In this document: positions 1-64,000 of the stretch, one piece after another | How positions within the stretch are numbered: the stretch's first letter is position 1 | Layout: each line of letters begins with the position of its first letter | Sequence record: OQ708376.1 | Strand: one strand, 5' to 3' | Length of the DNA stretch: 64,000 nucleotides | DNA from: Escherichia phage vB_EcoM_CRJP21 | Notes under the pieces: model-generated | Database searches by the model: none | What the model was told of the DNA's origin: nothing | What the model saw: only the letters and a program-made list of their open reading frames with translations | Made by a program: the position numbers and the translations under genes

Positions 1-112
1 GCCAAGGCCATTATGATGTTTTGAACGATAAAAAAACGTTCGAATCATTGGTTTTGGACGAAGATTCCAACCACTGGTTCATCTACGAGCTTGCTATTAG
101 AGATAAAAAATA
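1..112 (+). CDS. partial CDS (C-terminal fragment), paralog of 456..638
   Basis: frame-2 ORF runs off the window start and ends at TAG; C-terminal region resembles that of 456..638. Confidence 0.4.
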
Positions 113-118
113 GTAAGA

Positions 119-454
<336 letters not shown>

Positions 455-455
455 A

Positions 456-638
456 ATGACACACGAAGAATGGATGTCCAAACAGCATAAAGAACATGAC
501 TGCTTTGGGAATGGCATTCGTCAGGTACATTATGATATATTAAGAGATGAAAATCTTTTCAGGTCATATGTTTTGGATACCAGAAAACCCTGGTTTATAT
601 GCGAACTGGCATTTAGAAAGTCAAATAATCAAAACTAA
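456..638 (+). CDS. small hypothetical protein, MTHEEWM family
   Basis: N-terminus MTHEEWM shared with 1127..1291 and 1288..1452; start trimmed from track ORF 438. Confidence 0.45.
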   Translation: MTHEEWMSKQHKEHDCFGNGIRQVHYDILRDENLFRSYVLDTRKPWFICELAFRKSNNQN

Positions 639-654
639 ACAAGGAATACAAAAA

Positions 655-873
655 ATGGAAACAACTTTATTAGAAGTTATTCAATCATTAAAACCTGAAG
701 ATGAGGTTCAAGTACTACTACATGGTTATCGTGTAAAAGGTACTGTGGTTTTAGTCAATGATACAACATTGGTTATTACAGAAACAAACCCATATGATAG
801 TAATCAACTTGCCAATATCCATATCGATATCACTGGAATTATTGGTGTCGGTGTATCTAAAACACTTGCATAA
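655..873 (+). CDS. hypothetical protein
   Basis: track ORF 547..873 trimmed to internal ATG with aaggaa SD. Confidence 0.4.
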   Translation: METTLLEVIQSLKPEDEVQVLLHGYRVKGTVVLVNDTTLVITETNPYDSNQLANIHIDITGIIGVGVSKTLA

Positions 874-906
874 ATCATTAATTCATTATATAATGGGACA
901 TAACAT

Positions 907-1022
<116 letters not shown>

Positions 1023-1026
1023 AATA

Positions 1027-1103
1027 CGGGGTATAGCACAATTGGATAGTGCAAGAGAATTCTAATCTCTAGGTTGGGGGTTCAAGTCCCTCTACCTCGG
1101 CCA
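1027..1103 (+). tRNA. tRNA-Arg (anticodon TCT)
   Basis: acceptor cggggta/tacctcg, T-arm ggggg-ttcaagt-ccctc, anticodon loop attctaa, CCA. Confidence 0.7.
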
Positions 1104-1126
1104 ATTTTAATTAAAGGTTAAAAACC

Positions 1127-1453
<327 letters not shown>

Positions 1454-1461
1454 AAAAAAAG

Positions 1462-1875
<414 letters not shown>

Positions 1876-1935
1876 CTAAATAATTCAGTACTGAGGATAT
1901 TAATATGTTTAAAGATGAACGTCCAGATTTGTAAA

Positions 1936-2066
<131 letters not shown>

Positions 2067-2069
2067 TAC

Positions 2070-2229
<160 letters not shown>

Positions 2230-2244
2230 CAATGCGAGGTATAA

Positions 2245-2502
<258 letters not shown>

Positions 2503-2510
2503 GAATTTAA

Positions 2511-2912
2511 ATGAAAAAGAATGACTTGATCAAAATGCTTCAAGAAATTGACGGCAATCCAGAGATTGTTATTTGGAATGGATACGTCGATGATTATATG
2601 AACATCGAAAAAGGCTTGACTAAAATCACTCTAGTCAAAGAAACCGAACAGTTTCTTCAGGGTGCATTAGAGCACGAATGGTGTGAACGTAACAATACAT
2701 TCGACATTCCAGAAGACCAACGAACCAAGATTGCAGAACGTGCTAAAGAACTGCATAAGAAACGCGAATACGATTTCCAGAACCCATATGTCACTGAAGA
2801 CGAATTCAATCGCTGGTACGGTAAAAAGAAATTGACAAAGTATGTCCTTTCACCTAAACTACGTGGTAAGACTTCACTTGGTGTATTCAACGCCGCAGAC
2901 TTAAACTACTAG
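2511..2912 (+). CDS. hypothetical protein (133 aa)
   Basis: ORF tiling with neighbours. Confidence 0.6.
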   Translation: MKKNDLIKMLQEIDGNPEIVIWNGYVDDYMNIEKGLTKITLVKETEQFLQGALEHEWCERNNTFDIPEDQRTKIAERAKELHKKREYDFQNPYVTEDEFNRWYGKKKLTKYVLSPKLRGKTSLGVFNAADLNY

Positions 2913-2921
2913 CGGGTATTA

Positions 2922-3286
<365 letters not shown>

Positions 3287-3287
3287 T

Positions 3288-3325
<38 letters not shown>

Positions 3326-3344
3326 AGAGGTACTTCGAGTATGC

Positions 3345-3471
<127 letters not shown>

Positions 3472-3531
3472 TACAACCGACAATGACGAAAGAACAGTTA
3501 TCAACATTTATCAACGCAGCATTAGATAAAA

Positions 3532-3563
<32 letters not shown>

Positions 3564-3615
3564 TACCAAGCAGCTTGAAGAACTTTGTAGTGCTGCACCT
3601 ATGCCGACTCTTGGC

Positions 3616-3716
<101 letters not shown>

Positions 3717-3728
3717 TATCTTACTTCT

Positions 3729-3818
<90 letters not shown>

Positions 3819-3824
3819 TACACT

Positions 3825-4250
3825 ATGACATACAACATTGTTAAAATGGTGAACTATGTATTAAAAAACAACGCATGGTCACTGCATGATGTACAATTAG
3901 AAGATATTGGTGAAGTTAGAGTATTTTGCTATGATCCAGATTTGAATCAAACCACAGATTTGAGTAAATGTTTTAATATTTTTCTTGGTTATGAATTCAA
4001 TAATCATTTTTATTCATTTGATGTGTATTTTGAAAAAGTTATATTCAGAAGTTATGAATGTGATAATGAAGATTATGATTATGATGATGAATCAATTGAA
4101 TTGAATGTTAACGATATTGATACTGAAGAAAAATTCTTCCAGTACTGCCTCCTTAACGACACATTAGGATTAACATTTGAGGACATTAAAGCTATACTTA
4201 AAGTTCAAAAGTTGATTCCAGAAGAGGTACTAAATCCATTAAATGACTAG
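3825..4250 (+). CDS. hypothetical protein (141 aa), EEYFQ-motif family
   Basis: ORF; C-terminal EEKFFQYCLLND motif. Confidence 0.6.
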   Translation: MTYNIVKMVNYVLKNNAWSLHDVQLEDIGEVRVFCYDPDLNQTTDLSKCFNIFLGYEFNNHFYSFDVYFEKVIFRSYECDNEDYDYDDESIELNVNDIDTEEKFFQYCLLNDTLGLTFEDIKAILKVQKLIPEEVLNPLND

Positions 4251-4608
4251 TCTAATAGTACGTATAATGCAAGATGTTTGTAATAACCTTTATACAGGCA
4301 ATTTTGACGATCCGAACATAAAAATATTATGTTATGATGGTTTTACAATGGTACATCCATCCTATTCAAATAATATCTACGTAGCATATACAGGTGAAAA
4401 TCTATTGTATCAATTTGATATATATAGTACAATGACAAAGATAATTTTGGATGCCTCTAAACCAGCAATCTTTATTGCTTCTCATGATTACCATTACACT
4501 GAAGAATCACTATTTCAGTACTCAATGATTAATGACATTGGTGGGTTGACATTGGATGAGGTTAATGCTATACTAGCTGTCTCACGTTTGGTTAAAACCC
4601 ACAATTAG
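4243..4608 (+). CDS. hypothetical protein (121 aa), EEYFQ-motif family
   Basis: ORF overlapping previous gene; C-terminal EESLFQYSMIND. Confidence 0.6.
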   Translation: MTSLIVRIMQDVCNNLYTGNFDDPNIKILCYDGFTMVHPSYSNNIYVAYTGENLLYQFDIYSTMTKIILDASKPAIFIASHDYHYTEESLFQYSMINDIGGLTLDEVNAILAVSRLVKTHN

Positions 4609-4617
4609 GAGATTCAT

Positions 4618-4809
4618 ATGTTCTGGAATTTATTATGCTTGTTTGGTCGTACATTGGTTCTTGCTATTATTCATACACCTGGTATTCGTAATTATGTTTC
4701 TTATGAATTTAAGAAAAATTATCACAACAATACTGAAGTTCGTACAACTAAGATGTGCAAAGACTTCAAGGTAGATGTTCCACCATTCAAGAAGTACGAG
4801 GATGAATAA
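4618..4809 (+). CDS. hypothetical small protein
   Basis: ORF with SD ggagattcat. Confidence 0.45.
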   Translation: MFWNLLCLFGRTLVLAIIHTPGIRNYVSYEFKKNYHNNTEVRTTKMCKDFKVDVPPFKKYEDE

Positions 4810-5093
4810 TGGAATTCATTGTTGCACCTGATGAACTTAAAACATTCACGTTCAGAGATAATAACAATTATCCTTATACAAATCATTCATTGAATTCATT
4901 ACATGTTATTGCAATCATTGCATCTGAATACAGGGATAATCCATGTATTGATTTTAAAACCACTGATGGCGAATATACATGGGTGATCCCAAAAGATAAA
5001 TATAGTTATCAAGGGGCAGTAGAAATTCGTGACTCGATTCTAAAACAAATCGAAGATGGAAATACTCATCCTAAACTAAACACTCAGTACTGA
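4809..5093 (+). CDS. hypothetical protein (94 aa)
   Basis: ORF; TAATG overlap with previous. Confidence 0.5.
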   Translation: MEFIVAPDELKTFTFRDNNNYPYTNHSLNSLHVIAIIASEYRDNPCIDFKTTDGEYTWVIPKDKYSYQGAVEIRDSILKQIEDGNTHPKLNTQY

Positions 5094-5281
5094 AATCGTT
5101 TAACCCGATAGCTTCTAGTCAGTACTGATTCCTCCTTATGTATAGAAGCTATCACTTTTTTACGTATAATGATATTACCCTCAAATTCATTATATTCGTT
5201 ACCCTCTAACAGTATCTTTTTATTCCTCTTGGATGCTGTAATTTAGAAGTTGACTTTTTAACTTCTACTGTGTTATACTTA

Positions 5282-5310
5282 AGGCTGATTCGATGAATCG
5301 GCCTTTTTTC
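5282..5310 (+). terminator. intrinsic terminator hairpin plus T-run
   Basis: aggctgattcg...cgaatcggcct followed by ttttttc. Confidence 0.5.
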
Positions 5311-5318
5311 TTATATAG

Positions 5319-5747
5319 GTGAATGCAATGAGTTATTTGTTTACTTTAATTGATAAGTATGTTGACATTGTATACCGTCAAGTTTGTAGTGATACGTTTG
5401 AAACAAAAAACCCAATTAGAGATGGCATTTTTGATGTTGTCGTTGGATCATTTTTGAATGGATACACCGAGACATTATACAACAGTAATAATATTTTTAT
5501 TTCAGTTCAATCCAGACATACATCAGACTATGCTGTTAGCATTGATATTTGGGAAAATAATATAGAAATAGATATAACGGAACATACTAACATTCATGTT
5601 GATGATACATTTAATCAATTAACTGAAGAAATGTACTTGCAGTTGAATTTTGTACATAATCTTACAAATATCAGTTATGATACATTAAGGAAAATATGTT
5701 TTCTTAGTGGGGTGATCCGTAGTAATATGAGTAAGGATGGGAAGTGA
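5319..5747 (+). CDS. hypothetical protein (142 aa), EEYFQ-motif family
   Basis: ORF; paralog architecture. Confidence 0.6.
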   Translation: MNAMSYLFTLIDKYVDIVYRQVCSDTFETKNPIRDGIFDVVVGSFLNGYTETLYNSNNIFISVQSRHTSDYAVSIDIWENNIEIDITEHTNIHVDDTFNQLTEEMYLQLNFVHNLTNISYDTLRKICFLSGVIRSNMSKDGK

Positions 5748-6165
5748 AATGTTAAAAATTCCACCTAAGTCGTTAACACATCTTATTGAATGTGGTGTAA
5801 TATTTTCCGAAGGTGATACCTCATCATACACATTGGTCGATGAGCCTTATAATTTTTCATACCAATCTTATAAAAATAATTCTAAAATTTCTTGTAGATA
5901 TGCTGAAAACATATTAATAGATGTTTCGTTACATAATGTTCCGAAATTTTACATTGATATCTTTGGTGATTCTTTGACAATTCGAACATATGATTATTTT
6001 ATTAATAAAGACCTCTTGAGTCTTCCAATTGAACATGATACTATAGATTCAGAGATGTTCTTTCAACTATCAACAGTTTACGATTTACAGGGTTTAACTG
6101 TTGAGCAGTTGAATGGAATATTTGAGATTTCACGAAACATACGAAGCAGGAATAAAAATGTCTAA
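5737..6165 (+). CDS. hypothetical protein (142 aa), EEYFQ-motif family
   Basis: ORF; C-terminal SEMFFQLSTVYD. Confidence 0.6.
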   Translation: MGSEMLKIPPKSLTHLIECGVIFSEGDTSSYTLVDEPYNFSYQSYKNNSKISCRYAENILIDVSLHNVPKFYIDIFGDSLTIRTYDYFINKDLLSLPIEHDTIDSEMFFQLSTVYDLQGLTVEQLNGIFEISRNIRSRNKNV

Positions 6166-6568
6166 TATTTTAAATGAAAAAACAGTTGATGTTGTTATTG
6201 GTGTTCTTAACACCGCAACTTCATTTCAGAAGAAACACAGTGTTGTATACTTTGGTGAAGATTGTTGGCTGAACTATACTAATAATTCGTTTATAATTCG
6301 TGTAGAGGCTGATGATATTGGATTAACCGTTCAGGTAGGATGTGCCAAAACTGACAAACAAATCACTGTCATTGTTGATAAACTTACGTCTTCTTTTTAT
6401 GATAGTATAGATGATTGTGAACACTATAGTTCAACATTTTATGATACAGAAGAAGAACATTTTATGGAAAGTACTGTTCAAGAGTTAGCTATTCCATATA
6501 AGCTAATGAAAGCAGTGAGTGATTTAATTTTAAAATATAAAAAAATAGGAGTTACTAATGCAATTTAA
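6113..6568 (+). CDS. hypothetical protein, EEYFQ-motif family (true start possibly 6157)
   Basis: ORF; C-terminal EEEHFMESTVQE. Confidence 0.55.
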   Translation: MEYLRFHETYEAGIKMSNILNEKTVDVVIGVLNTATSFQKKHSVVYFGEDCWLNYTNNSFIIRVEADDIGLTVQVGCAKTDKQITVIVDKLTSSFYDSIDDCEHYSSTFYDTEEEHFMESTVQELAIPYKLMKAVSDLILKYKKIGVTNAI

Positions 6569-7004
6569 TGGTAAAGTTTCCAAAGTAGGTTTGGTTTTTG
6601 AAAACTGTGAATTTGTTGATATTGATGTAAAGAATGTTTTATGGATGCATATTGCTGATGAGAAGACTCTTTGTAGCCGTTTTTCAAACGGTCTGACAAT
6701 TAGTACTGTTATCGGTGAGTTCGGTATTGCATTACGCAGCAATACACCATCGGATTTCATGGACAACTCTACACTGTTAGACCGTTTAAAAATGCGTGAC
6801 GTTACACACGTTTATCTATATGATACTAACGGTGTTGAACAGCGTTATGTAGTTGAATGGGCTAATTATAACCTTAGTGATCAATATTCAGTAAACCAGC
6901 GTGTTCAAATCACCCCTGGTGGTAATATTGTGTTTGTTAGTTCAACTGGTAAATTAATCAGTGTAGATGATAAAAACATTGACCTATTCACAGCATATAA
7001 CTAA
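6558..7004 (+). CDS. hypothetical protein (148 aa)
   Basis: ORF with SD aggag. Confidence 0.6.
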   Translation: MQFNGKVSKVGLVFENCEFVDIDVKNVLWMHIADEKTLCSRFSNGLTISTVIGEFGIALRSNTPSDFMDNSTLLDRLKMRDVTHVYLYDTNGVEQRYVVEWANYNLSDQYSVNQRVQITPGGNIVFVSSTGKLISVDDKNIDLFTAYN

Positions 7005-7015
7005 TACGAGCTTCC

Positions 7016-7435
7016 ATGAAAACAATCAAAATTCATTTCAAAGACACTTGGACAGAAGTAAGTACTGGTAATATTCAGGATATTTTATATAGTACTGAAA
7101 CTATTCATGTTTATGATGAAGAGACTGCTTCCGAGCAGTTAAAAGTTTTGCATCGTAGTGTTGGTGTGCACACTGAATATGGCATTAAACATACTCGTGA
7201 ATTACTTAATACTAATCACATTGAAACCCGTAAAGCAAACTTATCAAAAGAAGAAATGTTCGATTTCATCCTGAACCATAAAGTTCATATTGAGCCTGAT
7301 GGGTCTATATGGGAGAACACTGCTGGACAAAAAGTGCTGAAAAAATATCATGTTTCAATTGATAATGTAAAAATGTCAGGGTATGATTTGGAAGATGCAA
7401 TTAATGAATATGTATCTAGGCAGAGGGCAAATTGA
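7016..7435 (+). CDS. hypothetical protein (139 aa)
   Basis: ORF. Confidence 0.6.
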   Translation: MKTIKIHFKDTWTEVSTGNIQDILYSTETIHVYDEETASEQLKVLHRSVGVHTEYGIKHTRELLNTNHIETRKANLSKEEMFDFILNHKVHIEPDGSIWENTAGQKVLKKYHVSIDNVKMSGYDLEDAINEYVSRQRAN

Positions 7436-7806
7436 TGAGCTTGATAACATTTACAATTATTTGTTGCATTACTATTGTACTTTGTCGCCTGATTCATGTA
7501 TACTCATATCATAAAGCGTTGCGAATCGAACAAGAGATTTACAACGAAAACCGAGAACCAGAACCAGTCAAGAAGCCACCATCACCTTATGGGTTGAAAC
7601 GTGAGATGCATTCTCAAAGTAAAAAGTGGGGTTATGCAATTACTAAAAATGGCTACATCTATACTGCAAGTAATGGTTATTTTCAAATTCACCACGAATT
7701 AGAAGTGGCAGTTCAAATTTTGTGGGAGATGGAGGACATTGGTGGTTATGAGCGTACTAAGTTTGAATTCATATCAAATGATCCAGGAACTTCACGAGAA
7801 ACATGA
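7432..7806 (+). CDS. hypothetical protein with N-terminal TM helix (124 aa)
   Basis: ORF, ATGA overlap. Confidence 0.55.
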   Translation: MMSLITFTIICCITIVLCRLIHVYSYHKALRIEQEIYNENREPEPVKKPPSPYGLKREMHSQSKKWGYAITKNGYIYTASNGYFQIHHELEVAVQILWEMEDIGGYERTKFEFISNDPGTSRET

Positions 7807-7951
7807 TATAATTGTTGATGTGGAGAAGAAGGAAGTCGTTATGAAAAAGCAAGCATATAGAATTTTAGAAGACTTCCATCTAAAAGCATTTATAATGAAG
7901 TTCTGTACAGATGAACATCTTACCGGACGAGTAATACGTAAGGAGTTGTAA
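7739..7951 (+). CDS. hypothetical small protein (start uncertain)
   Basis: ORF overlapping the 3' end of the previous gene. Confidence 0.3.
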   Translation: MVVMSVLSLNSYQMIQELHEKHDIIVDVEKKEVVMKKQAYRILEDFHLKAFIMKFCTDEHLTGRVIRKEL

Positions 7952-8293
7952 ATGAACTTAAGTTCAACAATTCAGTACTTGAGCAGTAACTTCGAGAAAA
8001 TTATTTCTCGCGGTGGGATGATTGTACACCCAGAAACAGAGGAAATGTACATCATTGGATTTGATAAAAATTCTTATGATCAAGTACTTGTAATTTCCAA
8101 GTTAGAAAGTTATAATGAAGTTGTTCAGTTTTGCTGTACCGAATTTGGTATCTATATTAAAGACGCTGAAACTAATACAATTTCGCATTATTTTTACCAC
8201 ACACTGATGGGTACTAAAGACTTCGGCTTGAAGTTCGATGATTTAGTACAATGTCACTATATGTTTAAAACCTTCCCAGCTAGTGGGCATTAA
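7952..8293 (+). CDS. hypothetical protein (113 aa)
   Basis: ORF with SD aaggag. Confidence 0.6.
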   Translation: MNLSSTIQYLSSNFEKIISRGGMIVHPETEEMYIIGFDKNSYDQVLVISKLESYNEVVQFCCTEFGIYIKDAETNTISHYFYHTLMGTKDFGLKFDDLVQCHYMFKTFPASGH

Positions 8294-9095
8294 GGAGTAT
8301 ATCAATATGAGCAACATTTTCTTCAAAACTATTTCTTTCAAAAAAGCATCTTACTCCTACGCCTACGTTGATGGTAAAGTGCTTAATATTGTACTGGATG
8401 GTGTTGACGTACCAGTTGAATTTAAAACACATGAAGAAGCAGTTGAAGGTGCTAAAGAATTGAATTCAATTCTTAATGGTGAAGTAAGTCAAAAACAACA
8501 TGTAAAATCTGATTTAGATGTACTTTTGGAAAAAATCAAAACTGGTGAAGTATTAGAAATTTTAGACAACTGTAATGAAAAACTTCGTAATGTAGTTAAT
8601 AATGTTCGTGACCAGATTCAAGAAAAAGCACTAGAGCAAGCATTCAAACATGTATCCAAGAATGCTGAATCTCGTATTGACGGTATGGTTAAAAATCTTG
8701 ATGATGTACTATCTCATCTCTTTACTAAAGAATACGAACAAGAAGTTGAAGAAGAACCAGTAAAAGAAACTAAAAAAGAAAAACGTAGCTTTGGCTCAGG
8801 TGATGATGTGTTTGGTTTTACGAATGTCCGAACAAGTGCAGATGAACCAAAAGAAATTAGTGAGATGCTCATTGGTGACATGACAACTAAGCAGCTTCGT
8901 AATGAAATTGACAAGTTTGTAACTAGTTGTATCAAATCAGAACGTGCACAAAGTATGTTTAAAAGCATTAGTGAGAACTTTGGTCCAGAAGCAACTGAGC
9001 AGGCACTAACTGCATTTAAAGAATTGATTTATAATGTAGCCATTAGCAATCCAGATAAAACACTTGAAGAAGTTCTACGTGACAATTTCAAATAA
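8283..9095 (+). CDS. hypothetical acidic protein (270 aa)
   Basis: ORF with SD aaggag; E/K-rich. Confidence 0.65.
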   Translation: MGIKEYINMSNIFFKTISFKKASYSYAYVDGKVLNIVLDGVDVPVEFKTHEEAVEGAKELNSILNGEVSQKQHVKSDLDVLLEKIKTGEVLEILDNCNEKLRNVVNNVRDQIQEKALEQAFKHVSKNAESRIDGMVKNLDDVLSHLFTKEYEQEVEEEPVKETKKEKRSFGSGDDVFGFTNVRTSADEPKEISEMLIGDMTTKQLRNEIDKFVTSCIKSERAQSMFKSISENFGPEATEQALTAFKELIYNVAISNPDKTLEEVLRDNFK

Positions 9096-9104
9096 TTAGA
9101 TAAA

Positions 9105-9133
9105 ATTAAAGCCACTACAATGTAGTGGCTTTT
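9105..9133. terminator. bidirectional intrinsic terminator between convergent genes
   Basis: hairpin aagccactac-aatg-tagtggctt flanked by A-run and T-run. Confidence 0.6.
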
Positions 9134-9137
9134 TTTA

Positions 9138-10292
9138 TTATGCGTTGTAACCAACTATTACGACTGAGCAGTCAAGCGGTTCTACTACTTTAAGAATTAC
9201 ATTATCATCTTCATCCACTTGTATTTCACTATGAACTACATGATTGTCTGAAGAATATAATTGAACTTGTGGTAGTGCTTTACCATGTTCAGTTACTGGA
9301 ACTGAGATAGAGTACATAGAGTCTTCACCGAGAACCCACTCACTTAAAGTATATTCTTTATGGAAAGGAGTAGTATGCAGTGTTTTTCCGATTATACTCA
9401 AAGAAACAGGTAAATTATCAGTTTGATACACAGTAATATTACCTTCTGCGTCTACAGAAAGATCTACACCAACTTGATATAAGTCACCACTGTATGCTTG
9501 AAGTGCTAAGTACTGTCCACGATCATGAACATCAAATGGAACAACCGCAGAAAATACACCTTCCGAAACAGGTTCAAATTGGGATAGAAGAACTGATGTA
9601 ACAAAATCAATATCCTCACCACTTTCAAGAACATCAAATTCCACCACTTTAGTGTTATAATATGGAGAAGTGAGCGTAGCAGTACCTTTCCCTGATTGTG
9701 TGATAACATCAACTGGAATTGTAAATGCATCATTAACAAATTGGGTAGTAAAGTATTCTGTCCCGTCTGGTAATACGATTGTTATTACCATACCGTTAGT
9801 ATCAATTTCTGAACCAGTGTTGAATAATTTACCACTAATTGAGTCATTACCAACAAATACTGGTGAAATGAGAATATTATCTATATCACGATCTATAATA
9901 CCACATTCAGGTGTATACATATGATACAAGGTTTGTGAACTACCTAAAATTGTTTTATGTAGCATAAATTTATATACAAATCCAGTATCAGTTTCTTGTG
10001 GCTCTTCAGAATATCCACGAACAAAGAAACAATTTTTATTAATTTCACTTAATAGTTGGTCATTAGTTTTATTGTAATTTAATAGATAACCTTTATTATC
10101 TTTAGTTGTTATTTGTACTTTACGATATATTATATTAGTTCTTGGATCAACTAAATCATATAATCTATGGCTTCTTTGGCGATAGATTCTAATATTTTTT
10201 AGTCTAGTTCCATCGTTGAGGATTGCACCATCAACAACATAACCACATTCACCAAACTTATAGCGTCCAGCCGCAGCAATTGACCTTGACAT
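9138..10292 (-). CDS. hypothetical protein (384 aa), beta-rich, possibly structural
   Basis: long minus-strand ORF, SD ggaggg upstream of start. Confidence 0.7.
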   Translation of the reverse strand: MSRSIAAAGRYKFGECGYVVDGAILNDGTRLKNIRIYRQRSHRLYDLVDPRTNIIYRKVQITTKDNKGYLLNYNKTNDQLLSEINKNCFFVRGYSEEPQETDTGFVYKFMLHKTILGSSQTLYHMYTPECGIIDRDIDNILISPVFVGNDSISGKLFNTGSEIDTNGMVITIVLPDGTEYFTTQFVNDAFTIPVDVITQSGKGTATLTSPYYNTKVVEFDVLESGEDIDFVTSVLLSQFEPVSEGVFSAVVPFDVHDRGQYLALQAYSGDLYQVGVDLSVDAEGNITVYQTDNLPVSLSIIGKTLHTTPFHKEYTLSEWVLGEDSMYSISVPVTEHGKALPQVQLYSSDNHVVHSEIQVDEDDNVILKVVEPLDCSVVIVGYNA

Positions 10293-10408
10293 TTATCCCT
10301 CCATTGGTATAATTATTATAACGTATTTATTATGCATATCCAAAAAATGAGCTTGACTGGTGTATGATTTGGTGTTATCATGTAGTGAATGAATAATGAG
10401 GTGTTTTT

Positions 10409-10993
10409 ATGAATGTTATTGATAATAGATTAGTACTGAAAAATGGAAAAATGACTGTTAAGTTATATAAAGATGAAGCTGATTCTTTTATGGCAAAAGC
10501 GATTGAAAAATCAGAACGATATAAACTTTTGGCTCCAGCAAGTAAATCGCCATATGGTTTTAATCATGCACATAGTCATTTTGTTGGTATGGTGTGTGAG
10601 CACGCATCTTTAGTACTTTTTAATGAAATTGAAAACAATACTGGTATTAAACTTAATATCGATCCAGCATTCCAAAATGAAGCACGTGACGGTGAATGTG
10701 ATATTAAGGTAAACAACCTTCGTATTGAAGTAAAAGGTATCAAGTATAAATCATGGACTGACTTTGGACCATGTGTTAGTACTCGACAGTTAAAAAATAT
10801 CCAGAAAAAAGCTGACGTAATACTATGGGTATTGTATAATGAGAAAAAACAAGAGTTCACGTTTGAGGGATTCAACTATGTAAAAGATATTAGTTCTATC
10901 CCAGTTATCCTCACTGGTGTACCAGGGCGACCAATGATTGAAAATCACCCAGTACTCGGTATTATGAAACCACTACAGGAGTTACCATTGTGA
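10409..10993 (+). CDS. hypothetical protein (194 aa); weak PD-(D/E)xK-like motif
   Basis: ORF; motif ...DGECDIKV...IEVKG. Confidence 0.6.
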   Translation: MNVIDNRLVLKNGKMTVKLYKDEADSFMAKAIEKSERYKLLAPASKSPYGFNHAHSHFVGMVCEHASLVLFNEIENNTGIKLNIDPAFQNEARDGECDIKVNNLRIEVKGIKYKSWTDFGPCVSTRQLKNIQKKADVILWVLYNEKKQEFTFEGFNYVKDISSIPVILTGVPGRPMIENHPVLGIMKPLQELPL

Positions 10994-11217
10994 TTACTGC
11001 AACTGTATATCAAGATATCAATGAAGAATTTCATTCTAAAATTGCGTTCTTATCATTTCCTGTACTCCCAGCAGTTGGGTCAACGTTGAATCTTACCATT
11101 TGTGGTTTTGAGAAATATTATAAAGTACTAGATATTGAGTACTGTGCTGATGTATATTCATGTAATAGTGAAATTGCAATTCCAGTATCAATCGATATTA
11201 TTGTAAAAGAGGTTTGA
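10990..11217 (+). CDS. hypothetical protein (75 aa)
   Basis: ORF, overlapping start. Confidence 0.5.
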   Translation: MITATVYQDINEEFHSKIAFLSFPVLPAVGSTLNLTICGFEKYYKVLDIEYCADVYSCNSEIAIPVSIDIIVKEV

Positions 11218-11675
11218 TTATGTTTAAGAATTTTATGGTTATCGTAGCAGTACTGTTTGGTACATCATGTTTCATTTCCCCAGTACACGCAGAAGAACAA
11301 CGTCAAACTATTAAAACTATTGGGACTGGTAAAACTCCCCCTAAACGTACTGCTGAAGAATACATGCCTGAAATGCGTGAACGTTATCGTCAGACATACA
11401 GGGAAAAACATGCTAATGATAAACCCATCAAGAAGCATAAATGGGAAGTTGTTAAATCTCCTTCATTTTGTGCTGGATATGCTAAAGTAAAGATTGAGCA
11501 GCACAAAAACCAGTACTATAAAGATATGTATTCCTTCTATGACTCCAGAATTTCTGACACAGATATGATGGCAGGGAAGGTTGATAAAGAAGAATTTCTA
11601 CAAGGCTATGATATGATGGACGATGACAAAATCATGGAATGCGTTGAAGTGTATGAAAAATACAGAGGCTTCTGA
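11214..11675 (+). CDS. secreted hypothetical protein (signal peptide)
   Basis: N-terminal hydrophobic h-region ending VHAEEQ. Confidence 0.6.
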   Translation: MIMFKNFMVIVAVLFGTSCFISPVHAEEQRQTIKTIGTGKTPPKRTAEEYMPEMRERYRQTYREKHANDKPIKKHKWEVVKSPSFCAGYAKVKIEQHKNQYYKDMYSFYDSRISDTDMMAGKVDKEEFLQGYDMMDDDKIMECVEVYEKYRGF

Positions 11676-12151
11676 TGTTAACAATAGTGTTGTTGGTTAG
11701 TCCATTTGTGTATTTTGTGCTGTATAATATTTTTAGTAATGCTAATCATTTTAAATATGCACAAACAATTGCAAAGCATGAAGGTTTTTGGAATTTTTTC
11801 CCAGCATTACTATGCTCATATCTATACCATGAACGCTATTTCATTTTTCCTGAATATAAAAATTATGGTTATGATTCTAAAGTAAATGGTATAATTGAGT
11901 ACTGTATAAGAAATTATATTAATAATAATGATAACGTCCAAGTAAGAATAGGAAATGGTAATATATCAAGAATAGTTTTCATACCTGATATACAAGACCC
12001 AATATACTTATATCCATATGATTATAGTATTAGTGTAGGTTGTTCGATACATGGTAGTAAATCTATGTACGATTATTTTATCTTACCACCAACACAAATT
12101 AGATTAATAGAAAAATATTTGAGGGAAAAGTTTGACAACAAAGATTCTTAG
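11675..12151 (+). CDS. hypothetical protein (158 aa), N-terminal TM
   Basis: ORF. Confidence 0.55.
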   Translation: MLTIVLLVSPFVYFVLYNIFSNANHFKYAQTIAKHEGFWNFFPALLCSYLYHERYFIFPEYKNYGYDSKVNGIIEYCIRNYINNNDNVQVRIGNGNISRIVFIPDIQDPIYLYPYDYSISVGCSIHGSKSMYDYFILPPTQIRLIEKYLREKFDNKDS

Positions 12152-12192
12152 TATTATAATTAACACACCAAGTAACCCAAGGGGGATGGAAA

Positions 12193-12651
12193 ATGGATGT
12201 ATTAGCTACAAATTTCAAACGTAACACAGAAGAGCGTGAAGGTTATTTGAGTATTAGTGAAGTTGTCGATGACAATTTTAAACAATACATTTTTAATAGT
12301 GCAATTAAATTAAAATGCACAAAAGATTCACCTGATCGTAGCTTTACTAAATGGATTGCGTATTGGGAAGATTCACCAGTTGCAATTGAAATGACTGTGA
12401 TTACAACAGTACTTGAAACAGGTTACATCAAAGCCATTATAGTTGATAAGAAAGTCCGTACTCTTGATGAAATTAATCCATATCCAGCCCGAAATTCTAA
12501 AGTTTTTGGTGTGTTGGTTGATGGTAAATTTATGATAGAAAAAGATGCAAAGGAATATGTAATTAATAAACTTCAAACTACATCAGAAAAAAAGGAAGTA
12601 GTGGACCAAAACTCTGTTGATGCAATCAAAAAAGCATGGGGACTAAAGTAA
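12193..12651 (+). CDS. hypothetical protein (152 aa)
   Basis: ORF with SD gggggatgg. Confidence 0.6.
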   Translation: MDVLATNFKRNTEEREGYLSISEVVDDNFKQYIFNSAIKLKCTKDSPDRSFTKWIAYWEDSPVAIEMTVITTVLETGYIKAIIVDKKVRTLDEINPYPARNSKVFGVLVDGKFMIEKDAKEYVINKLQTTSEKKEVVDQNSVDAIKKAWGLK

Positions 12652-12652
12652 T

Positions 12653-13075
12653 ATGTTCACACTAAGTAATGCAAAATATCTTTTTCTTATTAGTATTATT
12701 GGTTGGGTTATGGCTCCAGTGCTAAATGCACTGGGGTTTTCCGATGAACATAAACTTTTAAATGTTTCAGGTTTAATTCAGGGTATTTCATGGTATACAT
12801 TAATTATATTTTCAGTGTGCATCAATACATTTGCCCGTGATTATCGACGTTTGTTATATCTGAAAGTATTTGGAACTACACGATATAGTTTTGTTTACAC
12901 TTTCATTTTAGTACCGTGTATGTTATATGCATTTGTATTTGATTACTATACATATCTATGGGTATGTGGAACTATGTTTGTTATGTTGGAATACATCAGA
13001 ACTGTTCAAAACTCATATGCCGATGAGTTTCATGATCTAGAAGTTAAACGAAAATTAACGGAGCTAAACAAATGA
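12653..13075 (+). CDS. hypothetical membrane protein
   Basis: multiple hydrophobic segments. Confidence 0.55.
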   Translation: MFTLSNAKYLFLISIIGWVMAPVLNALGFSDEHKLLNVSGLIQGISWYTLIIFSVCINTFARDYRRLLYLKVFGTTRYSFVYTFILVPCMLYAFVFDYYTYLWVCGTMFVMLEYIRTVQNSYADEFHDLEVKRKLTELNK

Positions 13076-13497
13076 GAGGCTATAATAAGATTTGTATTTT
13101 TGTATTTTTAGTTTGTGCATTCAATTCGTTTGGTTACTACTGTACAGAAAATAATATTTCATATGGTTTAAATCCTTTGTGGTTTACAATTTCCAATGTA
13201 GCACAAATTGGTATTGCTCTTATGTCTGCACTTATGTTCTGTCCAATTGTCACTATGGATACTGATCATGAAAGGCTTGGATTTCTCCGTGATACTGGAG
13301 ACGAACCTTACAGTAGATTGATTGTGTTGTATCCATTTATTGTTATTTTAGGTACTAACATCCAACTTGGGTCATTATCTAATAGTGTTACATCAGCAGC
13401 TATTGCTATATTTGCATTCACATTTTTTATGGTACACAAATCAGTACTTAATTGGTATATCACAAAAATGGCAGAAGAAGGTACTAAAAATACTTGA
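13072..13497 (+). CDS. hypothetical membrane protein
   Basis: ATGA overlap; hydrophobic segments. Confidence 0.55.
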   Translation: MRGYNKICIFVFLVCAFNSFGYYCTENNISYGLNPLWFTISNVAQIGIALMSALMFCPIVTMDTDHERLGFLRDTGDEPYSRLIVLYPFIVILGTNIQLGSLSNSVTSAAIAIFAFTFFMVHKSVLNWYITKMAEEGTKNT

Positions 13498-13556
13498 CAT
13501 AATTTAGTATGTTATATATAATTATTTTGTTAAAAACAAATTAGAGTAAGGAACTT

Positions 13557-13808
13557 ATGAACATCGATAAGGTCAAAGAACTTAGTGCTGCACTAATTAA
13601 GAATGAAGAAGTTTGTGAAGAACTTCGCAGTACTATCAAAGTTGAGTACGCACGACTCCAAGGTATGCTTCAAGAATCAGAATGGGTAGTAACTAAATCT
13701 ATCGAAGCAATCTATAAGGATATCGAATCCCTTTTCAACAAGAAAAGTAAGATTGAATCTGATTCATATAACAAACGTAAAGAGTTATCTACTGCACTTG
13801 GTATCTAA
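13557..13808 (+). CDS. hypothetical protein (83 aa)
   Basis: ORF with SD aaggaa. Confidence 0.55.
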   Translation: MNIDKVKELSAALIKNEEVCEELRSTIKVEYARLQGMLQESEWVVTKSIEAIYKDIESLFNKKSKIESDSYNKRKELSTALGI

Positions 13809-13882
13809 AAGTATTTGACATAACAAATAATATGGAGTACAATGTGCTCCTAATTTAATTATCAGCTAAAAAGGAAAACATT

Positions 13883-14143
13883 ATGAAATCTATTCTCGTT
13901 GCAGTTAACCTGGTTGCTTCCCCATCTTTCAACTTCAAACAAGTTGTTGCTGATAATCTGAAGAAGATCTGTCCAAACGCTGAATTGACTTTCTGTGTAT
14001 TTGATTCAGAAAAAGTAACTAAAGTTGATCTAAACTATCTTTTGAACGAAGTACAAAGCGTTTCTGGTGAAAGTAACTTAAAAGTTCTTCATGAGATTGC
14101 AGAAGATTATGATGACACTCTAGTAATTTCGGAGAAATTCTAA
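13883..14143 (+). CDS. hypothetical protein (86 aa)
   Basis: ORF with SD aaggaaaa. Confidence 0.55.
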   Translation: MKSILVAVNLVASPSFNFKQVVADNLKKICPNAELTFCVFDSEKVTKVDLNYLLNEVQSVSGESNLKVLHEIAEDYDDTLVISEKF

Positions 14144-14148
14144 ATCAA

Positions 14149-14568
14149 ATGATTACATTCATTCAGTACTTAATCATTAAATTTTTTGGCTATTATACGA
14201 TTGAGGGCAAAGCTACGCTTGCACATAAAATCTTTGTAGCATTATGTACGGGTGATTATGACGTATTGAATAAGTACTGTAAATCTAAAGAATGTATTGA
14301 TATAATGGCACTTCGTATCTATGAGTGCCGATCCAATAGATACAATTTTTACCAGTACAGATTTGATAAAGAAGAATTTGATAGCATCAAAATGCTAAAG
14401 AATTTATGTAACAATAAAAAGAATATGCATATATCAGAATTTGTTGCTTTGTATTTTTATTTAAAAAGTTCATTGTATATGAACACGATGCAAAGATTCG
14501 ATACTAGAATTAATGTATTCACCGATAAAGAATTTTATATATACGATAAATTCTTAGATAAGGTTTAA
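14149..14568 (+). CDS. hypothetical protein (139 aa)
   Basis: ORF. Confidence 0.55.
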   Translation: MITFIQYLIIKFFGYYTIEGKATLAHKIFVALCTGDYDVLNKYCKSKECIDIMALRIYECRSNRYNFYQYRFDKEEFDSIKMLKNLCNNKKNMHISEFVALYFYLKSSLYMNTMQRFDTRINVFTDKEFYIYDKFLDKV

Positions 14569-14569
14569 T

Positions 14570-15067
14570 ATGACAACTGTTTATATTGATAAACGATTAA
14601 ATTTATTGATTACCGATTCTAGAGTTACGTCAACTATACCACGAAACTTATTTGGTTTTTTCCCACTAAGACCAAAATATCAATATGGAGTTGTTAATCA
14701 AAAAACTTTATATGTACATGACCGTTTATTCAGTGCTAGTGGGTCAGTAAGTGAAATTGATAAAGTACTGGATTGGTTAATTAATAAAGTACCAGTTATA
14801 CCTGACAGAAAGTTAAGTTGCCATTGTGTGCTTCTTTCTAAAGATTATGTTATTCATATGATTTTAACTAAAGGAAAGTTTATTAAAAAACTTGAATATC
14901 TACATGAAGACTACACTTTCTTTATGGGAAGTGGTGGAGAATACATGGTAGATGCTGCTATTCATGAAGAACATACAACTTTATATGATAAAGTGTTTAG
15001 TACTTTCATGGATGTGCATAACCATGATTGCTTCACAGATGATAATATTAATGTATATCGATTTTGA
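14570..15067 (+). CDS. candidate HslV/proteasome-beta-like Ntn hydrolase (165 aa)
   Basis: N-terminus MTTVYID... (Thr after Met) and GSGGEYMVDAA, resembling the HslV signature GSGGPYAQAAA. Confidence 0.45.
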   Translation: MTTVYIDKRLNLLITDSRVTSTIPRNLFGFFPLRPKYQYGVVNQKTLYVHDRLFSASGSVSEIDKVLDWLINKVPVIPDRKLSCHCVLLSKDYVIHMILTKGKFIKKLEYLHEDYTFFMGSGGEYMVDAAIHEEHTTLYDKVFSTFMDVHNHDCFTDDNINVYRF

Positions 15068-15088
15068 TTTCGTCATTAGGAGATGTAA

Positions 15089-16054
15089 GTGAAAAAGCTT
15101 GATTTAAATACAATTGCCGAAGAAGTTCTGGATGAATGTTTTTCTAATGAAGAAGTCAACACACTAGAAGCCTTAGATTTCGTTGAAGATAAAGATGAAA
15201 ATGAAGGTAAAGTACAAAGCAGTTTCAAATATAATATTACACTTAAGCGACCACCAAATGTTTCCAATGAAGATCTAATTCGTGATATTCAAGCTGGTAT
15301 CAATGTAAAGAAAAACACTGAACTGTTAGTTCGTTACAATTATGGACTTATTATTGATGTAGCAAGTAAATGTACTTGTTATATCCCATTTGAAGATAAG
15401 ATTTCATATGGTGTTGAGGGGTTCATGAGAGCACTAAAAACCTTTGATCTTAATAAGAATGTGAAGTTCATTACCTATGCTTCTTCTAGTATTTACATGA
15501 CAGTTTATAACGAAAGTTCTGACGCTAACTATATGGTACACTTCCCACGTTATATGAGTGTTCATAAGATCAAAGTAAAAAGATTCTGTCAGGAATATAT
15601 GCGTAAACATGGTGTTCGCCCAACTCCTGAAATAATCTCAGAGGGTACTGGGATTGAGATTCAGCATGTTAATAACTGTTTGTTATTTCAAAGCGAATAC
15701 ACTTCTCTGGATGCACCATTAGACGGTGTTACCGATGGTACACTAGGTGACATTATTCATTCACCTGCTTCTGATTTTAACCTCAATGTTGATAGTATTC
15801 GTGCACCTTTACGTTATGCTATCAATGAACTGACTAACGAATTGAGTACTAAAGAACGTGAGATTATCCAGCGTGTTCATGGTCTAGGTGAATATGAACC
15901 TGAAACGCTTCGTGAGATTGCTGATAATGGTTTTGTTGATGATAATGGAAAATATGTTAAATCCCGTTCATCAATACACCGAAAGTACAGTGAAGCTATG
16001 CAAAAGCTTAAGAAGTTAGTACTTGCAAAAGGGTACGAATACGAAGATTTCTAA
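15089..16054 (+). CDS. sigma70-family RNA polymerase sigma factor (GTG start)
   Basis: region 2-like GVEGFMRALKTFDLNKNVKFITYASSSI; region 4.2-like REIIQRVHGLGEYEPETLREIADNGFVDDNGKYVKSRSSIHRKYSEAMQKLKK. Confidence 0.6.
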   Translation: MKKLDLNTIAEEVLDECFSNEEVNTLEALDFVEDKDENEGKVQSSFKYNITLKRPPNVSNEDLIRDIQAGINVKKNTELLVRYNYGLIIDVASKCTCYIPFEDKISYGVEGFMRALKTFDLNKNVKFITYASSSIYMTVYNESSDANYMVHFPRYMSVHKIKVKRFCQEYMRKHGVRPTPEIISEGTGIEIQHVNNCLLFQSEYTSLDAPLDGVTDGTLGDIIHSPASDFNLNVDSIRAPLRYAINELTNELSTKEREIIQRVHGLGEYEPETLREIADNGFVDDNGKYVKSRSSIHRKYSEAMQKLKKLVLAKGYEYEDF

Positions 16055-16059
16055 AGAAC

Positions 16060-16090
16060 AAGGGTTGGCTTATGCCAACCTTTTTTTTAT
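16060..16090 (+). terminator. intrinsic terminator
   Basis: hairpin gggttggc-ttat-gccaacc followed by 8 T. Confidence 0.7.
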
Positions 16091-16109
16091 GGGATGAAGT
16101 AAAAGTTTG

Positions 16110-16650
16110 TGATATAATTATCTTGTACAATTCTGTTGGCATGATATTCATGTACCTGATCCACTCGAAAACGTAGAGGGCAGTTGAGCAGTCCGACAGT
16201 GCGAACAGCAAAAGAAACCCGTTAGATGTGGGCATAGTTTGAACCCCTCACGGCAATGCGGCTGTATAAAGAACCACGTTAGGATAGCTGGTGGTTCCTT
16301 GATAGACATATAAGGATAACACCTTACGAATTATCTAAGGGAGAGTTATCGAATTTTGTACAGGAAAGTTGCGTCCAAAATTTGAGTACTCACATTAAGT
16401 ATTTGATTGCATAGATACTTAATGAAGATACACTATGTTTAAAAGTGTAGACCGTCATATGAAACTGAAGTAGAGAGAAACAGGATGACCCGCTTTCGCA
16501 CTCGTTATGAGTAATCTTCAATGCAATAGCTCTGATACCATCAGCGTCAAATTTCCCTCCTTGTGGGGGGAAGAAAAATCCCTTCCTCAAATCCCGTCAA
16601 TATTAAAAGTCCTTGACAGTTATTAATCATTCGCGTAGAATACGTAGTAT
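16110..16650 (+). ncRNA. candidate non-coding RNA region (ORF-free, follows extended -10 promoter)
   Basis: TGaTATAAT at 16110-16118; about 540 bp with no credible ORF; GC-richer than surroundings. Confidence 0.25.
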
Positions 16651-16705
16651 TAGAAGCGAACAGACATCTCGAAGAGATGGATGATTAACCATTAAGGAAT
16701 ATCAA

Positions 16706-16915
16706 ATGAATTCAGTAATCTTTTTAGTAGTCGCTTTCTCTGTTAATTCCGGTGTACAAATAACCCCAATGAATTCCATGAATCAATGCATAGCAGTACG
16801 TGATAGTACATACGAACAAGTAAACAAAGATATTTGGATTACAGTTAGTAAAGAACAAATGTGGTGTTACAATAGTAATACTAACACAAAGCTTATTGTA
16901 GGACAAACTCAATGA
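16706..16915 (+). CDS. hypothetical secreted small protein
   Basis: ORF after TTGACA-N17-TAGAAT promoter at about 16614-16642; N-terminal hydrophobic. Confidence 0.55.
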   Translation: MNSVIFLVVAFSVNSGVQITPMNSMNQCIAVRDSTYEQVNKDIWITVSKEQMWCYNSNTNTKLIVGQTQ

Positions 16916-17142
16916 GTTATGGCGTTCGTTTTGAGATTCGTTCTATTGTCATCAATGCAGAGAAACAAGTATCGTTGGATGGTGATATACGTGAAATTTA
17001 TCTATCATGTATCCGTGCGAAATCTGAAGCAGATGCCTTAGTACAAATGTATAGTTTTAACTTTTCAAATGGATTCTATTTGGTACGAGTTATTGAAGTG
17101 AAAAAAGTACTTATTGGTTGTAGCATAGAAGGATTAATGTAA
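16912..17142 (+). CDS. hypothetical protein (76 aa)
   Basis: ATGA overlap. Confidence 0.5.
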   Translation: MSYGVRFEIRSIVINAEKQVSLDGDIREIYLSCIRAKSEADALVQMYSFNFSNGFYLVRVIEVKKVLIGCSIEGLM

Positions 17143-17143
17143 A

Positions 17144-17932
17144 ATGAGCACTATAGATGAACTGATTCGACGGAATTCAAAATATTACCAACCATCAGAA
17201 ATTGTAGGTAACATTACCAAATCAGAGTTTGGTCCAAATACTCGAAAACTCATTCATGTAATGTCACGTGATGGCTTTAAATGTGATTGTTGCGGTGAAT
17301 CTAATGTAGTATTCACTTTACACAAGCACAGTACTAAAGATCGTTATAAATTCAGACCTTATGTACTTAAAGGGAAACGCCTTGTACGCATGACGTTAGA
17401 CCATAATGTACTGGACTGTCTTCAGGGCGGTAATGATAAAGAGAACATGACTGCACTGTGTGAAGATTGTAACGCATTACGCCAGCATAAGTTTGCTGAA
17501 TACAGTGAGTTTAAACACTGGTATAATAACGCGGATCGTTCAATCGAGCCTGACGTTAACTACTGCTTCATTGAGTACATTAAGAATGCCAAAGATACAT
17601 ACATTCTTAAATCAATGTCACCTATTACCGTGTTTCCTGAGAACCTATTCACTACATTAAAGAATAGTTTTATTGTAGGTGATATTGATGCATTCAAGTA
17701 TTTTGACAAAGGTGCAAAACATTTTGAAATTCAATGTCTTAGTACTGCACTATGTGAACTCATTAAAATTTACATAAAAGAGTATTTGGGTATTGACAAT
17801 GTACGTGTACCAGAGTATACTTTTTCTATTGAATTCGATTGTGAATCAATCAAAGAGTTTGGAATTCTTTTCAATAAACAAATAGAACTTGCAATTCAAA
17901 ACGAAATCAAGTACTATACTACTAACATTTAA
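17144..17932 (+). CDS. HNH endonuclease (possible free-standing homing endonuclease)
   Basis: CDCCGE...LDHNVLDCLQGGNDKENMTALCEDCNALRQHK, an HNH-type motif. Confidence 0.65.
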   Translation: MSTIDELIRRNSKYYQPSEIVGNITKSEFGPNTRKLIHVMSRDGFKCDCCGESNVVFTLHKHSTKDRYKFRPYVLKGKRLVRMTLDHNVLDCLQGGNDKENMTALCEDCNALRQHKFAEYSEFKHWYNNADRSIEPDVNYCFIEYIKNAKDTYILKSMSPITVFPENLFTTLKNSFIVGDIDAFKYFDKGAKHFEIQCLSTALCELIKIYIKEYLGIDNVRVPEYTFSIEFDCESIKEFGILFNKQIELAIQNEIKYYTTNI

Positions 17933-17947
17933 TCAGAGGAAATTATC

Positions 17948-18130
17948 ATGCAAATTATCATTCTTATCGTTGGCATCATGCTGGGTGTTTACGGTCACTC
18001 CTGGATGAACGAGAAGTTTCCTAATACGCGTCCTGAGTATTGCAGTTCTAATGTATTCCAGAATGGTGAGAAACCAAAGGAAAGCATTGGTAAAAAGCTG
18101 GATAAAGTACTTGATGTGATCAATGAATAA
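17948..18130 (+). CDS. small membrane protein
   Basis: N-terminal TM MQIIILIVGIMLGVYG. Confidence 0.45.
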   Translation: MQIIILIVGIMLGVYGHSWMNEKFPNTRPEYCSSNVFQNGEKPKESIGKKLDKVLDVINE

Positions 18131-18341
18131 GGGCCATAAAATGTTTAAACCGAATTCCAATGTTGGTAAGAAAGTTCAATTACTTGAAGATGTATCCACC
18201 ATGAGTGGAATTTTCCCAAGAGGTCACATCATGACTATTATTGCCGAAACATCCCGTGGGTGGGATTTGGAAGATGCTGATGGTAATCGCATCCTTGAGG
18301 CTGGATTCTATGGTCATCGTGAATATAAAATCGTTGATTAA
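18123..18341 (+). CDS. hypothetical protein (72 aa)
   Basis: ORF. Confidence 0.5.
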   Translation: MNKGHKMFKPNSNVGKKVQLLEDVSTMSGIFPRGHIMTIIAETSRGWDLEDADGNRILEAGFYGHREYKIVD

Positions 18342-18437
18342 GGATACAACATGACTTTAGAGATTGTCTTTGGTATTGTTAGCTTAGTCGTCTGTGTGGG
18401 TTGGTTTGGGTATCTGATGATTTTTAGTGATTAATAC

Positions 18438-18465
18438 TTGACATAAGATATCAGTACTGTATAAT
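18438..18465 (+). promoter_or_regulatory. sigma70-like early promoter
   Basis: ttgaca-N16-tataat with CAGTACTG in spacer. Confidence 0.6.
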
Positions 18466-18495
18466 GTTTATATCAAACGAAATCCACTTTAACAA

Positions 18496-18789
18496 ATGAT
18501 AGGAAATATTATGTCTTTTTCTAAAGAAGAACGTGACCTTATTAAAAAAGCAATCTGGTTTTATGCTAATGAAGGGAAGTGCGATGAAGAAAAAGCACGT
18601 GAACTGTGTAATATCTTTGAGAAGAAACAAGATCTAAAAGTGTATCGTATCCGTGATTTGGATGAAGGGGATCGTATTGTCCTAGCTGAAACAAAAGAAG
18701 AAGCAGAACAAATCTTCACTGATAAAAACGAAAATCCACATTGGATGGAAGAAGTCTGTGATGTTAAAAAAGGTACTTATATCGATTGA
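18496..18789 (+). CDS. hypothetical protein (97 aa)
   Basis: ORF downstream of promoter. Confidence 0.6.
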   Translation: MIGNIMSFSKEERDLIKKAIWFYANEGKCDEEKARELCNIFEKKQDLKVYRIRDLDEGDRIVLAETKEEAEQIFTDKNENPHWMEEVCDVKKGTYID

Positions 18790-18908
18790 CAGTACTGAAT
18801 AATAGCAGTATTATGTTTTATATAAAAGGGAATGCAGTGAAAGGAAAGACAGCATAATCGTACTCGTCACTGCGTTCCCGCCCTTTTAAATTAAATGAGG
18901 AATTAACT

Positions 18909-19217
18909 ATGTTTCAAACTAACACTCAAGGTTTTGTAATCATCGATTTGAATCAAAACAGCGGTCATTGGATGAAACCTACTGACGCATGTATGCAGTT
19001 TGATTTCTTAGGTTACAAAATTAGTGTAAGTACTGGTGCTTCTGTACTGAGAGGTGGTTGTATCGTTGAACATCTGGTAACTGATCCAGAAGGTCGTGAG
19101 TATGAAATCGCAGGTTCAGTACAAGATGCCATTATGTTTGTATGTCAGCGTGAAATGAATGGTTCGAATTCAAATGCACTGACTCATGCTCTTTCTCAAG
19201 AAGTGGAGGTTCGTTAA
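18909..19217 (+). CDS. hypothetical protein (102 aa)
   Basis: ORF with SD gaggaa. Confidence 0.6.
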   Translation: MFQTNTQGFVIIDLNQNSGHWMKPTDACMQFDFLGYKISVSTGASVLRGGCIVEHLVTDPEGREYEIAGSVQDAIMFVCQREMNGSNSNALTHALSQEVEVR

Positions 19218-19462
19218 TGAAATACATTGTAGCAGTACTCGTCGCATTTCTACTCACTGCATGTGATGCTTCTACCAAAGAACGTACAAGTGATTTTGTT
19301 CTACCTGCTGAATTAAAAGAAGCAGGGTGTAAGATTTATCGTATGCAACAAGATGGTGCTGGTGCGACTTTATACACTGTGTACTGTCCTAATGCAAATA
19401 CAAGTACTGGATACACTAGCGGTAAAACACGAATCAACACTTCCGTAATTCATGGAGAATAA
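19217..19462 (+). CDS. putative lipoprotein
   Basis: signal peptide with lipobox LTAC. Confidence 0.6.
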   Translation: MKYIVAVLVAFLLTACDASTKERTSDFVLPAELKEAGCKIYRMQQDGAGATLYTVYCPNANTSTGYTSGKTRINTSVIHGE

Positions 19463-19464
19463 CA

Positions 19465-19833
19465 ATGAGCCTTGATACAACACGTGCAGCAGATTTATTA
19501 ACTCGTCTGAATGATGAAGAATATCTTGCTGAGATAAAGTACAAGCTTGACAAACTTGTTCGAAGTGCTGAAGTAATTGAAGTTGAAGGTCACTTACCGA
19601 TGGATCAATACCATAGGTTCAAGGAAGATATGGTTTATTATCCTAATGAAATTTGGATTGAGTGGCAACATTGGACTAACAAAACTCTTCGCATTGAAGG
19701 GTATTGTGTGAAGTATGAAAGTTCACCTGGTGATGTTACAAAAACTCTATCAATTTGGTGTACAAAAACAAATGAACTCGTTGAGGTGAATTTGAATTAT
19801 ATGAATGGATTCCGTTGGGGTGATGTTAAATGA
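19465..19833 (+). CDS. hypothetical protein (122 aa)
   Basis: ORF. Confidence 0.6.
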   Translation: MSLDTTRAADLLTRLNDEEYLAEIKYKLDKLVRSAEVIEVEGHLPMDQYHRFKEDMVYYPNEIWIEWQHWTNKTLRIEGYCVKYESSPGDVTKTLSIWCTKTNELVEVNLNYMNGFRWGDVK

Positions 19834-20105
19834 TTAAAAAACTCTTGACTGGAATCATTGTGTGCAGTACAATGTTTCTTACAGCATGTAATGATGACGG
19901 CAGGTTTAGTGCAAAAGACTTAGTTCGTCAGGATTGTACATTCACAGGTAAGTCTTTTATTAACGAGTATGAAATATGTACACAATCAGGTCGTATCTGT
20001 GGTGGTTGGGAAAAACGTCAGGAGCGATTGTATGTATATGAATGCCCTGGACATCACAACAAAGTACTAAGCACACACAAACTTGTTTATGATAAGGTTG
20101 AATAA
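19830..20105 (+). CDS. putative lipoprotein
   Basis: signal peptide with lipobox FLTAC. Confidence 0.6.
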   Translation: MIKKLLTGIIVCSTMFLTACNDDGRFSAKDLVRQDCTFTGKSFINEYEICTQSGRICGGWEKRQERLYVYECPGHHNKVLSTHKLVYDKVE

Positions 20106-20320
20106 TGACTACCAATGAAATGATGCAGGTTATTTGGGATAAAGGTTGTGATATTAAAATCACTAGTACTGATGTTCGTGTATTCAAAACTGAATATATG
20201 GAGTACTTGGACCTTGATACTTATAATAATATTGTATCAATTGAACACAAAGGTGCAGTACTGGAAACCATTGACGTAGTACTCAAGAAAGCTACCGACC
20301 TATTAGGAGTGGCAGTGTGA
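20105..20320 (+). CDS. hypothetical protein (71 aa)
   Basis: TAATG overlap. Confidence 0.5.
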   Translation: MTTNEMMQVIWDKGCDIKITSTDVRVFKTEYMEYLDLDTYNNIVSIEHKGAVLETIDVVLKKATDLLGVAV

Positions 20321-20416
20321 ATAACAAAGAGTGGGAAGATTACCGCAAGAAGTGCAGGGAGTTTGATAAAGAACTTACTGGTACAGTGAATGCAGTAATG
20401 TGGGTATCTGTAATTA

Positions 20417-20674
20417 TTGCAGTTCTTGCGTTGGGTGCTATTATTATTAATAAATTATTCTAAGGCGAATATCATGTTTACTTTATATCTCGCAGTAGTT
20501 CTCACCAATGGTGAAATCACTCGTACTATTGGTGAAGGTGTATATAAAACACCAGACCAGTGCTACTCTGCCACTCATTGGCCTCGCGATAGTGGGGATG
20601 AAACTCGCACTGAATTCAAATGCATGAAAGTAAAAGGTGATTTTGTTAACCTTAAGGTTATCGAGGCGAAATAA
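20417..20674 (+). CDS. hypothetical small secreted protein (true start possibly 20474)
   Basis: ORF; hydrophobic N-terminus. Confidence 0.45.
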   Translation: MQFLRWVLLLLINYSKANIMFTLYLAVVLTNGEITRTIGEGVYKTPDQCYSATHWPRDSGDETRTEFKCMKVKGDFVNLKVIEAK

Positions 20675-21192
20675 TGGATATTAATGAGTTGTTGAAATTA
20701 GTGTTTAATCGTGAACGCCGCGATACAAGACCAATTGAATATCAAGATGTGATACGCATTGAAACTGATTTCTGTTATGGTAAAACAACTCATGACCTTT
20801 TGAATCTCTCTGGAAAACGCTATGCTGATGTTTGTTTTTCAGAGAGAAGTGATGGTTCAGAAATAACGAGTACTGATATTGTTTGTTACGCACGCAGTGC
20901 TGATAAATCTTATGAAATAGAACTTATATATTCCCCTAGTTCTAAAACAAATCATCACCGCCATATTTTATATGATGTTTACACACCACCTGGTATTGCT
21001 GAATATTTTGTTATTGATTATAGTACTGAAGAAAATGTGTTTCAACAAAGTTTGATTCATAACTTTGAGGTGAATGATCCATTAGTACCAAAGTTGTTCA
21101 AACTACTTGACACCATCGATGTTGATTTTGAATTTGTTATGTGCATTAGAACTTCTTTATTCAATGAATTCATGGAACTTTTTAATATATGA
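20674..21192 (+). CDS. hypothetical protein (172 aa)
   Basis: ORF. Confidence 0.6.
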   Translation: MDINELLKLVFNRERRDTRPIEYQDVIRIETDFCYGKTTHDLLNLSGKRYADVCFSERSDGSEITSTDIVCYARSADKSYEIELIYSPSSKTNHHRHILYDVYTPPGIAEYFVIDYSTEENVFQQSLIHNFEVNDPLVPKLFKLLDTIDVDFEFVMCIRTSLFNEFMELFNI

Positions 21193-21410
21193 ATAGATAC
21201 TATGTTGTGTATGAACACGTCTCTGAATTTAATAACATACGCGGGTTTTCCAGAGTAGTCACCAAGATGGATGTATTCATTCGTGCTCTTAGTGAAGTAG
21301 ATGCACTGTTTAAATTGTTTGATGAAATTACAAAGTATAACACACCTAAAACACACCGCTATGTGGAAACTGTACATAGCATTATGCTAACTGAAAGTGA
21401 TGAGGAATGA
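21189..21410 (+). CDS. hypothetical protein (73 aa)
   Basis: ATGA overlap. Confidence 0.5.
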   Translation: MNRYYVVYEHVSEFNNIRGFSRVVTKMDVFIRALSEVDALFKLFDEITKYNTPKTHRYVETVHSIMLTESDEE

Positions 21411-21413
21411 TAA

Positions 21414-21632
21414 ATGAATTTATATCTAGTTGAAGGTTTAGTACAAGTCTATAAACCAGAAGGTGAAGGTCAACGTTTTTCACACGTAGAAGAATTTAAG
21501 TACGTTGTACAGGCTGATGGTCAGTACGATGCGGAAATTCAAGTAGATGAATCATTCCGTAAGAAAAATGAAATTGGTAAATTTCAATACCAGAACTTAC
21601 AATATAAAGTATGGCCTAGTATAAATGACTAA
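21414..21632 (+). CDS. hypothetical protein (72 aa)
   Basis: ORF. Confidence 0.5.
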   Translation: MNLYLVEGLVQVYKPEGEGQRFSHVEEFKYVVQADGQYDAEIQVDESFRKKNEIGKFQYQNLQYKVWPSIND

Positions 21633-21840
21633 GATGTGGTGGTGTCATGGTGTATATAACGTGTATGTAAATGGTAGATATAAAATGTCTAGTACCTATG
21701 CAAGACGTGTTAATGCGAACAACCAAGTTGATGCTGCTTGTGAGATCATTGAGTGGTATGCTGAGTTCAATGCACCTGACTATATGTACGAAATAGTTAC
21801 AATAAATGTTGTACAAATCGATACATCTTTGATACAATAA
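21625..21840 (+). CDS. hypothetical protein (71 aa)
   Basis: ORF. Confidence 0.5.
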   Translation: MTKMWWCHGVYNVYVNGRYKMSSTYARRVNANNQVDAACEIIEWYAEFNAPDYMYEIVTINVVQIDTSLIQ

Positions 21841-21854
21841 CCACATCAAAAAAA

Positions 21855-22535
21855 TTGCATCTGAGGATACTTATGTTAGTTAATCTTAATTTCATCACTT
21901 CACCTGACTGGGCATTACGTGGAGTTTCTTTAAACTTCAAGGAAACTATGTTTGACTACATTGGTGAGTGTACATTGGTAAATGCAACTTTTGATCCAAA
22001 TCATCCGTTTTGGGCTGAAATTCATGATCCAAATGTAAACAACAATACATCTGTTATGACTATTGTCCAGACTAAACATGCAGGTATCCTTGCAGGTTAT
22101 CGACCTGCACATGCAATTGAACACTTCACTGATTACGATGTCGTGGATGAATACCCAATGATCCATGAAGATGGAAGTCTATACACATCTGAAGACTTCC
22201 GTGCTATCTTTAATAGTACTGATGATATTCTACCAAGTGGACGTCCACGTCCTGAGTCTTATCTTATGCATCCATCTTATGGTGTAGCAGATACGCTTGA
22301 ACAGATTATGAATAAGTACAAGAACCTAATTGAAGGTCCAGAAGAAATTGTCCTGTGCTATCACCCAGTACTGAAGTCTGAACAACCAAAGGATGGTGGA
22401 TGGCGTTGGCATAAGAATGGTGAGTATATCGGTACTAAACGAAGTAAAGAACGTTTTGAGTACTTGTATGATGAGCCAGATGTTGATGTGGTTTTGTGTT
22501 ATAATTTTATTAAGGTGAAAAAGAAATGTATCTAG
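21855..22535 (+). CDS. hypothetical protein (start possibly 21873)
   Basis: ORF with SD gagga. Confidence 0.6.
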   Translation: MHLRILMLVNLNFITSPDWALRGVSLNFKETMFDYIGECTLVNATFDPNHPFWAEIHDPNVNNNTSVMTIVQTKHAGILAGYRPAHAIEHFTDYDVVDEYPMIHEDGSLYTSEDFRAIFNSTDDILPSGRPRPESYLMHPSYGVADTLEQIMNKYKNLIEGPEEIVLCYHPVLKSEQPKDGGWRWHKNGEYIGTKRSKERFEYLYDEPDVDVVLCYNFIKVKKKCI

Positions 22536-22768
22536 TACTAAGTTTTGTTGTTGCACTATTGTTTATGTTCTATCCTACACTAGTGGCATTAGCCACTAGA
22601 CGAACGATGGTAGATCTCACTACTGTATTCTTGCTAAACGTGGCATTAGTACTGGTGTCTATTATCATTCCAGTGAGCTTTACAGTTATTGATATTATTT
22701 CGGTATTACTCTTCGTGTTAAGTTATCTTATGCTTATTGAAGAAACAAATGTTGACAAACGTTCGTAG
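22526..22768 (+). CDS. small membrane protein
   Basis: two hydrophobic helices. Confidence 0.5.
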   Translation: MYLVLSFVVALLFMFYPTLVALATRRTMVDLTTVFLLNVALVLVSIIIPVSFTVIDIISVLLFVLSYLMLIEETNVDKRS

Positions 22769-22779
22769 TACTGTATAAT
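22752..22779 (+). promoter_or_regulatory. sigma70-like early promoter
   Basis: ttgaca-N16-tataat. Confidence 0.6.
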
Positions 22780-22825
22780 GGTTCCTGTAGTCTGAAACTT
22801 AACACTTAAACTTGAGGTAAAAAAT

Positions 22826-23152
22826 ATGCTATCAGTACTAATTTCAATTCCGTCTTTAATTCTGATTTGGCTTCTGGTTTACGAATGCTTTATTACTGAT
22901 GATAATGATAAAAAAGAGTTCTCTGAGTTGTTTATGCTTGATTCACCGATTGTGCGTATTTTCTATACAGTAGTTGTGGTTTCAGTAATTGTATGGGTTT
23001 TGAGTTTTATCTTCCCACTCGGTGCAGTAGTTAAAACTTTGGATTTAGTTGAGAACTTTGTTGCAATTATGTGGCTAATCAAAGCACTATTTGCAGGAAA
23101 TGTTAAAATTTGGATTGATATTATCAAATTCAAGTTCACGAATAAGATGTAA
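22826..23152 (+). CDS. small membrane protein
   Basis: hydrophobic helices. Confidence 0.55.
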   Translation: MLSVLISIPSLILIWLLVYECFITDDNDKKEFSELFMLDSPIVRIFYTVVVVSVIVWVLSFIFPLGAVVKTLDLVENFVAIMWLIKALFAGNVKIWIDIIKFKFTNKM

Positions 23153-23230
23153 CAGTGAAAATATCTCTATAGTATTAAATACTTCTGTACATATATATAG
23201 TACAGAAGTATTTCTCGTTAGAGGTTTGTT

Positions 23231-23590
23231 ATGAAGAGTTATATAAAATTAATAGCACTTGTGTGTGCATTATTTTCATGTTTTAGTTATGGTGCAGCAG
23301 CAGAAACATATTGTCGTAGTACTAAGGGAACGTGGCATGTATTGACTAACGACCCTAGAAATGGTAAAAATATAGTTGTTGATGGTGTGATTTATCGTTT
23401 TAAAGTAGAAAGTATTATCGGTAATAAAAAAATCTCGACTTATAGAGATGATTCTGGTACATTAGCAAACGTAATATTAATTGTAGACCCAAGAACTGGT
23501 AATGGTGATATCTATATAGTAATTTACTTGGACTCATCGGTACGCCGTGACCTAGATATAGATAAATTGAACTTACACTGTGAAATATAG
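23231..23590 (+). CDS. secreted hypothetical protein
   Basis: signal peptide; resembles 23982..24332 (paralogs). Confidence 0.6.
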   Translation: MKSYIKLIALVCALFSCFSYGAAAETYCRSTKGTWHVLTNDPRNGKNIVVDGVIYRFKVESIIGNKKISTYRDDSGTLANVILIVDPRTGNGDIYIVIYLDSSVRRDLDIDKLNLHCEI

Positions 23591-23601
23591 GACTTAAAAA
23601 A

Positions 23602-23979
23602 ATGGTAAACACTATTTTACTTTTGTTGTTGAATATTCCAATTATTCTGTCTTTTTTAATTTCTATTTTTATGGCAGGATATTGTTTAGTTGCAGTAATT
23701 CATTTCATTTTAACAAACAAATATGTCCTAATTTCTAAGCTTGATTCTATTTTTGCTTGCGATTCGATTGCTTATAACTTGTGGTTAATTTGTTCTTGCA
23801 TTATGGGAGTAACTTTCCTTCTGTATGTATTTGATGTCCTTGACCAAAAGTTCGTATACATCAGTACTGGATTGGCTCTTTATCCTGCTACGTGGTACTT
23901 GATTTACGTTGGTGATATATGGTATAGTACTTATAAAGAATATCAGTACAAGAAATCACTTAACGTTGGAGGAAAATAA
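23602..23979 (+). CDS. membrane protein
   Basis: hydrophobic helices. Confidence 0.55.
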   Translation: MVNTILLLLLNIPIILSFLISIFMAGYCLVAVIHFILTNKYVLISKLDSIFACDSIAYNLWLICSCIMGVTFLLYVFDVLDQKFVYISTGLALYPATWYLIYVGDIWYSTYKEYQYKKSLNVGGK

Positions 23980-23981
23980 TC

Positions 23982-24332
23982 ATGAAAATTATTTTATTTT
24001 TTGTATGTATGTTAATGTGTGGATTGTCATATGCTGAACCATTGGAAGGTTTAGTTTGTACAGATGGTAATATTAAACATATCTATCAAGGTGATAGTGA
24101 CGATCGAGATATTGTATATATTGATGGACAATCATATACGTTTGTTAAAGAGCATACAGTAGGCGACATTAGCTTCACTGAGTTTTCTAACGACACAGAC
24201 CCTAACTTCTTAGCGTTTATTGAAGTAGATGTATATGAAGATAGTAATGGCACACAATATGCTAAATTAGTTATGATGCGTCGTGGTGCTAAAGAAACTA
24301 GTTTTGGTGGCTTGTGTAAATATAAGGATTGA
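23982..24332 (+). CDS. secreted hypothetical protein
   Basis: signal peptide; shared DG..Y.F pattern with 23231..23590. Confidence 0.6.
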   Translation: MKIILFFVCMLMCGLSYAEPLEGLVCTDGNIKHIYQGDSDDRDIVYIDGQSYTFVKEHTVGDISFTEFSNDTDPNFLAFIEVDVYEDSNGTQYAKLVMMRRGAKETSFGGLCKYKD

Positions 24333-24336
24333 TATT

Positions 24337-24528
24337 ATGTTGATTTATCAAAGTGATAATATTCGTGTTATGCAGCATCCCTACTTACAAATCTTTGATG
24401 TGCAGCAGTATATGGAAGGTGATGACCCAAGAACCTATGGTCGTAAGTATGATTACTTCACTGTAAAGCAGTGTAAAAATATTAACGAAGTACGACAATT
24501 AGTTCAAGAACTTCAAAACAAAGGTTGA
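24337..24528 (+). CDS. hypothetical small protein
   Basis: trimmed from track ORF 24283. Confidence 0.4.
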   Translation: MLIYQSDNIRVMQHPYLQIFDVQQYMEGDDPRTYGRKYDYFTVKQCKNINEVRQLVQELQNKG

Positions 24529-24554
24529 CTTCGGTCAGCCTTTTTTGTTATAAT
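24522..24554 (+). promoter_or_regulatory. PeSL-like cassette: terminator hairpin (UUCG loop) fused to early promoter
   Basis: ggttgac-ttcg-gtcagcc then T-run then tataat; TTGAC of the stem doubles as -35. Confidence 0.6.
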
Positions 24555-24582
24555 TCTCTTAATAAATTAGAGGATTTTAATT

Positions 24583-25023
24583 ATGTATGTATATCGTTTT
24601 GAACTTAAATTCAGTTACATTGAACCTAACTTAGAACCTGCACGAACTGTAGGTCCGTTTGCACGGTATTCAACCAGATACAGTACTAAAAATGGATTTG
24701 ACCGTTTGCTTATGACTACACCTTCTCAATTCCAACCTGAACCAACTGAGGATGGGATCTATTCAATCAAAAGTGGATGGGTATTTGGCTGTCAAAGTTT
24801 GAAAGATTTGTTCAGATTCTTCACTATGGACTTGGGTAAATTGCATCGTGCTGGGTTTGCTATATCTGTATATGAAGTTCCAGACCACCATGTAGACATT
24901 GGTCGTAATCAGGTTCAGTACTATTGCGGTAGTGCTAAATTAGTTCGTATCATGTCAGTTAAGGAAGCAAAGGATGAGTTCCGACAAAGTAAAAGAGAAA
25001 CACATGAGGTAATATATGGATAA
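24583..25023 (+). CDS. hypothetical protein (146 aa)
   Basis: ORF after PeSL. Confidence 0.6.
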   Translation: MYVYRFELKFSYIEPNLEPARTVGPFARYSTRYSTKNGFDRLLMTTPSQFQPEPTEDGIYSIKSGWVFGCQSLKDLFRFFTMDLGKLHRAGFAISVYEVPDHHVDIGRNQVQYYCGSAKLVRIMSVKEAKDEFRQSKRETHEVIYG

Positions 25024-25360
25024 AACTCAAATAGAATTAAAGAAATTTGTTTCATTCTATCTTCCTGATGACCCACGTAATTCACAAAAAGATATTGAAT
25101 ATTATAATATCCTATCTAAACAGTTAATGAGAAAGTTTCAACAGTGTTTAACTATATTCAATACAGATGGAAGACGTAGATACCGAATCGTTTCAATGAA
25201 TGATGAAAACGCAAATTTCTTTGATTACGATGTAGTTTTTAGAGCATATAATGATGATCGTATAAAATTAAATTATGATCAAATTATACTTGACCTGAAT
25301 GTTATATGTGTTATAATCACTCACGTAGCCGAACTTAATGGTTTTAAAGAATGGTATTGA
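25016..25360 (+). CDS. hypothetical protein (114 aa)
   Basis: ORF. Confidence 0.55.
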   Translation: MDKTQIELKKFVSFYLPDDPRNSQKDIEYYNILSKQLMRKFQQCLTIFNTDGRRRYRIVSMNDENANFFDYDVVFRAYNDDRIKLNYDQIILDLNVICVIITHVAELNGFKEWY

Positions 25361-25374
25361 ATAGAGGATAACAT

Positions 25375-25641
25375 ATGAAGCTTAAATTACAATATAATGG
25401 ATTTACTTTACGTAATGATACTGAATTTATTAATCGTTCTCCTGGTGCTGAACTGTTTTTACGAGAGATGAACATTCCTTTCATCATTACTACAGTGGGC
25501 GACCGTGAAGTTCTACAATATGCAGAGCATCCGATTATTGATGTTCCTTGGTACTCTGAGCATATGTACATGGATATGGCACGTCGCTACAACTGTAAGT
25601 TCGTAGTTGAAGGTGATAAAATTACAGTCGAATTTAAATAA
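25375..25641 (+). CDS. hypothetical protein (88 aa)
   Basis: ORF. Confidence 0.55.
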   Translation: MKLKLQYNGFTLRNDTEFINRSPGAELFLREMNIPFIITTVGDREVLQYAEHPIIDVPWYSEHMYMDMARRYNCKFVVEGDKITVEFK

Positions 25642-25653
25642 GGTAAATTAAAA

Positions 25654-25947
25654 ATGATCAGTACTTCAGTTAATGAAAGCATCGTCGCTGACGTAGAAAT
25701 GGTTAAAGAATGTGCAGATGAAACTCTTCGTGATATGTACATTAATGATTTAATTACTGAATACGGTAGTCGTGGTGTACACGAATTTATTCGTTTAAGT
25801 GGAGAGTTGATGAAAAATCGAATTCGTATGAAGCTTAACGTACATCCAAAAGCATGGGCATTTACATTAAAATACGCAGAAGATATTGTTAATTTGCGTC
25901 GAACTGAAGTATATGAACGTTTGCACAATGGTATGTTAGATAAATGA
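25654..25947 (+). CDS. hypothetical protein (97 aa)
   Basis: ORF. Confidence 0.55.
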   Translation: MISTSVNESIVADVEMVKECADETLRDMYINDLITEYGSRGVHEFIRLSGELMKNRIRMKLNVHPKAWAFTLKYAEDIVNLRRTEVYERLHNGMLDK

Positions 25948-25999
25948 TTGTAAAATAGGAATTCTTAAATGAATTCCTTTTTGTTTATAAGGTATAGTA

Positions 26000-26221
26000 A
26001 TGAAATATATAGTACTTGTACTGATATTATTCAGTACTGTTGTAAGTGCTAAACAAAAAGAATATGTTAAATGTATAAATTATGAAGAGAAATATGTTGA
26101 AACATATAAAAAAAGTATAATTAAAAACGTTTCGATTACTAACAGAGCAACAATCATTGTACTTAAAAATGGGTTAATTATGCTATATAAACCACACGTT
26201 AAATGTGAAATTATTAATTGA
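26000..26221 (+). CDS. secreted small protein
   Basis: signal peptide MKYIVLVLILFSTVVSA. Confidence 0.5.
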   Translation: MKYIVLVLILFSTVVSAKQKEYVKCINYEEKYVETYKKSIIKNVSITNRATIIVLKNGLIMLYKPHVKCEIIN

Positions 26222-26228
26222 GGAAATT

Positions 26229-26801
26229 ATGAATCGTAAAGGTCGTTTTAAAGTATCAAAAAAGAACAAAAGTTCTAGGTTTAAACCTATTGTTTTAACA
26301 GTTAAATCTAACAAAGATTTAACTGCACTTAGTAAAAAGATAATTTCATCTAAGATTGAAGTATCATACGTAAATTCATTAAAATATATGAATGTCAAAC
26401 CACTGGACCAACTCATTTCACTTATATTTGAACGTAATGATTTTGAGATATCAGTAGATGATTATAGAGCCTATAATGCTGGTTTCATTAATGTTACTTG
26501 TAATAAAAAACTAACTGAGTTGGAAAATTTGTCATGTATAATAAATCTAGATAAAGGTGTTGTGAAGTACCATTTTGTACATTTCACTAATATCAATAAT
26601 GGAATGGGTGTACAATCCAGACCTATAGTGCCTACGTGTGATGTTACTAAATTAGCAAAGCTCAATGATGAAGAATATTTTCAAGAAAGCATTGTAACTG
26701 AGCATTTAGATGATATAATAGCTACTTACAAAGAATGCATATGGGTGTTGAATGCTATAAAACCTAAATTGTGTTTAATGAATATTGTTCGTGATTTATG
26801 A
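26229..26801 (+). CDS. hypothetical protein, EEYFQ-motif family
   Basis: trimmed from track ORF 26205; C-terminal DEEYFQESIVTE. Confidence 0.55.
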   Translation: MNRKGRFKVSKKNKSSRFKPIVLTVKSNKDLTALSKKIISSKIEVSYVNSLKYMNVKPLDQLISLIFERNDFEISVDDYRAYNAGFINVTCNKKLTELENLSCIINLDKGVVKYHFVHFTNINNGMGVQSRPIVPTCDVTKLAKLNDEEYFQESIVTEHLDDIIATYKECIWVLNAIKPKLCLMNIVRDL

Positions 26802-26814
26802 ATGGGGAATCGTA

Positions 26815-27258
26815 ATGAGTTGGGTAAATGTTAATAGTATTGAACTTAACGAACAAGATATTTTTGCATTTGTAAATTTAACTAATAACACAGTACTAAA
26901 AGGGCGTTTGTTCAGTGCTAGTGATGGGTACAAATGGATCTCTTTGATGGATGATAGTGGTGTGATTTATAATGTAATGCAATTACCCCAATGGGTATAT
27001 AGTAACACTGCTGACGATGTTCTTACCGCAGTTATGCGTGAGTTTGAAAAACTCCCAGGTGGTGATATCAAAAACAAAGTTTTTAATGCAGAACGTAAAA
27101 ATTATACAGCACAGCAATTGGAATCCCTTGCCATTGCTGCTTATCAAGCTGCTATTAAGAAGCCAGAGTGCGTTATTCTTAAGTATGTACCAGACTTAAA
27201 ACTTACGTTGGAAGACATGGATGCATTCATTTTTACATCTGAACTTGAACAGTACTAA
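26815..27258 (+). CDS. hypothetical protein
   Basis: trimmed from track ORF 26785. Confidence 0.55.
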   Translation: MSWVNVNSIELNEQDIFAFVNLTNNTVLKGRLFSASDGYKWISLMDDSGVIYNVMQLPQWVYSNTADDVLTAVMREFEKLPGGDIKNKVFNAERKNYTAQQLESLAIAAYQAAIKKPECVILKYVPDLKLTLEDMDAFIFTSELEQY

Positions 27259-27373
27259 TTTAACTTTGGGACAACCATTCTTATTATGATATAATGTTTT
27301 ATGTCATTCGATATAAATGACAACGGAACTATAAATATTATAGTAAAATTTATCTCTTATAGGAGTTATAAAA

Positions 27374-27757
27374 ATGGTTGATAAATGGAATAAGAAAGAT
27401 CCATCACATGATGTTGATATTTCTGGTCTAGACAATGCACATAAGCACAAGTATCTAGATTCACTAGGTCTTCTAAAACCAGACCAAAGTCTTGCACATG
27501 ATCGTCCATCCCGTGAAAAAGCATTTAGCCTAGAATCACTAGGTCATGAGCTTAATCGTGTGTTTGAGGATCACCCAATCTATGTACGTGATATTATCGA
27601 GAAACTTAAAGTAACTCCTAAAGAGCACTTTAAAGCAACTGTACACTCTGCATTCCGTGCATTGCATGATTCTCTAAAGAAAACTCACAATCTTCGTAAA
27701 ATTCATGATGAAATCGTGAATGCAATCGAAAGTGAAAAACATAAGTTCAAGAAGTAA
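27374..27757 (+). CDS. hypothetical basic protein (127 aa)
   Basis: SD aggag; shares Y(L/V)(D/N)SLGLL motif with 28004..29515. Confidence 0.65.
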   Translation: MVDKWNKKDPSHDVDISGLDNAHKHKYLDSLGLLKPDQSLAHDRPSREKAFSLESLGHELNRVFEDHPIYVRDIIEKLKVTPKEHFKATVHSAFRALHDSLKKTHNLRKIHDEIVNAIESEKHKFKK

Positions 27758-27763
27758 TAAAAA

Positions 27764-27797
27764 GGGGTTGACTAAGGTCAGCCCTTTGTTGTATCAT
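27764..27797 (+). promoter_or_regulatory. PeSL-like cassette (variant loop TAAG)
   Basis: gggttgac-taag-gtcagccc then tatcat. Confidence 0.5.
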
Positions 27798-27827
27798 AAC
27801 TTCTCAATATAACTGAGGTATCATATA

Positions 27828-27941
27828 TGCAAGGTTTGAAATTTGTAGTTGCTGCACTCATCGCCGCAGTTCTGGTTGGTGGTGTATTCTATGTAGTGGA
27901 TCAAAAAGTAAATCCACCTGCACAAGAACAATCTAAGTAAC
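27828..27941 (+). CDS. small membrane peptide (37 aa)
   Basis: hand-translated MQGLKFVVAALIAAVLVGGVFYVV...; between two PeSLs. Confidence 0.35.
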
Positions 27942-27946
27942 AAAAT

Positions 27947-27986
27947 AAGGTTGACTTCGGTCAGCCTTTTCTTTATACTATAAATA
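27947..27986 (+). promoter_or_regulatory. PeSL-like cassette plus T4 late-promoter-like TATAAATA
   Basis: ggttgac-ttcg-gtcagcc; tataaata at 27979-27986. Confidence 0.55.
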
Positions 27987-28003
27987 TAGTCATAGAGAAA
28001 AAA

Positions 28004-29515
28004 ATGAAATCTATGGAGAGAAATCAAATGCCAAGTAATTTTACTGATAAAAATGGTGGTAACATGGCTGGTCACTCTGATAAATGGAGTGAACGCAACC
28101 GCCGTCCAAATAGTTATCAAGCAGGTCAAGGTTCACGTGGGTCACGTAACCAAGGAACTGGTCTAGCTGGTAAAGCAAACGCAGAAGCAGGTGAAGTTAA
28201 GAGTACTGAGAACATGACTGAGCTAGAAAAGCTACGTTATGTTAACTCATTAGGTCTTCTTAACGCAACACAAAAACAACGCCTTGCTGATATGGAACGT
28301 GCTGAGAAAGAACAAGCAGTTCCTAAAGAAGAACCAAAAGCAGAAGTACCTAAAGCTGCTAACCCTGTTAAAGAGTTATCAGATAACTTAGGTAAGATCT
28401 TTGCTAACAAACCACAGTTGATTCAGGGTATTGTCAAAGCACTACAGGCAGTTCCTAAAGAAGAACTCAAAGGTAAAGCACAAGCTGTACTTGATGTAAT
28501 GAAAGGTAATAAGAGCACTGAACCAACTGAAGTATTCAGTACTATCATGCGTGCACTTGAAGGTACACACAAAGAAGATTCCAAAGAACCTGAACAGGGT
28601 GAAGCAAGTCTTGATGGTATTCTTAAAACTTTTGATAATATTGGTAAAGCAGACCGTGCTAATGCCCAGCAAGTCAAGAATGTACTGGCTAAACTTGAAA
28701 ACCGTTTAGAAGGTAAAGACAATAAGGTTAAGCTCGTATCAGATGCAGTTAACAGTGCACTTAAATCTTATGTACAAGGTGAGAAAAGTCGCTTCGTAAC
28801 AGCTATGGATGCTGCATTCAACACTATGAAAAAGTATGAAGCAGAACATGGTGAGAAGGTAACACCAGATGGTTATCTAAAGCGTGCAGATGAAGAGGGT
28901 GCAGTTGAACAGAAAGATGTTGAGCCTGAGCAAGAAGAAATACCTGATACCGTTGATATGGATGGATACATTCATCGTCCTGAGATGGAAGAGTTTGGGT
29001 CAGATAAAGAAGGTTTTGAACATGCAATGGCAGTATATAAAGCATTAGTTAAAAATCCAGATTATGCTAACCGTTTTGTTGACGAGTTTGATAGTGCATG
29101 GAATAACTACAAAGAGAAAGGTTATGACTTCCCTGCTGAAGCTGCATTCTTTGAACTTGGTAAACTATTAGCTAAACATGGAATTGACGTTGGTTCATCT
29201 GATTCCGAAGGTATGGAAGAAGAACATCTTGAAATGACCGATAAATCAATTCATGAACTTCAAAAGCTAATGATGTGGATATCCGAGATTGGCAAAAAAG
29301 CAGGTGCTGATCGTAAAAGTATCAACAAAAACATTAGTTGGATTAAAGATAATGTTGGTAACAATGCTCGTAAACTTCAAAAGGCGTGGGCTGATTTAGT
29401 AAATGGTGCAGATGATGTTGACATTGAATCACCAGAAGCATATGAGTATGCACTAACTACACTTGATAACTCATTCAAAGAGTACGACAGTGGTGTTGGA
29501 AAGGATAAAAAATAA
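28004..29515 (+). CDS. hypothetical charged, low-complexity protein (503 aa)
   Basis: K/E/A-rich; repeats of VPKEE/PKAEVPK. Confidence 0.7.
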   Translation: MKSMERNQMPSNFTDKNGGNMAGHSDKWSERNRRPNSYQAGQGSRGSRNQGTGLAGKANAEAGEVKSTENMTELEKLRYVNSLGLLNATQKQRLADMERAEKEQAVPKEEPKAEVPKAANPVKELSDNLGKIFANKPQLIQGIVKALQAVPKEELKGKAQAVLDVMKGNKSTEPTEVFSTIMRALEGTHKEDSKEPEQGEASLDGILKTFDNIGKADRANAQQVKNVLAKLENRLEGKDNKVKLVSDAVNSALKSYVQGEKSRFVTAMDAAFNTMKKYEAEHGEKVTPDGYLKRADEEGAVEQKDVEPEQEEIPDTVDMDGYIHRPEMEEFGSDKEGFEHAMAVYKALVKNPDYANRFVDEFDSAWNNYKEKGYDFPAEAAFFELGKLLAKHGIDVGSSDSEGMEEEHLEMTDKSIHELQKLMMWISEIGKKAGADRKSINKNISWIKDNVGNNARKLQKAWADLVNGADDVDIESPEAYEYALTTLDNSFKEYDSGVGKDKK

Positions 29516-29523
29516 ACATTTAA

Positions 29524-29556
29524 AAGGTTGACTTCGGTCAACCTTTTTTTGTAAAT
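29524..29556 (+). promoter_or_regulatory. PeSL-like cassette
   Basis: perfect hairpin ggttgac-ttcg-gtcaacc then T7. Confidence 0.6.
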
Positions 29557-29586
29557 ATAAAAGAGGAATTAAGAAGAGGGATTACA

Positions 29587-29838
29587 ATGAAAAAATATAT
29601 TATATTTGGAATTGTATTATTTTCCAGTACTAGTTATGGTGCAGATTATCATTGCTCCGTAGCAAGACAGGATTTCAGAAATGGGGATTTCTATACCACT
29701 TCATACACAAAAGGAATAATACACGACATCGACACAACTATTGGATTTAATGCATTTGATAACAAAGATTCATATACTTCAGGTATACTATCTGAGCGTA
29801 AGACTGATGTAATGGGAATAGAAAAAGAGTTCCGGTGA
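29587..29838 (+). CDS. secreted small protein
   Basis: signal peptide. Confidence 0.55.
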   Translation: MKKYIIFGIVLFSSTSYGADYHCSVARQDFRNGDFYTTSYTKGIIHDIDTTIGFNAFDNKDSYTSGILSERKTDVMGIEKEFR

Positions 29839-29848
29839 TTCAGTAGCA

Positions 29849-30172
29849 ATGTGCAATGACATTGAAAGTACTAAAACAATTTATTATAATAATGAACGTA
29901 ATTATCGTTTTCATAATTTAACCACAAATAAAAGTTTACTATTTTACAATTGTAAAGAAGTAAAACTCCCACCCGACAATAGCTGTAACCCGACGAACCC
30001 ATCACCAGCACAATGTAATACTCAATCTGAACCTGATAACAATAAAAAAGACAAAGATAAAGATAAAAAAGAAGACAAAAAACCTTTAAAAGATAAAAAG
30101 AAAGATAAAAAACCTAATCCGTTTAAAAATAATAAACCAGCACAACCCGATATGACGTGTAAAATAAAATAA
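29849..30172 (+). CDS. hypothetical protein with K/D-rich repeat (KDKDKDKKEDKK)
   Basis: ORF. Confidence 0.5.
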   Translation: MCNDIESTKTIYYNNERNYRFHNLTTNKSLLFYNCKEVKLPPDNSCNPTNPSPAQCNTQSEPDNNKKDKDKDKKEDKKPLKDKKKDKKPNPFKNNKPAQPDMTCKIK

Positions 30173-30181
30173 GGATATATA

Positions 30182-30601
30182 ATGAAAAAGATTTTTTTAA
30201 GTATTATTTTAGTACTTTTTAGTTTTAATGTATATGCAGCAGATGCTAAACAGGTTGCAAATACAGTAAAAGATGTTATAGTAGATAATGCTCCTACATT
30301 AGAGGAAATTGGGGTAAAAACTTGTGATATAGTAATATATAATTTAGTTAATGATGAACGAGTTATGTTGAATACGTATGAACAAGTAGTCCCATTGGTT
30401 GAATCTGGTGATGCTTTTAGCTTTACATATAAAGTTAAATTAACAGGAGGGGTTGAAGTTAATCTTGACATTGATACCGCTTCAGTACTAAAAGATAAAC
30501 TAGGATATGTGTTCAATCGTATTCGTGAAGAAGGTCATCTTAAGTATGTTTATGAAAGTAAAATACTAAAACGTGCAATAGTTATAGAAAACTGTAAATG
30601 A
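30182..30601 (+). CDS. secreted hypothetical protein
   Basis: signal peptide ...NVYAADAK. Confidence 0.6.
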   Translation: MKKIFLSIILVLFSFNVYAADAKQVANTVKDVIVDNAPTLEEIGVKTCDIVIYNLVNDERVMLNTYEQVVPLVESGDAFSFTYKVKLTGGVEVNLDIDTASVLKDKLGYVFNRIREEGHLKYVYESKILKRAIVIENCK

Positions 30602-30608
30602 TAATAAA

Positions 30609-30642
30609 AGGGTTGACTTCGGTCAGCCTTTTTTGTTATGAT
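30609..30642 (+). promoter_or_regulatory. PeSL-like cassette
   Basis: gggttgac-ttcg-gtcagcc then T-run then tatgat. Confidence 0.6.
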
Positions 30643-30670
30643 GTTGATATTAACTACAGAGGATAAAGTA

Positions 30671-31312
30671 ATGACTAAGCAAGAAATATTCAAAACTTTA
30701 ATTGACATTTTGCGTCCATCAAAAACTCGTTGTGCGATGGAGTTTGATATTCCTTATGCTGAACGCGTAATCTTTCCACAAGTTAAAGCTGCTGGACTTA
30801 CTTTGCTTGGAATGGGGATGTACTCTGTAGTAGTTGAACATAAAAACTATCCTGGACGAGCATTTAAAGTAACCACTTCACGCTGGGATGGTTTTCGTGC
30901 TTATGCAAAGTACTGCATTGAAAACGCAGGAACCAAGTTTCTTCCAGTGATCTACAGTGCCAACGAACAAGGAAACTTTGGATGGTATGAGATGGACAAG
31001 TACTATCCTATAATTAAACAAAAAAATAATTATGATGACTTTGTTAGTACTAAAATTGGAGATTTGTATTCGTATGCACATGCTGGTCAGTACGCAACTT
31101 CAGTGAATGATATGCGTGGAAATTCTGAAGAGATTGCTATTGCAACGGTCGCTGCTAACATCATGAAAGAGTTTCACGGGCGTTTTGTACCAGACATTCA
31201 TTCAAGTAATGTGATGATGGATAAAGATGGGAATGTATTCATTACTGATCCTCTTTCGTGTGATGTGCGTAGAGAAATACCAATTACTGAAGAAGATCCA
31301 GTTTTTTATTGA
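30671..31312 (+). CDS. protein-kinase-like fold candidate (213 aa)
   Basis: G-loop-like GMGMYSVV, AFKV, catalytic-loop-like DIHSSNVMMDKDGNVFITDP. Confidence 0.4.
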   Translation: MTKQEIFKTLIDILRPSKTRCAMEFDIPYAERVIFPQVKAAGLTLLGMGMYSVVVEHKNYPGRAFKVTTSRWDGFRAYAKYCIENAGTKFLPVIYSANEQGNFGWYEMDKYYPIIKQKNNYDDFVSTKIGDLYSYAHAGQYATSVNDMRGNSEEIAIATVAANIMKEFHGRFVPDIHSSNVMMDKDGNVFITDPLSCDVRREIPITEEDPVFY

Positions 31313-31373
31313 CAGAACTGATGTTCTGATGTATTCTTAATAAACCATAAAAATTGCGGTAAAGGATAAAATC

Positions 31374-31655
31374 ATGCGTTCATTTGAAAACTTAATAGGT
31401 AAGCATCTTTTATCTGAAATTGATGCAGACGTTAAAGAATTATCCAAATCAAAAAGTTACATTCATTTGGATGAACTGTTTGTTAAGTACGGTGAGATTG
31501 GTTTTAAGTCATTATTTGTTTTTACTATGAAAGTACATAGTTTAAAGTACTTCGATTTGAGTGCTAAAGATGGTGAACCGAATCTATATTACATGTATTA
31601 CCTTAAGAACAAAGATGAAGCTAATACATTACTCTCTGAATATATATTGGGGTAA
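31374..31655 (+). CDS. hypothetical protein (93 aa)
   Basis: ORF with SD aaggataaaa. Confidence 0.55.
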   Translation: MRSFENLIGKHLLSEIDADVKELSKSKSYIHLDELFVKYGEIGFKSLFVFTMKVHSLKYFDLSAKDGEPNLYYMYYLKNKDEANTLLSEYILG

Positions 31656-31657
31656 AA

Positions 31658-31996
31658 ATGGAACAATATTTTGAATTAATAAACAAAGTATCATTTTATG
31701 TAGTATCTTTGGTTTGGGTGTATTATATGTTTTGCTATATTATTGCATTCTTCCGATACACTACTTTATATGAACGTATCTACTATGATGCCCCAATTTC
31801 ATTCTTGATGTTTTGTGCCTGTACGTGGGGAATATTAGAAGTACTGATATGTGGGTATAGTACTGATGAATTAAATCTGGTATCGGTGTTGACTGGGTTT
31901 TCATTTGTTGTTATGATAGCTGCCGTTCCAGTATGGTTGTTCTTTGGACTAGTTCATCGCATTGATATATGGCGTTCTAATATCCCTGAAAAGTAA
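31658..31996 (+). CDS. small 3-TM membrane protein, R.NIPE family
   Basis: C-terminal WRSNIPEK; paralog family. Confidence 0.6.
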   Translation: MEQYFELINKVSFYVVSLVWVYYMFCYIIAFFRYTTLYERIYYDAPISFLMFCACTWGILEVLICGYSTDELNLVSVLTGFSFVVMIAAVPVWLFFGLVHRIDIWRSNIPEK

Positions 31997-31999
31997 GGA

Positions 32000-32347
32000 T
32001 TGGTAATGATTTATTACACTAACATGTTTGCCTATGCTGTTGCTTGCATTTACATTGTTTACTTCTTATTCGGTGGAGTACTGTGCTTCTTTAAGTACAA
32101 AACGTTGTTCAACCGAATGTACCCAAATCATCCAATTGTAGTTGTACTTTTGATTCTTTCAGTTTCTCAAATAATCGTTGAAACTACAATGGGTATCAGT
32201 AGTGTACATTATAGTTTTGGTACTATAGTAATTATTACTATGCTTATTGCATACATTTTAGTACTTGGATATGGTATCTTTGGTAATATTGGTATGAAAA
32301 TGTATCATCGAATTAAAACATTACGTGATAATCTACCGGAGCGTTGA
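32000..32347 (+). CDS. small 3-TM membrane protein, R.NIPE family
   Basis: C-terminal LRDNLPER. Confidence 0.6.
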   Translation: MVMIYYTNMFAYAVACIYIVYFLFGGVLCFFKYKTLFNRMYPNHPIVVVLLILSVSQIIVETTMGISSVHYSFGTIVIITMLIAYILVLGYGIFGNIGMKMYHRIKTLRDNLPER

Positions 32348-32348
32348 T

Positions 32349-32693
32349 ATGTATAATTTGAACCTAATCTCATATATTATAACAACACTGTTTACATTCT
32401 ATGCCTTTGTTGGTATAATCCTACTGTACTTTAAATTTTATAAAGTGTTTAACCGTTTCTATCCTTCAATGGAGAATGAGTTTTTCTTTGTGTTGTACGT
32501 AGGTTACACATTAATGGCTACATGTTTCACTGTAGCCGATGGTGTCATCGGCATTAAAACTGATTCCCCAAATGGTAGTACGCTGGTTGCATTTATTCTT
32601 ACTGGATTCCTTGCAACTTATATTGCCTTCATTACAACATGGTCAGTGGTTGAATTTCTCTTGCGACTACGAAAGAATATGCCGAATCGATAG
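32349..32693 (+). CDS. small 3-TM membrane protein, R.NIPE family
   Basis: trimmed from track ORF 32325; C-terminal RKNMPNR. Confidence 0.6.
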   Translation: MYNLNLISYIITTLFTFYAFVGIILLYFKFYKVFNRFYPSMENEFFFVLYVGYTLMATCFTVADGVIGIKTDSPNGSTLVAFILTGFLATYIAFITTWSVVEFLLRLRKNMPNR

Positions 32694-32702
32694 GAGACAT
32701 AT

Positions 32703-32957
32703 ATGTTTGCGTTGCGTAATAAAAACACTAAAGAATTATTATGTATTGATACCGTATGGGATTGTGCGGGGTCAACTACAGTTCTTGAAGAAGGAACTGG
32801 ATATTGCGTGTTTGTTGTACATGATAGGAATGAACTCGAATTATTACTTGCTGAGTTCAATGCTGGTGGTAATCCTAACAGTACTGAATACCCTGAGATT
32901 ATCAATCCAGCACCACCAGGCTCTTATGAAATTCTACAACTGTGGGAGTTGAAGTAA
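32703..32957 (+). CDS. hypothetical protein (84 aa)
   Basis: ORF. Confidence 0.55.
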   Translation: MFALRNKNTKELLCIDTVWDCAGSTTVLEEGTGYCVFVVHDRNELELLLAEFNAGGNPNSTEYPEIINPAPPGSYEILQLWELK

Positions 32958-33337
32958 TGCGTCAAATGCACAAAGTAACCGAGCTAAACAAGCGTCTGGT
33001 TAAACAATCAATGTTCGAGGATAAAGAGTCTTATTATAACTTTAAACGTGCAGTAGAGGCTGCTATCCACATTCAGAAGCTTAAAGAACGTGGTTGTATT
33101 ATTCTGGAAAATGGTTCGGAAGTTGTAACGGATGACTTTAGTGTAGCGTTTGATGTTTCACCTGACGGGACGCTATCAATGCCCCGCTTAGGAACTGGAA
33201 ACATGACTGTTTGGGTTGGCTTCACTATGGGGAATGTACCTGGTACTGTGTACGTAGATGATGCAGAATTGAAAGACAGTTTCAAAAACTTATCTTATCT
33301 TGAACCACAATACGCACATGAAATGAATTTATTTTGA
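32957..33337 (+). CDS. hypothetical protein
   Basis: TAATG overlap; trimmed from track ORF 32942. Confidence 0.55.
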   Translation: MRQMHKVTELNKRLVKQSMFEDKESYYNFKRAVEAAIHIQKLKERGCIILENGSEVVTDDFSVAFDVSPDGTLSMPRLGTGNMTVWVGFTMGNVPGTVYVDDAELKDSFKNLSYLEPQYAHEMNLF

Positions 33338-33338
33338 G

Positions 33339-33366
33339 TTGACAAACACATTCAGTACTGTATAAT
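33339..33366 (+). promoter_or_regulatory. sigma70-like early promoter
   Basis: ttgaca-N16-tataat with CAGTACTG spacer. Confidence 0.6.
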
Positions 33367-33413
33367 GCTTATCAAGGGGATGAACTTCTCATCCCTACAA
33401 TCGAGGAACTACC

Positions 33414-33968
33414 ATGATTACTTTTAAGAAAACTGCTAACCACATCCATGAAATCTACATTAACGGTCACAAAGCTGGCCTTCTTCGTTTACTCGCCCAT
33501 CACCCTGATGCTACCGTATCTGATAATGAACCTAAAGATTGGCGTGTCTTTTTCTTTGGAAAGTACAGTGATTTTCAAGTATCAAACCTGAAGAACATTC
33601 GTTCAGTATGCACGTTAAATGAAATTAAAGAAAAGTTAGCACAAGCATTGAAAACTAATCCAGATGGTGTTCTTCCACCTGATAACTTTGTAGAGAAAGG
33701 TTATGCCTTAGCTCATTTCAAAGATGGTACTATTCAATCTATCAGTACTGAATATGAATATCATTGGACTGAGTACTTCACTTATGGTTCGAGTAATACA
33801 TTGATGGATTCACGTAGTAAATTGGAAGAAGTACTGACTCGTATGAATGAACGCGAGCGTCAGTTATATGACAAACCAGAAATGTGGAGTTCAACTTACA
33901 TTGACCGTATTGACTATGTTATTATGACTCCAATCTTTGACACTGCTTACTATGATTCTTTGAAATAA
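33414..33968 (+). CDS. hypothetical protein (184 aa)
   Basis: ORF after promoter. Confidence 0.65.
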   Translation: MITFKKTANHIHEIYINGHKAGLLRLLAHHPDATVSDNEPKDWRVFFFGKYSDFQVSNLKNIRSVCTLNEIKEKLAQALKTNPDGVLPPDNFVEKGYALAHFKDGTIQSISTEYEYHWTEYFTYGSSNTLMDSRSKLEEVLTRMNERERQLYDKPEMWSSTYIDRIDYVIMTPIFDTAYYDSLK

Positions 33969-33979
33969 GGATAACTTAT

Positions 33980-34156
33980 ATGAAACTACGTACTCGTAAT
34001 CGACTGATGGATGCACTGTACCATGAACAGCTTTCACTGAATGAAGTGAAGCGTCAGTTAATGTACACATATCAGTTTCCCGCTCGCATTGCAAAACAAC
34101 GTGCTAAAGAATTGCTGAAAGAAGCAATCGAGTACTGGGAATCTGATTCGTACTAA
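33980..34156 (+). CDS. hypothetical small protein (58 aa)
   Basis: hand-translated, below track cutoff. Confidence 0.35.
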   Translation: MKLRTRNRLMDALYHEQLSLNEVKRQLMYTYQFPARIAKQRAKELLKEAIEYWESDSY

Positions 34157-34195
34157 TATTACGTGATATGTCACGTTAATTAAGTGAGGCGATAA

Positions 34196-34447
34196 ATGAA
34201 AATATTATTAGTTCTAATACTACTAATAGTTTTACCATTTACTTTAGTATCCCCTGGACTTGCATGGAATGTATTTGTGTACTTAGTATGTACTATTGTA
34301 GTAAATGGTATCTTGTTCTTAGTTCTATTCATAAATGGAATAGGACACGGTGGAGGATGGACCAGTACTGCTGATATTGTACATAAAACCACTATGTCTT
34401 TATTTGTAATGTGGAATTTATTCTGGACTTGGTTTGTGTTCTTCTAA
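34196..34447 (+). CDS. small membrane protein
   Basis: hydrophobic helices. Confidence 0.5.
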   Translation: MKILLVLILLIVLPFTLVSPGLAWNVFVYLVCTIVVNGILFLVLFINGIGHGGGWTSTADIVHKTTMSLFVMWNLFWTWFVFF

Positions 34448-34455
34448 TTAAAAAT

Positions 34456-34827
34456 ATGAATATAGATTTGAAAGGTGCAACACGAACTGTTATCCTCGTT
34501 GGGGAATATGCTATCAAGATTCCAACCTTTAAAAGTTGGAAGCTATTCTTAACAGGGATGATAGCTAACCTCAATGAACGTTCGTGGATGCAGTACTCCA
34601 ATCGTAGTGATAGTAGTATCTGTCCTACGTTGTGGTCATCATGTACTGGACTAGTAACTGTACAGAAACGTTGTAAGCCAGTTCAACATAGGGGTTTATT
34701 TTGGGTGGAGTTGTGTGCTTTAGCATTGAATTCAGAGTTAAGTACTGACTTCTTCTATTCAGATGCGAAGCCAGAAAACTTTGGGTATCTGGGTGGTAAG
34801 TTAGTTAAACTTGATTATGGAGATTAA
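34456..34827 (+). CDS. mini kinase-like protein (N-lobe/catalytic-loop-like, ends at DYG)
   Basis: YAIKIP; DAKPENFGY (compare HRDLKPEN); KLVKLDYGD (compare DFG). Confidence 0.4.
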   Translation: MNIDLKGATRTVILVGEYAIKIPTFKSWKLFLTGMIANLNERSWMQYSNRSDSSICPTLWSSCTGLVTVQKRCKPVQHRGLFWVELCALALNSELSTDFFYSDAKPENFGYLGGKLVKLDYGD

Positions 34828-34828
34828 T

Positions 34829-35098
34829 ATGTACGCACTGTATAATAAAGAAAAGAAACGATTTGCTAAGGTTGAAATTTCGATTGATACATTTGATATG
34901 TTGGAGTACTGTATTGTAACTGACCTATATGCTAACTTGTATTACGTTCTTGATGACGTATCAGTACTGCAACGATTGCTTGAGAATTCCAAAAGTCAAT
35001 GCCAGGGCATCCATGATGGTTCATCTTATGAAACACCTGAGTGTTCCTACGGCTATCTGGACGGGTATGAGATTGTGAAGTTGGGGATCATTGAATAA
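34829..35098 (+). CDS. hypothetical protein
   Basis: trimmed from track ORF 34811; could be the downstream half of a split gene with 34456..34827. Confidence 0.4.
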   Translation: MYALYNKEKKRFAKVEISIDTFDMLEYCIVTDLYANLYYVLDDVSVLQRLLENSKSQCQGIHDGSSYETPECSYGYLDGYEIVKLGIIE

Positions 35099-35103
35099 AG
35101 AAA

Positions 35104-35138
35104 AGGGTTGACTTCGGTCAGCCCTTTTTGCTATAATT
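35104..35138 (+). promoter_or_regulatory. PeSL-like cassette upstream of denV
   Basis: gggttgac-ttcg-gtcagccc then T5 then tataat. Confidence 0.65.
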
Positions 35139-35165
35139 ATTTCATCAAGACGAGAGGATGAATAC

Positions 35166-35681
35166 ATGACACGCATTAACTTAGTACACGTTAAAGAACT
35201 TGCTGACCAACATCTGATGGCTGAATATCGTGAACTCCCACGTGTATTTGGTGCTGTACAAAAACACGTTCAAGCACGTAAGCGTGTACGTGATTTCAAA
35301 ATTAACAGTACTTATCTGTTAGGTTCAGGTCATGTGACATTCTTTTACGACAAGTTGCTGTACTTACAGAAGCGTCATATCGATATTGTTAACGAATGTT
35401 TGCGTCGTGGTATGAAGATTCAAAACACTGAAGTAAACGACATTAGCGGATTCCCTGCTGAGTTTTGTAATGACTACGTACCATCGGAGTCAGAGATTAA
35501 AATGTCTCGTGACCGTTTGATTGAGAAGCTCCAGATGAAGCCTACGTGGTATAAGTTTACTGATGTTGAATGTCCACAGTACGTTAAAGATATGCAGAAC
35601 GTAAGTAGTAAGAACGAATCTAGTACTGATATGTTCGACGAAATTGAAGAACAAATCAAAGATGAAATGAATAATTATTAA
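35166..35681 (+). CDS. denV: endonuclease V (pyrimidine dimer DNA glycosylase/AP lyase), T4 DenV homolog with C-terminal acidic extension
   Basis: [30 protein letters not shown]...KRVRDFKI......[10 protein letters not shown]...KR.I......L.RG...PTWYK matches remembered T4 EndoV nearly residue for residue. Confidence 0.93.
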
Positions 35682-35696
35682 AGGAAAGGGTTGACT

Positions 35697-35716
35697 TCGG
35701 TTACACAAAGGAACAT
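35697..35716 (+). promoter_or_regulatory. degenerate PeSL remnant
   Basis: gggttgacttcggttacac: 5' arm intact, 3' arm decayed. Confidence 0.4.
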
Positions 35717-35719
35717 AAC

Positions 35720-35914
35720 ATGTTATTAGTATATTCAAAGCGTTTCTGGATTTCTTTTATTGTACTATCGCTAATCGGCTTCGGTTTGAGTATACTCTTT
35801 TCGTGGGATGAATTGGGCACATGGTATTATGAAGTCCCGTGGTACATGAAGATAGCTCCTTGTTATGCGGCATTGTTCGTGTCATTCCTTATTGTTGTCT
35901 TCAGCGAGGATTAG
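35720..35914 (+). CDS. small membrane protein
   Basis: two TM helices. Confidence 0.5.
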   Translation: MLLVYSKRFWISFIVLSLIGFGLSILFSWDELGTWYYEVPWYMKIAPCYAALFVSFLIVVFSED

Positions 35915-36020
35915 TTGATGTAGTATGTGCTACACCAAAGTATTTGGATATTTTAGATATAAACATTGACACCTGTTCTATCTTTCTGTATTATGTACAT
36001 CACCAAATGAGGAATACAAC

Positions 36021-36380
36021 ATGGCATCTTTAAGTGAAATCGCAGAATACAACCCACTAACAATCTCAACAATTCAACGTACAAAAACTTTTTATTTCCG
36101 TCCTTCTGATGGATGGAAACGTGGAATGAATGGTGACTATCGAGTACTGGAAGATTCACTAATCGAGCGTATCAACTCTGAACTACAGAAGTATGAAGGT
36201 GTTAAAGTTGTGCGTTCAACTTCTCGTTATTTTGAGTACTACATTGAGTCTTCAACTGTAAATGAAAACTCATCATTCTCGGTGGACAACACTGATATTC
36301 TTCGTAATGCAGTTGGTCTGTTATGCAACATTGCAGAAGAAATGGGCTTAACTATTACTACTATGAGTGAATTAGAATAA
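36021..36380 (+). CDS. hypothetical protein (119 aa)
   Basis: SD gaggaa. Confidence 0.6.
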   Translation: MASLSEIAEYNPLTISTIQRTKTFYFRPSDGWKRGMNGDYRVLEDSLIERINSELQKYEGVKVVRSTSRYFEYYIESSTVNENSSFSVDNTDILRNAVGLLCNIAEEMGLTITTMSELE

Positions 36381-36384
36381 CATA

Positions 36385-36420
36385 AAGGGTTGACTTCGGT
36401 CAGCCCTTTTTGCTATAATA
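36385..36420 (+). promoter_or_regulatory. PeSL-like cassette
   Basis: gggttgac-ttcg-gtcagccc then T5 then tataat. Confidence 0.65.
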
Positions 36421-36445
36421 CTTTCATCAACAGAAGAGGTAACAC

Positions 36446-36676
36446 ATGAAACTATCTTTTATACGATTGGCTGAATTCTTTGGTACTGATGTAATTACTC
36501 TACAACAAATAGCAGATAATACATCATTAACTACGCAAGAAGTACTTGACTTAGATGTAATTCAGTGCAATAATACTTCAATCGATTACAAAGAAGGTCT
36601 TGTCGAAAAAGATAAGATTCAGGCTAAGATTAATGGTGCTGGACGGGTTCAGTACTGGAAAGCTATATTAAGTTGA
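36446..36676 (+). CDS. hypothetical protein (76 aa)
   Basis: SD agaggt. Confidence 0.55.
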   Translation: MKLSFIRLAEFFGTDVITLQQIADNTSLTTQEVLDLDVIQCNNTSIDYKEGLVEKDKIQAKINGAGRVQYWKAILS

Positions 36677-36685
36677 ATTGGAGAT

Positions 36686-38335
36686 TTGTATATGATTGGA
36701 AGTTTTTGTTTTATTGACAAAAAAAAACGTTCAAAACCTTATATTATTGCTGAAAAGGTAAGAAATATATTTTCTAATATAAAAGAAATAAATTGTGACT
36801 TTATTGGTTTTGATATTAACTCAATACTTGAATGGGAAGGGGAAAAAACATATATTTTATATGAAATAAATGGTATAACAAAAAAGATTAGATATGATAT
36901 TCTAAGACAACATTCTAATAATGGTTCTTTTCCGAATAAAAAACATTTTAATTCTGAAGAATTAAAAAAATGTAGTAAAGAAAAAAAAATATTTGATTAT
37001 GATAAGTCAATGAGATTGTCATCTTATTATTCAACACCAAATATAATAACGGTTGGTGATAAAGATATATCATATTTTACTGCTCTTCAGTTAGAAGCTA
37101 TATCTCCATATATGCATTTTAACTCTATCACACCCACTGAATATTCGAAAAAAATATTGAATAAGATAAAAGAGTTTAAAAATGTTGAAGTTATTTTTTA
37201 TGGATTTTATGTATCATACTATTCAGAATGGAATAACAAAAAAACAAAAATAGTAATATCTTTTAATGAATATGTTACCTATCATATGACAATTGATGAT
37301 TTTTTATATAGTTTAGATAGTAATATAACAGATATTCCTCGTTTTAATTATAATAATGAAAATTTTATTTATCGTATGATGTTTTTTGGATATGCTAATA
37401 ATCATACTTTTGATTTATCAAATTTAAACATTAAAAATTCCAAATCAATAATTAGAAAAAAATGTAAAGTATGTAAAAGTACTGATGTAGTGAGTATTGC
37501 ACAACATATTAGGAATCCTAGTTGCTCTGTATGTTTTTATAATACTGAAAAATTTAATTATAATGAATATGAAGCATGTGAAGAAGTTGTTAATGAGTAT
37601 AAGGGATTTCATTATATGAATCATGATAATATAAAATTCATTCCAATTGGATGTTCTTACACACCATTTGAATGGTATGAAATAATAAAATATAAGGGTG
37701 GTGATTCTTTTATTGGTTTTTATATTAACAGTTCTTCAGAGTTTGACGGTAATAAGACGAAAATTTTATTAGATATTAATGGGGTAATATTAACTCCAAC
37801 AATTCTCAATTTTCTTGAGAGATACGAAAATATGTATAAAGACCTAATAAATCCAACAATATCTTTGGAAATTATGTCTAATAATAAATACAAACCCTCG
37901 GTTGCACGTCACAAAAGAATCTTTAGTCAACCTATTTTAACATTAGGAGGGATTATTTCATCAAATGATTTATCATCATATGAAATGATAGTCGCATTGT
38001 TCCTAATCAAAAATAATATTGATTTTCATTTTCAATTCAGAACTGAAGAATCAATAGAATTTATGGGAAATAGAAGATATGATTTTTATGTACCAGATTA
38101 TAATCTAATCATTGAAGTTGATGGTGCACAGCATACAAACTATTGCCCAATATTTCATAGAAGTGAAGAGTGCTTACAAAAACAAATGGAAATTGATGAA
38201 ATAAAACTTGAATTTGCAAAAGAATCAGGATATAATTTTGCTCGCATTAACTATGATGAATCTATTGTTGATGAACTTATTAATGTGATTAAAAAAATAT
38301 CATCTGAAAATAATCAGATTATTAGAACTTATTAA
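36686..38335 (+). CDS. AT-rich multi-domain protein with C-terminal DUF559/Vsr-like PD-(D/E)xK endonuclease domain
   Basis: C-terminus ...RRYDFYVPDYNLIIEVDGAQH...EIDEIKLEFAKESGYNFARINYDE; Cys pairs KCKVCKS...CSVCF; markedly lower GC than neighbours. Confidence 0.55.
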   Translation: MYMIGSFCFIDKKKRSKPYIIAEKVRNIFSNIKEINCDFIGFDINSILEWEGEKTYILYEINGITKKIRYDILRQHSNNGSFPNKKHFNSEELKKCSKEKKIFDYDKSMRLSSYYSTPNIITVGDKDISYFTALQLEAISPYMHFNSITPTEYSKKILNKIKEFKNVEVIFYGFYVSYYSEWNNKKTKIVISFNEYVTYHMTIDDFLYSLDSNITDIPRFNYNNENFIYRMMFFGYANNHTFDLSNLNIKNSKSIIRKKCKVCKSTDVVSIAQHIRNPSCSVCFYNTEKFNYNEYEACEEVVNEYKGFHYMNHDNIKFIPIGCSYTPFEWYEIIKYKGGDSFIGFYINSSSEFDGNKTKILLDINGVILTPTILNFLERYENMYKDLINPTISLEIMSNNKYKPSVARHKRIFSQPILTLGGIISSNDLSSYEMIVALFLIKNNIDFHFQFRTEESIEFMGNRRYDFYVPDYNLIIEVDGAQHTNYCPIFHRSEECLQKQMEIDEIKLEFAKESGYNFARINYDESIVDELINVIKKISSENNQIIRTY

Positions 38336-38342
38336 TAATAAA

Positions 38343-38378
38343 AAGGGTTGACTTCGGTCGGCCCTTTTTGCTATAATT
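38343..38378 (+). promoter_or_regulatory. PeSL-like cassette
   Basis: gggttgac-ttcg-gtcggccc then T5 then tataat. Confidence 0.6.
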
Positions 38379-38405
38379 ATTTCATCAACTACAGAGGGTA
38401 ACGAA

Positions 38406-39179
38406 ATGAACCGTACAGAGAAAGCAATCCAAATCGAAAAGAACTTCAACTCCATGATGGCAGCACTGGAATGTCTTCTTGATACACAAACTAACTCTAT
38501 CAACTCTCTGATCGTTTCTGGTAAGGGTGGTGTTGGTAAAACTTATAACGTTGACCAACGGTTGCAGAAAGCTGATGATAACTTTGAAATCGACTACAAG
38601 AAAATCAGTGGTAAAGTAACTACTTTGGGTCTGTATGAAGCACTGTATCGTTCACGTCATGCAGCATCTGTACTGTTACTTGATGACGTTGATATCTTCT
38701 CGGACGAGACTAATATTGATTTGCTTAAAGCTGTGTTGGATACGTCAGAGAAGCGTGTAGTTTCTTACGCGACTTCTGCTAAGTACTTGGAACAGCAGGG
38801 TATCCCTAAGCAGTTTGAATTCCGTGGTAAAGTAATCTTTCTGACTAACAAAAACCTGTCACAGATTGCTAAAGGTAAAAGCAGCTTAGCACCACACATC
38901 GATGCACTGATCACTCGTAGTATCTTTGTTGACCTGCAACTGTTCACCAACGAAGAAGTGATGATTCACATTGAGAACATCATGAACAAAACTAACATCC
39001 TTGAAAACAATGGTGTTAACAAAAATGGTTGTAAAGCAATCCTGAATTGGATGCTGAGCAATGAAGATCGTCTACGTAGTCCTTCACTGCGTATGCCAGT
39101 ACTGATCGCTGGTCTGTATAATAAATTCCCATACGATTGGGAGTCAATGGCAGAGAATATGTTCCTTGATAAAATTTAA
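38406..39179 (+). CDS. P-loop NTPase (Walker A/B)
   Basis: Walker A GKGGVGKT; Walker B VLLLDDVD. Confidence 0.65.
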   Translation: MNRTEKAIQIEKNFNSMMAALECLLDTQTNSINSLIVSGKGGVGKTYNVDQRLQKADDNFEIDYKKISGKVTTLGLYEALYRSRHAASVLLLDDVDIFSDETNIDLLKAVLDTSEKRVVSYATSAKYLEQQGIPKQFEFRGKVIFLTNKNLSQIAKGKSSLAPHIDALITRSIFVDLQLFTNEEVMIHIENIMNKTNILENNGVNKNGCKAILNWMLSNEDRLRSPSLRMPVLIAGLYNKFPYDWESMAENMFLDKI

Positions 39180-39246
39180 TTACATGCATTGACAGTACTA
39201 ACAATGTGTAGTACTATAACAAAAGTTTAATCACTGGAGACACCCA

Positions 39247-39588
39247 ATGCGTGAGTTTTTTGAATCTAATATAATGCTTGGTATTACACTGATATACATG
39301 TTTGTATTCTTGTTTTATCATTCAATTGTAATTAGTCTTTGGTATTTTAAAAGGAAAGTTGTTTTTAAATTGTATTCGTATGATAATGTATTCTTAGTTG
39401 TATATAGCATTATACAAGGTGGGTTTATTTTATTTGGTGTGATGACATATGTGATTTACATGTTACAAATTGATAATACACCACACATTACACAATATGT
39501 TGTGTTTTCAGGACTAATCGTCTGGTTATTGGTGTGTACTATGTATTTTATTATTAAAGCTCGTGATAACTTTAAATGGGGATTCTAA
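39247..39588 (+). CDS. small 3-TM membrane protein, R.NIPE family
   Basis: paralog family. Confidence 0.6.
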   Translation: MREFFESNIMLGITLIYMFVFLFYHSIVISLWYFKRKVVFKLYSYDNVFLVVYSIIQGGFILFGVMTYVIYMLQIDNTPHITQYVVFSGLIVWLLVCTMYFIIKARDNFKWGF

Positions 39589-39926
39589 TGTTAGAATTTT
39601 TTAAATCAGATACAATGATTAGTATTACTTTGATTTATCTGTTTGGTTTTTTCTTTTATCATGCACTAGTTGTAGTACTATGGTATTTTAAAAAGAAAAT
39701 TGTTTTTAAACTGTATCCAGTGAGGAATTCATCACTAGTTCTTTACACACTTGTTCAAGGTTTGTTTGCAATTGTTGGTCTTATGGCACACTTAATTTAT
39801 TGTGCTAATCCTCACTTGAACTCAATCTCACAATATATTGTATTCTTTGGGTTGTTCATTTGGTTAGTTGCATACTTAATCCATCTCATTATTCATGGTA
39901 GAGATAAAATTCGCGGAGACTTCTAA
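39588..39926 (+). CDS. small 3-TM membrane protein, R.NIPE family
   Basis: TAATG overlap; trimmed from track ORF 39576. Confidence 0.6.
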   Translation: MLEFFKSDTMISITLIYLFGFFFYHALVVVLWYFKKKIVFKLYPVRNSSLVLYTLVQGLFAIVGLMAHLIYCANPHLNSISQYIVFFGLFIWLVAYLIHLIIHGRDKIRGDF

Positions 39927-40273
39927 TGTTTGAAGCTTATCTTGAGTTTTTAAGGAGTAGTCCAGTTGCACATTCACTTGCAGGGATTATTCTAACAACT
40001 TATGTATCATTTTGGTTAGTTATGTTTCTAGGATGGTATTTTAAACGACAATTCTATAAACGTAATGGTGAAGATTTTATGAATTCTGCCATTAATCAAT
40101 CGTTGTTTGCATCAACATTGATTGCATGTATTGTAGCAACACTCACAGGAAAGGTACTACCAGCTTTTTCCGCAGTTTACGGCACACTTGGGATGATATG
40201 TTTAACTTTTATATTGACCATTAAAATTTGTTGTGTTATGATTGAACTTCGAAATAAGATACCGGAGGAATGA
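39926..40273 (+). CDS. small 3-TM membrane protein, R.NIPE family
   Basis: C-terminal RNKIPEE. Confidence 0.6.
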   Translation: MFEAYLEFLRSSPVAHSLAGIILTTYVSFWLVMFLGWYFKRQFYKRNGEDFMNSAINQSLFASTLIACIVATLTGKVLPAFSAVYGTLGMICLTFILTIKICCVMIELRNKIPEE

Positions 40274-40608
40274 TGGAGTACTTTATTGATTTACTGCCGT
40301 GGTATATGAAAGTTAGTACTTTGTACTATATTATTAGTGCTGGGTTCTACTTTCTGATGTGGTTCTTCAAACGACCAATTTCAGTATTCATCTCTGATAA
40401 CATGCTGCAATTAAAATTACACGCATGGTTTGGTATGGCGATGATTATGCCAATTATTCACTACTCAATGATTAGTAGAGGTTTCCGTTCTAATGGTGAA
40501 CCAATTGTATTAGTATTCTATTGGGGTTCAACTATTGCATATGTAAGTTTGTTGTTGTTCCCAGTCGTTCATAAGTTACGTGCTAAAGTTCCTGATGCGA
40601 GGTACTAA
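40270..40608 (+). CDS. small 3-TM membrane protein, R.NIPE family
   Basis: C-terminal AKVPDARY. Confidence 0.6.
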   Translation: MMEYFIDLLPWYMKVSTLYYIISAGFYFLMWFFKRPISVFISDNMLQLKLHAWFGMAMIMPIIHYSMISRGFRSNGEPIVLVFYWGSTIAYVSLLLFPVVHKLRAKVPDARY

Positions 40609-51412: not shown

Positions 51413-52522
51413 TTATTTTGGTAAATCAATTTTAGTAAAGACTGCAACATCCTCGATTGCACCTGGAATGGCGTAATACGATCCAGTACTATACACATCT
51501 CCATTTTTGGTTAATATCGATGTCAAACCATCACTAAAAAGAACATCCCTAATCTCACTAACTTCAACGGGTAATTGTAAATTGGTAGCACTATATATAG
51601 CACCAGTTTGAGAATTGTTTAATCCCAAACCACGGTTCGCCCCAACACCCTTCTGATATGTACTAGTAATTACCATTTGTGTAGCAGTATTTAAGGCAGG
51701 TGAATTCGTCATAAACAACGGAGAACTATTAGGCAAAGTACTTAAAGGAACTGCACGGAATGTAGTCGTACCTGAACTAAGAAAGTTTGGAGTTTGACCA
51801 CATACGAAATATGATGTACCATTATAGTAATTTAATGCATTACCACCAATGGCTGCATCGATTACACCAGAACTACGCAATCCCCAAGTGTTAATTTGTG
51901 TTTGGTTCCCCGTACCATGCTGCCCACTACTATTCCATCCAGAACTATATAGCTTATTATCTAATGTAAGATACATACTATCATTCGCATTGGTCATTAC
52001 TTTACGAACGTTCGTAGCACATTGAGTTAATGTGTAAATTGATGATGAACCAATACCCAAAGAACCACGATATCCATTATCTCCTGCACCATAGAGTACT
52101 GAATTAGTGCTAAGTACAAATATTAAACCATTTGTGCATACAATATTAGCAATTTCACTGACTGGTATAGCATTGGTAAACCAACTAGTCCTTTCAACTA
52201 ATACAGTACTGTAAGAAGTAGTTGTAGAAGATGAGAACCAGTACGTTTGACCTGATGTCCATATAGTATTATCATTTTTAATAATAACAAGTGTACGATC
52301 ACCCACGAAAAAATTAGAAACATCTGCACTTACTAATGTCCACGAAGACACCGTGTTGGTATTACCATTTCCAGATTCACCACCTTGATTTCTACCTATG
52401 TAATATAAATCATGTGAATCAGTCAATAAGAATTGACCTTGTGTAGAAGCACCAACTTTAATTATTTTTTTAGGACCAGGGACAATATTTCCATACCTAA
52501 TTATTCTTCCAAAAGGTAACAT
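51413..52522 (-). CDS. RCC1-like repeat protein, paralog 8
   Basis: MLPFGRIIRY leader; start trimmed. Confidence 0.7.
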   Translation of the reverse strand: MLPFGRIIRYGNIVPGPKKIIKVGASTQGQFLLTDSHDLYYIGRNQGGESGNGNTNTVSSWTLVSADVSNFFVGDRTLVIIKNDNTIWTSGQTYWFSSSTTTSYSTVLVERTSWFTNAIPVSEIANIVCTNGLIFVLSTNSVLYGAGDNGYRGSLGIGSSSIYTLTQCATNVRKVMTNANDSMYLTLDNKLYSSGWNSSGQHGTGNQTQINTWGLRSSGVIDAAIGGNALNYYNGTSYFVCGQTPNFLSSGTTTFRAVPLSTLPNSSPLFMTNSPALNTATQMVITSTYQKGVGANRGLGLNNSQTGAIYSATNLQLPVEVSEIRDVLFSDGLTSILTKNGDVYSTGSYYAIPGAIEDVAVFTKIDLPK

Positions 52523-52530
52523 ATTCCCTC

Positions 52531-53733
52531 CTATTGTTGCCATAACTGCGTTGGCATTAATGTTAGTGTAGTAATACTATAAGTGCCATCTGGCAATCTA
52601 CCACCATTTCCATTCCAGCCACCACATGCATATAATTTATAATCTTTAGTAATTATTATGGTTCTGCTCCAATCTTTAGATGCCATAAGAACATTTTCAT
52701 AACCACCACTTATTGCACTAAGATTAAAAATATTCCAAGTTCTAACTAATGTATTAGTTCCATTACCTTCTTGACCATATGAGTTAGCACCACTACTTCT
52801 AACATATGGTGCGTATTGTGCCATAGGTGCACCAATTGATGCATTTCCCATATTACTTGGACAAATAAAAGTACTGTACTTACTTACATCAACCGTGACC
52901 GATGTGTTCCTAATTGGTGTTAGCTGATTTACCGATGTAGTCGTACCATTACCCGCTTGTCCAGTACTGTTAGCCCCGCTATAATATACAGACCCACCAG
53001 TAGTAAACCACCAAGTAACATCGTATGTAGTACTAATATGTTCTACATTACTAATCACGAATTTGTTCAAATATACAACAGAACTACCACCACATCCACT
53101 TTCACCAAAGTTATCCTTACCACAAAACCATGCATCTTTATTTGATTTGATATAGTGCGTTCCTTGTAATGAACATGCCATATGTGTAACTTCACCCATA
53201 TTAGTCATAACTGTGAGTGTAGGGATGGAATTTTTATTACCAGAGCCACATTCACCATTGGTATTTCTTCCACACGCAATTACTCTACCATCGGTTAATA
53301 ATATTCTAGTACTTTCACCTATATATACACTCTTGATCATATTAGCCATAACACCTATTTTATTAAATGCAACAGTAACATCAGTCCATGTTGTCAAATA
53401 ACCATTAACAGGTGTTGCATCTCCATAATCAGAAAATGCAGCCACAGACCCAGTGTAGTATATTTTATTATCCAAATCAATCATCAACGAACCTTGAACA
53501 CCAAGCCAAAAGGCTGCACAGTTCCTTGCAAGTACTGTAAATGACGAAACTGCTGCTGAATTCCCAAGACCAAATTGATACATGTTATTACTACCATAAC
53601 CATATAAAGTATTAGTTGGGTTATGTAGATACATACAGTTTGTATAATGTTGTTGTAAAACATCTGAGAACTCTACAGGTTCTGGACCTGGTGCAATATT
53701 TGCGTACTTAACCATTCTTCCAAAAGGTAACAT
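52531..53733 (-). CDS. RCC1-like repeat protein, paralog 9
   Basis: MLPFGRMVKY leader. Confidence 0.7.
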   Translation of the reverse strand: MLPFGRMVKYANIAPGPEPVEFSDVLQQHYTNCMYLHNPTNTLYGYGSNNMYQFGLGNSAAVSSFTVLARNCAAFWLGVQGSLMIDLDNKIYYTGSVAAFSDYGDATPVNGYLTTWTDVTVAFNKIGVMANMIKSVYIGESTRILLTDGRVIACGRNTNGECGSGNKNSIPTLTVMTNMGEVTHMACSLQGTHYIKSNKDAWFCGKDNFGESGCGGSSVVYLNKFVISNVEHISTTYDVTWWFTTGGSVYYSGANSTGQAGNGTTTSVNQLTPIRNTSVTVDVSKYSTFICPSNMGNASIGAPMAQYAPYVRSSGANSYGQEGNGTNTLVRTWNIFNLSAISGGYENVLMASKDWSRTIIITKDYKLYACGGWNGNGGRLPDGTYSITTLTLMPTQLWQQ

Positions 53734-53835
53734 ATTTCCCTCCTTATTAATTATATCATATTTACCCCATAAAGAAAACCCTTGACATCCTTTCAGTACT
53801 GGTGTACTATAGAAGGAATATAAGGAGAACTACAC
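53734..53835. promoter_or_regulatory. divergent control region between the RCC1-like array (-) and the small-gene array (+)
   Basis: plus strand ttgaca-N17-tactat at about 53782-53810; minus strand tataat-like element plus SD aaggaggg. Confidence 0.5.
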
Positions 53836-54063
53836 ATGACAAATACTCTTAAGTACTACCTCAATACTCTAAATGAACTAGAGTACGGGGAATTTCTCGC
53901 GGATAGTTCGTGGCTAATTGAGCTAAAAAATTATAATAGTCCAGGATGCACCCTTATGATGAACAATGCAATTGATACCCTCATTGTGAGTATTTTACAC
54001 AGCAACATCTGCGGGGATAGCAATAAACAATTATCAAAAATCTTAGTACTGCTATCTATATGA
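53836..54063 (+). CDS. small protein, KEFY...LIYRY family member
   Basis: first of tandem ~60-aa paralogs. Confidence 0.55.
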   Translation: MTNTLKYYLNTLNELEYGEFLADSSWLIELKNYNSPGCTLMMNNAIDTLIVSILHSNICGDSNKQLSKILVLLSI

Positions 54064-54263
54064 ACATTGAACAGTACTACATCGATGCACTACCAACAAA
54101 AGGTCTACGAGAAAGCCTACTGTATACACAAAATACTTTTATACACTACAAACGTTGTCCTAAACTCCTGAACTCGTACAGGAGTAATATCATAAGAAAT
54201 GCTTTACAAGGGGCAGAAAGTATGCAATACTATTATATCCTTGCCCTTTTAATCGAGTACTAA
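54060..54263 (+). CDS. small protein, KEFY family
   Basis: tandem paralog. Confidence 0.55.
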   Translation: MNIEQYYIDALPTKGLRESLLYTQNTFIHYKRCPKLLNSYRSNIIRNALQGAESMQYYYILALLIEY

Positions 54264-54264
54264 T

Positions 54265-54474
54265 ATGAATACTGAACATAAAGAATTCTACACCAAATAC
54301 CTTAGCAACGAAGAACAATTGTTTCTAAGGAGTGTATCACCTTTAAGTATAGATACACCACACGCCAGAGATTGCTTTAATAATTGTATACGTAGTACTA
54401 TAGAAGCAATCGAATGTAATAACAAAAATATTATGTACTCAGGTTTAATAGGACTAATATATTTCTATGAATAA
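54265..54474 (+). CDS. small protein, KEFY family
   Basis: MNTEHKEFY...; close paralog of 57105..57314. Confidence 0.6.
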   Translation: MNTEHKEFYTKYLSNEEQLFLRSVSPLSIDTPHARDCFNNCIRSTIEAIECNNKNIMYSGLIGLIYFYE

Positions 54475-54661
54475 TCATAAAGATTTCTATTGTAGTAAAC
54501 TACCCAAACAAGAACAGCTATCATTCTCTTTAGCACCACCTATGAGAAAGGATAATCTGTATTATAATTACGATTTCAGGATGGTGACACGTTATGCAAT
54601 AGAACATACGTTCCCTGCAACTAAGTACCGCTCTATCCTGAACCTCATCTTTAAGTTCTAA
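54467..54661 (+). CDS. small protein, KEFY family
   Basis: MNNHKDFY...; paralog of 57307..57495. Confidence 0.6.
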   Translation: MNNHKDFYCSKLPKQEQLSFSLAPPMRKDNLYYNYDFRMVTRYAIEHTFPATKYRSILNLIFKF

Positions 54662-54708
54662 AAGGTACACCAGGGACCGAGTACTTTAACATAGTAAGGC
54701 TAATTACA

Positions 54709-54894
54709 ATGAATCATATAAGCTACTACTACCAACAACTATCCGACAGAGACAAGTACAGTCACAACTCCCATGTGTGGTACTACAAACGCGGCAGTAT
54801 AAGAGACAAACAACATTACTTCTGTATTTCTATTAAAGAAGCACTGACAACTAAGTACACGTACCGAGCAGTACTGAAACTTATTGAAATGTAA
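54709..54894 (+). CDS. small protein, KEFY family
   Basis: tandem paralog. Confidence 0.55.
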   Translation: MNHISYYYQQLSDRDKYSHNSHVWYYKRGSIRDKQHYFCISIKEALTTKYTYRAVLKLIEM

Positions 54895-54902
54895 GGAAGA
54901 AA

Positions 54903-55085
54903 ATGAACATAGAATTCTATTTAACTAAACTACAACACGCCGAAAGATTCAACTTCAATAAGTTCAATATTTTCTACAATTGCGGGAACAAAAAAGATAA
55001 ACACACCTTCCTATATGTCGTCACAAGAGATGCACAAAACGAAAAGTACACATACAGAGAAGTAATGAAACTAATCGCTATTTAA
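54903..55085 (+). CDS. small protein, KEFY family
   Basis: tandem paralog; ...KYTYREVMKLIAI. Confidence 0.55.
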   Translation: MNIEFYLTKLQHAERFNFNKFNIFYNCGNKKDKHTFLYVVTRDAQNEKYTYREVMKLIAI

Positions 55086-55093
55086 GGAATACT

Positions 55094-55272
55094 ATGCAAC
55101 AATTCTATAGAGAACGTATAACCATAAAAGACCGTTTCATGTACGACACCTTCGTGAAGTACTACAAACTAGGAACAAAAAGTACTAAAAATATTAATCT
55201 CAATAGCTGCATTTATGCTGTACTAACACAAGATAATCCCTACAGGGAAATCCTCGCCCTGGCATCTATATA
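55094..55272 (+). CDS. small protein, KEFY family (59 aa)
   Basis: hand-translated MQQFYRERITIKDRF...; below track cutoff. Confidence 0.45.
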
Positions 55273-55283
55273 AAGGAAACCAA

Positions 55284-55955
55284 ATGAAACTTAATGCACA
55301 CAGCAAACAATACCTTAAGCACTTTAAGTACCTCAATAGTATTCAGGCAGAATCAGTTACATCTGCATATACGTATCACCCGAATGTACTAAAGAAACGA
55401 AATAAAAAGGAAAAATCCAGTACAAATGGAGTTAACGTATCAAAGAACCTTGAATTGTACATGAAGAAAAATAATATAGCTGTTCATTATATGAATATCT
55501 ATAATACTGATTTAAAAGTATTGAGTACTAATACGAGCACAAAGGTACTAAAGAACGCATCCTTCATCATCAATATGCAGTTGGATAATACCCCGTGCAC
55601 TTTAATGCTATACTTCGGGAATACATACTTCTTCGGGAATTGTAACACCTCCCACGATGTCAATACAGCACAATTCCAAATGGGTGGCATATACTCTACT
55701 GATGCAGAAAAAGTACACGAGAATATGCACTTCTGGCAAGCACAACGTACAGAAGAAACTGATACAGTACTACAATTCCTCAAAGAATTACAAGGCAAAG
55801 AATTATCCGAGGAAGAACTATTCATGTACAGTACTGTAATCGATAATCCAGCACTCTATAAAAATGCGTACAATCTGACAAAACATGTACAGGAAATTAT
55901 CAGTACTAATAAGAAAATGCATCACCTCATTACGTATATTACAAACTATGTATAA
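55284..55955 (+). CDS. hypothetical protein (223 aa) inserted within the small-gene array
   Basis: ORF; unrelated to flanking paralogs. Confidence 0.6.
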   Translation: MKLNAHSKQYLKHFKYLNSIQAESVTSAYTYHPNVLKKRNKKEKSSTNGVNVSKNLELYMKKNNIAVHYMNIYNTDLKVLSTNTSTKVLKNASFIINMQLDNTPCTLMLYFGNTYFFGNCNTSHDVNTAQFQMGGIYSTDAEKVHENMHFWQAQRTEETDTVLQFLKELQGKELSEEELFMYSTVIDNPALYKNAYNLTKHVQEIISTNKKMHHLITYITNYV

Positions 55956-56148
55956 AGAATTCTACATAAAAGAACTACCAAAGTTTCTACAAGGAAATCT
56001 ATTAGAAGATGAACCTCGCGGTATTGACTGTATATATGAAGCTGATTACTTCCGTACATGTACTGAACAAGTACTTAATGAAGAAGCTAATGAAAACAAT
56101 TATCAAGTACAACTGTACCACACCCTGTACCTTGCGTTCCAGTACTAA
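55948..56148 (+). CDS. small protein, KEFY family
   Basis: MYKEFYIKEL...; trimmed from track ORF 55885. Confidence 0.55.
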   Translation: MYKEFYIKELPKFLQGNLLEDEPRGIDCIYEADYFRTCTEQVLNEEANENNYQVQLYHTLYLAFQY

Positions 56149-56157
56149 GGATAATAT

Positions 56158-56343
56158 ATGTATAAAGAATACTACATAGAGAAACTCCCAATGTATCTCC
56201 AACACCTTGTACCAAACGTTGCATTGGGTATAGAAAAAAACTACGAAAAAGACTACTTCATTCAGTGCACTAAATCCTCGATATATATTGAAGACTATAA
56301 TCGAGTACTGTATCATATCCTTTTACTAATATATAGGTACTAA
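56158..56343 (+). CDS. small protein, KEFY family
   Basis: MYKEYY...LLLIYRY. Confidence 0.6.
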   Translation: MYKEYYIEKLPMYLQHLVPNVALGIEKNYEKDYFIQCTKSSIYIEDYNRVLYHILLLIYRY

Positions 56344-56344
56344 T

Positions 56345-56527
56345 ATGCACAAAGAATACTACACACAATTTCTCCCCAGCATTTTTGAACACTACGCCAG
56401 ATATAAAGTCCCTATGGATAACGATTTGGCAGTACTGGGATTCAATAACTGCATAGAACGAAGTATAGAAAATAGTAGTAGTTATGACCAGCTATATAAC
56501 ACTATCCTACTTATATTCAGGTACTAA
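56345..56527 (+). CDS. small protein, KEFY family
   Basis: MHKEYY...ILLIFRY. Confidence 0.6.
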   Translation: MHKEYYTQFLPSIFEHYARYKVPMDNDLAVLGFNNCIERSIENSSSYDQLYNTILLIFRY

Positions 56528-56528
56528 C

Positions 56529-56717
56529 ATGCATAAAGAATACTACACAAAACATTTCCCAATGTACCTCAGAACTAATCTATTAGATAAACCTCGCGGT
56601 ATCAATGCACAAAACGATAAAGTGTACTTTACTATGTGCACTAAAGCATGTATACTAGATTTTGACAGCTATCATCGAGTACTGTATCATACCCTGTACC
56701 TAGCTTTCGTATTCTAA
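56529..56717 (+). CDS. small protein, KEFY family
   Basis: MHKEYY...; trimmed from track ORF 56484. Confidence 0.6.
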   Translation: MHKEYYTKHFPMYLRTNLLDKPRGINAQNDKVYFTMCTKACILDFDSYHRVLYHTLYLAFVF

Positions 56718-56726
56718 GAGAACAAT

Positions 56727-56912
56727 ATGCATAAAGAATTCTACTTAAGCCATCTCGATCTAAACTCCCAAATGCTTATACCACAAATCCCAATAGATAT
56801 CAAGGATAAGAAAAATACCGAACAATTCATTTACCATACACAGTGTGCGATCACCCCAAATTACATTCCATATGAATTGTACTACATTCTCGCCCTAATA
56901 TATAGGTACTAA
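56727..56912 (+). CDS. small protein, KEFY family
   Basis: MHKEFY...LALIYRY. Confidence 0.6.
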   Translation: MHKEFYLSHLDLNSQMLIPQIPIDIKDKKNTEQFIYHTQCAITPNYIPYELYYILALIYRY

Positions 56913-56913
56913 T

Positions 56914-57099
56914 ATGCATAGAGAATACTACACACAATTTGTTAAAGGGAACTACAAACATGCCGTACCCAGAACCCCTTTAAATTTTCATGACCCAAGT
57001 ACTATATTCTTGTTCCATGACGCAATACGTACAGTACTCAATACTAAAGATGAAGATGTGCAGTACGTATTCTTACTATTACTTATATACAGACACTAA
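56914..57099 (+). CDS. small protein, KEFY family
   Basis: MHREYY...LLLIYRH. Confidence 0.6.
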   Translation: MHREYYTQFVKGNYKHAVPRTPLNFHDPSTIFLFHDAIRTVLNTKDEDVQYVFLLLLIYRH

Positions 57100-57104
57100 C
57101 TAAT

Positions 57105-57314
57105 ATGAATAAAGAACATAAAGAATTCTACTCCAAATACATAAGCCCCTCAGAACAAATGTTTCTAAGGACTACTCCACCTTTAAGTACTAATACATTT
57201 TTCGGCAGAGTATGCTACAATAATTGTATTCAAATGACTTTAAACGCAAACGAAGATGGTAACAGTACTAACCTGTACTCAGGTATCATAGGTATACTAT
57301 TCCTGTATGAATAA
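57105..57314 (+). CDS. small protein, KEFY family
   Basis: MNKEHKEFY... Confidence 0.6.
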   Translation: MNKEHKEFYSKYISPSEQMFLRTTPPLSTNTFFGRVCYNNCIQMTLNANEDGNSTNLYSGIIGILFLYE

Positions 57315-57495
57315 TTACAAAGACTTCTATTTGAATACACTACCTACTGTACTTTCTCTAAGTGCTCAATGTAAAATCCCGCTGGATAATGCTTACGCCA
57401 GATATAGCTATTCCATAACTGTTAATCGATGTATAGAGAATCATTGCAGTACTAACCAGTACTATAACATAATCCTACTTATATTCAGGTACTAA
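57307..57495 (+). CDS. small protein, KEFY family
   Basis: MNNYKDFY...ILLIFRY. Confidence 0.6.
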   Translation: MNNYKDFYLNTLPTVLSLSAQCKIPLDNAYARYSYSITVNRCIENHCSTNQYYNIILLIFRY

Positions 57496-57496
57496 T

Positions 57497-57679
57497 ATGA
57501 ATAAAGAACATAAAGAATTCTATATACGAAAACTAACATTCGTCCCCGTAAGAATATATAAAGAATGCGACCCAAGATTATACCTATGGCACTTCAATGA
57601 GTGCATAAAAGATTCTATATACCCTAAGAACTACAAAGAACAATTGTGCTCAGTACTAACACTAGTACTATCATATTAA
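57497..57679 (+). CDS. small protein, KEFY family
   Basis: MNKEHKEFY... Confidence 0.6.
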   Translation: MNKEHKEFYIRKLTFVPVRIYKECDPRLYLWHFNECIKDSIYPKNYKEQLCSVLTLVLSY

Positions 57680-57694
57680 TTAATAGAGAATACT

Positions 57695-57886
57695 ATGTAT
57701 AAAAACTTCTATATAAGTAAACTAAAAGAAAATGAACAAGTATGGATTAGATCTATAATAGTACTGGCATTTAATAGATATGCATTTAACAGATGTACCG
57801 AGATTGCTATAGACCCTTATAATATTAAAGAGAATGTACAGTATAATCAGTACTACTATATCTTAATGCTTATATATAGGAAGTAA
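57695..57886 (+). CDS. small protein, KEFY family
   Basis: MYKNFY...LMLIYRK. Confidence 0.6.
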   Translation: MYKNFYISKLKENEQVWIRSIIVLAFNRYAFNRCTEIAIDPYNIKENVQYNQYYYILMLIYRK

Positions 57887-58514
57887 TTAAACACAAGTAG
57901 ACAGGGGAAGCTCCTAGTGAACAACCTTTATGTACAGGCGAATTGTTAAAATTCAGCCTGGACAAATGCGATCACTAGGATTCTCCCCAGGCTAAACCCC
58001 GTAATCATAGGTAGTCATAAGTAATCATATATAAACATTTATATGAGCACCGTAGAATCACAGAATGATTATATATGATTCAGTACTGATTAGTATAGAC
58101 AAGAATTCTCAAGAATGCACGGGAAGGATTCAGTACTGATATGCCACTAAGTAGGCAGAGGAAGTCTGCCGTACTTTGTAGTTTCCAAGCTCCTTTTCCA
58201 TTTTTCAAATTACATCAAATGTAATCAAAAGTAATCACGCAATGATTAGTACTGAATTATTACTTTCACCTTAATTACAATTACCCTTTTACCCTTCGGG
58301 GTAAAATTCAATTACCCCTTGAGGCTCCAGCAAAAAGTTGGTTAGTACTCCATCCTAAATCTCGATCCTAAAAATTTTGGAGTACCTATGAAATAAAAGT
58401 TGGATCTTCGAAAGTTGAAATTTACGTTGGGACGTTTATGATTTGTGGGATATAATGATGTTTGTAGACGGGTAGTTCTCAAGAATATCAGTACTGAAAG
58501 ATGAAAGAAAGTTA

Positions 58515-58542
58515 TTGACTTTATGATTCAGTACTGTATAAT
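58515..58542 (+). promoter_or_regulatory. orphan sigma70-like promoter in ORF-poor region
   Basis: ttgact-N16-tataat; no credible ORF within about 1 kb downstream. Confidence 0.5.
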
Positions 58543-58869
58543 GTTCTACATAGGGTGATGAGTTGCTGCGAACAATTCATTTACTCTACCTCCTGTCGTG
58601 AGACAGTACAGAAAAGATAGTTCCTCCTGTGGTGGTACATCTTTTTGAACCTCATATGAAAATCGTAATAACAGTACTGATATTAACAGAATGGTGTCAG
58701 TACTGATTTTAATCTAAAGCATTATGCCACCAGCACAAGCTGGTGGATTCCCTCTAACAGTATTCAGTACTACATGATGGTCTTCATCCTCCTAGGGTAA
58801 CATAGTGAGGGCTATGATGGCAGTACTGAATACTCCCTTTCAAAAGATAGATCTATGGTATAGTACTGA

Positions 58870-59060
58870 CGGATTTTGGGCGTAGTTACCCTGGATGGAT
58901 TTTGGGCGTAGATATGTCTAGCCCTCCAGAAGTCTGGAAGTAAAGATGGCTATCCATCTAGACGGCTAAACGGCTAGATTTCTGGATGGCTGGATGGCTA
59001 GACGTTTGGACGGCTAAACGGCTAGATGGTTACACGTCTGGAAGTATAGACGGCTAAATC
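58870..59060. repeat. iteron-like short direct repeats
   Basis: GATTTTGGGCGTAG at 58872 and 58889 (variant at 59221); GACGGCTAAACGGCTAGAT at 58961 and 59009; GGATGGCT x2; GACGGCTAAA x3. Confidence 0.6.
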
Positions 59061-59683
59061 AAAATTTTATTTTGTTTTTTCCAATAGTTCCCCTACCGCG
59101 TGGGGATAGTTTCCCCGCAGTATCTGGTGTTAGATTTTTCTGAATCTGGAATCATTATCTTATAAACTGGGGGCAATGTCAACGGCCTGGCCGGATATTT
59201 TTAAAAATTTTTTCAGTACTGAATTTTGGGCGTAACTATGCACCCGGTGGGCTTGAGTCTTTCTCGACTTGATGGAACTATTATACAGTACTGGAAAAAT
59301 AAAGCAATACCCTGGAAGCAAAAAAGTTTTAATTAATTTGCTTGCTATCCTGGGCCGGACTATGGTACTATATTTCAGTACTGAGAAAGTGCGTTTACCT
59401 GCTAGGGTGCGGGAGTGTATCCTTTTTTTATATCTTGAATTTTGGACGGATCTTCCCACCCCCTGGGGTATCCGCTTTCTCGCGTCTATGTAGTAATTAT
59501 ACGCTTTTTCAGGATCAAGTCAATACCTAAAAACAAAATAATTGAAAATAATTTAACGCGTTTAAACGGCCTGTAAAGCCCTGGAATGATTGGAATGGTG
59601 CAAATGTATAGCTTATGTGTATTAATGCGTTAGAATGCGTCTGAGGACGTTTTACGGGGTATAGGGATGATTTAGTGGATTGA

Positions 59684-59772
59684 TTCAGTACTGAATAATA
59701 GTACTCCTATATAGAAAGATAGTTCCCCTGGATGATTGCAGTACTGAATAATAGTACTCCTATATAGAAAGA
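59684..59772. repeat. two copies of a ~35-bp direct repeat
   Basis: tcagtactgaataatagtactcctatatagaaaga at about 59686 and about 59737. Confidence 0.6.
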
Positions 59773-59802
59773 AAACTATTTTAAAAGTATTTGTAGAAAG
59801 TA

Positions 59803-59865
59803 CTTGCACCGTACTGATAAAAGCGTATAATGTTTTACATCGAGAGCGGGAACACTTCCCGCTAC
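59803..59865 (+). promoter_or_regulatory. early promoter plus 5'-UTR stem-loop module
   Basis: acttgcac...tataat then hairpin agcggga-acac-ttcccgct. Confidence 0.55.
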
Positions 59866-59886
59866 ACATTAAGAGAGATTAAAACG

Positions 59887-64000: not shown

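What the first reader, a model, noticed from the sequence alone, without database searches (positions are those of the whole stretch)
30671..31312. Mini protein-kinase-like ORF (copy 1)
The sequence contains G-loop-like GMGMYSVV, a Lys-containing AFKV, and a catalytic-loop-like DIHSSNVMMDKDGNVFITDP (D-x4-N ... (F/T)D). The order and spacing match a eukaryotic-like or atypical kinase N-lobe and catalytic core with a minimal C-lobe. Phage kinases are known for reprogramming host proteins, as with T7 gp0.7, but a compact one in a T4-type accessory region would be notable.
Basis: inference. Interest (0 to 1): 0.6.

Follow-up and report, generated by a model that had tools for sequence, protein, structure and literature searches.

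The report
Jumbo-phage homologue of T7 protein kinase
This 213-residue gene of a 350-kb E. coli jumbo phage is a stripped-down relative of the phage T7 protein kinase (gp0.7), already annotated and published as such, so it is a real but known kinase whose activity nobody has yet tested.

Summary
The ORF at 30671..31312 (+) is real and carries the quoted motifs. The window is an Asteriusvirus jumbo phage (99.6 % identical to Escherichia phage 121Q), not T4. The 213-aa protein is 100 % identical to 121Q gp205, which is annotated "protein kinase". It is a homologue of the kinase domain of T7 gp0.7 (T7K): PHROG 15752 at E 5e-92 and BLASTP against T7K at E 6e-9, with G-loop, Lys, D-x-H-x-x-N and DP(V/L) all in register. 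The AlphaFold2 model (pLDDT 93.6) matches only protein-kinase-like folds, and the catalytic residues are almost invariant in 147 diverse homologues. It lacks T7K's basic C-terminal DNA-binding shut-off domain. Bartolec et al. (Nature 2026) describe jumbophage T7K homologues (G17 99.5 %, Munch 61.8 % identical here) and leave their function open. The kinase reading is therefore supported but not new. There is no second copy in the window. The likely "copy 2" (34456..34827, 123 aa) is an unrelated micro-kinase-like family. A recurring hairpin/sigma-70 promoter cassette fixes the start at 30671 and suggests host-RNAP (probably early) expression.

The parts
30610..30634 (+). Hairpin GGGTTGAC-TTCG-GTCAGCC followed by a T-run. 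It looks like an intrinsic terminator for the upstream gene and forms the first half of a composite terminator/promoter cassette.
   Evidence: RNA fold of 30596-30650 gives -19.1 kcal/mol, z -5.7. G17 annotates a terminator at the same place. The 22-nt core recurs 8 times on the + strand, with 0 expected by chance.
30613..30642 (+). Sigma-70-type promoter-like site: -35 TTGACT (30613-30618, inside the hairpin stem), an 18-nt spacer, TGn and -10 TATGAT (30637-30642).
   Evidence: Promoter scan scores 10/12 with TG. The same layout, mostly with TATAAT, is found at the other cassette copies. Function is inferred, not shown.
30658..30663 (+). Ribosome-binding site AGAGGA, 7 nt before the ATG at 30671.
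   Evidence: Read from the sequence. An AGAGGA/GAGG motif sits at the same offset in the other cassettes.
30671..31312 (+). CDS of the 213-aa T7K-like protein kinase (kinase domain only); stop TGA at 31310-31312.
   Evidence: The start at 30671 is supported by homologues that begin at MTK (M1 invariant), by the G17 annotation and by the cassette geometry. The ATG at 30638 lies inside the -10 hexamer.
30671..30790 (+). N-terminal three-helix region (res 1-40) preceding the N-lobe; T7K has a counterpart (its res 1-67).
   Evidence: DSSP on the model gives H3-14, H17-25 and H27-40. The PHROG 15752 profile covers T7K residues 6-222.
30809..30826 (+). Glycine-rich loop G47-M-G49-M-Y-S52 (T7K G74-N-G76-H-F-S). 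G49 corresponds to T7K G76, whose G76F change is catalytically dead.
   Evidence: G47 is kept in 141/147 and G49 in 145/147 homologues. Alignment with T7K. G76F: PMC13645617.
30866..30868 (+). Putative ATP-anchoring Lys66 in beta3 (RAFKV; T7K RVIKV, K93).
   Evidence: K in 144/147 homologues; strand E63-68 in the model.
31193..31210 (+). Catalytic loop D175-I-H177-S-S-N180 (T7K D195-M-H-S-G-N200).
   Evidence: D and N in 138/138 and H in 135/138 non-gap homologues; alignment with T7K.
31247..31258 (+). DFG-equivalent D193-P-L plus Ser196 (T7K D213-P-V-S216; S216 is the reported inhibitory autophosphorylation site).
   Evidence: D in 138/138 and P in 135/136 homologues. Position 196 is Ser in only 2/25 of the jumbo-phage clade (Ala 14, Gly 9). 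The role of DPV and S216 is from PMC13645617.
31268..31306 (+). Clade-specific conserved C-terminal tail R200-R-E-I-P-x-T-E-x-D-P-x-F212; function unknown.
   Evidence: Column counts in A1: R200 21/25, I203 24/25, P204 24/25, E207 23/25, D209 22/25. Model confidence falls to 84-74 here.

Best explanation
The ORF encodes an active, soluble, kinase-domain-only member of the phage T7 gp0.7 (T7K) protein kinase family, carried by an Asteriusvirus jumbo phage. Shown here: homology to the T7K kinase domain, a confidently predicted protein-kinase-like fold, and near-invariance of the ATP-binding and catalytic residues. The fold comprises an N-terminal helical region, a five-stranded N-lobe with a G-loop and Lys66, a short alphaC, two C-lobe helices, the catalytic loop D175/N180 and the Mg-binding D193 in a DPL motif. 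No activation segment or alphaF-alphaI helices are predicted. Inferred: the gene is transcribed by host sigma-70 RNA polymerase from its own consensus-like promoter, so probably early as for T7 gene 0.7. The protein then transfers phosphate from ATP to Ser/Thr (possibly Tyr) of many host proteins, helping takeover and/or disarming defence systems as T7K does. It lacks T7K's basic DNA-binding shut-off (SO) domain, so it should neither shut off host transcription by that route nor be biased towards DNA-bound substrates. The open, loop-less active site with DP(L) in place of DFG suggests low sequence specificity and a constitutively 'on' state. Ser196 (the T7K Ser216 equivalent) could allow self-inactivation in this lineage.
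Against: [quoted passage not shown] No conserved alphaC glutamate could be identified (E84 is variable; the invariant acid is D73, before the helix), so the usual Lys-Glu salt bridge is unconfirmed. Early timing is inferred only. Promoter-like sites as a class are not enriched over shuffles in this AT-rich stretch (10 found against 13.9 expected). The same cassette also precedes a gene annotated as a virion structural protein (27949, ahead of 121Q gp201). Identity to T7K is only 27 %, so the substrate range may differ. Pfam-A and NCBIfam copies give no hit.
Confidence: 0.8

Rival explanations
1. It is a full functional equivalent of T7 gp0.7, as the RefSeq product name says ('inhibitor of host transcription; positively regulates RNaseIII; negatively on RNaseE').
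For: The RefSeq annotations of 121Q and PBECO4 carry this name, and the PHROG 15752 label repeats it. Phosphorylation of RNase III/E by the kinase domain remains possible, because the kinase core is conserved.
Against: Kinase-independent transcription shut-off by T7 gp0.7 maps to the C-terminal SO domain, residues 243-359 (PMC13645617). The alignment with T7K ends at T7K residue 216, and this protein stops 17 residues after the DPL motif. It has no basic segment: pI 5.8 against 11.3 for SO. The name is an annotation transfer, not a finding.
Confidence: 0.08
2. It is a pseudokinase or ATP-binding scaffold with no phosphotransfer activity.
Against: Every residue needed for catalysis is invariant or nearly so across very divergent homologues (G-loop, K66, D175, N180, D193). 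T7K has the same reduced architecture and is a proven, highly active kinase (PMC13645617).
Confidence: 0.05
3. It phosphorylates a small molecule or nucleic acid rather than proteins, in the manner of aminoglycoside/antibiotic kinases or the RNA kinase Ark1.
Against: The only detectable sequence relatives are the T7K family, which has been shown to phosphorylate proteins (PMC13645617). T7K has the same D-M-H-S-G-N loop. APH enzymes have a helical C-terminal substrate-binding subdomain that is absent here (own knowledge).
Confidence: 0.05

Closest known systems
Phage T7 gp0.7 / T7K (UniProt P00513), kinase domain residues 1-242
   Same: It is homologous over T7K residues 68-216 (27 % identity, E 6e-9), and the PHROG profiles cross-match. 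The motifs are the same: GxGx(F/Y)S, (V/A)(I/F)KV, D-x-H-S-x-N-(I/V)-M and I-T-D-P-(V/L)-S. Both have an N-terminal helical extension and a minimal C-lobe. A Ser follows DP(V/L) in both (S196 here, S216 in T7K).
   Different: This protein has no SO/DNA-binding domain (T7K 243-359) and has DPL rather than DPV. It ends in a clade-specific tail, RREIPxTExDPxF. The host genome is a 350-kb myovirus rather than a 40-kb podovirus. Its activity is untested.
Jumbophage T7K homologues of Bartolec et al. 2026 (Escherichia phage G17, Salmonella phage Munch clusters), and Sharanji WNN14432.1 (PMC11895373)
   Same: This is the same protein. G17_00108 is 99.5 % identical and syntenic, Munch's protein is 61.8 % identical, and Sharanji WNN14432.1 is 99.5 % identical. 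The published description matches: SO domain lost, and the Val of DPV not conserved.
   Different: Nothing substantive differs. This report adds a start-codon correction, the promoter cassette, loss of the Ser216 equivalent in most clade members, and the conserved tail.
Other tested T7K homologues of Autographiviridae (T3 gp0.7, Bas64/65/66/68; Salmonella phage JSS1_004)
   Same: They belong to the same family, at 26-31 % identity by tblastn. They are reported as promiscuous kinases, and JSS1_004 and T7K counter several defence systems (PMC13645617; PMC12345140 abstract).
   Different: Those proteins mostly keep the C-terminal SO domain and come from T7-like phages.
Hanks-type (eukaryotic-like) Ser/Thr/Tyr kinases, e.g. 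TTK/MPS1, PknB, MAPK
   Different: There is no significant sequence match to PDB kinases or to Pfam Pkinase. The catalytic loop has no HRD Arg/Lys, DFG is replaced by DPL, and there is no activation segment, APE motif or alphaF-alphaI.
PHROG 4301 micro-kinase-like proteins (window 34456..34827 = 121Q gp215; Sharanji WNN14351.1)
   Same: They occur in the same phage, about 3 kb downstream on the same strand. They are also a truncated kinase-like core by fold prediction.
   Different: They have no detectable sequence relationship to this ORF (hhalign probability 0.8 %). Their canonical DxKPxN and LDYG motifs differ from DxHxxN and DPL. They are only 118-127 aa and end right after the DFG-like motif.

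Membership tests
T7 gp0.7 / T7K protein kinase family (PHROG 2828 / 15752) | [quoted passage not shown] | tested here: met
   PHROG 15752 at E 4.7e-92 and PHROG 2828 at E 8.1e-17. BLASTP against T7K gives E 6e-9. T7K hits PHROG 15752 at E 1.7e-46.
T7 gp0.7 / T7K protein kinase family (PHROG 2828 / 15752) | Glycine-rich loop GxGx(F/Y)S; T7K G76 is essential, as G76F is dead | tested here: met
   The loop is G47-M-G49-M-Y-S52. G47 is kept in 141/147 and G49 in 145/147 homologues. G76F is from PMC13645617.
T7 gp0.7 / T7K protein kinase family (PHROG 2828 / 15752) | Catalytic loop D-x-H-x-x-N and beta3 Lys | tested here: met
   K66 is kept in 144/147. D175 and N180 are kept in 138/138 and H177 in 135/138 non-gap homologues.
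T7 gp0.7 / T7K protein kinase family (PHROG 2828 / 15752) | DP(V) motif in place of DFG | tested here: met
   The motif is D193-P194-L195. D is kept in 138/138 and P in 135/136. The third position is V in 92, I in 16 and L in 13 homologues. The paper notes that Val is less conserved in jumbophage homologues.
T7 gp0.7 / T7K protein kinase family (PHROG 2828 / 15752) | Inhibitory autophosphorylation Ser right after DPV (T7K Ser216) | tested here: met
   Ser196 is present in this protein. It is Ser in only 2/25 of the jumbo-phage clade (Ala 14, Gly 9), against 99 of 147 across the wider family. Phosphorylation itself is not testable here.
T7 gp0.7 / T7K protein kinase family (PHROG 2828 / 15752) | C-terminal SO (shut-off, DNA-binding) domain after the kinase domain | tested here: not met
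   The protein ends 17-20 residues after DPL and has pI 5.8 with no basic segment. The feature is typical of Autographiviridae members but is not required for kinase activity. Of the top 150 representatives, 72 are of kinase-only length.
T7 gp0.7 / T7K protein kinase family (PHROG 2828 / 15752) | Protein Ser/Thr/Tyr kinase activity, hyperpromiscuous | not testable with these tools
   This needs an in vitro kinase assay or phosphoproteomics. PMC13645617 says it is untested for jumbophage homologues.
T7 gp0.7 / T7K protein kinase family (PHROG 2828 / 15752) | Early expression by host RNA polymerase | tested here: inconclusive
   A consensus-like sigma-70 promoter with TGn lies directly upstream inside a conserved cassette. 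There are no transcript data, and the same cassette precedes a virion-protein gene.
Protein-kinase-like (PKL) fold superfamily | Bilobal fold with a five-stranded N-lobe plus alphaC, a catalytic loop and a Mg-binding loop | tested here: met
Hanks-type eukaryotic-like protein kinases (Pfam PF00069/PF07714) | Match to the Pkinase profile; HRD, DFG and APE motifs; activation segment and alphaF-alphaI | tested here: not met
   Pfam-A gives no hit even at E 10. PDB sequence searches give E>=0.3 for kinases. The motifs are DIH and DPL, and the chain ends 20 residues after DPL.

The most novel reading that the evidence does not exclude
The jumbo-phage kinase-only T7K homologues may be a distinct functional variant. 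They would be untethered, cytoplasm-wide hyperpromiscuous kinases, and most clade members would also have lost the Ser216-type self-inactivation site (Ala/Gly at position 196 in 23/25). They would instead be controlled or targeted through the clade-specific conserved C-terminal tail RREIPxTExDPxF. If so, a 350-kb phage would use sustained rather than burst-like proteome phosphorylation as a broad anti-defence or takeover device.
Probability: 0.25. Interest if true: 0.5.

Novelty: already known. Interest (0 to 1): 0.25.

Why it matters
[quoted passage not shown] The jumbo-phage version is a natural 'delta-SO' experiment. Testing it would show whether promiscuity and anti-defence activity lie in the minimal kinase core alone, and how such a dangerous enzyme is controlled without the SO domain. 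That question is already posed in the literature, so this finding adds no new concept. Its practical value is cleaner annotation: the correct start codon, and removal of the transferred 'inhibitor of host transcription' label.

Tried and rejected
1. I searched for a second copy in the window with tblastn and a family HMM against all six-frame ORFs. None was found. The weak hit at 9287..9162 (E 0.39) is noise.

2. I checked the Sharanji 'other protein kinase' WNN14351.1. It is not in this window and belongs to PHROG 4301, not to the T7K family.

3. A motif regex found 34456..34827 as the probable 'copy 2'. hhalign against the T7K-like alignment gives probability 0.8 %, so it is not a paralogue by sequence.

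4. Pfam-A and NCBIfam scans of the ORF returned nothing useful. The homologue table lists a precomputed PF27024.1 for all 27 homologues, but that model is not in the local Pfam copy, so its identity is unknown to me.

5. PDB sequence searches with the single protein and with the profile found no solved relative. No T7K-family structure appears to be deposited.

6. I looked for the alphaC Glu. E84 is variable and only D73, ahead of the helix, is invariant. I could not inspect coordinates, so this is left open.

7. I tried the supplementary table of PMC13645617 to confirm the G17 accession, but no supplement is held. The identity rests on G17 having a single matching place at 99.5 % identity, annotated as kinase.

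8. I considered an S/T/Y-depletion test of early proteins, which is the paper's signature of promiscuity. I dropped it because early and late classes are unknown for this phage.

Full report
**Observation**

The window holds an ORF on the + strand that ends with TGA at 31310-31312. It has two possible starts, ATG 30638 (224 aa) and ATG 30671 (213 aa). In protein numbering from 30671 they are G47-x-G49, K66, D175-x4-N180 and D193. N180 and D193 are 13 residues apart; I recall the same N-to-D spacing in canonical protein kinases (own knowledge). The coordinates given in the finding (30671-31312) are exactly the CDS I end up supporting.

**Source of the window**

A 3-kb stretch around the ORF is 99.6 % identical to Escherichia phage 121Q and 98-98.6 % identical to PBECO4, G17, Sharanji and other ~350-kb coliphages. 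These belong to the genus Asteriusvirus. This is therefore a jumbo myovirus, not T4.

The ORF is 121Q gene 205. GenBank annotates it 'protein kinase'. RefSeq annotates it 'protein kinase; inhibitor of host transcription; positively regulates RNaseIII; negatively on RNaseE'. The 213-aa protein is 100 % identical in 121Q, PBECO4, SP27, slurp01 and UB, and 99.5 % identical in G17 and Sharanji. It is 61.8 % identical in Salmonella phage Munch and 46 % in Erwinia phage Hallingskeid. In total 29 isolate genomes of 310-373 kb carry it.

**What it is**

- PHROGs places the protein in family 15752 (E 4.7e-92) and, more weakly, in family 2828 (E 8e-17).
- T7 gp0.7 itself belongs to PHROG 2828 (E 1.6e-169) and cross-matches PHROG 15752 (E 1.7e-46, T7K residues 6-222).
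- Direct BLASTP against T7 gp0.7 gives 27 % identity at E 6e-9 over T7K residues 68-216. All motifs are in register:
  - LGMGMYS / LGNGHFS
  - RAFKV / RVIKV
  - DIHSSNVM / DMHSGNIM
  - ITDPLS / ITDPVS
- tblastn against phage genomes finds 728 records. Most are gene 0.7 kinases of T7-like phages, at 26-31 % identity and E down to 2e-15.

**The two refutation tests named in the finding**

The predicted secondary structure reads as follows:
- three N-terminal helices (res 3-40);
- beta1-beta3 (44-68), with the G-loop and K66;
- a short alphaC (75-84);
- beta4-beta5 (94-109);
- a small hairpin;
- two helices (127-139 and 152-168);
- the catalytic loop and the Mg-binding loop.

The chain ends 20 residues after D193. 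No activation segment or alphaF-alphaI helices are predicted.

*Conservation.* A profile search of 1.84 billion cluster representatives finds 1,475 family members at E<=1e-3 and 194 at E<=1e-10. I aligned 147 of these (plus T7K) to the profile:

| Residue | Kept in |
|---|---|
| G47 | 141/147 |
| G49 | 145/147 |
| K66 | 144/147 |
| D175 | 138/138 non-gap |
| H177 | 135/138 non-gap |
| N180 | 138/138 non-gap |
| D193 | 138/138 non-gap |
| P194 | 135/136 non-gap |

Neither refutation condition is met. No solved structure is a sequence relative, and the local Pfam-A and NCBIfam copies give nothing.

**What is missing relative to T7 gp0.7**

T7K consists of a kinase domain (1-242) and a C-terminal shut-off (SO) domain (243-359). 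According to PMC13645617, the SO domain:
- binds DNA;
- biases the kinase towards nucleic-acid-binding substrates;
- delays autoinhibition.

The kinase domain works without it: a delta-SO phage keeps about 31 % of phosphopeptides. The G76F mutant is catalytically dead, and G76 corresponds to G49 here.

The window protein stops 17 residues after the DPL-S motif. It has pI 5.8, against 11.3 for the T7K SO domain. The 'inhibitor of host transcription' part of the RefSeq name is thus an annotation transfer that the sequence does not support.

Kinase-only length is common in the family. Of the top 150 representatives, 72 are 180-260 aa and 50 are 320-440 aa.

**Prior knowledge**

PMC13645617 (Nature 2026) searched for T7K homologues. 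[quoted passage not shown] G17_00108 ('putative protein kinase', PHA00451) is the syntenic, 99.5 %-identical counterpart of this ORF. PMC11895373 names Sharanji WNN14432.1, which is this gene, as a T7 kinase homologue that may compromise host immunity. The finding is therefore already known at the level of prediction. No activity data exist.

**Expression signals and start codon**

Directly upstream lies a hairpin, GGGTTGAC-TTCG-GTCAGCC, followed by a T-run (30610-30634). Its RNA fold gives -19.1 kcal/mol at z -5.7, and G17 annotates a terminator there.

The 22-nt core recurs eight times in the window, always on the + strand, with 0 expected by chance. Aligning the copies shows a fixed cassette:
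- the hairpin, whose stem contains TTGACT;
- an 18-nt spacer;
- TGnTATAAT (TATGAT at the kinase copy);
- about 20 nt;
- an AGAGGA-type RBS;
- an ATG 55-61 nt after the hairpin start (7 of the 8 copies; the script found no qualifying ORF after the 27766 copy).

For the kinase, that ATG is 30671. The alternative ATG at 30638, used in the 121Q and Sharanji annotations, sits inside the -10 hexamer (30637-30642). All clade homologues begin at the MTK start.

The cassette resembles the composite promoter-terminator elements (PeSLs) of T4-like phages (PMC2839356, PMC4122927). I infer host sigma-70-dependent, probably early, transcription, as for T7 gene 0.7. This is unproven. Promoter-like sites are not enriched over shuffles in this AT-rich DNA, and the same cassette precedes a gene annotated as a virion structural protein.

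**Details that go slightly beyond the literature**

- The Ser after DP(V/L) corresponds to T7K Ser216, the inhibitory autophosphorylation site. It is Ser196 in this protein but Ser in only 2 of 25 sequences of the jumbo-phage clade (Ala 14, Gly 9). Across the wider family it is Ser in 99 of 147.
- The last 14 residues form a clade-specific conserved motif, RREIPxTExDPxF, of unknown role.
- No conserved alphaC Glu was found. The invariant acid is D73, just before the helix.

**'Copy 1'**

No second member of this family is in the window. A motif scan found 34456..34827 (123 aa, 121Q gp215, 'hypothetical protein') with DAKPENFGYLGGKLVKLDYGD at its C-terminus.

- It belongs to PHROG 4301, of unknown function (E 1.5e-43).
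- Its 118-127-aa homologues keep G7, K21, E41, D103-x-K-P-x-N108 and D120 invariant, and end 2-3 residues after LDYG.
- Its model (pLDDT 90.2) matches TTK and other kinase domains at TM 0.5-0.64 normalised to the query.
- It shows no sequence relationship to the T7K-like family (hhalign probability 0.8 %).
- It occurs in 117 phage records, almost always as 'hypothetical protein'.

The two ORFs share a fold class but are not copies of each other.

**Verdict**

More precisely, this is the SO-less jumbo-phage member of the T7 gp0.7/T7K family. It is very likely an active protein kinase acting on host proteins during infection. Novelty: already known. Interest is modest (0.25). The open question is whether the kinase is promiscuous and anti-defence without the SO domain; that question is good, but others have already posed it.

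Noticed in passing
window 34456..34827 (+): A 123-aa ORF (121Q gp215, 'hypothetical protein', PHROG 4301 'unknown function') looks like a micro-kinase. G7, K21, E41, D103-x-K-P-x-N108 and D120 (LDYG) are invariant in 14 homologues of 118-127 aa, and the chain ends 2-3 residues after the DFG-like motif. Its AF2 model (pLDDT 90.2) matches TTK/MPS1 kinase domains (TMq up to 0.64). It is found in 117 phage records (jumbo, T4-like and 58-kb Pseudomonas phages), nearly all labelled hypothetical. It is unrelated in sequence to the T7K-like ORF (hhalign 0.8 %).
   Followed up: partly
window 24523, 27766, 27949, 29526, 30611, 35106, 36388, 38346 (+), each about 22 nt plus flanks: Eight copies of a composite hairpin/promoter cassette. 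The layout is A-run, GGGTTGAC-TTCG-GTCAGCC(C/T), T-run, TGnTATAAT, about 20 nt, AGAGGA and ATG, with the -35 TTGACT inside the hairpin stem. None is expected by chance. It resembles the PeSL elements of T4-like phages (PMC2839356, PMC4122927). One copy precedes the gene corresponding by coordinate offset to 121Q gp201, which is annotated as a virion structural protein; this sits awkwardly with a purely 'early' reading.
   Followed up: partly
window 30638..30670: The 121Q and Sharanji records start the kinase CDS at ATG 30638 (224 aa). That ATG lies inside the predicted -10 hexamer TATGAT and has no RBS. G17 and all clade homologues start at the 30671 equivalent (213 aa). The RefSeq product name also transfers SO-domain functions ('inhibitor of host transcription') to a protein that lacks that domain.
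   Followed up: yes
proteins P0036, P0037, P0039, P0040, P0056, P0061, P0073: Metagenomic proteins of 776-1343 aa are made of several tandem T7K-like kinase domains. Each repeat is about 200 aa, begins with an 'NELxGYKxNP'-like linker and carries GxGxFG...K...DxHxGN...DP. Some repeats have degenerate catalytic loops. The library holds no genomic context, so origin and meaning are unknown.
   Followed up: no
alignment A1, column of window residue S196 (nt 31256..31258): The residue equivalent to T7K Ser216 (the inhibitory autophosphorylation site) is Ser in only 2 of 25 jumbo-phage-clade sequences (Ala 14, Gly 9). PMC13645617, however, describes it as conserved in all variants. The 121Q/G17 lineage keeps Ser.
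   Followed up: partly
window 31658..31996, 32000..32347, 32325..32693 (+): Three consecutive ORFs just downstream of the kinase (112, 115 and 122 aa as listed; 121Q annotates gp207-209 here with slightly different starts). They look like tandem paralogous small membrane proteins. They share a hydrophobic pattern, an internal 'F(R/K)Y(T/K)TL(Y/F)xR(I/M)Y' motif and C-termini 'NIPEK' / 'NLPER' / 'NMPNR'.
   Followed up: no
homologue table: All 27 close homologues carry a precomputed Pfam label PF27024.1, yet the local Pfam-A copy returns no family for the same proteins. A newer Pfam release presumably contains a model for this family; its name could not be checked.
   Followed up: no
Sharanji OR545507.1 20026..20610 (L005:10027-10611, -): A third mini kinase-like gene exists in these phages: WNN14351.1, 194 aa, with IGAGSSRIVF, VIKV, RDIRKQNI and VLDYG. 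It belongs to PHROG 4301 (E 1e-41) and gives a sub-threshold Pfam Pkinase match (E 0.0024). By coordinates it lies about 46 kb from the T7K-like gene in Sharanji, and tblastn finds no match to it in this window.
   Followed up: partly

What the first reader, a model, noticed from the sequence alone, without database searches (positions are those of the whole stretch)
34456..35098. Second mini kinase-like ORF ending at a DFG-like motif, possibly a split gene
The product shows YAIKIP (compare VAIK), DAKPENFGY (compare HRDLKPEN) and KLVKLDYGD (compare DFG) in the canonical order and spacing, yet the ORF ends immediately after DYG. The next ORF (34829..35098) starts within a few bases of that stop. 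This could be a kinase gene split by a frameshift or stop, a programmed recoding event, or a genuinely truncated pseudokinase.
Basis: inference. Interest (0 to 1): 0.6.

Follow-up and report, generated by a model that had tools for sequence, protein, structure and literature searches.

The report
Phage mini-kinase that naturally ends at DFG
The 123-residue ORF is not a broken gene: it is a complete member of a large, uncharacterised, almost purely viral protein family that keeps only the ATP-binding and catalytic half of a protein kinase and always stops right after the DFG-like motif, which would make it the smallest kinase-type core known if it proves active.

Summary
ORF1 (34456..34827, 123 aa) carries YAIKIP, DAKPENFGY and KLVKLDYGD in kinase order and spacing, stops one residue after DYG, and ORF2 starts 1 nt later. 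The window is an Asteriusvirus jumbo coliphage (99% identical to 121Q and G17); ORF1 is 121Q gp215 (PHROG 4301, function unknown).

The split-gene/recoding idea is rejected. An exhaustive profile search found 1213 cluster representatives, nearly all 110-130 aa. 136 of 161 aligned sequences (the window protein plus 160 collected homologues) end 0-3 residues after DYG. Downstream genes differ between phage lineages, even in the congeneric phage EJP2. ORF2 is an Asteriusvirus-only small protein with its own Shine-Dalgarno sequence and a paralogue 2 kb upstream.

The β3 Lys, αC Glu and DFG Asp are 99-100% conserved, and the catalytic-loop triplet D-K-N alternates in a coupled way with E-K-S. No Pfam or NCBIfam family matches, and I found no literature on it.

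Best reading: a stand-alone, early-expressed accessory phosphotransferase core that lacks the activation segment and the whole helical C-lobe. Activity and substrate are untested.

The parts
34456..34827 (+). ORF1: complete 123-aa mini-kinase gene (121Q gp215 orthologue, PHROG 4301). The start at ATG 34456 fits the family N-terminus M-x-I-x-x-K-G-x-T-R.
   Evidence: (phrog_4301, E 1.5e-43)
34474..34485 (+). G7-A-T9-R10: family-specific replacement of the Gly-rich loop at the beta1-beta2 turn. Conservation: G7 98%, T/S9 94%, R10 99%.
34516..34518 (+). K21, the beta3 'VAIK' lysine (99% conserved), followed by invariant P23.
34576..34578 (+). E41, the alphaC glutamate (100% conserved); N38 one helical turn earlier is 98% conserved.
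34762..34779 (+). Catalytic loop D103-A-K105-P-E-N108 (compare HRDLKPEN). In the family, D-K-N (84 sequences) alternates with E-K-S (45 sequences) in a coupled way.
34813..34824 (+). D120-Y-G (the DFG equivalent; D 99%, Y 90%, G 88%) plus the last residue D123. The protein ends here.
34819..34822 (+). GGAG Shine-Dalgarno sequence for ORF2, inside the last codons of ORF1 and 6 nt before ATG 34829.
   Evidence: direct reading
34829..35098 (+). ORF2: independent 89-aa gene (121Q gp216, PHROG 8563). It is restricted to Asteriusvirus, has a paralogue at 32703..32957, and is not part of the kinase.
35100..35129 (+). Intrinsic-terminator-like hairpin (13-bp stem, UUCG loop, dG -18.9 kcal/mol, z -5.3) that closes the gp212-gp216 transcription unit.
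33339..33366 (+). Perfect sigma-70-type promoter match (TTGACA-16-TATAAT, 12/12) upstream of gp212. It is the likely early promoter of the unit that contains ORF1 (inferred).

Best explanation
ORF1 is a complete, stand-alone gene for a 123-aa protein of a large, almost exclusively viral family.

**What the protein keeps and what it lacks**
- It keeps the nucleotide-binding and phosphotransfer core of a Hanks-type Ser/Thr protein kinase: beta1-beta5 with alphaC (the N-lobe), alphaE, the catalytic loop, beta7-beta8 and the Mg-binding DFG-like loop.
- It terminates by design one residue after that loop.
- It lacks the activation segment, the P+1/APE region and helices alphaF to alphaI.

**Most likely mechanism (inferred)**
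- Mg-ATP sits between the N-lobe and the stub of the C-lobe.
- ATP is held by the K21-E41 pair, N108 and D120.
- D103 (Glu in one subfamily) and K105 perform or assist transfer of the gamma-phosphate.
- The family-invariant T9-R10 and N38 stand in for the missing Gly-rich loop and activation-segment contacts.
- With no substrate-binding lobe, the active site is open. The enzyme is expected either to have low specificity or to be positioned or activated by a bound host partner, as OspG is by E2~Ub.

**Likely biological role (inferred)**
It is transcribed from a sigma-70-type (early) promoter as one of a string of small accessory genes. It behaves as a mobile accessory gene inserted at different places in unrelated phages. 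Its role is most likely host takeover or counter-defence by phosphorylation.

**Shown versus inferred**
- Shown: gene integrity, family size, the native C-terminus, the fold, the conservation and covariation of catalytic residues, independence from ORF2, and viral restriction.
- Inferred: ATP binding, catalysis, the nature of the substrate, and the timing of expression.

My confidence that the architecture and family statement is right is about 0.95. My confidence that the protein is a catalytically active phosphotransferase is about 0.5. The single figure given for this explanation (0.55) reflects the full statement, including activity.
For: **Family and native end**
- The exhaustive HMM search found 1213 representatives at E<=1e-3 and 637 at E<=1e-10, nearly all 110-130 aa with the match running to the C-terminus.
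- 136 of 161 aligned sequences have 0-3 residues after DYG.
- tblastn finds full-length copies in 117 phage records, including Asteriusvirus, T4-like, N4-like, Felix O1-like, Aeromonas, Erwinia, Ralstonia and Pseudomonas phages.

**Fold**
- AF2 gives pLDDT 90.2 and pTM 0.78, with the element order beta1-3, alphaC, beta4-5, alphaE, catalytic loop, beta7-8.
- BFVD hits include Ralstonia phage RP12 'Protein kinase domain-containing protein'.

**Active-site conservation over 161 aligned sequences**
- K21 99%, E41 100%, D120 99%, G110 98%, K105 86%.
- D103/N108 against E103/S108 covary: 84 D-K-N, 45 E-K-S, only 6 mixed. This argues for a constrained active site rather than a decaying one.
- A Lys two residues after the catalytic Asp is the Ser/Thr-protein-kinase signature HRDLKPEN (established knowledge: Hanks and Hunter subdomain VIb).

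**Stand-alone status**
- No conserved neighbour was found in 37 loci or in metagenomic contexts.
- The outer face of alphaE is polar in most members, as expected if it is solvent-exposed rather than packed on a missing lobe.

**Viral restriction**
- Only 8 weak loci were found in 185,579 species genomes. Seven are short contigs, six of them from MAGs, and one is a 62.6-kb plasmid.

**Expression**
- A 12/12 sigma-70 promoter lies at 33339, and a strong terminator follows ORF2.

**Precedent**
- Phage kinases can act as broad counter-defence: T7K (PMC13645617).
Against: - No experiment exists for any member, and I found no literature.
- No sequence HMM of any kinase family matches: Pfam, NCBIfam and PDB sequences all gave nothing significant.
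- Every characterised 'minimal' kinase still keeps helices after DFG (OspG, HopBF1, Bud32, RIO, ArkI, SteC). An SteC fragment that ends at alphaEF is catalytically inactive (PMC13395416). A core that ends at DFG may therefore be unable to catalyse transfer on its own.
- The canonical GxGxxG loop and the His-Arg of HRD are absent.
- Coordinates of the model could not be inspected, so the geometry of the K21-E41 pair and of the pocket is unverified.
- Copies are disrupted in a few relatives (CMSTMSU, TH47, SD-1_S14), so the gene is dispensable.
Confidence: 0.55

Rival explanations
1. Non-catalytic nucleotide-binding protein. On this reading the half-kinase is a pseudokinase-like module. It binds ATP or a nucleotide signal, or docks on a host protein, and acts as a sponge, decoy or allosteric inhibitor without transferring phosphate.
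For: - The whole substrate-binding lobe and the alphaF anchor are missing.
- Truncating a minimal kinase before alphaF abolishes activity in SteC.
- Small phage proteins that sequester nucleotide signals are a known counter-defence strategy (own knowledge).
- An Acb1 gene lies about 4 kb from one homologue.
- The family is basic, with median pI 9.1.
Against: - Pseudokinase families typically lose the catalytic Asp, the Mg-binding Asn or the DFG Asp. Here K21, E41 and D120 are 99-100% conserved.
- The catalytic-loop pair changes only in a coupled D/N to E/S manner. Simple binding would hardly constrain it that way.
Confidence: 0.22
2. Kinase for a nucleic-acid end or a small molecule rather than for proteins. 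An example would be a polynucleotide 5'-OH or RNA 2'-OH kinase that works with phage repair or ligation enzymes.
For: - The family recurs next to nucleic-acid repair genes. It is immediately upstream of denV in Nipunavirus-like Pseudomonas phages and two genes upstream of denV here.
- It is immediately upstream of RNA ligase 2 in JS10.
- It lies within 0.6-1.8 kb of DNA ligase in SPJ41 and PaMx11.
- It sits between nrd genes in Aeromonas phages.
- The family has a basic pI.
Against: - Other contexts are unrelated: next to terminase in an N4-like phage, inside a tail module, and in the ipI/tRNA plastic region of a T4-like phage.
- No neighbour is conserved across lineages.
- In this window a terminator and a promoter separate ORF1 and ORF2 from denV.
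- The D-x-K-P-x-N catalytic loop is the protein Ser/Thr kinase type. Small-molecule kinases of this fold lack the Lys at +2 (established knowledge).
- The known phage DNA kinase 5-HMUDK is a P-loop enzyme and a different gene in PaMx11 (gp49 against gp73).
Confidence: 0.12
3. ORF1 and ORF2 are two halves of one kinase gene. They would be separated by a frameshift or stop mutation, by an assembly error, or by programmed recoding.
For: - The two ORFs are 1 nt apart.
- A single-base deletion in GAT-TAA-T-ATG would fuse them in frame.
Against: - The same stop and spacing occur in every independent assembly I compared.
- The family ends at DYG in unrelated phages with unrelated downstream genes.
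- ORF2 occurs only in Asteriusvirus.
- ORF2 has its own SD.
- ORF2 has a paralogue at 32703..32957 that follows a membrane-protein gene, not a kinase.
- ORF2 is predicted to be mainly beta-strand.
- There is no slippery sequence.
- No long homologue carries a kinase C-lobe after DYG; the extensions in OBP_197 and P0116 have no Pfam match and differ from one another.
Confidence: 0.02

Closest known systems
Minimal bacterial effector kinases OspG/NleH (Shigella, EPEC) and HopBF1
   Same: - They have no conventional activation loop and a reduced C-lobe.
- OspG needs a bound host partner (E2~Ub) to be active. That is a plausible model for how a lobe-less core could work.
   Different: - Those proteins are about 170-200 aa and keep helices after the DFG-equivalent. 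This family is about 120 aa and ends 0-3 residues after it.
- There is no detectable sequence relationship.
- They are secreted effectors acting in eukaryotic cells, not phage proteins.
Phage T7 protein kinase gp0.7 (T7K) and its jumbophage homologues (PHROG 2828/15752)
   Same: - It is a phage-encoded, early, eukaryotic-like kinase with a non-canonical DFG motif (DPV). It acts as a promiscuous counter-defence enzyme (PMC13645617).
- A homologue lies 3.1 kb upstream in this same window (30638..31312). That copy is also short after its D-P-L motif.
   Different: - It is a separate family. hhalign probability is 0.13%, and ORF1 matches PHROG 4301 only.
- T7K-type kinase domains are about 220 aa or more.
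- ORF1 has the DxKPxN and DYG motifs. The T7K type has DPV.
Hanks-type (eukaryotic-like) Ser/Thr protein kinases, e.g. TTK/Mps1 and PknB
   Same: - They are the best structural matches.
- The order and spacing of the beta3 Lys, alphaC Glu, D-x-K-P-x-N catalytic loop and D-[FY]-G agree.
- A sub-threshold profile alignment to TTK 'SDLKPANF...IDFG' is in register.
   Different: - ORF1 has no GxGxxG, no His-Arg before the catalytic Asp, no activation segment or APE, and no alphaF to alphaI.
- The Pfam Pkinase model does not match any of 101 members.
Bud32/PRPK, RIO kinases and the archaeal RNA kinase ArkI (small atypical kinases)
   Same: - They lack a classical activation loop.
- Some act as ATPases or on RNA rather than on proteins.
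   Different: - They are 170-290 aa and retain a helical C-lobe.
- Their catalytic loops lack the Lys at +2.
- They are cellular housekeeping proteins.

Membership tests
Protein-kinase-like (PKL) fold superfamily | Bilobal ATP-binding fold: a five-stranded N-lobe sheet with alphaC, followed by alphaE, the catalytic loop, and beta7-beta8 with the Mg-binding loop | tested here: met
   [not shown]
Eukaryotic-like protein kinase domain (Pfam Pkinase PF00069 / Hanks-type) | Significant match to the family sequence model | tested here: not met
   No Pkinase hit for ORF1 or for any of 101 family members, even at E<=1. PDB sequence search with the family profile gave TTK only at E 0.6-1.2.
Eukaryotic-like protein kinase domain (Hanks-type) | Catalytic residues: beta3 Lys, alphaC Glu, catalytic Asp, Lys at +2, Asn at +5, DFG Asp | tested here: met
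   K21 99%, E41 100%, D103 (D 65% / E 34%), K105 86%, N108 (N 67% / S 30%), D120 99%.
Eukaryotic-like protein kinase domain (Hanks-type) | Gly-rich loop GxGxxG, and the His-Arg of the HRD motif | tested here: not met
   The loop is K-G-A-T-R-T-V, with invariant G7, T9 and R10. The catalytic loop is Y-S-D-A-K-P-E-N, without His-Arg.
Eukaryotic-like protein kinase domain (Hanks-type) | Activation segment (DFG...APE) and helical subdomains alphaF to alphaI | tested here: not met
   The protein ends at DYG+1. 136 of 161 aligned sequences end within 3 residues of DYG.
PHROG 4301 (phage proteins of unknown function) | Significant full-length match to the family profile | tested here: met
   E 1.5e-43, residues 2-122.
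T7 gp0.7 kinase family (PHROG 2828) | [quoted passage not shown] | tested here: not met
   PHROG scan of ORF1 returns only phrog_4301. hhalign against the window's own T7K homologue gives probability 0.13%. The motif is DYG, not DPV.
[quoted passage not shown] | P-loop kinase encoded in the hypermodification gene cluster | tested here: not met
   5-HMUDK is a P-loop kinase and is gp49 in PaMx11. The mini-kinase homologue is PaMx11 gp73, far from that cluster, and has a PKL fold.
Split gene or programmed recoding site | Homologues encode the two parts as one polypeptide; the downstream part is co-inherited; a slippery or recoding signal is present | tested here: not met
   No fused homologue was found. 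ORF2 is absent outside Asteriusvirus and is replaced by an unrelated ORF in EJP2. There is no slippery sequence.
Active protein kinase (functional class) | ATP binding and phosphotransfer to a substrate | not testable with these tools
   This needs biochemistry. Only conservation of the catalytic residues could be shown.

The most novel reading that the evidence does not exclude
The family is a new class of autonomous 'half-kinases'. A roughly 120-aa core ending at the DFG motif would be catalytically competent, either alone or after docking on a host protein that substitutes for the missing C-lobe. It would then be the smallest protein-kinase-type enzyme known. It would show that the alphaF-anchored helical lobe is dispensable for phosphotransfer. 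Phages of many lineages would use it as a portable host-takeover or counter-defence module.
Probability: 0.35. Interest if true: 0.8.

Novelty: new variant of a known kind. Interest (0 to 1): 0.58.

Why it matters
Current structural models of protein kinases treat the alphaF helix and the helical C-lobe as the scaffold that organises the catalytic and regulatory spines.

This family has more than a thousand 50%-identity clusters. It keeps every catalytic residue under coupled constraint while lacking that scaffold entirely. It therefore makes the minimal requirements for a kinase active site directly testable.

For phage biology, it adds a second, unrelated and far more widespread candidate kinase family to the T7K type that was recently shown to disarm bacterial defences. 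Homologues in tractable phages, such as Bas45 (a T4-like BASEL phage) and JS10, make genetics feasible.

For annotation, it shows that these genes should not be 'repaired' as frameshifted kinases or merged with the downstream ORF.

Tried and rejected
**Hypotheses tested and rejected**
- Fusion of ORF1 and ORF2. I tested ORF2 on its own instead, and it is an Asteriusvirus-only family with a paralogue and a low-confidence, mainly beta-strand model.
- Relationship to the window's T7K-like kinase: none.
- A conserved partner gene that could supply a C-lobe in trans. All-against-all clustering of ORFs in 37 loci found none. Only denV recurs, and in just two lineages.
- The idea that the family is the phage 5-hmdU DNA kinase. 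That enzyme is a P-loop kinase and a different gene.
- The 'virion structural protein' label on the Shewanella phage SXP01 hit. It belongs to a neighbouring, barely overlapping ORF.
- A further paralogue of ORF1 in the window: none.

**Searches that returned nothing**
- Sequence searches of ORF1 and the family against Pfam, NCBIfam and PDB sequences gave no significant hit.
- Domain hints in the rare long homologues: no Pfam match.
- Seven of the eight literature searches were aimed at this family or at truncated phage kinases and found nothing on it (and the EVADES paper).

- The search for related loci with the broad alignment failed.
- The first genome scan with a narrow pattern found nothing. 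The second found only 8 loci, seven short contigs (six from MAGs) and one plasmid.
Full report
**Origin of the window.** The region 33400-36400 is 99.2% identical to Escherichia phage 121Q and 98.9% identical to G17 and Sharanji. These are jumbo coliphages of the genus Asteriusvirus. ORF1 (34456..34827) corresponds to 121Q gp215, ORF2 (34829..35098) to gp216, and the next gene (35166..35681) to endonuclease V, DenV.

**Observation check.**
The 123-aa product is MNIDLKGATRTVILVGEYAIKIPTFK...FYSDAKPENFGYLGGKLVKLDYGD, followed by the stop.
- YAIKIP is residues 18-23, DAKPENFGY is 103-111 and KLVKLDYGD is 115-123.
- The stop TAA lies at 34825-34827. The ATG of ORF2 is at 34829, in the +1 frame.
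- A GGAG at 34819-34822 sits 6 nt before that ATG.
- The stop and the 1-nt spacing are the same in every Asteriusvirus assembly whose coordinates I compared: 121Q, Sharanji, SP27, PBECO4, UE-S1 and JNE01. An assembly error is excluded.

**Is it kinase-like?**
- Sequence models say nothing. There is no Pfam, NCBIfam or PDB-sequence hit for ORF1, for 14 close homologues or for 101 diverse homologues.
- The only sequence-level match is PHROG 4301, 'unknown function' (E 1.5e-43).
- The fold is clear. AlphaFold2 with a 14-sequence alignment gives pLDDT 90.2 and pTM 0.78. The elements are beta1 2-4, beta2 10-15, beta3 18-23 (K21), alphaC 28-43 (E41), beta4 58-61, beta5 68-71, alphaE 79-92, a short helix 97-101, the catalytic loop 103-108, beta7 109-112 and beta8 115-118, then D120-Y-G and the end of the chain.
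- The listed Foldseek hits against the PDB are protein-kinase-like structures, led by TTK/Mps1 (E 4e-4, probability 1.0, TMq 0.60) and including ROCK2, Lpg2603 and WbdD.
- A 101-sequence profile aligns 'vdakpenfGylngklvkiDyG' with TTK '[21 protein letters not shown]' in the correct register, at a non-significant E of 0.6-1.
- In BFVD the best matches are family members. One of them (Ralstonia phage RP12) is named 'Protein kinase domain-containing protein' in UniProt.
- Three GenBank records call their copy a Ser/Thr or STE-family kinase.
That criterion is not met, so the kinase likeness stands.

**Is it split or truncated by accident?** No.
- An exhaustive profile search of 1.84 billion representatives found 1213 proteins at E<=1e-3 and 637 at E<=1e-10. 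The best 150 are almost all 110-130 aa, with the match reaching the last residue.
- I aligned 161 sequences, the window protein plus 160 collected homologues. Of these, 136 have 0-3 residues after the Gly of DYG, and 101 have exactly one.
- The few longer members have short, mutually unrelated tails or extensions without any Pfam match. None resembles a kinase C-lobe.
- Full-length copies occur in 117 phage records from very different groups.
- The genes that follow them are unrelated to each other and to ORF2:
  - rnlB in the T4-like JS10;
  - a 166-aa ORF in Aeromonas phage 2L372X;
  - denV in PaMx25;
  - gp73 in the N4-like Moonfish;
  - others in metagenomic contigs;
  - an unrelated 62-aa ORF in EJP2, a divergent member of the same genus whose copy ends with the identical KLVKLDYGD-stop.
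- ORF2 is found only in Asteriusvirus: 33 records, and 6 clusters among 5.8 billion.
- ORF2 matches its own family, PHROG 8563, end to end.
- ORF2 has a paralogue in this window at 32703..32957 that follows a membrane-protein gene rather than a kinase (the pairwise BLASTP is weak, E 0.007).
- ORF2 is predicted, at low confidence (pLDDT 53), to be mostly beta-strand. The kinase C-lobe is helical.
- A 1-nt deletion would formally fuse the two ORFs. That is true of many abutting phage genes and has no comparative support.

**Conservation across the 161 aligned sequences.**
- G7 98%, T/S9 94%, R10 99%, V12 93%, K21 99%, P23 98%, F31 92%, G34 98%, N38 98%, E41 100%, G65 94%, K105 86%, G110 98%, D120 99%, Y121 90%, G122 88%.
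- The catalytic-loop positions 103/105/108 occur as D-K-N in 84 sequences and E-K-S in 45. Only 4 are E-K-N and 2 are D-K-S.
- This coupled replacement of the presumed catalytic base and the Mg-binding residue is what one expects from a constrained active site.
- The near-invariance of the Lys-Glu pair and the DFG Asp is not what pseudokinase families usually show.
- The Lys two residues after the catalytic Asp is the Ser/Thr-protein-kinase signature (HRDLKPEN, established knowledge). Small-molecule kinases of this fold lack it.
- A sub-branch in Pseudomonas siphophages (PaMx25 gp65) even has a near-canonical 'LGEGIHRKVF...VVKVE...SDLKPENFG...LDYA'.
- The G-x-T-R motif and N38 are family-specific invariants next to the active site. 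Their role is unknown. I infer that they replace contacts normally made by the Gly-rich loop and the activation segment.
- The outer face of alphaE is polar in most members. Residues 85, 87, 88 and 91 are 60-75% polar, while 86 and 89 are 79-93% hydrophobic. That fits a solvent-exposed helix in a protein that has adapted to lacking alphaF and alphaH. The alignment is gappy there, so this point is weak.

**Genomic setting.**
- A perfect sigma-70-type promoter match (33339-33366, 12/12) precedes gp212.
- gp212 to gp216 follow head to tail.
- A 13-bp hairpin with a UUCG loop (35100-35129, dG -18.9 kcal/mol, z -5.3) follows ORF2 directly.
- That hairpin overlaps the -35 element of a second promoter-like site (35108-35137, 11/12) in front of denV.
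- ORF1 therefore looks like an early gene read by the host polymerase, in a unit separate from denV. This is inference.
- No neighbour is conserved across lineages. The gene sits in different places:
  - the ipI/tRNA plastic region of a T4-like BASEL phage;
  - between DNA ligase and DNA polymerase, on the opposite strand, in a Felix O1-like phage;
  - before the terminase in an N4-like contig;
  - in a tail module;
  - about 4 kb from Acb1 in another contig.
- This is the behaviour of a mobile accessory gene.
- One recurrent association deserves mention: repair and ligation enzymes. denV is adjacent in two unrelated lineages. rnlB is adjacent in JS10. DNA ligase lies within 2 kb in PaMx11 and SPJ41. 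This keeps a nucleic-acid kinase hypothesis alive at low probability.
- The family is essentially viral. Two scans of 185,579 species genomes gave eight loci. Seven are short contigs, six of them from MAGs, and one is a 62.6-kb plasmid.

**Mechanism.**
- I commit to the following reading. The protein is a stand-alone, ultra-minimal kinase-type phosphotransferase core.
- It binds Mg-ATP through K21-E41, N108 and D120. It uses D103 and K105 for transfer.
- It has an open acceptor side because the activation segment and the substrate-binding lobe are absent.
- It should therefore either be promiscuous, as the unrelated T7 kinase is (PMC13645617), or depend on a bound partner, as the minimal effector kinase OspG depends on E2~Ub.
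- The main argument against autonomous activity is the SteC precedent. A fragment of that minimal kinase ending at alphaEF is inactive, and alphaF contributes to substrate binding (PMC13395416).
- The chief rival is a non-catalytic nucleotide-binding or decoy protein.
- None of this can be settled without biochemistry.

**Comparison with known systems and novelty.**
- The fold places the family in the protein-kinase-like superfamily.
- It fails the sequence model and several defining features of the Hanks-type domain: the Gly-rich loop, His-Arg, the activation segment and alphaF to alphaI.
- It is unrelated to the T7K family. A member of that family lies at 30638..31312 in this window (phrog_15752 E 1e-98, phrog_2828 E 9e-17; hhalign probability 0.13% against ORF1).
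- It is not the P-loop 5-hmdU DNA kinase.
- All characterised minimal kinases are 50-100 residues longer and keep helices after DFG.
- I found no paper on this family. The gene itself is annotated 'hypothetical protein' in nearly all records.
- I therefore class it as a new variant of a known kind: a kinase core without a C-lobe.
- The finding is worth a bench test, but its functional interpretation is still inference.

Noticed in passing
It is a 224-aa T7 gp0.7-type kinase homologue without the shut-off domain (phrog_15752 E 1e-98, phrog_2828 E 9e-17; 121Q gp205). It ends about 14 residues after its 'ITDPLS' DFG-equivalent. Jumbophage T7K homologues, including the one in G17, are described in PMC13645617. 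It is unrelated in sequence to ORF1 (hhalign probability 0.13%).
   Followed up: partly
window 32703..32957 (+) and 34829..35098 (+): ORF2 has a paralogue 2.1 kb upstream. Both match PHROG 8563 end to end (E 1e-21 and 7e-25), although pairwise BLASTP is weak (27% identity, E 0.007). The family is a small protein of unknown function restricted to Asteriusvirus. The AF2 model of ORF2 has low confidence (pLDDT 53).
   Followed up: partly
window 31658..31996, 32000..32347, 32325..32693 (+): Three tandem paralogous genes for small, apparently multi-pass membrane proteins (all PHROG 19285; the third is divergent, E 2e-4). The third overlaps the second by 23 nt.
   Followed up: no
window 35166..35681 (+); loci L005, L026, L029-L031, L033: DenV (pyrimidine-dimer glycosylase) here is 171 aa, with a roughly 35-aa acidic C-terminal extension beyond the PHROG profile. 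A mini-kinase gene immediately upstream of denV also occurs in Nipunavirus-like Pseudomonas phages, where the two genes overlap by 4 nt. This association recurs in two unrelated lineages and its meaning is unknown. Ligase genes lie next to or near the mini-kinase in JS10 (rnlB), PaMx11 and SPJ41.
   Followed up: partly
window 35100..35137 (+): A strong terminator hairpin (13-bp stem, UUCG loop, dG -18.9 kcal/mol) overlaps the -35 hexamer of a sigma-70-like promoter (TTGACT-18-TATAAT, with a TG extension) for denV. The simple terminator scan missed this hairpin.
   Followed up: partly
window 36686..38335 (+): A 549-aa ORF with an HNH/homing-endonuclease-like C-terminal part (phrog_559, phrog_9084). 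By eye, its N-terminal half contains three copies of a module of about 40 aa (…GF.INS..EW.G.KT.I…ING…). The 121Q annotation gives a shorter 487-aa 'endonuclease'.
   Followed up: no
family alignment; window 34762..34779: The catalytic-loop residues covary across the family: D-K-N in 84 sequences, E-K-S in 45, and mixed forms in only 6. I know of no characterised kinase that uses an E...S catalytic loop. The E-K-S subfamily also ends at DYG[S/N/D].
   Followed up: partly
relatives of ORF1 in GenBank: The ORF1 orthologue appears disrupted or shortened in a few close relatives. In CMSTMSU the match is in two pieces. TH47 covers residues 44-123 only. Salmonella phage SD-1_S14 has a 102-aa product. 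This suggests the gene is dispensable, or that there are assembly errors in those records.
   Followed up: no

What the first reader, a model, noticed from the sequence alone, without database searches (positions are those of the whole stretch)
53836..57886. Array of about eighteen tandem, tightly coupled ~60-aa paralogous genes (KEFY...LIYRY family)
There are about eighteen consecutive small ORFs, many overlapping by ATGA or separated by under 12 bp. They share the N-terminal pattern M-(N/H/Y)-K-E-(F/Y)-Y-x-x-x-L, a central conserved Cys, and a C-terminal hydrophobic (L/I)(L/I)x(L/I)(I/L)(F/Y)R(Y/H/K). Close sub-pairs such as 54265 versus 57105 and 54467 versus 57307 indicate repeated block duplications. 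Such a large family of miniproteins within one phage is unusual; candidates include host-takeover or anti-defence inhibitors with diversified specificities, or partners of the adjacent propeller proteins.
Basis: seen in the sequence. Interest (0 to 1): 0.8.

Follow-up and report, generated by a model that had tools for sequence, protein, structure and literature searches.

The report
Hypervariable miniprotein gene array in jumbo coliphage
A giant E. coli phage carries one early operon of 18 tightly packed genes, 16 of them diverged copies of a roughly 60-residue helical protein with no known relatives; its function is unknown, but the block differs sharply between otherwise similar phages, which makes it a good candidate for host-takeover or counter-defence proteins.

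Summary
The window is about 99.6% identical to Escherichia phage PBECO4 (Asteriusvirus, 348 kb). Positions 53836-57886 (+) hold 18 back-to-back ORFs.

- **Coding:** stop-free cover is 99.8% against 23% in shuffles, changes concentrate at third codon positions, and pooled dN/dS is about 0.40.
- **Family membership:** twelve ORFs form a solid family (PHROG 11711, function unknown). Four more (g2, g5-g7) are probable distant members. g1 and the 223-aa g8 are not shown to belong.
- **Structure:** AlphaFold2 gives a confident model (pLDDT 93) of two short helices, a loop and a helical hairpin. It has no structural relatives outside the family and no zinc site.
- **Distribution:** an exhaustive profile search of 1.84 billion proteins found only about 31 clusters, and every one I traced comes from an Asteriusvirus-type phage.
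- **Expression signals:** a conserved sigma-70-type promoter (invariant TTGACA) precedes g1, and Shine-Dalgarno-like sequences are built into upstream stop regions.
- **Variation:** against phage JNE01 the flanks are about 90% identical up to the array borders, while the array proteins are only 19-61% identical. Seven genomes carry 45 protein types and 15-22 genes.
- **RCC1 link:** variation is uncoupled from the adjacent RCC1-like genes.

Function is unproven. The best inference is an early-expressed, cassette-swapped set of small binding proteins for host takeover or counter-defence. I rate it a new variant of a known kind.

The parts
53782..53810 (+). Sigma-70-type promoter of the array (TTGACA, 17 nt, TACTAT, with CAGTACTG in the spacer). 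An A-rich stretch lies upstream and an AAGGAG Shine-Dalgarno sequence lies at 53823-53828.
   Evidence: The -35 hexamer and the Shine-Dalgarno sequence are invariant in 7 phages, including the divergent JNE01. The pattern TTGACA-N16-18-TAYWAT occurs 14 times in the window against 0.79 expected. Function as a promoter is inferred.
53836..54063 (+). g1, 75 aa. First gene of the operon. It has a similar N-terminal/C-terminal pattern (LKYYLNTL...ILVLLSI), but family membership is not demonstrated.
   Evidence: hhalign against the core family gives E 0.11. There is no PHROG hit. Orthologues have dN/dS of 0.21-0.26.
54060..54263 (+). g2, 67 aa. Probable distant family member. Overlaps g1 by ATGA.
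   Evidence: hhalign against the core family gives E 3e-5 and probability 73%, end to end. BLASTP to g16 gives 2e-3.
54265..54474 (+). g3, 69 aa. Core family member and first gene of the duplicated two-gene block.
   Evidence: BLASTP to g15 gives 1e-27. Matches PHROG 11711.
54467..54661 (+). g4, 64 aa. Core family member. Overlaps g3 by 8 nt.
   Evidence: BLASTP to g16 gives 7e-12. Junction shown.
54709..55273 (+). g5 (54709-54894), g6 (54903-55085) and g7 (55094-55273), 59-61 aa. A basic subfamily ending in ...YREVLKLISI. Copy number is 2-6 in other phages.
   Evidence: BLASTP among the three gives 4e-11 to 2e-6. hhalign against the core family gives E 1.2e-4, end to end. The subfamily is found only in the same phage group.
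55284..55955 (+). g8, 223 aa, basic. Not a miniprotein. It is conserved in the middle of every array and its function is unknown.
   Evidence: Matches PHROG 29152 at 8.6e-156. No Pfam or PDB hit. hhalign against the core family gives E 0.68. The AlphaFold2 model is unusable at pLDDT 41. It is present in all 7 genomes and in a metagenomic contig.
55948..57886 (+). g9-g18, ten core family members of 60-69 aa: 55948-56148, 56158-56343, 56345-56527, 56529-56717, 56727-56912, 56914-57099, 57105-57314, 57307-57495, 57497-57679 and 57695-57886.
   Evidence: The AlphaFold2 model of g10 has pLDDT 93.1 and pTM 0.77.
56662..56690 (+). Possible internal promoter inside the 3' end of g12 (TTGACA, 17 nt, TATCAT, with GAGTACTG before the -10), 37 nt upstream of g13.
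   Evidence: It matches 11 of 12 consensus positions and resembles the phage's TTGACA...CAGTACTG-TATAAT promoters. Promoter-like sites are not enriched in the region overall (24 found against 28 expected), so this is only a lead.
57898..57994 (+). Long imperfect hairpin directly after the last gene, on the border between variable and conserved sequence. It is a candidate 3' end, processing or stabiliser element of the operon mRNA. It has no U-tract.
   Evidence: MFE is -36.7 kcal/mol with z -4.3. The JNE01 counterpart folds with z -4.9. The right arm is invariant in 6 phages. RNAalifold counted no compensatory pair on the MAFFT alignment.

Best explanation
**Shown.** The region is a single-strand operon of 18 genes in a PBECO4-type jumbo phage. 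Sixteen of the genes encode diverged copies of one roughly 60-residue soluble, Tyr-rich helical protein: two short N-terminal helices, a Pro-containing loop and a C-terminal helical hairpin. The fold and the sequence family are orphans and are confined to Asteriusvirus-type phages. The genes are packed for translational coupling. Shine-Dalgarno-like sequences sit either right after the stop codon (TAAGGA) or inside the last codons of the upstream gene (the AGG Arg codon of ...YRY*, 1 nt before the next ATG). A conserved sigma-70-type promoter with an invariant TTGACA lies 26 nt upstream of g1. Between phages the block behaves as a hypervariable cassette. Whole genes are gained, lost, replaced and reordered at the gene junctions, and a lineage with 90%-identical flanks carries an entirely different set of family members.

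**Inferred.** The operon is transcribed early by host RNA polymerase. The conserved residues form the hydrophobic scaffold, and the variable, Tyr-rich surface gives each paralogue its own protein target. The array would then serve as a set of small stoichiometric binders or inhibitors of host proteins, such as defence or housekeeping factors. Its composition would be shuffled by recombination between co-infecting relatives in response to differences between host strains.
For: **Coding**
- ORFs are maintained, with 99.8% stop-free cover against 23% in shuffles.
- substitutions fall 285:242:429 across codon positions and pooled dN/dS is 0.40.

**Family and distribution**
- establish the family.
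- no Pfam or PADLOC hit, and only 32 clusters in 1.84e9 representatives (one a low-complexity false positive). All those I traced are Asteriusvirus-type phages.

**Structure**
- confident model.
- conserved positions fall on one face of helix 3 and on most of helix 4, and the rest vary.
- pI spans 4.4-9.6 and Tyr makes up 10.4% against 5.7% in the background genes.

**Expression signals**
- promoter and Shine-Dalgarno sequence conserved in 7 phages.
- junction anatomy.
- (PMC5259590): in the related phage CBB, RpoD-like promoters cluster in a region of short hypothetical genes that the authors regard as early host-takeover genes.

**Hypervariability**
- against JNE01 the flanks are about 90% identical up to 53829 and from 57940 onward. 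The RCC1-like neighbours are 96% and 82% identical and two downstream genes 99-100%. The best array protein matches are 19-61% identical.
- 15-22 genes per array, and 45 types at 60% identity or more in 7 genomes.
Against: - No experiment or homology links any member to a target or a phenotype.
- Orthologue comparisons show no sign of positive selection. dN/dS is 0.35 at scaffold positions and 0.44 at surface positions, a small difference. Some members are 100% conserved between phages.
- The array uses codons that are rare in E. coli (ATA 48%, CTA 34%, AGA+AGG 61% of their families). That sits awkwardly with strong immediate-early translation unless phage tRNAs help.
- Promoter-like sites as a class are not enriched in the region, so early timing rests on one conserved site and on analogy.
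- Invariable adjacency to the RCC1-like array remains unexplained.
Confidence: 0.45

Rival explanations
1. The miniproteins are partners (chaperones, inhibitors, adaptors or assembly factors) of the adjacent RCC1-like beta-propeller paralogues. The two expanded families would then form one functional system.
For: The two arrays are divergently arranged around one conserved intergenic region in all 7 genomes and in a metagenomic contig. Both are expansions specific to this phage group: phAPEC6 has 11 RCC1-like genes and GAP32 has 1 (PMC7247149).
Against: - The two arrays vary independently. JNE01 has the same RCC1-like neighbours (96/82/97% aa) but no shared miniprotein type. 121Q, slurp01, JP4 and UE-S1 have near-identical miniproteins, but their proximal RCC1-like genes are mostly only 25-29% identical to any in the window; one 121Q gene reaches 65%.
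- Promoter types differ. The RCC1 genes have TAAATAT[AG][GA]TATAAT without a -35 and each has its own terminator hairpin. The array has TTGACA-17-TACTAT.
- Two RCC1-like proteins were detected in phAPEC6 virions and no miniprotein was, although a 4.7-kDa protein was detected.
- Only the 1-3 proximal RCC1 genes were compared in each phage.
Confidence: 0.15
2. The family acts on the phage's own programme or on competing phages. Examples are small transcription or anti-sigma-type regulators, or superinfection-exclusion and inter-phage competition factors. It would not act on host defence.
For: The proteins are small, helical and encoded in an early-type operon. The only precedent in the literature I searched for an expanded small-protein family in a jumbo phage was proposed to be transcription factors or DNA-binding proteins: the roughly 35 zinc-ribbon copies of phage G (PMC7824862). 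Hypervariability between close relatives is also expected for inter-phage competition.
Against: There is no DNA-binding or known regulator fold. Net charge ranges from -7 to +5, so there is no common nucleic-acid-binding character. Regulators of a conserved phage programme would not be expected to be replaced wholesale while the flanks stay 90% identical.
Confidence: 0.2
3. The array is an evolutionary by-product. It would be a duplication-prone stretch whose copies persist under weak constraint with little individual function, such as the relic of an amplification or a selfish repeat unit.
For: dN/dS of about 0.4 is relaxed for phage genes, and some pairs approach or exceed 1 (g4 1.07-1.69; g12 and g14 about 1.0 against JP4, on small counts). 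Copy number varies freely. Codon usage is atypical for the genome.
Against: All 18 frames stay open in every phage examined. Paralogues are anciently diverged (15-45% identity) yet keep a scaffold that folds with high confidence. Several members are 95-100% conserved across phages whose flanks differ by 5-20%. Start signals are maintained at every junction.
Confidence: 0.1
4. The periodicity reflects a non-coding tandem DNA repeat, and the ORFs are spurious.
For: The units are of similar length (about 190-200 nt), and the PBECO4 GenBank record annotates only 6 genes here.
Against: TRF finds no long-period repeat. Stop-free cover is 99.8% on one strand only. There is a third-position excess and dN/dS below 1. 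The paralogue alignment yields a high-confidence structure prediction. The 121Q, JP4 and A4 records annotate the genes.
Confidence: 0.01

Closest known systems
Lineage-specific expansions of small proteins in jumbo phages, e.g. the roughly 35 zinc-ribbon copies of Bacillus phage G (Iyer et al. 2021, PMC7824862), and the 11 RCC1-like genes of phAPEC6 (PMC7247149)
   Same: Many paralogues of one small domain within a single jumbo-phage genome, arisen by tandem duplication, with function unknown.
   Different: The family here has no zinc ribbon or any known domain and an orphan helical fold. The copies form one uninterrupted, translationally coupled operon. The block is hypervariable between close relatives, which I showed here but which the papers I read do not report for those examples.
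Multigene families and 'genomic accordions' of large eukaryotic DNA viruses (ASFV MGF110/360/505; poxvirus K3L amplification). Recalled from general knowledge, not checked here.
   Same: Tandem paralogue arrays in variable genome regions, with copy number and content that differ between strains. In those viruses the arrays are tied to host range and immune evasion.
   Different: These are different viruses, hosts and protein folds. The paralogues here are anciently diverged rather than recent amplifications. A link to host range is untested.
Early 'host-takeover' clusters of small orphan genes in virulent phages (SPO1 host-takeover module and T4/T7 early genes, from general knowledge; the CBB region CBB_390-546 with RpoD-like promoters, PMC5259590)
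   Same: Small proteins of unknown function, densely packed and driven by host-type promoters, presumed to act on host proteins early in infection.
   Different: Those clusters consist mostly of unrelated genes. Here 16 of 18 genes are one family.
Anti-CRISPR and other anti-defence loci (general knowledge)
   Same: Small, fast-turning-over proteins in variable loci between conserved flanks, with orphan folds and acting as stoichiometric inhibitors.
   Different: Typical anti-defence loci hold a few unrelated genes plus a regulator such as Aca. No HTH regulator and no homology to any known anti-defence protein was found here. No dedicated anti-defence library was available to test this.
PHROG 11711 (function unknown)
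   Same: Twelve of the 18 ORFs match it, with E-values down to 6e-28. This is the existing database name for the core family.
   Different: The PHROG carries no function or description and does not capture g1, g2, g5-g7 or g8.

Membership tests
PHROG 11711 (uncharacterised phage protein family) | Significant match to the family HMM | tested here: met
   12 of 18 ORFs match, with a best E-value of 6.3e-28. g1, g2 and g5-g7 have no PHROG hit, and g8 belongs to PHROG 29152.
   g2 (E 3e-5) and g5-g7 (E 1.2e-4) align end to end with the core profile. g1 (E 0.11, 13 columns) and g8 (E 0.68) do not.
Zinc-binding miniprotein (zinc ribbon or treble clef) | Three or four conserved Cys/His metal ligands | tested here: not met
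   Members have 0-3 Cys each. Only one position (C37) is semi-conserved, in 18 of 25 members, and it lies on the core face of helix 3. The model is all-helical.
Non-coding tandem DNA repeat | Head-to-tail nucleotide repeat with equal conservation at all codon positions | tested here: not met
   TRF finds no array with a period near 190 nt. Substitutions fall 285:242:429 by codon position.
Virus multigene family in a variable region (accordion-type) | Tandem paralogues | tested here: met
Virus multigene family in a variable region (accordion-type) | Copy number and content differ between closely related genomes while the flanks stay conserved | tested here: met
   15-22 genes per array and 45 types in 7 genomes. 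Against JNE01 the flanks are 90% identical and the array is nearly unalignable.
Virus multigene family in a variable region (accordion-type) | Members determine host range or counteract host immunity | not testable with these tools
   This needs deletion mutants and plating on diverse or defence-bearing hosts.
Early (host RNA polymerase-dependent) phage operon | Sigma-70-type promoter upstream | tested here: met
   TTGACA-17-TACTAT at 53782-53810. The -35 is invariant in 7 phages.
Early (host RNA polymerase-dependent) phage operon | Transcript appears in the first minutes of infection | not testable with these tools
   I found no transcriptome of an Asteriusvirus in the searched literature.
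Known defence or anti-defence protein families | Sequence or fold match to a characterised member | tested here: not met
Partner system with the RCC1-like paralogues | Co-variation of the two arrays between genomes | tested here: not met
   The two arrays vary independently. Only the proximal RCC1 genes were compared.

The most novel reading that the evidence does not exclude
The array is a modular, recombination-shuffled library of Tyr-rich mini-binders on one minimal helical scaffold, in effect a phage-encoded repertoire of inhibitors. Each cassette would neutralise a different host defence or host factor. The conserved gene junctions (C-terminal helix codons, stop, Shine-Dalgarno sequence, ATG, KEFY codons) would double as the homology that lets co-infecting jumbo phages swap, add or drop cassettes without breaking the operon.
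Probability: 0.2. Interest if true: 0.8.

Novelty: new variant of a known kind. Interest (0 to 1): 0.55.

Why it matters
If the inference holds, this one locus would supply dozens of natural, roughly 60-residue, well-folding inhibitors with different targets. At least 45 types were seen in seven genomes. They would be useful as probes of E. coli defence and physiology, and as a compact binder scaffold.

It would also be a bacterial-virus counterpart of the multigene families that set host range in large eukaryotic DNA viruses.

In practice the locus is a marker of differences between therapeutic Asteriusvirus phages that look otherwise near-identical. The array is also under-annotated in some records: PBECO4 lists 6 of the 18 genes.

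Tried and rejected
- **Pfam, PADLOC and PDB sequence searches** gave nothing meaningful.
- **AlphaFold2 of g8** with 22 homologues failed at pLDDT 41, so g8 gives no functional clue. The idea that the C-terminus of g8 is a fused miniprotein domain was not supported (hhalign E 0.68).
- **Other family copies in the window.** A core-family HMM run against all 729 six-frame ORFs of the window found no other copy. The next best hits were g6 (E 0.15) and g2 (E 0.34), which are not significant on their own.
- **Positive selection on the surface.** dN/dS was 0.44 at surface positions and 0.35 at scaffold positions, so there is no signal.
- **DNA-level constraint at junctions.** Synonymous codon choice at the conserved KEFY codons simply follows the array-wide bias, so I rejected constraint beyond the protein and Shine-Dalgarno requirements.
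- **Rfam scan of 53500-60300.** The only hit was a sub-threshold chance match (caiA, E 0.6).
- **Covariation in the 3' hairpin.** RNAalifold counted no compensatory pair, although the outer stem differs in JNE01.
- **Literature.** The genome and structure papers on 121Q, PBECO4, phAPEC6, Sharanji, JP4, fEgEco12 and CBB, and the jumbo-phage review, do not describe this family.

Full report
**Origin of the window.** Positions 53800-57900 are 99.6% identical to Escherichia phage PBECO4, a 348-kb Asteriusvirus. They are 79-96% identical to 121Q, slurp01, phAPEC6, JP4, UE-S1 and A4, and matches occur in 35 E. coli and Salmonella jumbo-phage records. 121Q annotates the region as 17 hypothetical proteins (gp249-265). 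The PBECO4 record annotates only six genes there.

**Check of the observation.**
- Eighteen + strand ORFs tile 53836-57886. I call them g1 to g18; coordinates are in the parts list.
- The 17 junctions are one ATGA overlap, three 8-nt overlaps, five 1-nt gaps, six gaps of 5-10 nt, one of 15 nt and one of 47 nt.
- The + strand is 99.8% stop-free, against 23% (maximum 50%) in shuffles and 30% on the opposite strand.
- Tandem Repeats Finder sees no repeat of roughly 190 nt period.
- In 71 orthologue comparisons with five other phages, substitutions fall 285:242:429 across codon positions and pooled dN/dS is 0.40.
- The ORFs are therefore genes and not a degenerate DNA repeat.

**How many are paralogues.**
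- All-against-all BLASTP links g3, g4 and g9-g18 densely, with E-values down to 1e-27.
- The independent PHROG 11711 model hits exactly these twelve.
- g5-g7 form a basic subfamily.
- Profile-profile comparison aligns g5-g7 and g2 with the core family end to end, at E 1.2e-4 and 3e-5.
- g1 (E 0.11) and g8 are not shown to belong. g8 is 223 aa, has its own PHROG 29152 and gives E 0.68.
- The g3-g4 / g15-g16 block duplication is real, but the copies are old.

**The protein.**
- AlphaFold2 on a 57-sequence alignment gives a confident model of g10, with pLDDT 93.1 and pTM 0.77. It has helices at 3-7 and 12-15, a loop at 16-27, and a hairpin of helices 28-43 and 47-60.
- Conserved residues are K3, E4, F/Y5, Y6, L10, P22, L23, F34, C37, T/I38, I42, L/Y51, I54, L55, L57, I58, F/Y59 and Y61.
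- These fall on one face of helix 3 and along most of helix 4, and the other positions vary freely.
- The single semi-conserved Cys is present in 18 of 25 members, so there is no zinc site.
- pI ranges from 4.4 to 9.6. GRAVY is negative for every ORF except g1 (+0.17). The hydrophobic C-terminus is too short for a membrane span (an inference). Tyr makes up 10.4% of residues against 5.7% in other genes of the window.
- There are no Pfam or PADLOC matches.

**Distribution.**
- A profile search that read all 1.84 billion representative proteins found 32 clusters at E of 1e-3 or better. One is a low-complexity false positive, and the rest are 41-69 aa.
- The word-indexed searches gave 50 clusters for the core family, 33 for g5-g7 and 22 for g8. 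All named ones are Asteriusvirus-type phages or E. coli assemblies that carry such phages.
- The most divergent members map to phages JNE01 and Turkey5.

**Expression signals.**
- A sigma-70-type promoter (TTGACA-17-TACTAT, 53782-53810) with an A-rich upstream stretch and an AAGGAG Shine-Dalgarno sequence precedes g1.
- The -35 hexamer and the Shine-Dalgarno sequence are invariant in seven phages, and the -10 is TAC(T/A)AT.
- The pattern TTGACA-N16-18-TAYWAT occurs 14 times in the window against 0.79 expected, 13 of them on the + strand. This marks the window as rich in host-type promoters.
- For the related phage CBB, the authors regard such promoter-rich regions of short genes as early host-takeover genes (PMC5259590).
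- Within the array, start signals are built into the junctions. With 8-10 nt gaps the stop codon runs into a Shine-Dalgarno-like sequence (TAAGGA). With 1-nt gaps the AGG or GAG codon of the upstream C-terminus (...YRY*...IEY*) lies 8-10 nt before the next ATG.
- This can explain part of the conservation of the C-terminal Arg. However, g18, which has no downstream gene, keeps it too.
- A near-consensus site inside g12 (56662-56690) may be an internal promoter.
- A stable hairpin follows g18 at 57898-57994, with z -4.3, and a counterpart exists in JNE01 with z -4.9.

**Variation between phages (the main new result).**
- Against JNE01 the nucleotide alignment runs at 90.5% identity up to 53829, which is 7 nt before the g1 ATG. 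It resumes at 90.3% from 57940, which is 54 nt after the g18 stop.
- Between those points only four fragments align, at 67-73%.
- At protein level the RCC1-like neighbours are 96% and 82% identical and two downstream genes 99-100%. g8 is 40% identical, and the best miniprotein matches are 19-61%.
- I grouped array proteins into types at 60% identity or more and wrote one letter per type, so that the same letter in two phages means the same type. The arrays then read as below:

| Phage | Array order | Genes |
|---|---|---|
| PBECO4-type window | ABCDEFGHIJKLMNCOPQ | 18 |
| 121Q | ABCDEFGHRSJKLMNPQ | 17 |
| slurp01 | ABCDTEUFGHSVJKLMNCOPQ | 21 |
| JP4 | ABCDEFWFUGHSVJKLMNCOPQ | 22 |
| A4 | XYCDTEZFGHaLISbONQ | 18 |
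| UE-S1 | ABCDEGHSVJKLMNQ | 15 |
| JNE01 | 17 types, none shared with the others | 17 |

- This gives 45 types in seven genomes.
- A metagenomic lineage has 21 genes in yet another order.
- Changes are whole-gene insertions, deletions, replacements and reorderings at the junctions.
- Orthologues show no positive-selection signal, with dN/dS 0.35 at scaffold positions and 0.44 at surface positions. Diversity therefore comes from old paralogue divergence plus cassette exchange.

**Relation to the RCC1-like array.**
- In every lineage the array diverges from a block of RCC1-like propeller genes. There are nine ORFs in that minus-strand block at 42712-53733, and the eight of 343-433 aa are mutually 21-39% identical.
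- The two arrays vary independently. JNE01 shares the RCC1-like neighbours but not the miniproteins. 121Q, slurp01, JP4 and UE-S1 share the miniproteins, but their proximal RCC1-like genes are mostly only 25-29% identical to any in the window; one 121Q gene reaches 65%.
- The RCC1 genes have a different promoter-like motif (TAAATAT[AG][GA]TATAAT, with no -35) and individual terminator hairpins.
- Two RCC1-like proteins were detected in phAPEC6 virions, and no miniprotein was (PMC7247149).
- A specific partnership is therefore weakened but not excluded.

**Interpretation.**
- Shown: this is an orphan, genus-restricted multigene family of small helical proteins in one translationally coupled operon. 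The operon sits behind a conserved host-type promoter and forms a sharply bounded hypervariable cassette.
- Inferred: it is expressed early, and the proteins share a conserved scaffold with variable Tyr-rich surfaces that bind different targets. I put about 45% on their acting on host proteins for takeover or counter-defence.
- Rivals are a phage-internal or inter-phage role (about 20%), RCC1 partnership (about 15%), a weakly constrained by-product (about 10%) and a non-coding repeat (about 1%).

**Comparison with what is known.** The kind is known. Precedents are lineage-specific expansions in jumbo phages such as the phage G zinc ribbons (PMC7824862), early small-gene clusters, variable anti-defence loci, and the multigene families of large eukaryotic DNA viruses. 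This particular family, its fold and its cassette behaviour are not described in the literature I could search. I rate it a new variant of a known kind, with interest 0.55.

Noticed in passing
whole window; densest at 58081-59746: The palindromic 8-mer CAGTACTG occurs 54 times against 0.93 expected. Twelve copies lie in the roughly 2-kb ORF-poor stretch downstream of the array. The motif often sits directly before the -10 of perfect TTGACA...TATAAT promoters. It could be a regulator or modification site, or an extended promoter element.
   Followed up: partly
window 3415-61649: There are fourteen perfect-class sigma-70 promoters (TTGACA-N16-18-TAYWAT) against 0.79 expected, 13 of them on the + strand. 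This marks most of the window as host-RNA-polymerase-transcribed, presumably early, territory.
   Followed up: partly
window 57900-59800: This ORF-poor region of about 1.9 kb is conserved at about 90% with JNE01. It holds an iteron-like repeat of 8-nt period (CTNNAYGG, about 12 units) at 58957-59056 and several promoter-like sites. The cumulative GC skew reaches its local minimum here. It is a candidate replication origin, regulatory hub or non-coding RNA region. It has no Rfam match.
   Followed up: partly
window 57898-57994: A long imperfect hairpin sits at the 3' border of the array (z -4.3). JNE01 has a counterpart (z -4.9) whose outer stem differs in sequence (GGGG/CCCC against AGAU/AUCU). 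However, RNAalifold counted no compensatory pairs on the MAFFT alignment.
   Followed up: partly
window 42712-53733 (- strand): Nine minus-strand ORFs form the RCC1-like block. The eight of 343-433 aa are mutually 21-39% identical. Several have a repeated upstream unit of about 110 nt: a terminator hairpin, then TAAATAT[AG][GA]TATAAT, then AAGGAGG. This block is itself mosaic between phages: the proximal genes of 121Q, slurp01, JP4 and UE-S1 are mostly only 25-29% identical to any copy in the window. Two homologues are virion proteins in phAPEC6 (PMC7247149).
   Followed up: partly
window 53836-57886: Codon usage in the array departs from the rest of the genome. TAC is 61% against 30%, TTC 74% against 32%, ATA 48% against 21%, CTA 34% against 13%, and third-position C 25% against 12%. 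The coding strand is C-rich over G, which is opposite to the other genes. Possible causes are foreign origin, a strand-specific mutation bias, or dependence on phage tRNAs. The cause is unresolved.
   Followed up: partly
window 141-3808: A cluster of seven tRNA genes: Gly-TCC, Ser-TGA, Arg-TCT, Ser-GCT, Met/Ile-CAT, Asn-GTT and Thr-TGT. Arg-TCT reads AGA, and possibly AGG by wobble. The CAT tRNA might read ATA if it is modified. Both are codons the array uses heavily.
   Followed up: no
L002 (KC295538, PBECO4 record) 3001-7101: The public PBECO4 record annotates only 6 of the 18 genes of the array, and some have truncated coordinates. 121Q, JP4 and A4 annotate nearly all of them.
   Followed up: yes
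window 56984-57100, 55499-55825 (-), 56002-56316 (-): Several antisense or alternative-frame ORFs of 35-108 aa overlap the array. They show no family signal and cover only 30% of the minus strand, which is close to the shuffled expectation, so they are probably spurious.
   Followed up: partly

What the first reader, a model, noticed from the sequence alone, without database searches (positions are those of the whole stretch)
57890..59830. ORF-poor ~1.9 kb region with iteron-like direct repeats: candidate replication origin or regulatory hub
This is the only long stretch without tiling ORFs. It contains clustered short direct repeats (GATTTTGGGCGTA three times; GACGGCTAAACGGCTAGAT twice plus partial copies; GGATGGCT twice), a duplicated 35-bp element (about 59686 and 59737), an orphan early promoter (58515..58542), and an unusually high density of CAGTACTG palindromes. 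Iteron clusters next to a promoter are the architecture of the iteron-containing origin I recall for T4 (oriE) and of plasmid origins.
Basis: partly seen in the sequence, partly recalled or inferred. Interest (0 to 1): 0.65.

Follow-up and report, generated by a model that had tools for sequence, protein, structure and literature searches.

The report
Phage genome end with MetJ-box array
The gene-free stretch is probably not a replication origin: it holds the physical left end of a giant coliphage's DNA and the untranslated start of its ~21-kb terminal repeat, and its "iterons" look like 14-16 tandem binding sites for the host methionine repressor MetJ.

Summary
57887-59886 is the window's only long ORF-free stretch, and the repeats, the promoter and the CAGTACTG excess are real.

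The origin reading is not supported. The window is an Asteriusvirus jumbo coliphage. Base 58150 is the first base of six independent linear genome records, including fEgEco12, whose ends were set by PhageTerm and restriction digests (direct terminal repeat, DTR, 20,993 bp). The region is therefore the last 260 bp of unique DNA plus a 1.74-kb non-coding DTR leader.

The "iterons" are a contiguous 8-bp array (58928-59055). The published MetJ met-box matrix finds 14 tandem boxes there (102.8 bits). That is the only hit in 64 kb, and the same scan recovers exactly the two known operators in an E. coli control. The same array sits near DTR ends in three unrelated phage families. T5 and two Klebsiella jumbo phages carry Fur-box-like arrays in that slot.

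The leader also holds a conserved inverted Chi pair, rightward and leftward sigma-70 promoters, and hairpins. It has no DnaA boxes, no Fur boxes, no recognisable initiator gene and no conserved ORF.

Most likely it is a terminal control region comparable to T5's injection-stop region. What the array does is inferred, not shown.

The parts
57890..58149 (.). Last ~260 bp of the unique right arm. It is non-coding and variable between strains. It holds the inverted repeat 57898-57920 / 57972-57994 and two CAGTACTG palindromes (58081, 58131).
   Evidence: Identity across 8 Asteriusviruses is 0.69-0.70 at 58050-58149 and 0.86 from 58150 on. fEgEco12 has an insertion just left of the end.
58150..58170 (+). 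Physical left end of the genome and first base of the ~21-kb direct terminal repeat (AGTAGGCAGAGGAAGTCTGCC). It has a terminal hairpin, GGCAGAggaagTCTGCC. AAGTC lies at positions 13-17 from the end (58162-58166).
   Evidence: The first 400 nt of fEgEco12, vB_Ec-M-J, ELP-22, E9.1 and BF17, and the reverse-complemented end of G17, all start exactly at 58150. fEgEco12 ends were set by PhageTerm plus restriction digests, DTR 20,993 bp. AAGTC is at +13-17 in Serratia BF and Klebsiella Muenster as well.
58150..59886 (.). 1.74-kb non-coding leader of the terminal repeat, upstream of the first gene.
   Evidence: It is unannotated in G17 and phAPEC6. Rfam gives no match at E up to 1.
58350..58450 (.). 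The most conserved block of the leader (96-98% across Asteriusviruses). The motif CCTAAAAATTTTGGAGTACC is shared with fENko-Kae01 and BF. It is a candidate terminase recognition element; this is inference.
58515..58542 (+). "Orphan" sigma-70 early promoter, TTGACT-16-TATAAT, with CAGTACTG in the spacer. It is the first rightward promoter, 365 bp from the genome end.
   Evidence: It belongs to the same promoter family as 1477, 18452, 33353 and 62575. Equivalent promoters exist in BF, fENko and Muenster.
58549..58712 (+). Predicted short, highly structured, non-coding transcript. It has terminator-like hairpins, including 58672-58705 followed by ATTTTAATCT.
   Evidence: RNA fold z = -4.1. Terminator scan. 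Transcription has not been shown.
58727..58746 (.). Perfect hairpin made of two inverted Chi octamers: CCACCAGC-ACAA-GCTGGTGG.
   Evidence: It is conserved in 9 of 11 Asteriusviruses, with the loop flipped between ACAA and TTGT, and in fENko-Kae01. Only 3 + 1 Chi octamers occur in the whole window. G17's authors annotated it as a terminator.
58872..58910 (+). Two GATTTTGGGCGTA repeats (a third copy is at 59222-59234). They resemble T5 direct repeat A (GATTTTGGGGAAG) and similar motifs in the T5-like phages Pontus and AhSzq-1.
58928..59055 (.). Array of 16 contiguous 8-bp units (AGACGGCT, GGATGGCT, AGACGTTT and similar). Fourteen of them (58944-59055) pass the published MetJ met-box thresholds.
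   Evidence: 102.8 bits, the only run in 64 kb, with the E. coli metJ/metB and metF operators as positive control. Composition against the published matrix gives r = 0.90. Copy number varies by whole units among strains.
59056..59082 (.). AT-rich tract next to the array. A second, AT-only palindrome lies at 59195-59214.
59085..59124 (.). Conserved block with a covarying hairpin (59102-59116, GGGGA-TAGTT-TCCCC) between the conserved flanks CCGCG and GCAGTATC.
   Evidence: BF, Yen9-04, fENko and Muenster keep the flanks but have different, still complementary stems. RNA fold of the minus strand gives z = -3.0.
59154..59182 (-). Leftward sigma-70 promoter, TTGACA-17-GATAAT, aimed at the array and the genome end.
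   Evidence: It is conserved in fENko.
59281..59309 (-). Weaker leftward promoter-like site, TTGCTT-16-TATAAT. It belongs to unit B, which is paralogous to a unit at 62860-63000.
   Evidence: 74% identity over 93 nt, E = 2e-9.
59365..59490 (.). Imperfect palindrome of about 125 bp, and the non-coding block most conserved across genera (RaK2, K64-1, Muenster, BF, fENko). A leftward promoter flanks it on the right; a possible rightward promoter and a terminator-like hairpin (59404-59423) lie at its left end. Relatives carry a Fur-box-like sequence at its centre; the window does not.
   Evidence: (z = -4.6). No convincing consensus RNA structure was found.
59496..59523 (-). Leftward sigma-70 promoter, TTGACT-16-TATAAT. 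It is conserved in BF, Yen9-04, pEa_SNUABM_47 and fENko.
59676..59772 (+). Tandem duplication of a 44-nt element (59676-59719 and 59729-59772), each copy holding CAGTACTGAATAAT.
   Evidence: Conservation dips locally to 0.67, which is consistent with indel variation between strains.
59804..59863 (+). Early promoter of the first gene (TTGCAC-16-TATAAT, 59804-59831) and a 5' stem-loop (59845-59863).
   Evidence: Read. The same layout occurs at 60264-60324.
59887..60249 (+). First gene of the terminal repeat (g01, 120 aa, function unknown).
   Evidence: phrog_7352, E = 1e-57, no Pfam match. It corresponds to fEgEco12 g01 at 1689-2108; phAPEC6 and 121Q annotate the shorter form.

Best explanation
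The region is the junction between the unique right arm and the ~21-kb direct terminal repeat (DTR) of an Asteriusvirus jumbo coliphage.

Shown, by exact homology to relatives whose ends were mapped:
- Virion DNA begins at 58150.
- 58150-59886 is an untranslated leader at the start of the repeat.

Shown at sequence level only:
- The leader is packed with sites for host machinery. There are sigma-70 promoters in both directions, starting 365 bp from the end.
- There is an inverted pair of Chi sites 580 bp from the end.
- 780-905 bp from the end there are 14-16 contiguous met boxes. These are the "iterons".

Inferred mechanism:
- Terminase cuts concatemers at 58149|58150, with a conserved AAGTC 13 nt inside the end.
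- After entry, RecBCD loading at the end is tamed by the Chi pair, and host RNA polymerase engages the leader promoters.
- MetJ with its corepressor SAM polymerises cooperatively along the array and forms a long protein-coated segment that acts in cis at the genome end.
- This is the same job that Fur-box-like arrays and DnaA boxes are placed to do in the injection-stop region (Repeat Region 3) of T5-like phages. Possible roles are a brake or anchor for DNA entry at the inner boundary of the repeat, or a landmark for packaging.

It is not an iteron array for a replication initiator.
For: Terminus:
- Six independent linear records start or end exactly at 58150.
- fEgEco12 ends were determined by PhageTerm and confirmed by restriction digests, DTR 20,993 bp. 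vB_Ec-M-J has an annotated DTR at 1-21525. G17 read coverage shows ~20-kb terminal redundancy.
- The second fEgEco12 repeat starts with the same sequence.

Met-box array:
- The matrix and thresholds of PMC3228920 recover exactly the two known operators in 7.5 kb of E. coli metJBLF (4 boxes each).
- They give exactly one run in the 64-kb window: 14 boxes, 102.8 bits, with per-box scores like those of real operators.
- Shuffles reach at most 4 boxes.
- The composition of 96 phage boxes against the published matrix gives r = 0.90, and 0.03 or less in the other seven phases.

Distribution:
- The array is found in 85-95 phage records from jumbo Rak2-like phages, Demerecviridae and Autographiviridae.
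- 94 of the 95 hosts belong to orders that have MetJ.
- The array is always in or beside the terminal repeat. It lies 650-920 bp from the left end in Asteriusvirus, BF, pEa_SNUABM, XbC2 and CBB. It lies 38-109 bp from the end in PGT2, and at 9624-9691 of the left terminal repeat in Providencia PR1.
- Some metagenomic viral arrays (L031, L032, L034) are near-consensus, for example GGACGTCT AAACGTCT.

Slot equivalence:
- Muenster, fENko-Kae01 and T5 carry Fur-box-like arrays where the others carry met boxes: 5-13 hits against 0.4-1.0 in shuffles.
- In T5 these arrays lie at 9470-9640, at the calculated first-step-transfer shear point of 9618.
- T5's Repeat Region 3 overruns the repeat boundary by 270 bp. 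Here the overrun is 260 bp.

Chi:
- The exact octamers are kept in 9 of 11 Asteriusviruses and in fENko-Kae01, while other hairpins in the leader covary.

Non-coding:
-.
Against: - No binding, transcription or terminus data exist for this phage itself. The end is inferred from relatives that are 96-99% identical.
- Half of the phage boxes have G rather than T at box position 6, against 10% in real met boxes.
- Natural MetJ operators have 2-5 boxes and overlap promoters. This array has 14-16 and overlaps none.
- XbC2 carries the array but is reported on Xanthomonas, which lacks MetJ.
- The window's leader has no DnaA or Fur boxes, so the likeness to the T5 region is one of architecture, not of every module.
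- Two-step injection has never been reported for these jumbo phages, and which end enters first is unknown.
- The Chi hairpin could be only a terminator, as G17's authors annotated it.
Confidence: 0.6

Rival explanations
1. The region is a replication origin. The repeats would bind an initiator, or a promoter transcript would form an R-loop at the adjacent AT-rich tract and prime DNA synthesis.
For: - Direct repeats lie next to AT-only tracts (59056-59082, 59195-59214), with promoters in both directions.
- The cumulative GC skew has a minimum near 58 kb.
- From memory: T7 has secondary origins linked to promoters at its left end.
Against: - The units are contiguous 8-mers that match MetJ boxes.
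- There are no DnaA boxes in the region.
- No flanking protein has a recognisable function.
- The GC-skew change follows a gene-strand switch at 42.7-53.7 kb.
- The same arrays lie in the terminal repeats of T5-like phages. For T5, the preprint read places the origins near mid-genome.
- The region coincides exactly with the physical genome end.
Confidence: 0.1
2. The region is a packaging signal. The arrays and conserved blocks would be read by the phage terminase small subunit or another phage protein, not by MetJ, to position the cut at 58150.
For: - The arrays lie within 1 kb of a terminase cut site in every family.
- A conserved AAGTC lies at +13-17 from the end in three genera.
- The block at 58350-58450 is 96-98% conserved.
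- From memory: short repeated motifs are typical of pac and cos sites.
Against: - Three unrelated phage families with unrelated terminases share the same 8-mer.
- Sister phages swap it for Fur-box-like arrays in the same slot. This points to host proteins rather than a co-evolving phage protein.
- The right boundary of the repeat has no comparable array.
Confidence: 0.15
3. The array is a trans-acting decoy. Replicated phage DNA would soak up MetJ and derepress host methionine and SAM synthesis for the phage's benefit.
For: - There are 14-34 boxes per repeat, two repeats per genome and many genome copies.
- From memory: multicopy operator titration is known to work for Fur (the FURTA assay) and for DnaA (datA).
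Against: - A decoy does not need to sit at the repeat boundary, yet the position is conserved to within about 250 bp across genera.
- T5 degrades host DNA within minutes (abstract), which makes host derepression pointless for it and probably for its relatives that carry the met-box array.
- One incoming genome cannot titrate the repressor early in infection.
Confidence: 0.1
4. The region is mainly a cluster of small non-coding RNA genes. These would be the transcript from P58515 and several leftward promoter units, and the DNA repeats would be incidental.
For: - Predicted transcripts are strongly structured: z = -4.1, -3.0 and -4.6.
- Leftward promoters are conserved across genera.
- Paralogous promoter-plus-terminator units exist at 59309 and 62995.
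Against: - Rfam gives no match.
- No convincing consensus structure or covariation was found for the best-conserved unit.
- This reading does not explain the met-box array or its link to genome ends in other families.
Confidence: 0.05

Closest known systems
[quoted passage not shown]
   Same: - Both are 1.2-1.9-kb untranslated, repeat-rich, highly conserved regions inside a long direct terminal repeat.
- Both overrun the boundary between repeat and unique DNA, by about 260 bp here and 270 bp in T5.
- Both hold arrays of host-protein-like boxes.
- The window has GATTTTGGG repeats; T5 has direct repeat A (DRA).
- T5-like phages of Vibrio, Aeromonas and Providencia carry the same 8-mer array in this slot.
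   Different: - The window has no DnaA boxes, no T5 direct repeat D (DRD, GTGCAAATCCGAC), no Fur-like boxes and no nick site.
- In the usual map orientation the region lies at the opposite end of the repeat.
- Two-step injection is not known for Asteriusviruses.
E. coli MetJ operators (metJ/metB, metF, metA and others; matrix of Augustus and Spicer 2011, PMC3228920)
   Same: Both consist of contiguous 8-bp boxes of the AGACGTCT type, with the same per-box scores and the same phase.
   Different: - The window has 14-16 boxes; the two E. coli control operators score 4 each and natural operators have 2-5 (from memory).
- The array does not overlap a promoter or a methionine gene.
- Half of the boxes have G at position 6.
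- Binding is untested.
Phage T7 left-end region: terminal repeat, short repeat arrays, leftward promoter A0 and rightward promoters A1-A3 (recalled from memory, not checked here)
   Same: Both are non-coding leaders at the physical left end with repeat arrays. Both have host-polymerase promoters that are the first to enter the cell, including one pointing towards the end. The T7-like phage PGT2 carries the same 8-mer array 38-109 bp from its end.
   Different: T7's repeat units and its 160-bp terminal repeat are different. Here the repeat is about 21 kb and the leader is 1.74 kb.
Iteron-type origins
   Same: Both have clustered direct repeats next to AT-rich DNA and a promoter.
   Different: The units here are 8 bp, contiguous and match a host repressor operator. 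There is no adjacent initiator gene and there are no DnaA boxes. The location is the genome terminus.
Chi-mediated protection of linear DNA from RecBCD (established E. coli biology)
   Same: Exact GCTGGTGG octamers occur in both orientations 580 bp from a double-strand end.
   Different: Here the two octamers form a single hairpin that could also terminate transcription. Function is untested.

Membership tests
Physical genome end / boundary of a long direct terminal repeat | Experimentally determined virion DNA ends of close relatives map to this position. | tested here: met
   fEgEco12 (PhageTerm plus digests), vB_Ec-M-J (annotated DTR), G17, ELP-22, E9.1 and BF17 all begin or end at window 58150.
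Physical genome end / boundary of a long direct terminal repeat | The same sequence is present at both ends of the linear genome. | tested here: met
   fEgEco12 position 353741 (start of the right repeat) carries the same sequence as position 1. Records of 368-384 kb hold the region twice.
Physical genome end / boundary of a long direct terminal repeat | Doubled read depth and read-start pile-up at the boundary in this phage itself. | not testable with these tools
   No reads are available for the window's source.
MetJ operator (met boxes) | Two or more adjacent 8-bp boxes that score above the published matrix thresholds. | tested here: met
   14 adjacent boxes, 102.8 bits. The control recovers the E. 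coli metJ/metB and metF operators and nothing else.
MetJ operator (met boxes) | The host encodes MetJ. | tested here: met
   metJ is annotated in E. coli K-12. MetJ is restricted to five gammaproteobacterial orders, and 94 of 95 array-bearing phage records have hosts in them. The exception is XbC2 on Xanthomonas.
MetJ operator (met boxes) | It overlaps the promoter of a methionine-regulon gene and has 2-5 boxes. | tested here: not met
   No gene or promoter lies within 58928-59055, and there are 14-16 boxes. It therefore works like an operator array but is not a met-regulon operator.
MetJ operator (met boxes) | MetJ binds in a SAM-dependent way. | not testable with these tools
   This needs EMSA, footprinting or ChIP.
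Iteron-containing replication origin | Iterons of about 12-22 bp, usually spaced, bound by a dedicated initiator encoded nearby. | tested here: not met
   The units are 8 bp and contiguous. The nine flanking proteins match only families of unknown function.
Iteron-containing replication origin | DnaA boxes and an AT-rich unwinding element. | tested here: inconclusive
   There are no DnaA boxes in 57890-59886. AT-only tracts are present at 59056-59082 and 59195-59214.
Iteron-containing replication origin | Replication initiates here. | not testable with these tools
   This needs marker-frequency or initiation mapping.
T5-type injection stop region (Repeat Region 3) | An untranslated, conserved repeat region inside the terminal repeat that straddles its boundary. 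| tested here: met
T5-type injection stop region (Repeat Region 3) | Paired DnaA boxes in an inverted-repeat arrangement. | tested here: not met
   None in the window's leader. They are present in Pontus, AhSzq-1 and T5.
T5-type injection stop region (Repeat Region 3) | Two-step DNA transfer that stops at this site. | not testable with these tools
   This needs blender or time-resolved entry experiments.

The most novel reading that the evidence does not exclude
Virulent phages of at least three unrelated families would place long arrays of host-repressor operators inside their terminal repeats, next to the genome end. The operators are MetJ boxes here, Fur-like boxes in T5 and in Klebsiella jumbo phages, and DnaA boxes in T5-like phages. 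The phage would use the host's own cooperative DNA-binding proteins as a brake or anchor for DNA entry. On this reading the long-unexplained T5 injection stop signal is a host-repressor roadblock. Asteriusviruses would then inject in two steps, with the 21-kb repeat as the first-step DNA, and the pause would depend on the host's SAM or iron status.
Probability: 0.2. Interest if true: 0.85.

Novelty: new variant of a known kind. Interest (0 to 1): 0.66.

Why it matters
That the genome end of these jumbo phages lies here is already published for relatives, so the location is ordinary. What I did not find described in the paper library searched is the content of the untranslated leader. It holds a met-box array three to four times longer than the two E. 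coli operators scored as controls (4 boxes each), shared by jumbo myoviruses, T5-like siphoviruses and T7-like podoviruses. In sister phages Fur-box-like arrays replace it in the same slot, including at the mapped first-step-transfer stop of T5.

If host repressors really load there, this offers a concrete and cheap test of how T5-type injection arrest works. The test is metJ or fur host mutants plus array deletions. It would also show that phages borrow host transcription factors as structural parts of genome-end biology.

For annotation, it explains a 1.9-kb "empty" region present in dozens of deposited genomes. Several records fill that region with spurious hypothetical genes.

Tried and rejected
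- Rfam at E up to 1 over 55-64 kb: nothing.
- tRNA and tmRNA: none in the region; seven tRNAs lie at 141-3808.
- Hidden gene: the 99-aa minus-strand ORF, annotated in some records, is broken in four relatives.
- Initiator or DNA-binding genes nearby: nine flanking proteins match only PHROGs of unknown function, one DUF and one sub-threshold Pfam hit.
- Consensus RNA structure for the most conserved leftward unit: weak, 8 pairs and little covariation. Two of my seven sequences were the wrong paralogue, so I dropped the claim of an RNA family.
- GC skew as origin evidence: the minimum at about 58 kb is confounded by the minus-strand gene block at 42.7-53.7 kb.
- Literature: searches for MetJ or met box with phage, and for AGACGTCT with phage, found nothing relevant. 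The T5 preprint does not mention Fur or MetJ. Two searches failed on a term that was too short.
- IMG/VR scan for four-box patterns: about half of the 83 hits are (GGAT)n-type microsatellites and were set aside.
Full report
**1. What the window is**

Megablast of 57700-60000 finds 43 phage records. Thirty-one of them cover at least 80% of the query, at 89-99% identity. All are Asteriusvirus jumbo coliphages or close Salmonella relatives, such as PBECO4, 121Q, phAPEC6, G17 and fEgEco12. In the two most carefully annotated relatives, G17 and phAPEC6, the homologous ~1.9 kb carries no gene.

**2. The observation**

- With ATG-ORFs of at least 50 aa on either strand, the only long uncovered stretch in 64 kb is 57887-59271.
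- The one sizeable ORF further on (59160-59459, minus strand, GTG start, 99 aa) is annotated in some records. It is disrupted by frameshifts or stops in phAPEC6, ph0011, EJP2 and CMSTMSU.
- The ATG at 59830 lies inside a -10 hexamer. The real start of the first gene is ATG 59887, behind a ribosome-binding site. The non-coding stretch is therefore 57887-59886.
- The repeats are as described, with small corrections. The 13-mer GATTTTGGGCGTA occurs twice and the 12-mer three times. The duplicated element is 44 nt, at 59676 and 59729.
- The promoter at 58515-58542 matches 11 of 12 consensus positions.
- Twelve of the 54 CAGTACTG copies fall in 58081-59739.

**3. What the place is**

A distant blastn search of the region hit the very beginning of many records of phages with direct terminal repeats (DTR). 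Following that lead:
- fEgEco12 is a 374,733-bp linear genome with 20,993-bp DTRs found by PhageTerm and confirmed by restriction digests (PMC13070987).
- Its first base aligns to window 58150 (AGTAGGCAGAGGAAGTCTGCC...). The start of its right-hand repeat (353741) carries the same sequence.
- The first 400 nt of vB_Ec-M-J (annotated DTR 1-21525), ELP-22, E9.1 and BF17, and the reverse-complemented end of G17, all start exactly at 58150. G17 has ~20-kb terminal redundancy by coverage.
- The finding therefore straddles the physical left end of the genome. 57890-58149 is the tail of the unique right arm. 58150-59886 is a 1.74-kb untranslated leader at the start of the repeat.
- Conservation fits a boundary: 0.69-0.70 just left of 58150, then 0.86 at 58150 and mostly around 0.9 or higher further right.
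- The right boundary of the repeat lies outside the window and sits in an ordinary short intergenic gap.

**4. What the "iterons" are**

I recognised the unit as resembling the MetJ met box (AGACGTCT) and tested that with the published weight matrix and thresholds of Augustus and Spicer (PMC3228920).
- As a control, 7.5 kb of E. coli K-12 metJBLF gives exactly two runs. These are the known metJ/metB and metF operators, with 4 boxes each (31.2 and 24.9 bits).
- The whole 64-kb window gives exactly one run: 58944-59055, 14 tandem boxes, 102.8 bits, with per-box scores like those of real operators.
- Shuffles of the local 4 kb never exceed 4 boxes.
- The base composition of 96 in-phase boxes from six phages correlates with the published matrix at r = 0.90, and at 0.03 or less in the other seven phases. 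The main departure is G in place of T at position 6 in half of the boxes.
- Among Asteriusviruses the array length changes by whole units: 120, 128, 136 or 144 nt.

**5. Distribution of the array**

- It occurs in 85-95 phage records. These are Rak2-like jumbo phages (Asteriusvirus, Eneladusvirus, CBB, GAP32, XbC2), T5-like Demerecviridae of Vibrio, Aeromonas and Providencia, and T7-like Autographiviridae (phiKT, PGT2, KPV811).
- Scored with the matrix: AhSzq-1 has 28 boxes, Pontus 15, PGT2 9, Yen9-04 9 or more, and fEgEco12 15.
- An IMG/VR scan adds more. Some are near-consensus arrays (L031, L032, L034: GGACGTCT AAACGTCT...) and one 120-kb contig has a 34-box array. Many other hits are irrelevant microsatellites.
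- The array is always in or next to the terminal repeat. It lies 650-920 bp from the left end in five jumbo lineages. It lies 38-109 bp from the end in PGT2, and at both ends of that genome. It lies at 9624-9691 of the left terminal repeat of Providencia PR1.
- MetJ exists only in Enterobacterales, Pasteurellales, Vibrionales, Aeromonadales and Alteromonadales. Ninety-four of 95 array-bearing records have such hosts. The exception is XbC2, reported on Xanthomonas vesicatoria.

**6. The slot is shared with other host-protein boxes**

- Klebsiella phages Muenster and fENko-Kae01 both have PhageTerm-defined repeats. At the position of the array they carry clusters resembling the Fur box GATAATGATAATCATTATC: 13 and 11 hits of at least 13/19, against about 1 in shuffles.
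- T5 itself has such a cluster at 9470-9640 (5 hits against 0.4 in shuffles). It is preceded by the DnaA boxes and followed by the DRD and DRA repeats.
- That is Repeat Region 3, the candidate injection stop signal, with the calculated shear point at 9618. The region overruns the repeat boundary by 270 bp.
- Pontus and AhSzq-1 have DnaA boxes, then the met-box array, then DRD-like repeats.
- The window's GATTTTGGGCGTA repeats resemble T5 DRA, GATTTTGGGGAAG.
- The jumbo-phage leader and the T5 region are thus built alike. The window's leader itself has no DnaA or Fur boxes.
- The T5 preprint does not mention Fur or MetJ. My literature searches found no report linking met boxes to phage ends.

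**7. Other parts of the leader**

- a) AAGTC lies at positions 13-17 from the left end in Asteriusvirus, Serratia BF and Klebsiella Muenster. This suggests a conserved cutting geometry.
- b) P58515 is a member of the phage's strong sigma-70 promoter family, which carries CAGTACTG in the spacer. It is followed by a structured, terminator-rich non-coding stretch (z = -4.1).
- c) 58727-58746 is a perfect hairpin made of two inverted Chi octamers. It is kept in 9 of 11 Asteriusviruses and in fENko-Kae01, while other hairpins in the leader change sequence and keep pairing. The window has only three other... more precisely, 3 + 1 Chi octamers in total. With a double-strand end 580 bp away, taming of RecBCD is the natural reading. 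It may also terminate transcription, as annotated in G17.
- d) A covarying hairpin lies at 59102-59116 between conserved flanks.
- e) Leftward promoters at 59182 and 59523 are conserved in other genera, and a weaker one lies at 59309. Related leftward units exist at 61456 and 62995.
- f) A ~125-bp imperfect palindrome at 59365-59490 is the block best conserved across genera. Relatives have a Fur-box-like sequence at its centre. I could not establish a consensus RNA structure for it.

**8. Mechanism**

Shown: the genome end is at 58150 (by exact homology to mapped relatives), the leader is non-coding, and the sequence motifs are as listed.

Inferred:
- Terminase cuts at 58149|58150.
- Chi limits RecBCD.
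- Host RNA polymerase engages the leader promoters first.
- MetJ with SAM coats the 16-box array.

I favour a cis role for that protein-coated segment: a brake or anchor for DNA entry, or a landmark for packaging. The reasons are:
- Its distance from the end is conserved across genera.
- The identity of the boxes is interchangeable between sister phages while the slot is kept.
- T5 destroys host DNA early (abstract), so derepressing host genes by titration would be pointless for T5-like phages.

If the right end of the genome enters first, the array would lie about 20 kb in, at the inner boundary of the repeat. That mirrors T5. Which end enters first is unknown.

**9. The origin hypothesis**

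For it:
- AT-only tracts, promoters and a cumulative GC-skew minimum near 58 kb.

Against it:
- The skew follows a block of minus-strand genes at 42.7-53.7 kb.
- There are no DnaA boxes and no recognisable initiator gene.
- The units are not iteron-like.
- For T5 itself, the preprint read places the origins near mid-genome; its relatives carry the met-box array in the equivalent terminal-repeat region.

I give it about 0.1.

**10. Verdict**

The interpretation as an origin is not supported, though "regulatory hub" is fair. The location, a terminal-repeat boundary, is already known for relatives. The content is a new variant of the T5-type terminal control region: a very long MetJ-type operator array plus a Chi pair at the genome end, shared across phage families and exchangeable with Fur-like arrays. 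It yields direct experiments on an old question.

Noticed in passing
whole window; for example 1477, 1955, 18452, 33353, 58529, 62575: AGTACT occurs 232 times in 64 kb, against about 22 expected from base composition. CAGTACTG sits in the spacer of many strong sigma-70 promoters (TTGACT-N8-TCAGTACTG-TATAATG), which suggests a promoter-linked element read by a phage or host factor.
   Followed up: partly
window 56345-57886 (+): A tandem family of ~60-aa paralogous small ORFs lies just before the genome end. Three that were tested match phrog_11711. Several contain a CAGTACTAACCAGTACT-like motif near the 3' end.
   Followed up: partly
window 42712-53733 (-): Nine consecutive minus-strand ORFs of about 300-430 aa form the only minus-strand block in this part of the window. 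They account for the negative GC skew from 42 kb on. The small plus-strand ORFs at 54-58 kb also show negative skew, which is unexplained.
   Followed up: no
window 58162-58166; L012 (Serratia BF) 13-17; L015 (Klebsiella Muenster) 13-17; L005 (fEgEco12) 1997-2004: AAGTC lies exactly 13-17 nt from the left physical end in three genera. An inverted GAAGTCGC lies 3-10 nt outside the right boundary of the fEgEco12 repeat. This may be a terminase recognition motif.
   Followed up: partly
L019 (T5 AY587007) locus 371-540, record 9470-9640; L015 (Muenster) 787-900 and 1073-1100; L014 (fENko-Kae01) 711-800: There are Fur-box-like arrays in the T5 injection-stop region, at the calculated shear point 9618, and in the DTR leaders of two Klebsiella jumbo phages. 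They occupy the slot that holds met boxes in other phages. The T5 preprint I read does not mention this.
   Followed up: partly
window 61428-61456 (-), 62860-63000 (-): More leftward sigma-70 promoter units lie inside the terminal repeat, antisense to the early genes. The one at 61456 matches the consensus 12 of 12. The one at 62995 is paralogous to the unit at 59309 and ends in a terminator-like hairpin at 62866-62885. These may be small antisense RNAs.
   Followed up: partly
window 58735-58738 and the homologous position in G17, phAPEC6, fEgEco12 and 121Q: The 4-nt loop of the Chi hairpin is ACAA in some strains and its complement TTGT in others, as if the hairpin tip had been inverted.
   Followed up: no
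window 59845-59863, 60306-60324: Early genes in the repeat each have their own promoter (GTACTTGCA-N16-TATAATGTTTTACAT) followed by a GC-rich 5' stem-loop before the ribosome-binding site.
   Followed up: no
OP292654.1 (Xanthomonas phage XbC2) 648-768: XbC2 carries the met-box array about 650 bp from its PhageTerm-defined end. It is reported to infect only Xanthomonas vesicatoria, a genus outside the orders that have MetJ. Either the array does not need MetJ or the phage's natural host is an enterobacterium.
   Followed up: partly
window 141-3808: A cluster of seven tRNA genes (Gly, Ser x2, Arg, Met, Asn, Thr) lies at the left edge of the window.
   Followed up: no

What the first reader, a model, noticed from the sequence alone, without database searches (positions are those of the whole stretch)
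57900..58000. Nested inverted repeats forming a candidate structured RNA just after the miniprotein array
GGGGAAGCTCCTAGTGA (about 57904-57921) is nearly the reverse complement of TCACTAGGATTCTCCCC (about 57973-57989). The two enclose a second hairpin, AGCCTGG...CCAGGCT. This gives a ~90-nt two-level stem structure at the 3' end of the array, which could be a terminator, processing signal or small RNA.
Basis: seen in the sequence. Interest (0 to 1): 0.4.

Follow-up and report, generated by a model that had tools for sequence, protein, structure and literature searches.

The report
Conserved hairpin beside jumbo-phage genome end
The inverted repeat is real, but it belongs with the physical end of this jumbo phage's DNA rather than with the small-gene array: it sits a whole number of 10-bp steps from the end-cutting site in four phage genera, much like a hairpin proposed to help phage T7 mature its DNA ends.

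Summary
The window is an Asteriusvirus (PBECO4/121Q-like) jumbo coliphage. The long-range stem (57898-57920 / 57972-57994) is real and far more stable than shuffled sequence as RNA or DNA, on both strands. The true apical hairpin is 57935-57960.

The context changes the interpretation. Three related records with determined termini all start at the base matching window 58150. The hairpin therefore lies in unique DNA about 200 bp left of the right copy of a ~21-kb direct terminal repeat (DTR).

Hairpins occupy the same place in four genera (Asterius-, Alcyoneus-, Mimasvirus, fENko-Kae01). They share an invariant ATC-N4-GGATTC motif, while the basal helix sequence differs completely yet stays complementary. 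In two genera no same-strand gene lies upstream.

The distance from GGATTC to the cut is 142-302 bp and equals 2 mod 10 in all 22 genomes read. The spacer is a 10-bp repeat lattice.

Best reading: a folding DNA element of the end-maturation/packaging signal, laid out like T7's hairpin next to its concatemer junction. It is not a canonical terminator and matches no Rfam family. An RNA role is not excluded.

The parts
57695..57886 (+). Last gene of the miniprotein array (63 aa). Context only: its stop codon ends 11 nt before the hairpin.
57898..57920 (.). 5' arm of the long hairpin: TAG / GGGGA / internal-loop AGC / TCCTAGTGA. This is the lineage-variable arm.
57935..57960 (.). Apical hairpin CAGGC-GAATT-GTTAA-AATTC-A-GCCTG. 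In relatives it is a longer stem, TTTAACAnnn/nnnTGTTAAA, with compensatory changes. The window type carries a 14-nt deletion of that stem's 5' arm.
57972..57994 (.). 3' arm of the long hairpin: TCACTAGGA / internal-loop TTC / TCCCC / CTA. It is part of a 40-nt core (57944-57983) with no substitution between Turkey5, JNE01 (one of its two unit copies) and the window.
57971..57983 (+). ATCACTAGGATTC: the ATC-N4-GGATTC motif invariant in four genera. It is the only match in the 64-kb window on either strand.
57987..57996 (.). CCAGGCTAAA, 3' arm of the alternative helix with TTCAGCCTGG (57952-57961). It excludes the apical hairpin and overlaps the outer arm.
   Evidence: I18; ph0011 folds this way
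58001..58149 (.). 10-bp repeat lattice between hairpin and cut. It holds GTAATCAT-type units, AAGAATG-type units and two in-register TCAGTACTGA blocks (58080-58089, 58130-58139).
   Evidence: lag-10 autocorrelation 0.44 against about 0.25
58128..58152 (+). End-cutting site context ATTCAGTACTGATATGCCACTA|AGT. The cut is inferred between 58149 and 58150.
58150..64000 (+). Start of the ~21-kb direct terminal repeat, which runs beyond the window. It begins with the terminator-like hairpin GGCAGAGGAAGTCTGCC + T-rich (58154-58170), followed by ~1.7 kb of conserved non-coding DNA.

Best explanation
The hairpin is a cis-acting DNA element of the genome-end (terminal repeat) maturation and packaging region of RaK2-like jumbo phages.

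Shown: it lies in unique DNA just left of the right copy of the ~21-kb direct terminal repeat. It is followed by a lattice of 10-bp repeats that ends at the conserved cut CCACTA|AGT. Its invariant motif (ATC-N4-GGATTC) sits an integral number of 10-bp units from the cut.

Inferred: proteins of the end-processing machinery (terminase or an accessory nuclease) assemble along the phased lattice. The inverted repeat folds out as a hairpin or cruciform when the DNA is nicked or unwound. The hairpin, with its conserved internal loop, then serves as a recognition, nicking or fold-back priming structure. This is the role proposed for the palindrome 190 bp left of the T7 concatemer junction during duplication of the terminal repeat.
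For: 1. Terminus position. The records of fEgEco12, BF17 and vB_Ec-M-J all start at AGTAGGCAGAGG, which is window 58150, and the same sequence recurs once about 21 kb from their right ends. For fEgEco12 the 20,993-bp repeat was set by PhageTerm and restriction digests (PMC13070987). For BF17 it was set by PhageTerm (PMC10059673). The hairpin is single-copy in these records.

2. Cut context. The 25-nt context is 100% identical in the Klebsiella Alcyoneusvirus phages although the flanks are unalignable. The Muenster record (PhageTerm) ends ...GATATGCCACTA and starts AGT.

3. Hairpins at the same place in four genera share ATC-N4-GGATTC immediately 5' of the basal 3' arm. The motif is expected 0.37 times per 128 kb searched and occurs once in this window.

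4. The basal helix differs entirely in sequence yet stays complementary: GGGGA:TCCCC, CTAGAT:ATCTAG, ACAGGTGT:ACACCTGT, TGTTTGA:TCAAACA, ACTCCCCGTA:TACGGGGAGT. The apical stem has two pairs with double compensatory changes. On alignment A2, 93% of cells are paired and 0 of 500 shuffles reach the observed covariation score.

5. In GAP32 and fENko-Kae01 the upstream neighbour gene is on the other strand.

6. The distance from GGATTC to the cut is 142, 172, 182, 192, 202, 212, 222, 242 or 302, which equals 2 mod 10 in 22 of 22 genomes. A non-repeat insertion in this spacer is exactly 30 nt.

7. The homology block boundary falls at the hairpin apex. The array to the left is 66-73% identical to JNE01. 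From 57940 rightwards identity is 87%.

8. T7 has the same layout: last gene, then a palindrome at 39,568-39,608 centred 190 bp left of the terminal repeat, then short direct repeats, then the repeat. Chung, Nardone and Hinkle 1990 reported a hairpin end on T7 concatemers as a possible processing intermediate (cited).
Against: - No experiment here shows that the DNA folds or is cut near the hairpin.
- The termini were determined for relatives, not for this isolate, and the GAP32 cut is inferred by similarity.
- The role of the T7 hairpin is itself only a model.
- Phage ph0011 has lost the 5' arm and keeps only smaller hairpins, so the long stem is not strictly indispensable.
- The 10-bp quantisation could come largely from slippage within 10-bp repeats rather than from selection for phase. 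Ten bp is also not exactly one B-DNA turn.
- fENko-Kae01 shows no clear lag-10 periodicity.
- In Asterius- and Alcyoneusvirus the hairpin also sits just after a + strand gene, so an RNA role there remains possible.
Confidence: 0.55

Rival explanations
1. RNA element at the 3' end of the early array operon. The long imperfect duplex would act as a 3' stabiliser or an RNase III processing site, or as an inefficient terminator.
For: - It starts 11 nt after the last stop codon of a co-directional operon driven by a sigma-70-type promoter at 53782-53810.
- The RNA fold is strong.
- In RaK2 and Muenster the hairpin also follows a + strand gene by 9 nt.
- A rod of ~30 bp with internal loops looks like a phage RNase III site (from general knowledge).
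Against: - There is no U-tract and no terminator call.
- A terminator-like hairpin lies 160 nt further on, and in UE-S1, TH47 and ph0011 one lies directly after the element. Termination therefore seems to be provided separately.
- Homologues in GAP32 and fENko-Kae01 lack an upstream + strand gene.
- One strand carries a conserved sequence motif, and spacing to a DNA cut site is quantised in 10-bp steps.
- There is no consistent strand bias in stability.
Confidence: 0.17
2. Transcriptional insulator between the unique region and the terminal repeat. It would stop leftward (- strand) transcripts that leave the repeat, or act as a barrier in both directions.
For: - In RaK2 and Muenster the - strand reads as a GC-rich stem followed by CUUUUUAAU, a canonical terminator.
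- In the window the - strand fold is the most stable in 64 kb and is followed by a U-rich stretch.
- Strong - strand promoter-like sites lie at 59523 and 59182.
Against: - fENko-Kae01 has its A-run on the opposite side, so no U-tract follows the stem on the - strand. GAP32 has no run on either side.
- Neither the conserved GGATTC motif nor the 10-bp register is explained.
Confidence: 0.1
3. Replication-related hairpin: a priming signal, or part of an origin, next to the genome end.
For: - The hairpin is followed by phased short repeats and by many promoter-like CAGTACTG sites.
- GC skew changes sign at about 58 kb.
Against: - GC skew in this window mostly follows gene orientation and the array's codon composition.
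- No initiator gene or recognised origin motif was identified.
- The lattice ends exactly at the packaging cut.
Confidence: 0.1
4. A by-product with no function: a quasi-palindrome created and 'corrected' by template switching or recombination at the boundary between a variable and a conserved module.
For: - The homology breakpoint lies at the apex.
- JNE01 and ph0011 carry 31-nt unit duplications, and the window type carries a 14-nt deletion.
Against: - The position, the motif and the pairing are kept across four genera whose flanks are unalignable.
- The 40-nt core has no substitution where about 5-7 are expected from flank divergence.
Confidence: 0.06

Closest known systems
Phage T7 palindrome left of the concatemer junction (hairpin-end intermediate; Chung, Nardone and Hinkle 1990)
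   Same: - Both are imperfect palindromes in unique DNA just after the last gene, centred ~190 bp (T7) or ~204 bp (here) left of the right terminal repeat.
- Both are followed by short direct repeats that run up to the repeat.
- Both genomes have direct terminal repeats that must be regenerated from concatemers.
   Different: - There is no sequence homology.
- The T7 repeat is 160 bp; here it is ~21 kb.
- The T7 palindrome is 41 nt; here the element is ~100 nt with a conserved internal loop and a conserved one-strand motif.
- The 10-bp register to the cut has not, to my knowledge, been described for T7.
- The phage families are unrelated: T7 uses its own RNA polymerase, whereas these phages use host sigma-70 promoters.
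Terminase recognition regions with phased repeats (lambda cosB R sites, P1 pac hexamer repeats)
   Same: An array of short repeated motifs lies immediately next to a defined cleavage site, with spacing in helical register.
   Different: - Those systems give cohesive ends (lambda) or headful packaging (P1), not long exact terminal repeats.
- Neither includes a covarying hairpin.
- The binding protein here is unknown.
Intrinsic terminators and RNase III sites in phage operons
   Same: A stable stem-loop lies directly after the last gene of an operon.
   Different: - There is no U-tract.
- The element is much longer than a terminator stem.
- One strand has a conserved sequence.
- The element is present where there is no upstream same-strand gene.

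Membership tests
Intrinsic (Rho-independent) terminator | Compact GC-rich stem-loop (loop 3-8 nt) | tested here: not met
   The element is a ~100-nt multi-helix rod. The scan of 53500-60500 does not list it.
Intrinsic (Rho-independent) terminator | U-tract immediately 3' of the stem on the transcribed strand | tested here: not met
   The + strand tail is AAACCCCGTAATCATAGG. The - strand tail is only moderately U-rich.
Any curated RNA family (Rfam 15) | Score at or above the family's gathering threshold | tested here: not met
   Only tRNAs pass in the window. Around the element the best hits have E-values of 1.6-10, far below threshold.
T7-type terminus-proximal palindrome | Imperfect inverted repeat in unique DNA left of the right terminal repeat, ~200 bp away | tested here: met
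   The centre at 57946 is 204 nt left of the repeat start at 58150. In T7 the distance is 190 bp.
T7-type terminus-proximal palindrome | Short direct repeats between the palindrome and the terminal repeat | tested here: met
   A 10-bp lattice spans 58001-58149. T7 has CCTAAAG-type repeats.
T7-type terminus-proximal palindrome | Genome with exact direct terminal repeats | tested here: met
   Internal duplicates were computed for BF17, fEgEco12 and Ec-M-J. PhageTerm and restriction data are in PMC13070987 and PMC10059673. This was shown for close relatives, not for this isolate.
T7-type terminus-proximal palindrome | Hairpin-ended DNA intermediates in infected cells | not testable with these tools
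   Requires DNA from infected cells.
T7-type terminus-proximal palindrome | Sequence relatedness to the T7 element | tested here: not met
   There is no alignable similarity. Only a shared hexamer, GGATTC, lies in the T7 5' arm, and that is compatible with chance (about 2%).
RNase III processing site | About two turns or more of imperfect dsRNA | tested here: met
   27-38 predicted pairs: 27 in the window fold, 38 in the long variants.
RNase III processing site | Transcribed, and cleaved in an rnc-dependent way | not testable with these tools
   No transcript data are available.
Terminase recognition (pac/cos-type) region | Lies adjacent to the genome-end cleavage site, with repeated motifs in register | tested here: met
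Terminase recognition (pac/cos-type) region | Bound or cut by the phage terminase | not testable with these tools
   Requires biochemistry.

The most novel reading that the evidence does not exclude
The hairpin, the 10-bp lattice and the CCACTA|AGT cut together form the machine-readable signal that lets RaK2-like jumbo phages regenerate a 20-kb terminal repeat from a concatemer carrying a single copy. A phased protein array would position a nick, and the covarying hairpin with its GGATTC internal-loop motif would fold back to prime or guide copying of the repeat. This would be a T7-like solution that arose independently and scaled up 100-fold.
Probability: 0.25. Interest if true: 0.8.

Novelty: new variant of a known kind. 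Interest (0 to 1): 0.55.

Why it matters
How phages with long exact terminal repeats (T5, SPO1, RaK2-like jumbo phages) make two repeat copies per packaged genome is still unresolved. Even for T7 the hairpin model remains a model.

This work points to a candidate cis signal that is conserved and covarying, sits at a precisely phased distance from a mapped cut site, and is present in four genera. That gives specific mutations to test: arm disruption against compensatory restoration, +5 bp against +10 bp spacers, and changes to GGATTC.

It also has practical value. It lets the physical ends of the many circularly permuted Asteriusvirus and Alcyoneusvirus assemblies be placed by sequence alone (…GATATGCCACTA|AGT…). 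It also warns against annotating small ORFs or small RNAs across this region.

Tried and rejected
- Rfam, at gathering and at permissive thresholds, gave nothing.
- A tRNA/tmRNA scan gave nothing at the locus.
- Looking for more homologues largely failed. The IMG/VR pattern scans returned only 121Q and RaK2 plus chance hits. The protein-anchored IMG/VR scan returned only 121Q.
- A 21-codon ORF inside the hairpin (57930-57995) and an 11-codon ORF (MLKFSLDKCDH) were considered and rejected. Indels between variants shift the frame, and ph0011 loses the stop codon.
- The alternative helix TTCAGCCTGG/CCAGGCTAAA is compatible with all Asteriusvirus variants, but I found no counterpart in the other-genus hairpins (inspection). 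I treat it as secondary.
- GC-skew minimum as an origin signal: skew mostly tracks gene orientation and array composition.
- The right boundary of the repeat in fEgEco12 (20,993|20,994) has neither the cut motif nor a GGATTC hairpin.
- A strand-of-function test by comparing fold energies was inconclusive.

Full report
**Identity of the window.** The region is 98.7% identical to Escherichia phage PBECO4. It matches 41 jumbo-phage records, mostly Asteriusvirus. The 'miniprotein array' is a run of ~60-aa paralogous genes on the + strand from about 53.8 to 57.9 kb. It is driven by a sigma-70-type promoter at 53782-53810, and its last gene is 57695-57886.

**Check of the observation.**
- The outer inverted repeat exists at 57898-57920 / 57972-57994: 23 nt, 78% complementary.
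- Folding supports the long-range stem. As RNA the + strand gives -36.7 kcal/mol (z = -4.6) and the - strand -43.9 (z = -5.1). As DNA the values are -21.8 (z = -5.3) and -19.5 (z = -4.6).
- In a scan of 6389 overlapping 110-nt windows it is the most stable fold on the - strand and about seventh on the + strand.
CCAGGCT (57987-57993) lies 3' of the outer 3' arm and overlaps it. AGCCTGG/CCAGGCT is therefore a competing helix, not an enclosed one.
- The enclosed hairpin is CAGGC-GAATT-GTTAA-AATTC-A-GCCTG, 57935-57960.

**Variation within the genus.**
- Thirty-five phage records carry the element. I read 17 of them and found 14 distinct sequences among the first 16 (fEgEco12 was read later).
- The 3' half is nearly invariant. 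The 40-nt core TGTTAAAATTCAGCCTGGACAAATGCGATCACTAGGATTC has no substitution even in Turkey5 and JNE01, whose flanks differ by about 13-25%.
- The 5' half varies, yet almost every variant folds into the same rod, at -37 to -50 kcal/mol.
- The apical stem shows compensatory changes: TTTAACAATT/AATTGTTAAA, TTTAACATAT/ATATGTTAAA and TTTAACATCT/AGATGTTAAA.
- In the Turkey5 lineage the basal GGGGA:TCCCC is replaced by CTAGAT:ATCTAG.
- On a seven-sequence alignment 93% of cells pair and three pairs change on both sides. None of 500 shuffles reaches the covariation score or the paired fraction. The sample is small and the structure was derived from one member.
- The window type has lost the 5' arm of the apical stem through a 14-nt deletion. 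JNE01 and ph0011 carry a 31-nt duplication of the unit. ph0011 has also lost the basal 5' arm and folds into the alternative helix instead.
- Stability shows no consistent strand bias.

**Not a known RNA or a canonical terminator.**
- Rfam gives nothing.
- No U-tract follows the stem on the + strand, and the terminator scan does not call it.
- A terminator-like hairpin lies 160 nt downstream at 58154-58170.
- UE-S1, TH47 and ph0011 have an extra terminator-like hairpin of exactly 30 nt inserted right after the element.

**The decisive context: the genome end.**
- Against the divergent relative JNE01 the array is only 66-73% identical. Homology resumes at 57940, the hairpin apex, and continues at 87% for 2.7 kb, most of it non-coding.
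- In records of 367 kb or more the hairpin is single-copy and lies 20-23 kb from one end, whereas the downstream block occurs more than once.
- The records of BF17, fEgEco12 and vB_Ec-M-J all begin at the same base, AGTAGGCAGAGG. That base corresponds to window 58150.
- The same sequence recurs once internally. This gives direct terminal repeats of 20,590, 20,993 and 21,525 bp.
- The fEgEco12 ends were determined with PhageTerm and confirmed by restriction digests (PMC13070987). Those of BF17 were determined with PhageTerm (PMC10059673).
- The hairpin therefore lies in unique DNA. Its centre is 204 nt left of the right repeat copy, within the 263-nt gap between the last array gene and the repeat.

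**Conservation across genera.**
- The 25 nt around the cut (ATTCAGTACTGATATGCCACTA|AGT) are 100% identical in the Klebsiella Alcyoneusvirus phages although their flanks do not align.
- The Muenster record, whose ends were set by PhageTerm, ends ...GATATGCCACTA and starts AGT.
- fENko-Kae01 (PhageTerm) has ...CAGTACTTACCCCCTTCCGCTA|TATCTT. GAP32 has the matching ...CCCCTTCCACTA|TATCTG, where the cut is inferred.
- Each of these has a significant hairpin about 140-210 nt to the left of the cut:
  - RaK2 and Muenster: ACTCCCCGTA-[AAACnnGATCAAACGGATTC]-TACGGGGAGT
  - fENko-Kae01: ACAGGTGT-AGC-TCC-...-GGA-TTCA-ACACCTGT
  - GAP32: TGTTTGA-T-TCC-...-GGA-T-TCAAACA
- All share ATC-N4-GGATTC directly 5' of the basal 3' arm. 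That motif occurs once in the 64-kb window, where 0.37 matches are expected by chance on the two strands together.
- Asteriusvirus and fENko-Kae01 also share the AGC/TTC internal loop and the TCC:GGA helix.
- The basal helix has five unrelated but complementary sequences.
- In GAP32 and fENko-Kae01 the upstream neighbour gene is on the opposite strand. The element therefore travels with the terminus, not with the array or any + strand operon.

**Phasing.**
- I measured the distance from the G of GGATTC to the last base before the cut. It is 172 in the window, PBECO4, 121Q, JNE01, JP4, Ec-M-J and GAP32.
- It is 182 in A4 and RaK2, 192 in ph0011, and 202 in seven Asteriusvirus genomes.
- It is 212 in Muenster, 222 in UE-S1, 242 in TH47, 302 in slurp01 and 142 in fENko-Kae01.
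- All 22 values equal 2 modulo 10. BF17 and Ec-M-J have one extra A at the cut itself.
- The spacer has a lag-10 autocorrelation of 0.39-0.47 against about 0.25 at other lags. fENko-Kae01 is the exception at 0.30.
- Within Asterius- and Alcyoneusvirus the TCAGTACTGA blocks are in the same register.
- Slippage among 10-bp repeats explains part of this. The exact 30-nt non-repeat insertion, and the shared residue across genera with unalignable spacers, point to a constraint on register in duplex DNA.

**Interpretation.**
- Complementarity that survives complete sequence turnover means the repeat must fold at some stage.
- A one-strand conserved motif and a conserved internal loop suggest recognition of the folded form.
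- The 10-bp register to a mapped DNA cut ties the element to end processing.
- T7 shows the same layout: gene 19.5 stop at 39,538, palindrome at 39,568-39,608 centred 190 bp left of the 160-bp repeat, then short direct repeats. A hairpin end at T7 concatemers was proposed as a processing intermediate for duplicating the repeat (Chung, Nardone and Hinkle 1990, cited; the requirement for repeat duplication is summarised).
- I therefore favour (0.55) a DNA-level role in end maturation or packaging. The specific fold-back, nicking or priming step is inference.
- Rivals are an RNA 3' element of the array (0.17), a transcriptional insulator (0.10), a replication or priming signal (0.10) and a non-functional recombination by-product (0.06).

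**Limits.**
- There are no wet-lab data.
- The ends are known for relatives only, and the GAP32 cut is inferred.
- ph0011 shows that the long stem can be lost.

Noticed in passing
whole window; e.g. 1477, 18452, 33353, 53794, 58529, 62575: The palindrome CAGTACTG occurs 54 times against 0.9 expected. The best copies sit just upstream of the -10 box in strong sigma-70-type promoters (GTACTTGACw-N7-TTCAGTACTGTATAATG). Many others lie inside genes. The same AGTACT block forms the 10-bp lattice at the genome end and is shared with Alcyoneusvirus, GAP32 and fENko-Kae01. No description was found in the literature search.
   Followed up: partly
58128-58152: The genome-end cut context ATTCAGTACTGATATGCCACTA|AGT is 100% identical between Asteriusvirus and Klebsiella Alcyoneusvirus phages. 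It could be used to place the ends of permuted assemblies.
   Followed up: yes
58150-59830: The first ~1.7 kb of the terminal repeat is non-coding yet 87-98% conserved. It holds 10 CAGTACTG sites and several of the most stable + strand folds in the window: 58721 (-44.5), 58911 (-47.9) and 59381 (-38.9). The + strand folds are 4-13 kcal/mol more stable than the - strand folds, which suggests RNAs.
   Followed up: partly
58928-59055: A run of 8-bp periodic repeats (GGCTAGAC, GGCTAAAC, GGATGGCT). It gives weak matches near the record starts of Erwinia, Serratia and GAP32 jumbo phages and in some T5-like phages.
   Followed up: no
59083-59112: TAGTTCCCCTACCGCGTGGGGATAGTTTCC resembles the E. coli type I-E CRISPR repeat as I recall it: AGTTCCCC and GGGGATA flanks with the same 8-nt spacing. 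It might be a solitary repeat unit, but the similarity is weak (about 17 of 29) and was not tested.
   Followed up: no
L004 (UE-S1), L017 (TH47), L019 (ph0011), directly after ...CCCCGTAA: An exactly 30-nt terminator-like hairpin, CTCTACAGAGAAGC-NNNN-GCTTCTCTTTG, is inserted right after the big hairpin. Its loop and the adjoining stem positions differ between the three phages.
   Followed up: partly
59160-59459 (- strand): A 99-aa ORF, annotated as a gene in fEgEco12 (g614). A strong - strand promoter-like site lies at 59523-59496, inside the otherwise non-coding start of the repeat.
   Followed up: no
42712-53733 (- strand): Nine tandem paralogous genes of ~300-430 aa. They are annotated in relatives as RCC1-like 'regulator of chromosome condensation' proteins and are transcribed divergently from the array.
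   Followed up: no
53836-57886: The miniprotein array has negative GC skew although it is on the + strand, unlike the other + strand genes. It is the most divergent block between Asteriusvirus genomes, at 66-73% identity to JNE01.
   Followed up: no
141-3808: A cluster of seven tRNA genes: Gly, Ser x2, Arg, Met, Asn, Thr.
   Followed up: no
L032 (T7 39,568-39,608): The T7 terminus-proximal palindrome also contains GGATTC, in its 5' arm. This is probably chance (about 2%).
   Followed up: partly
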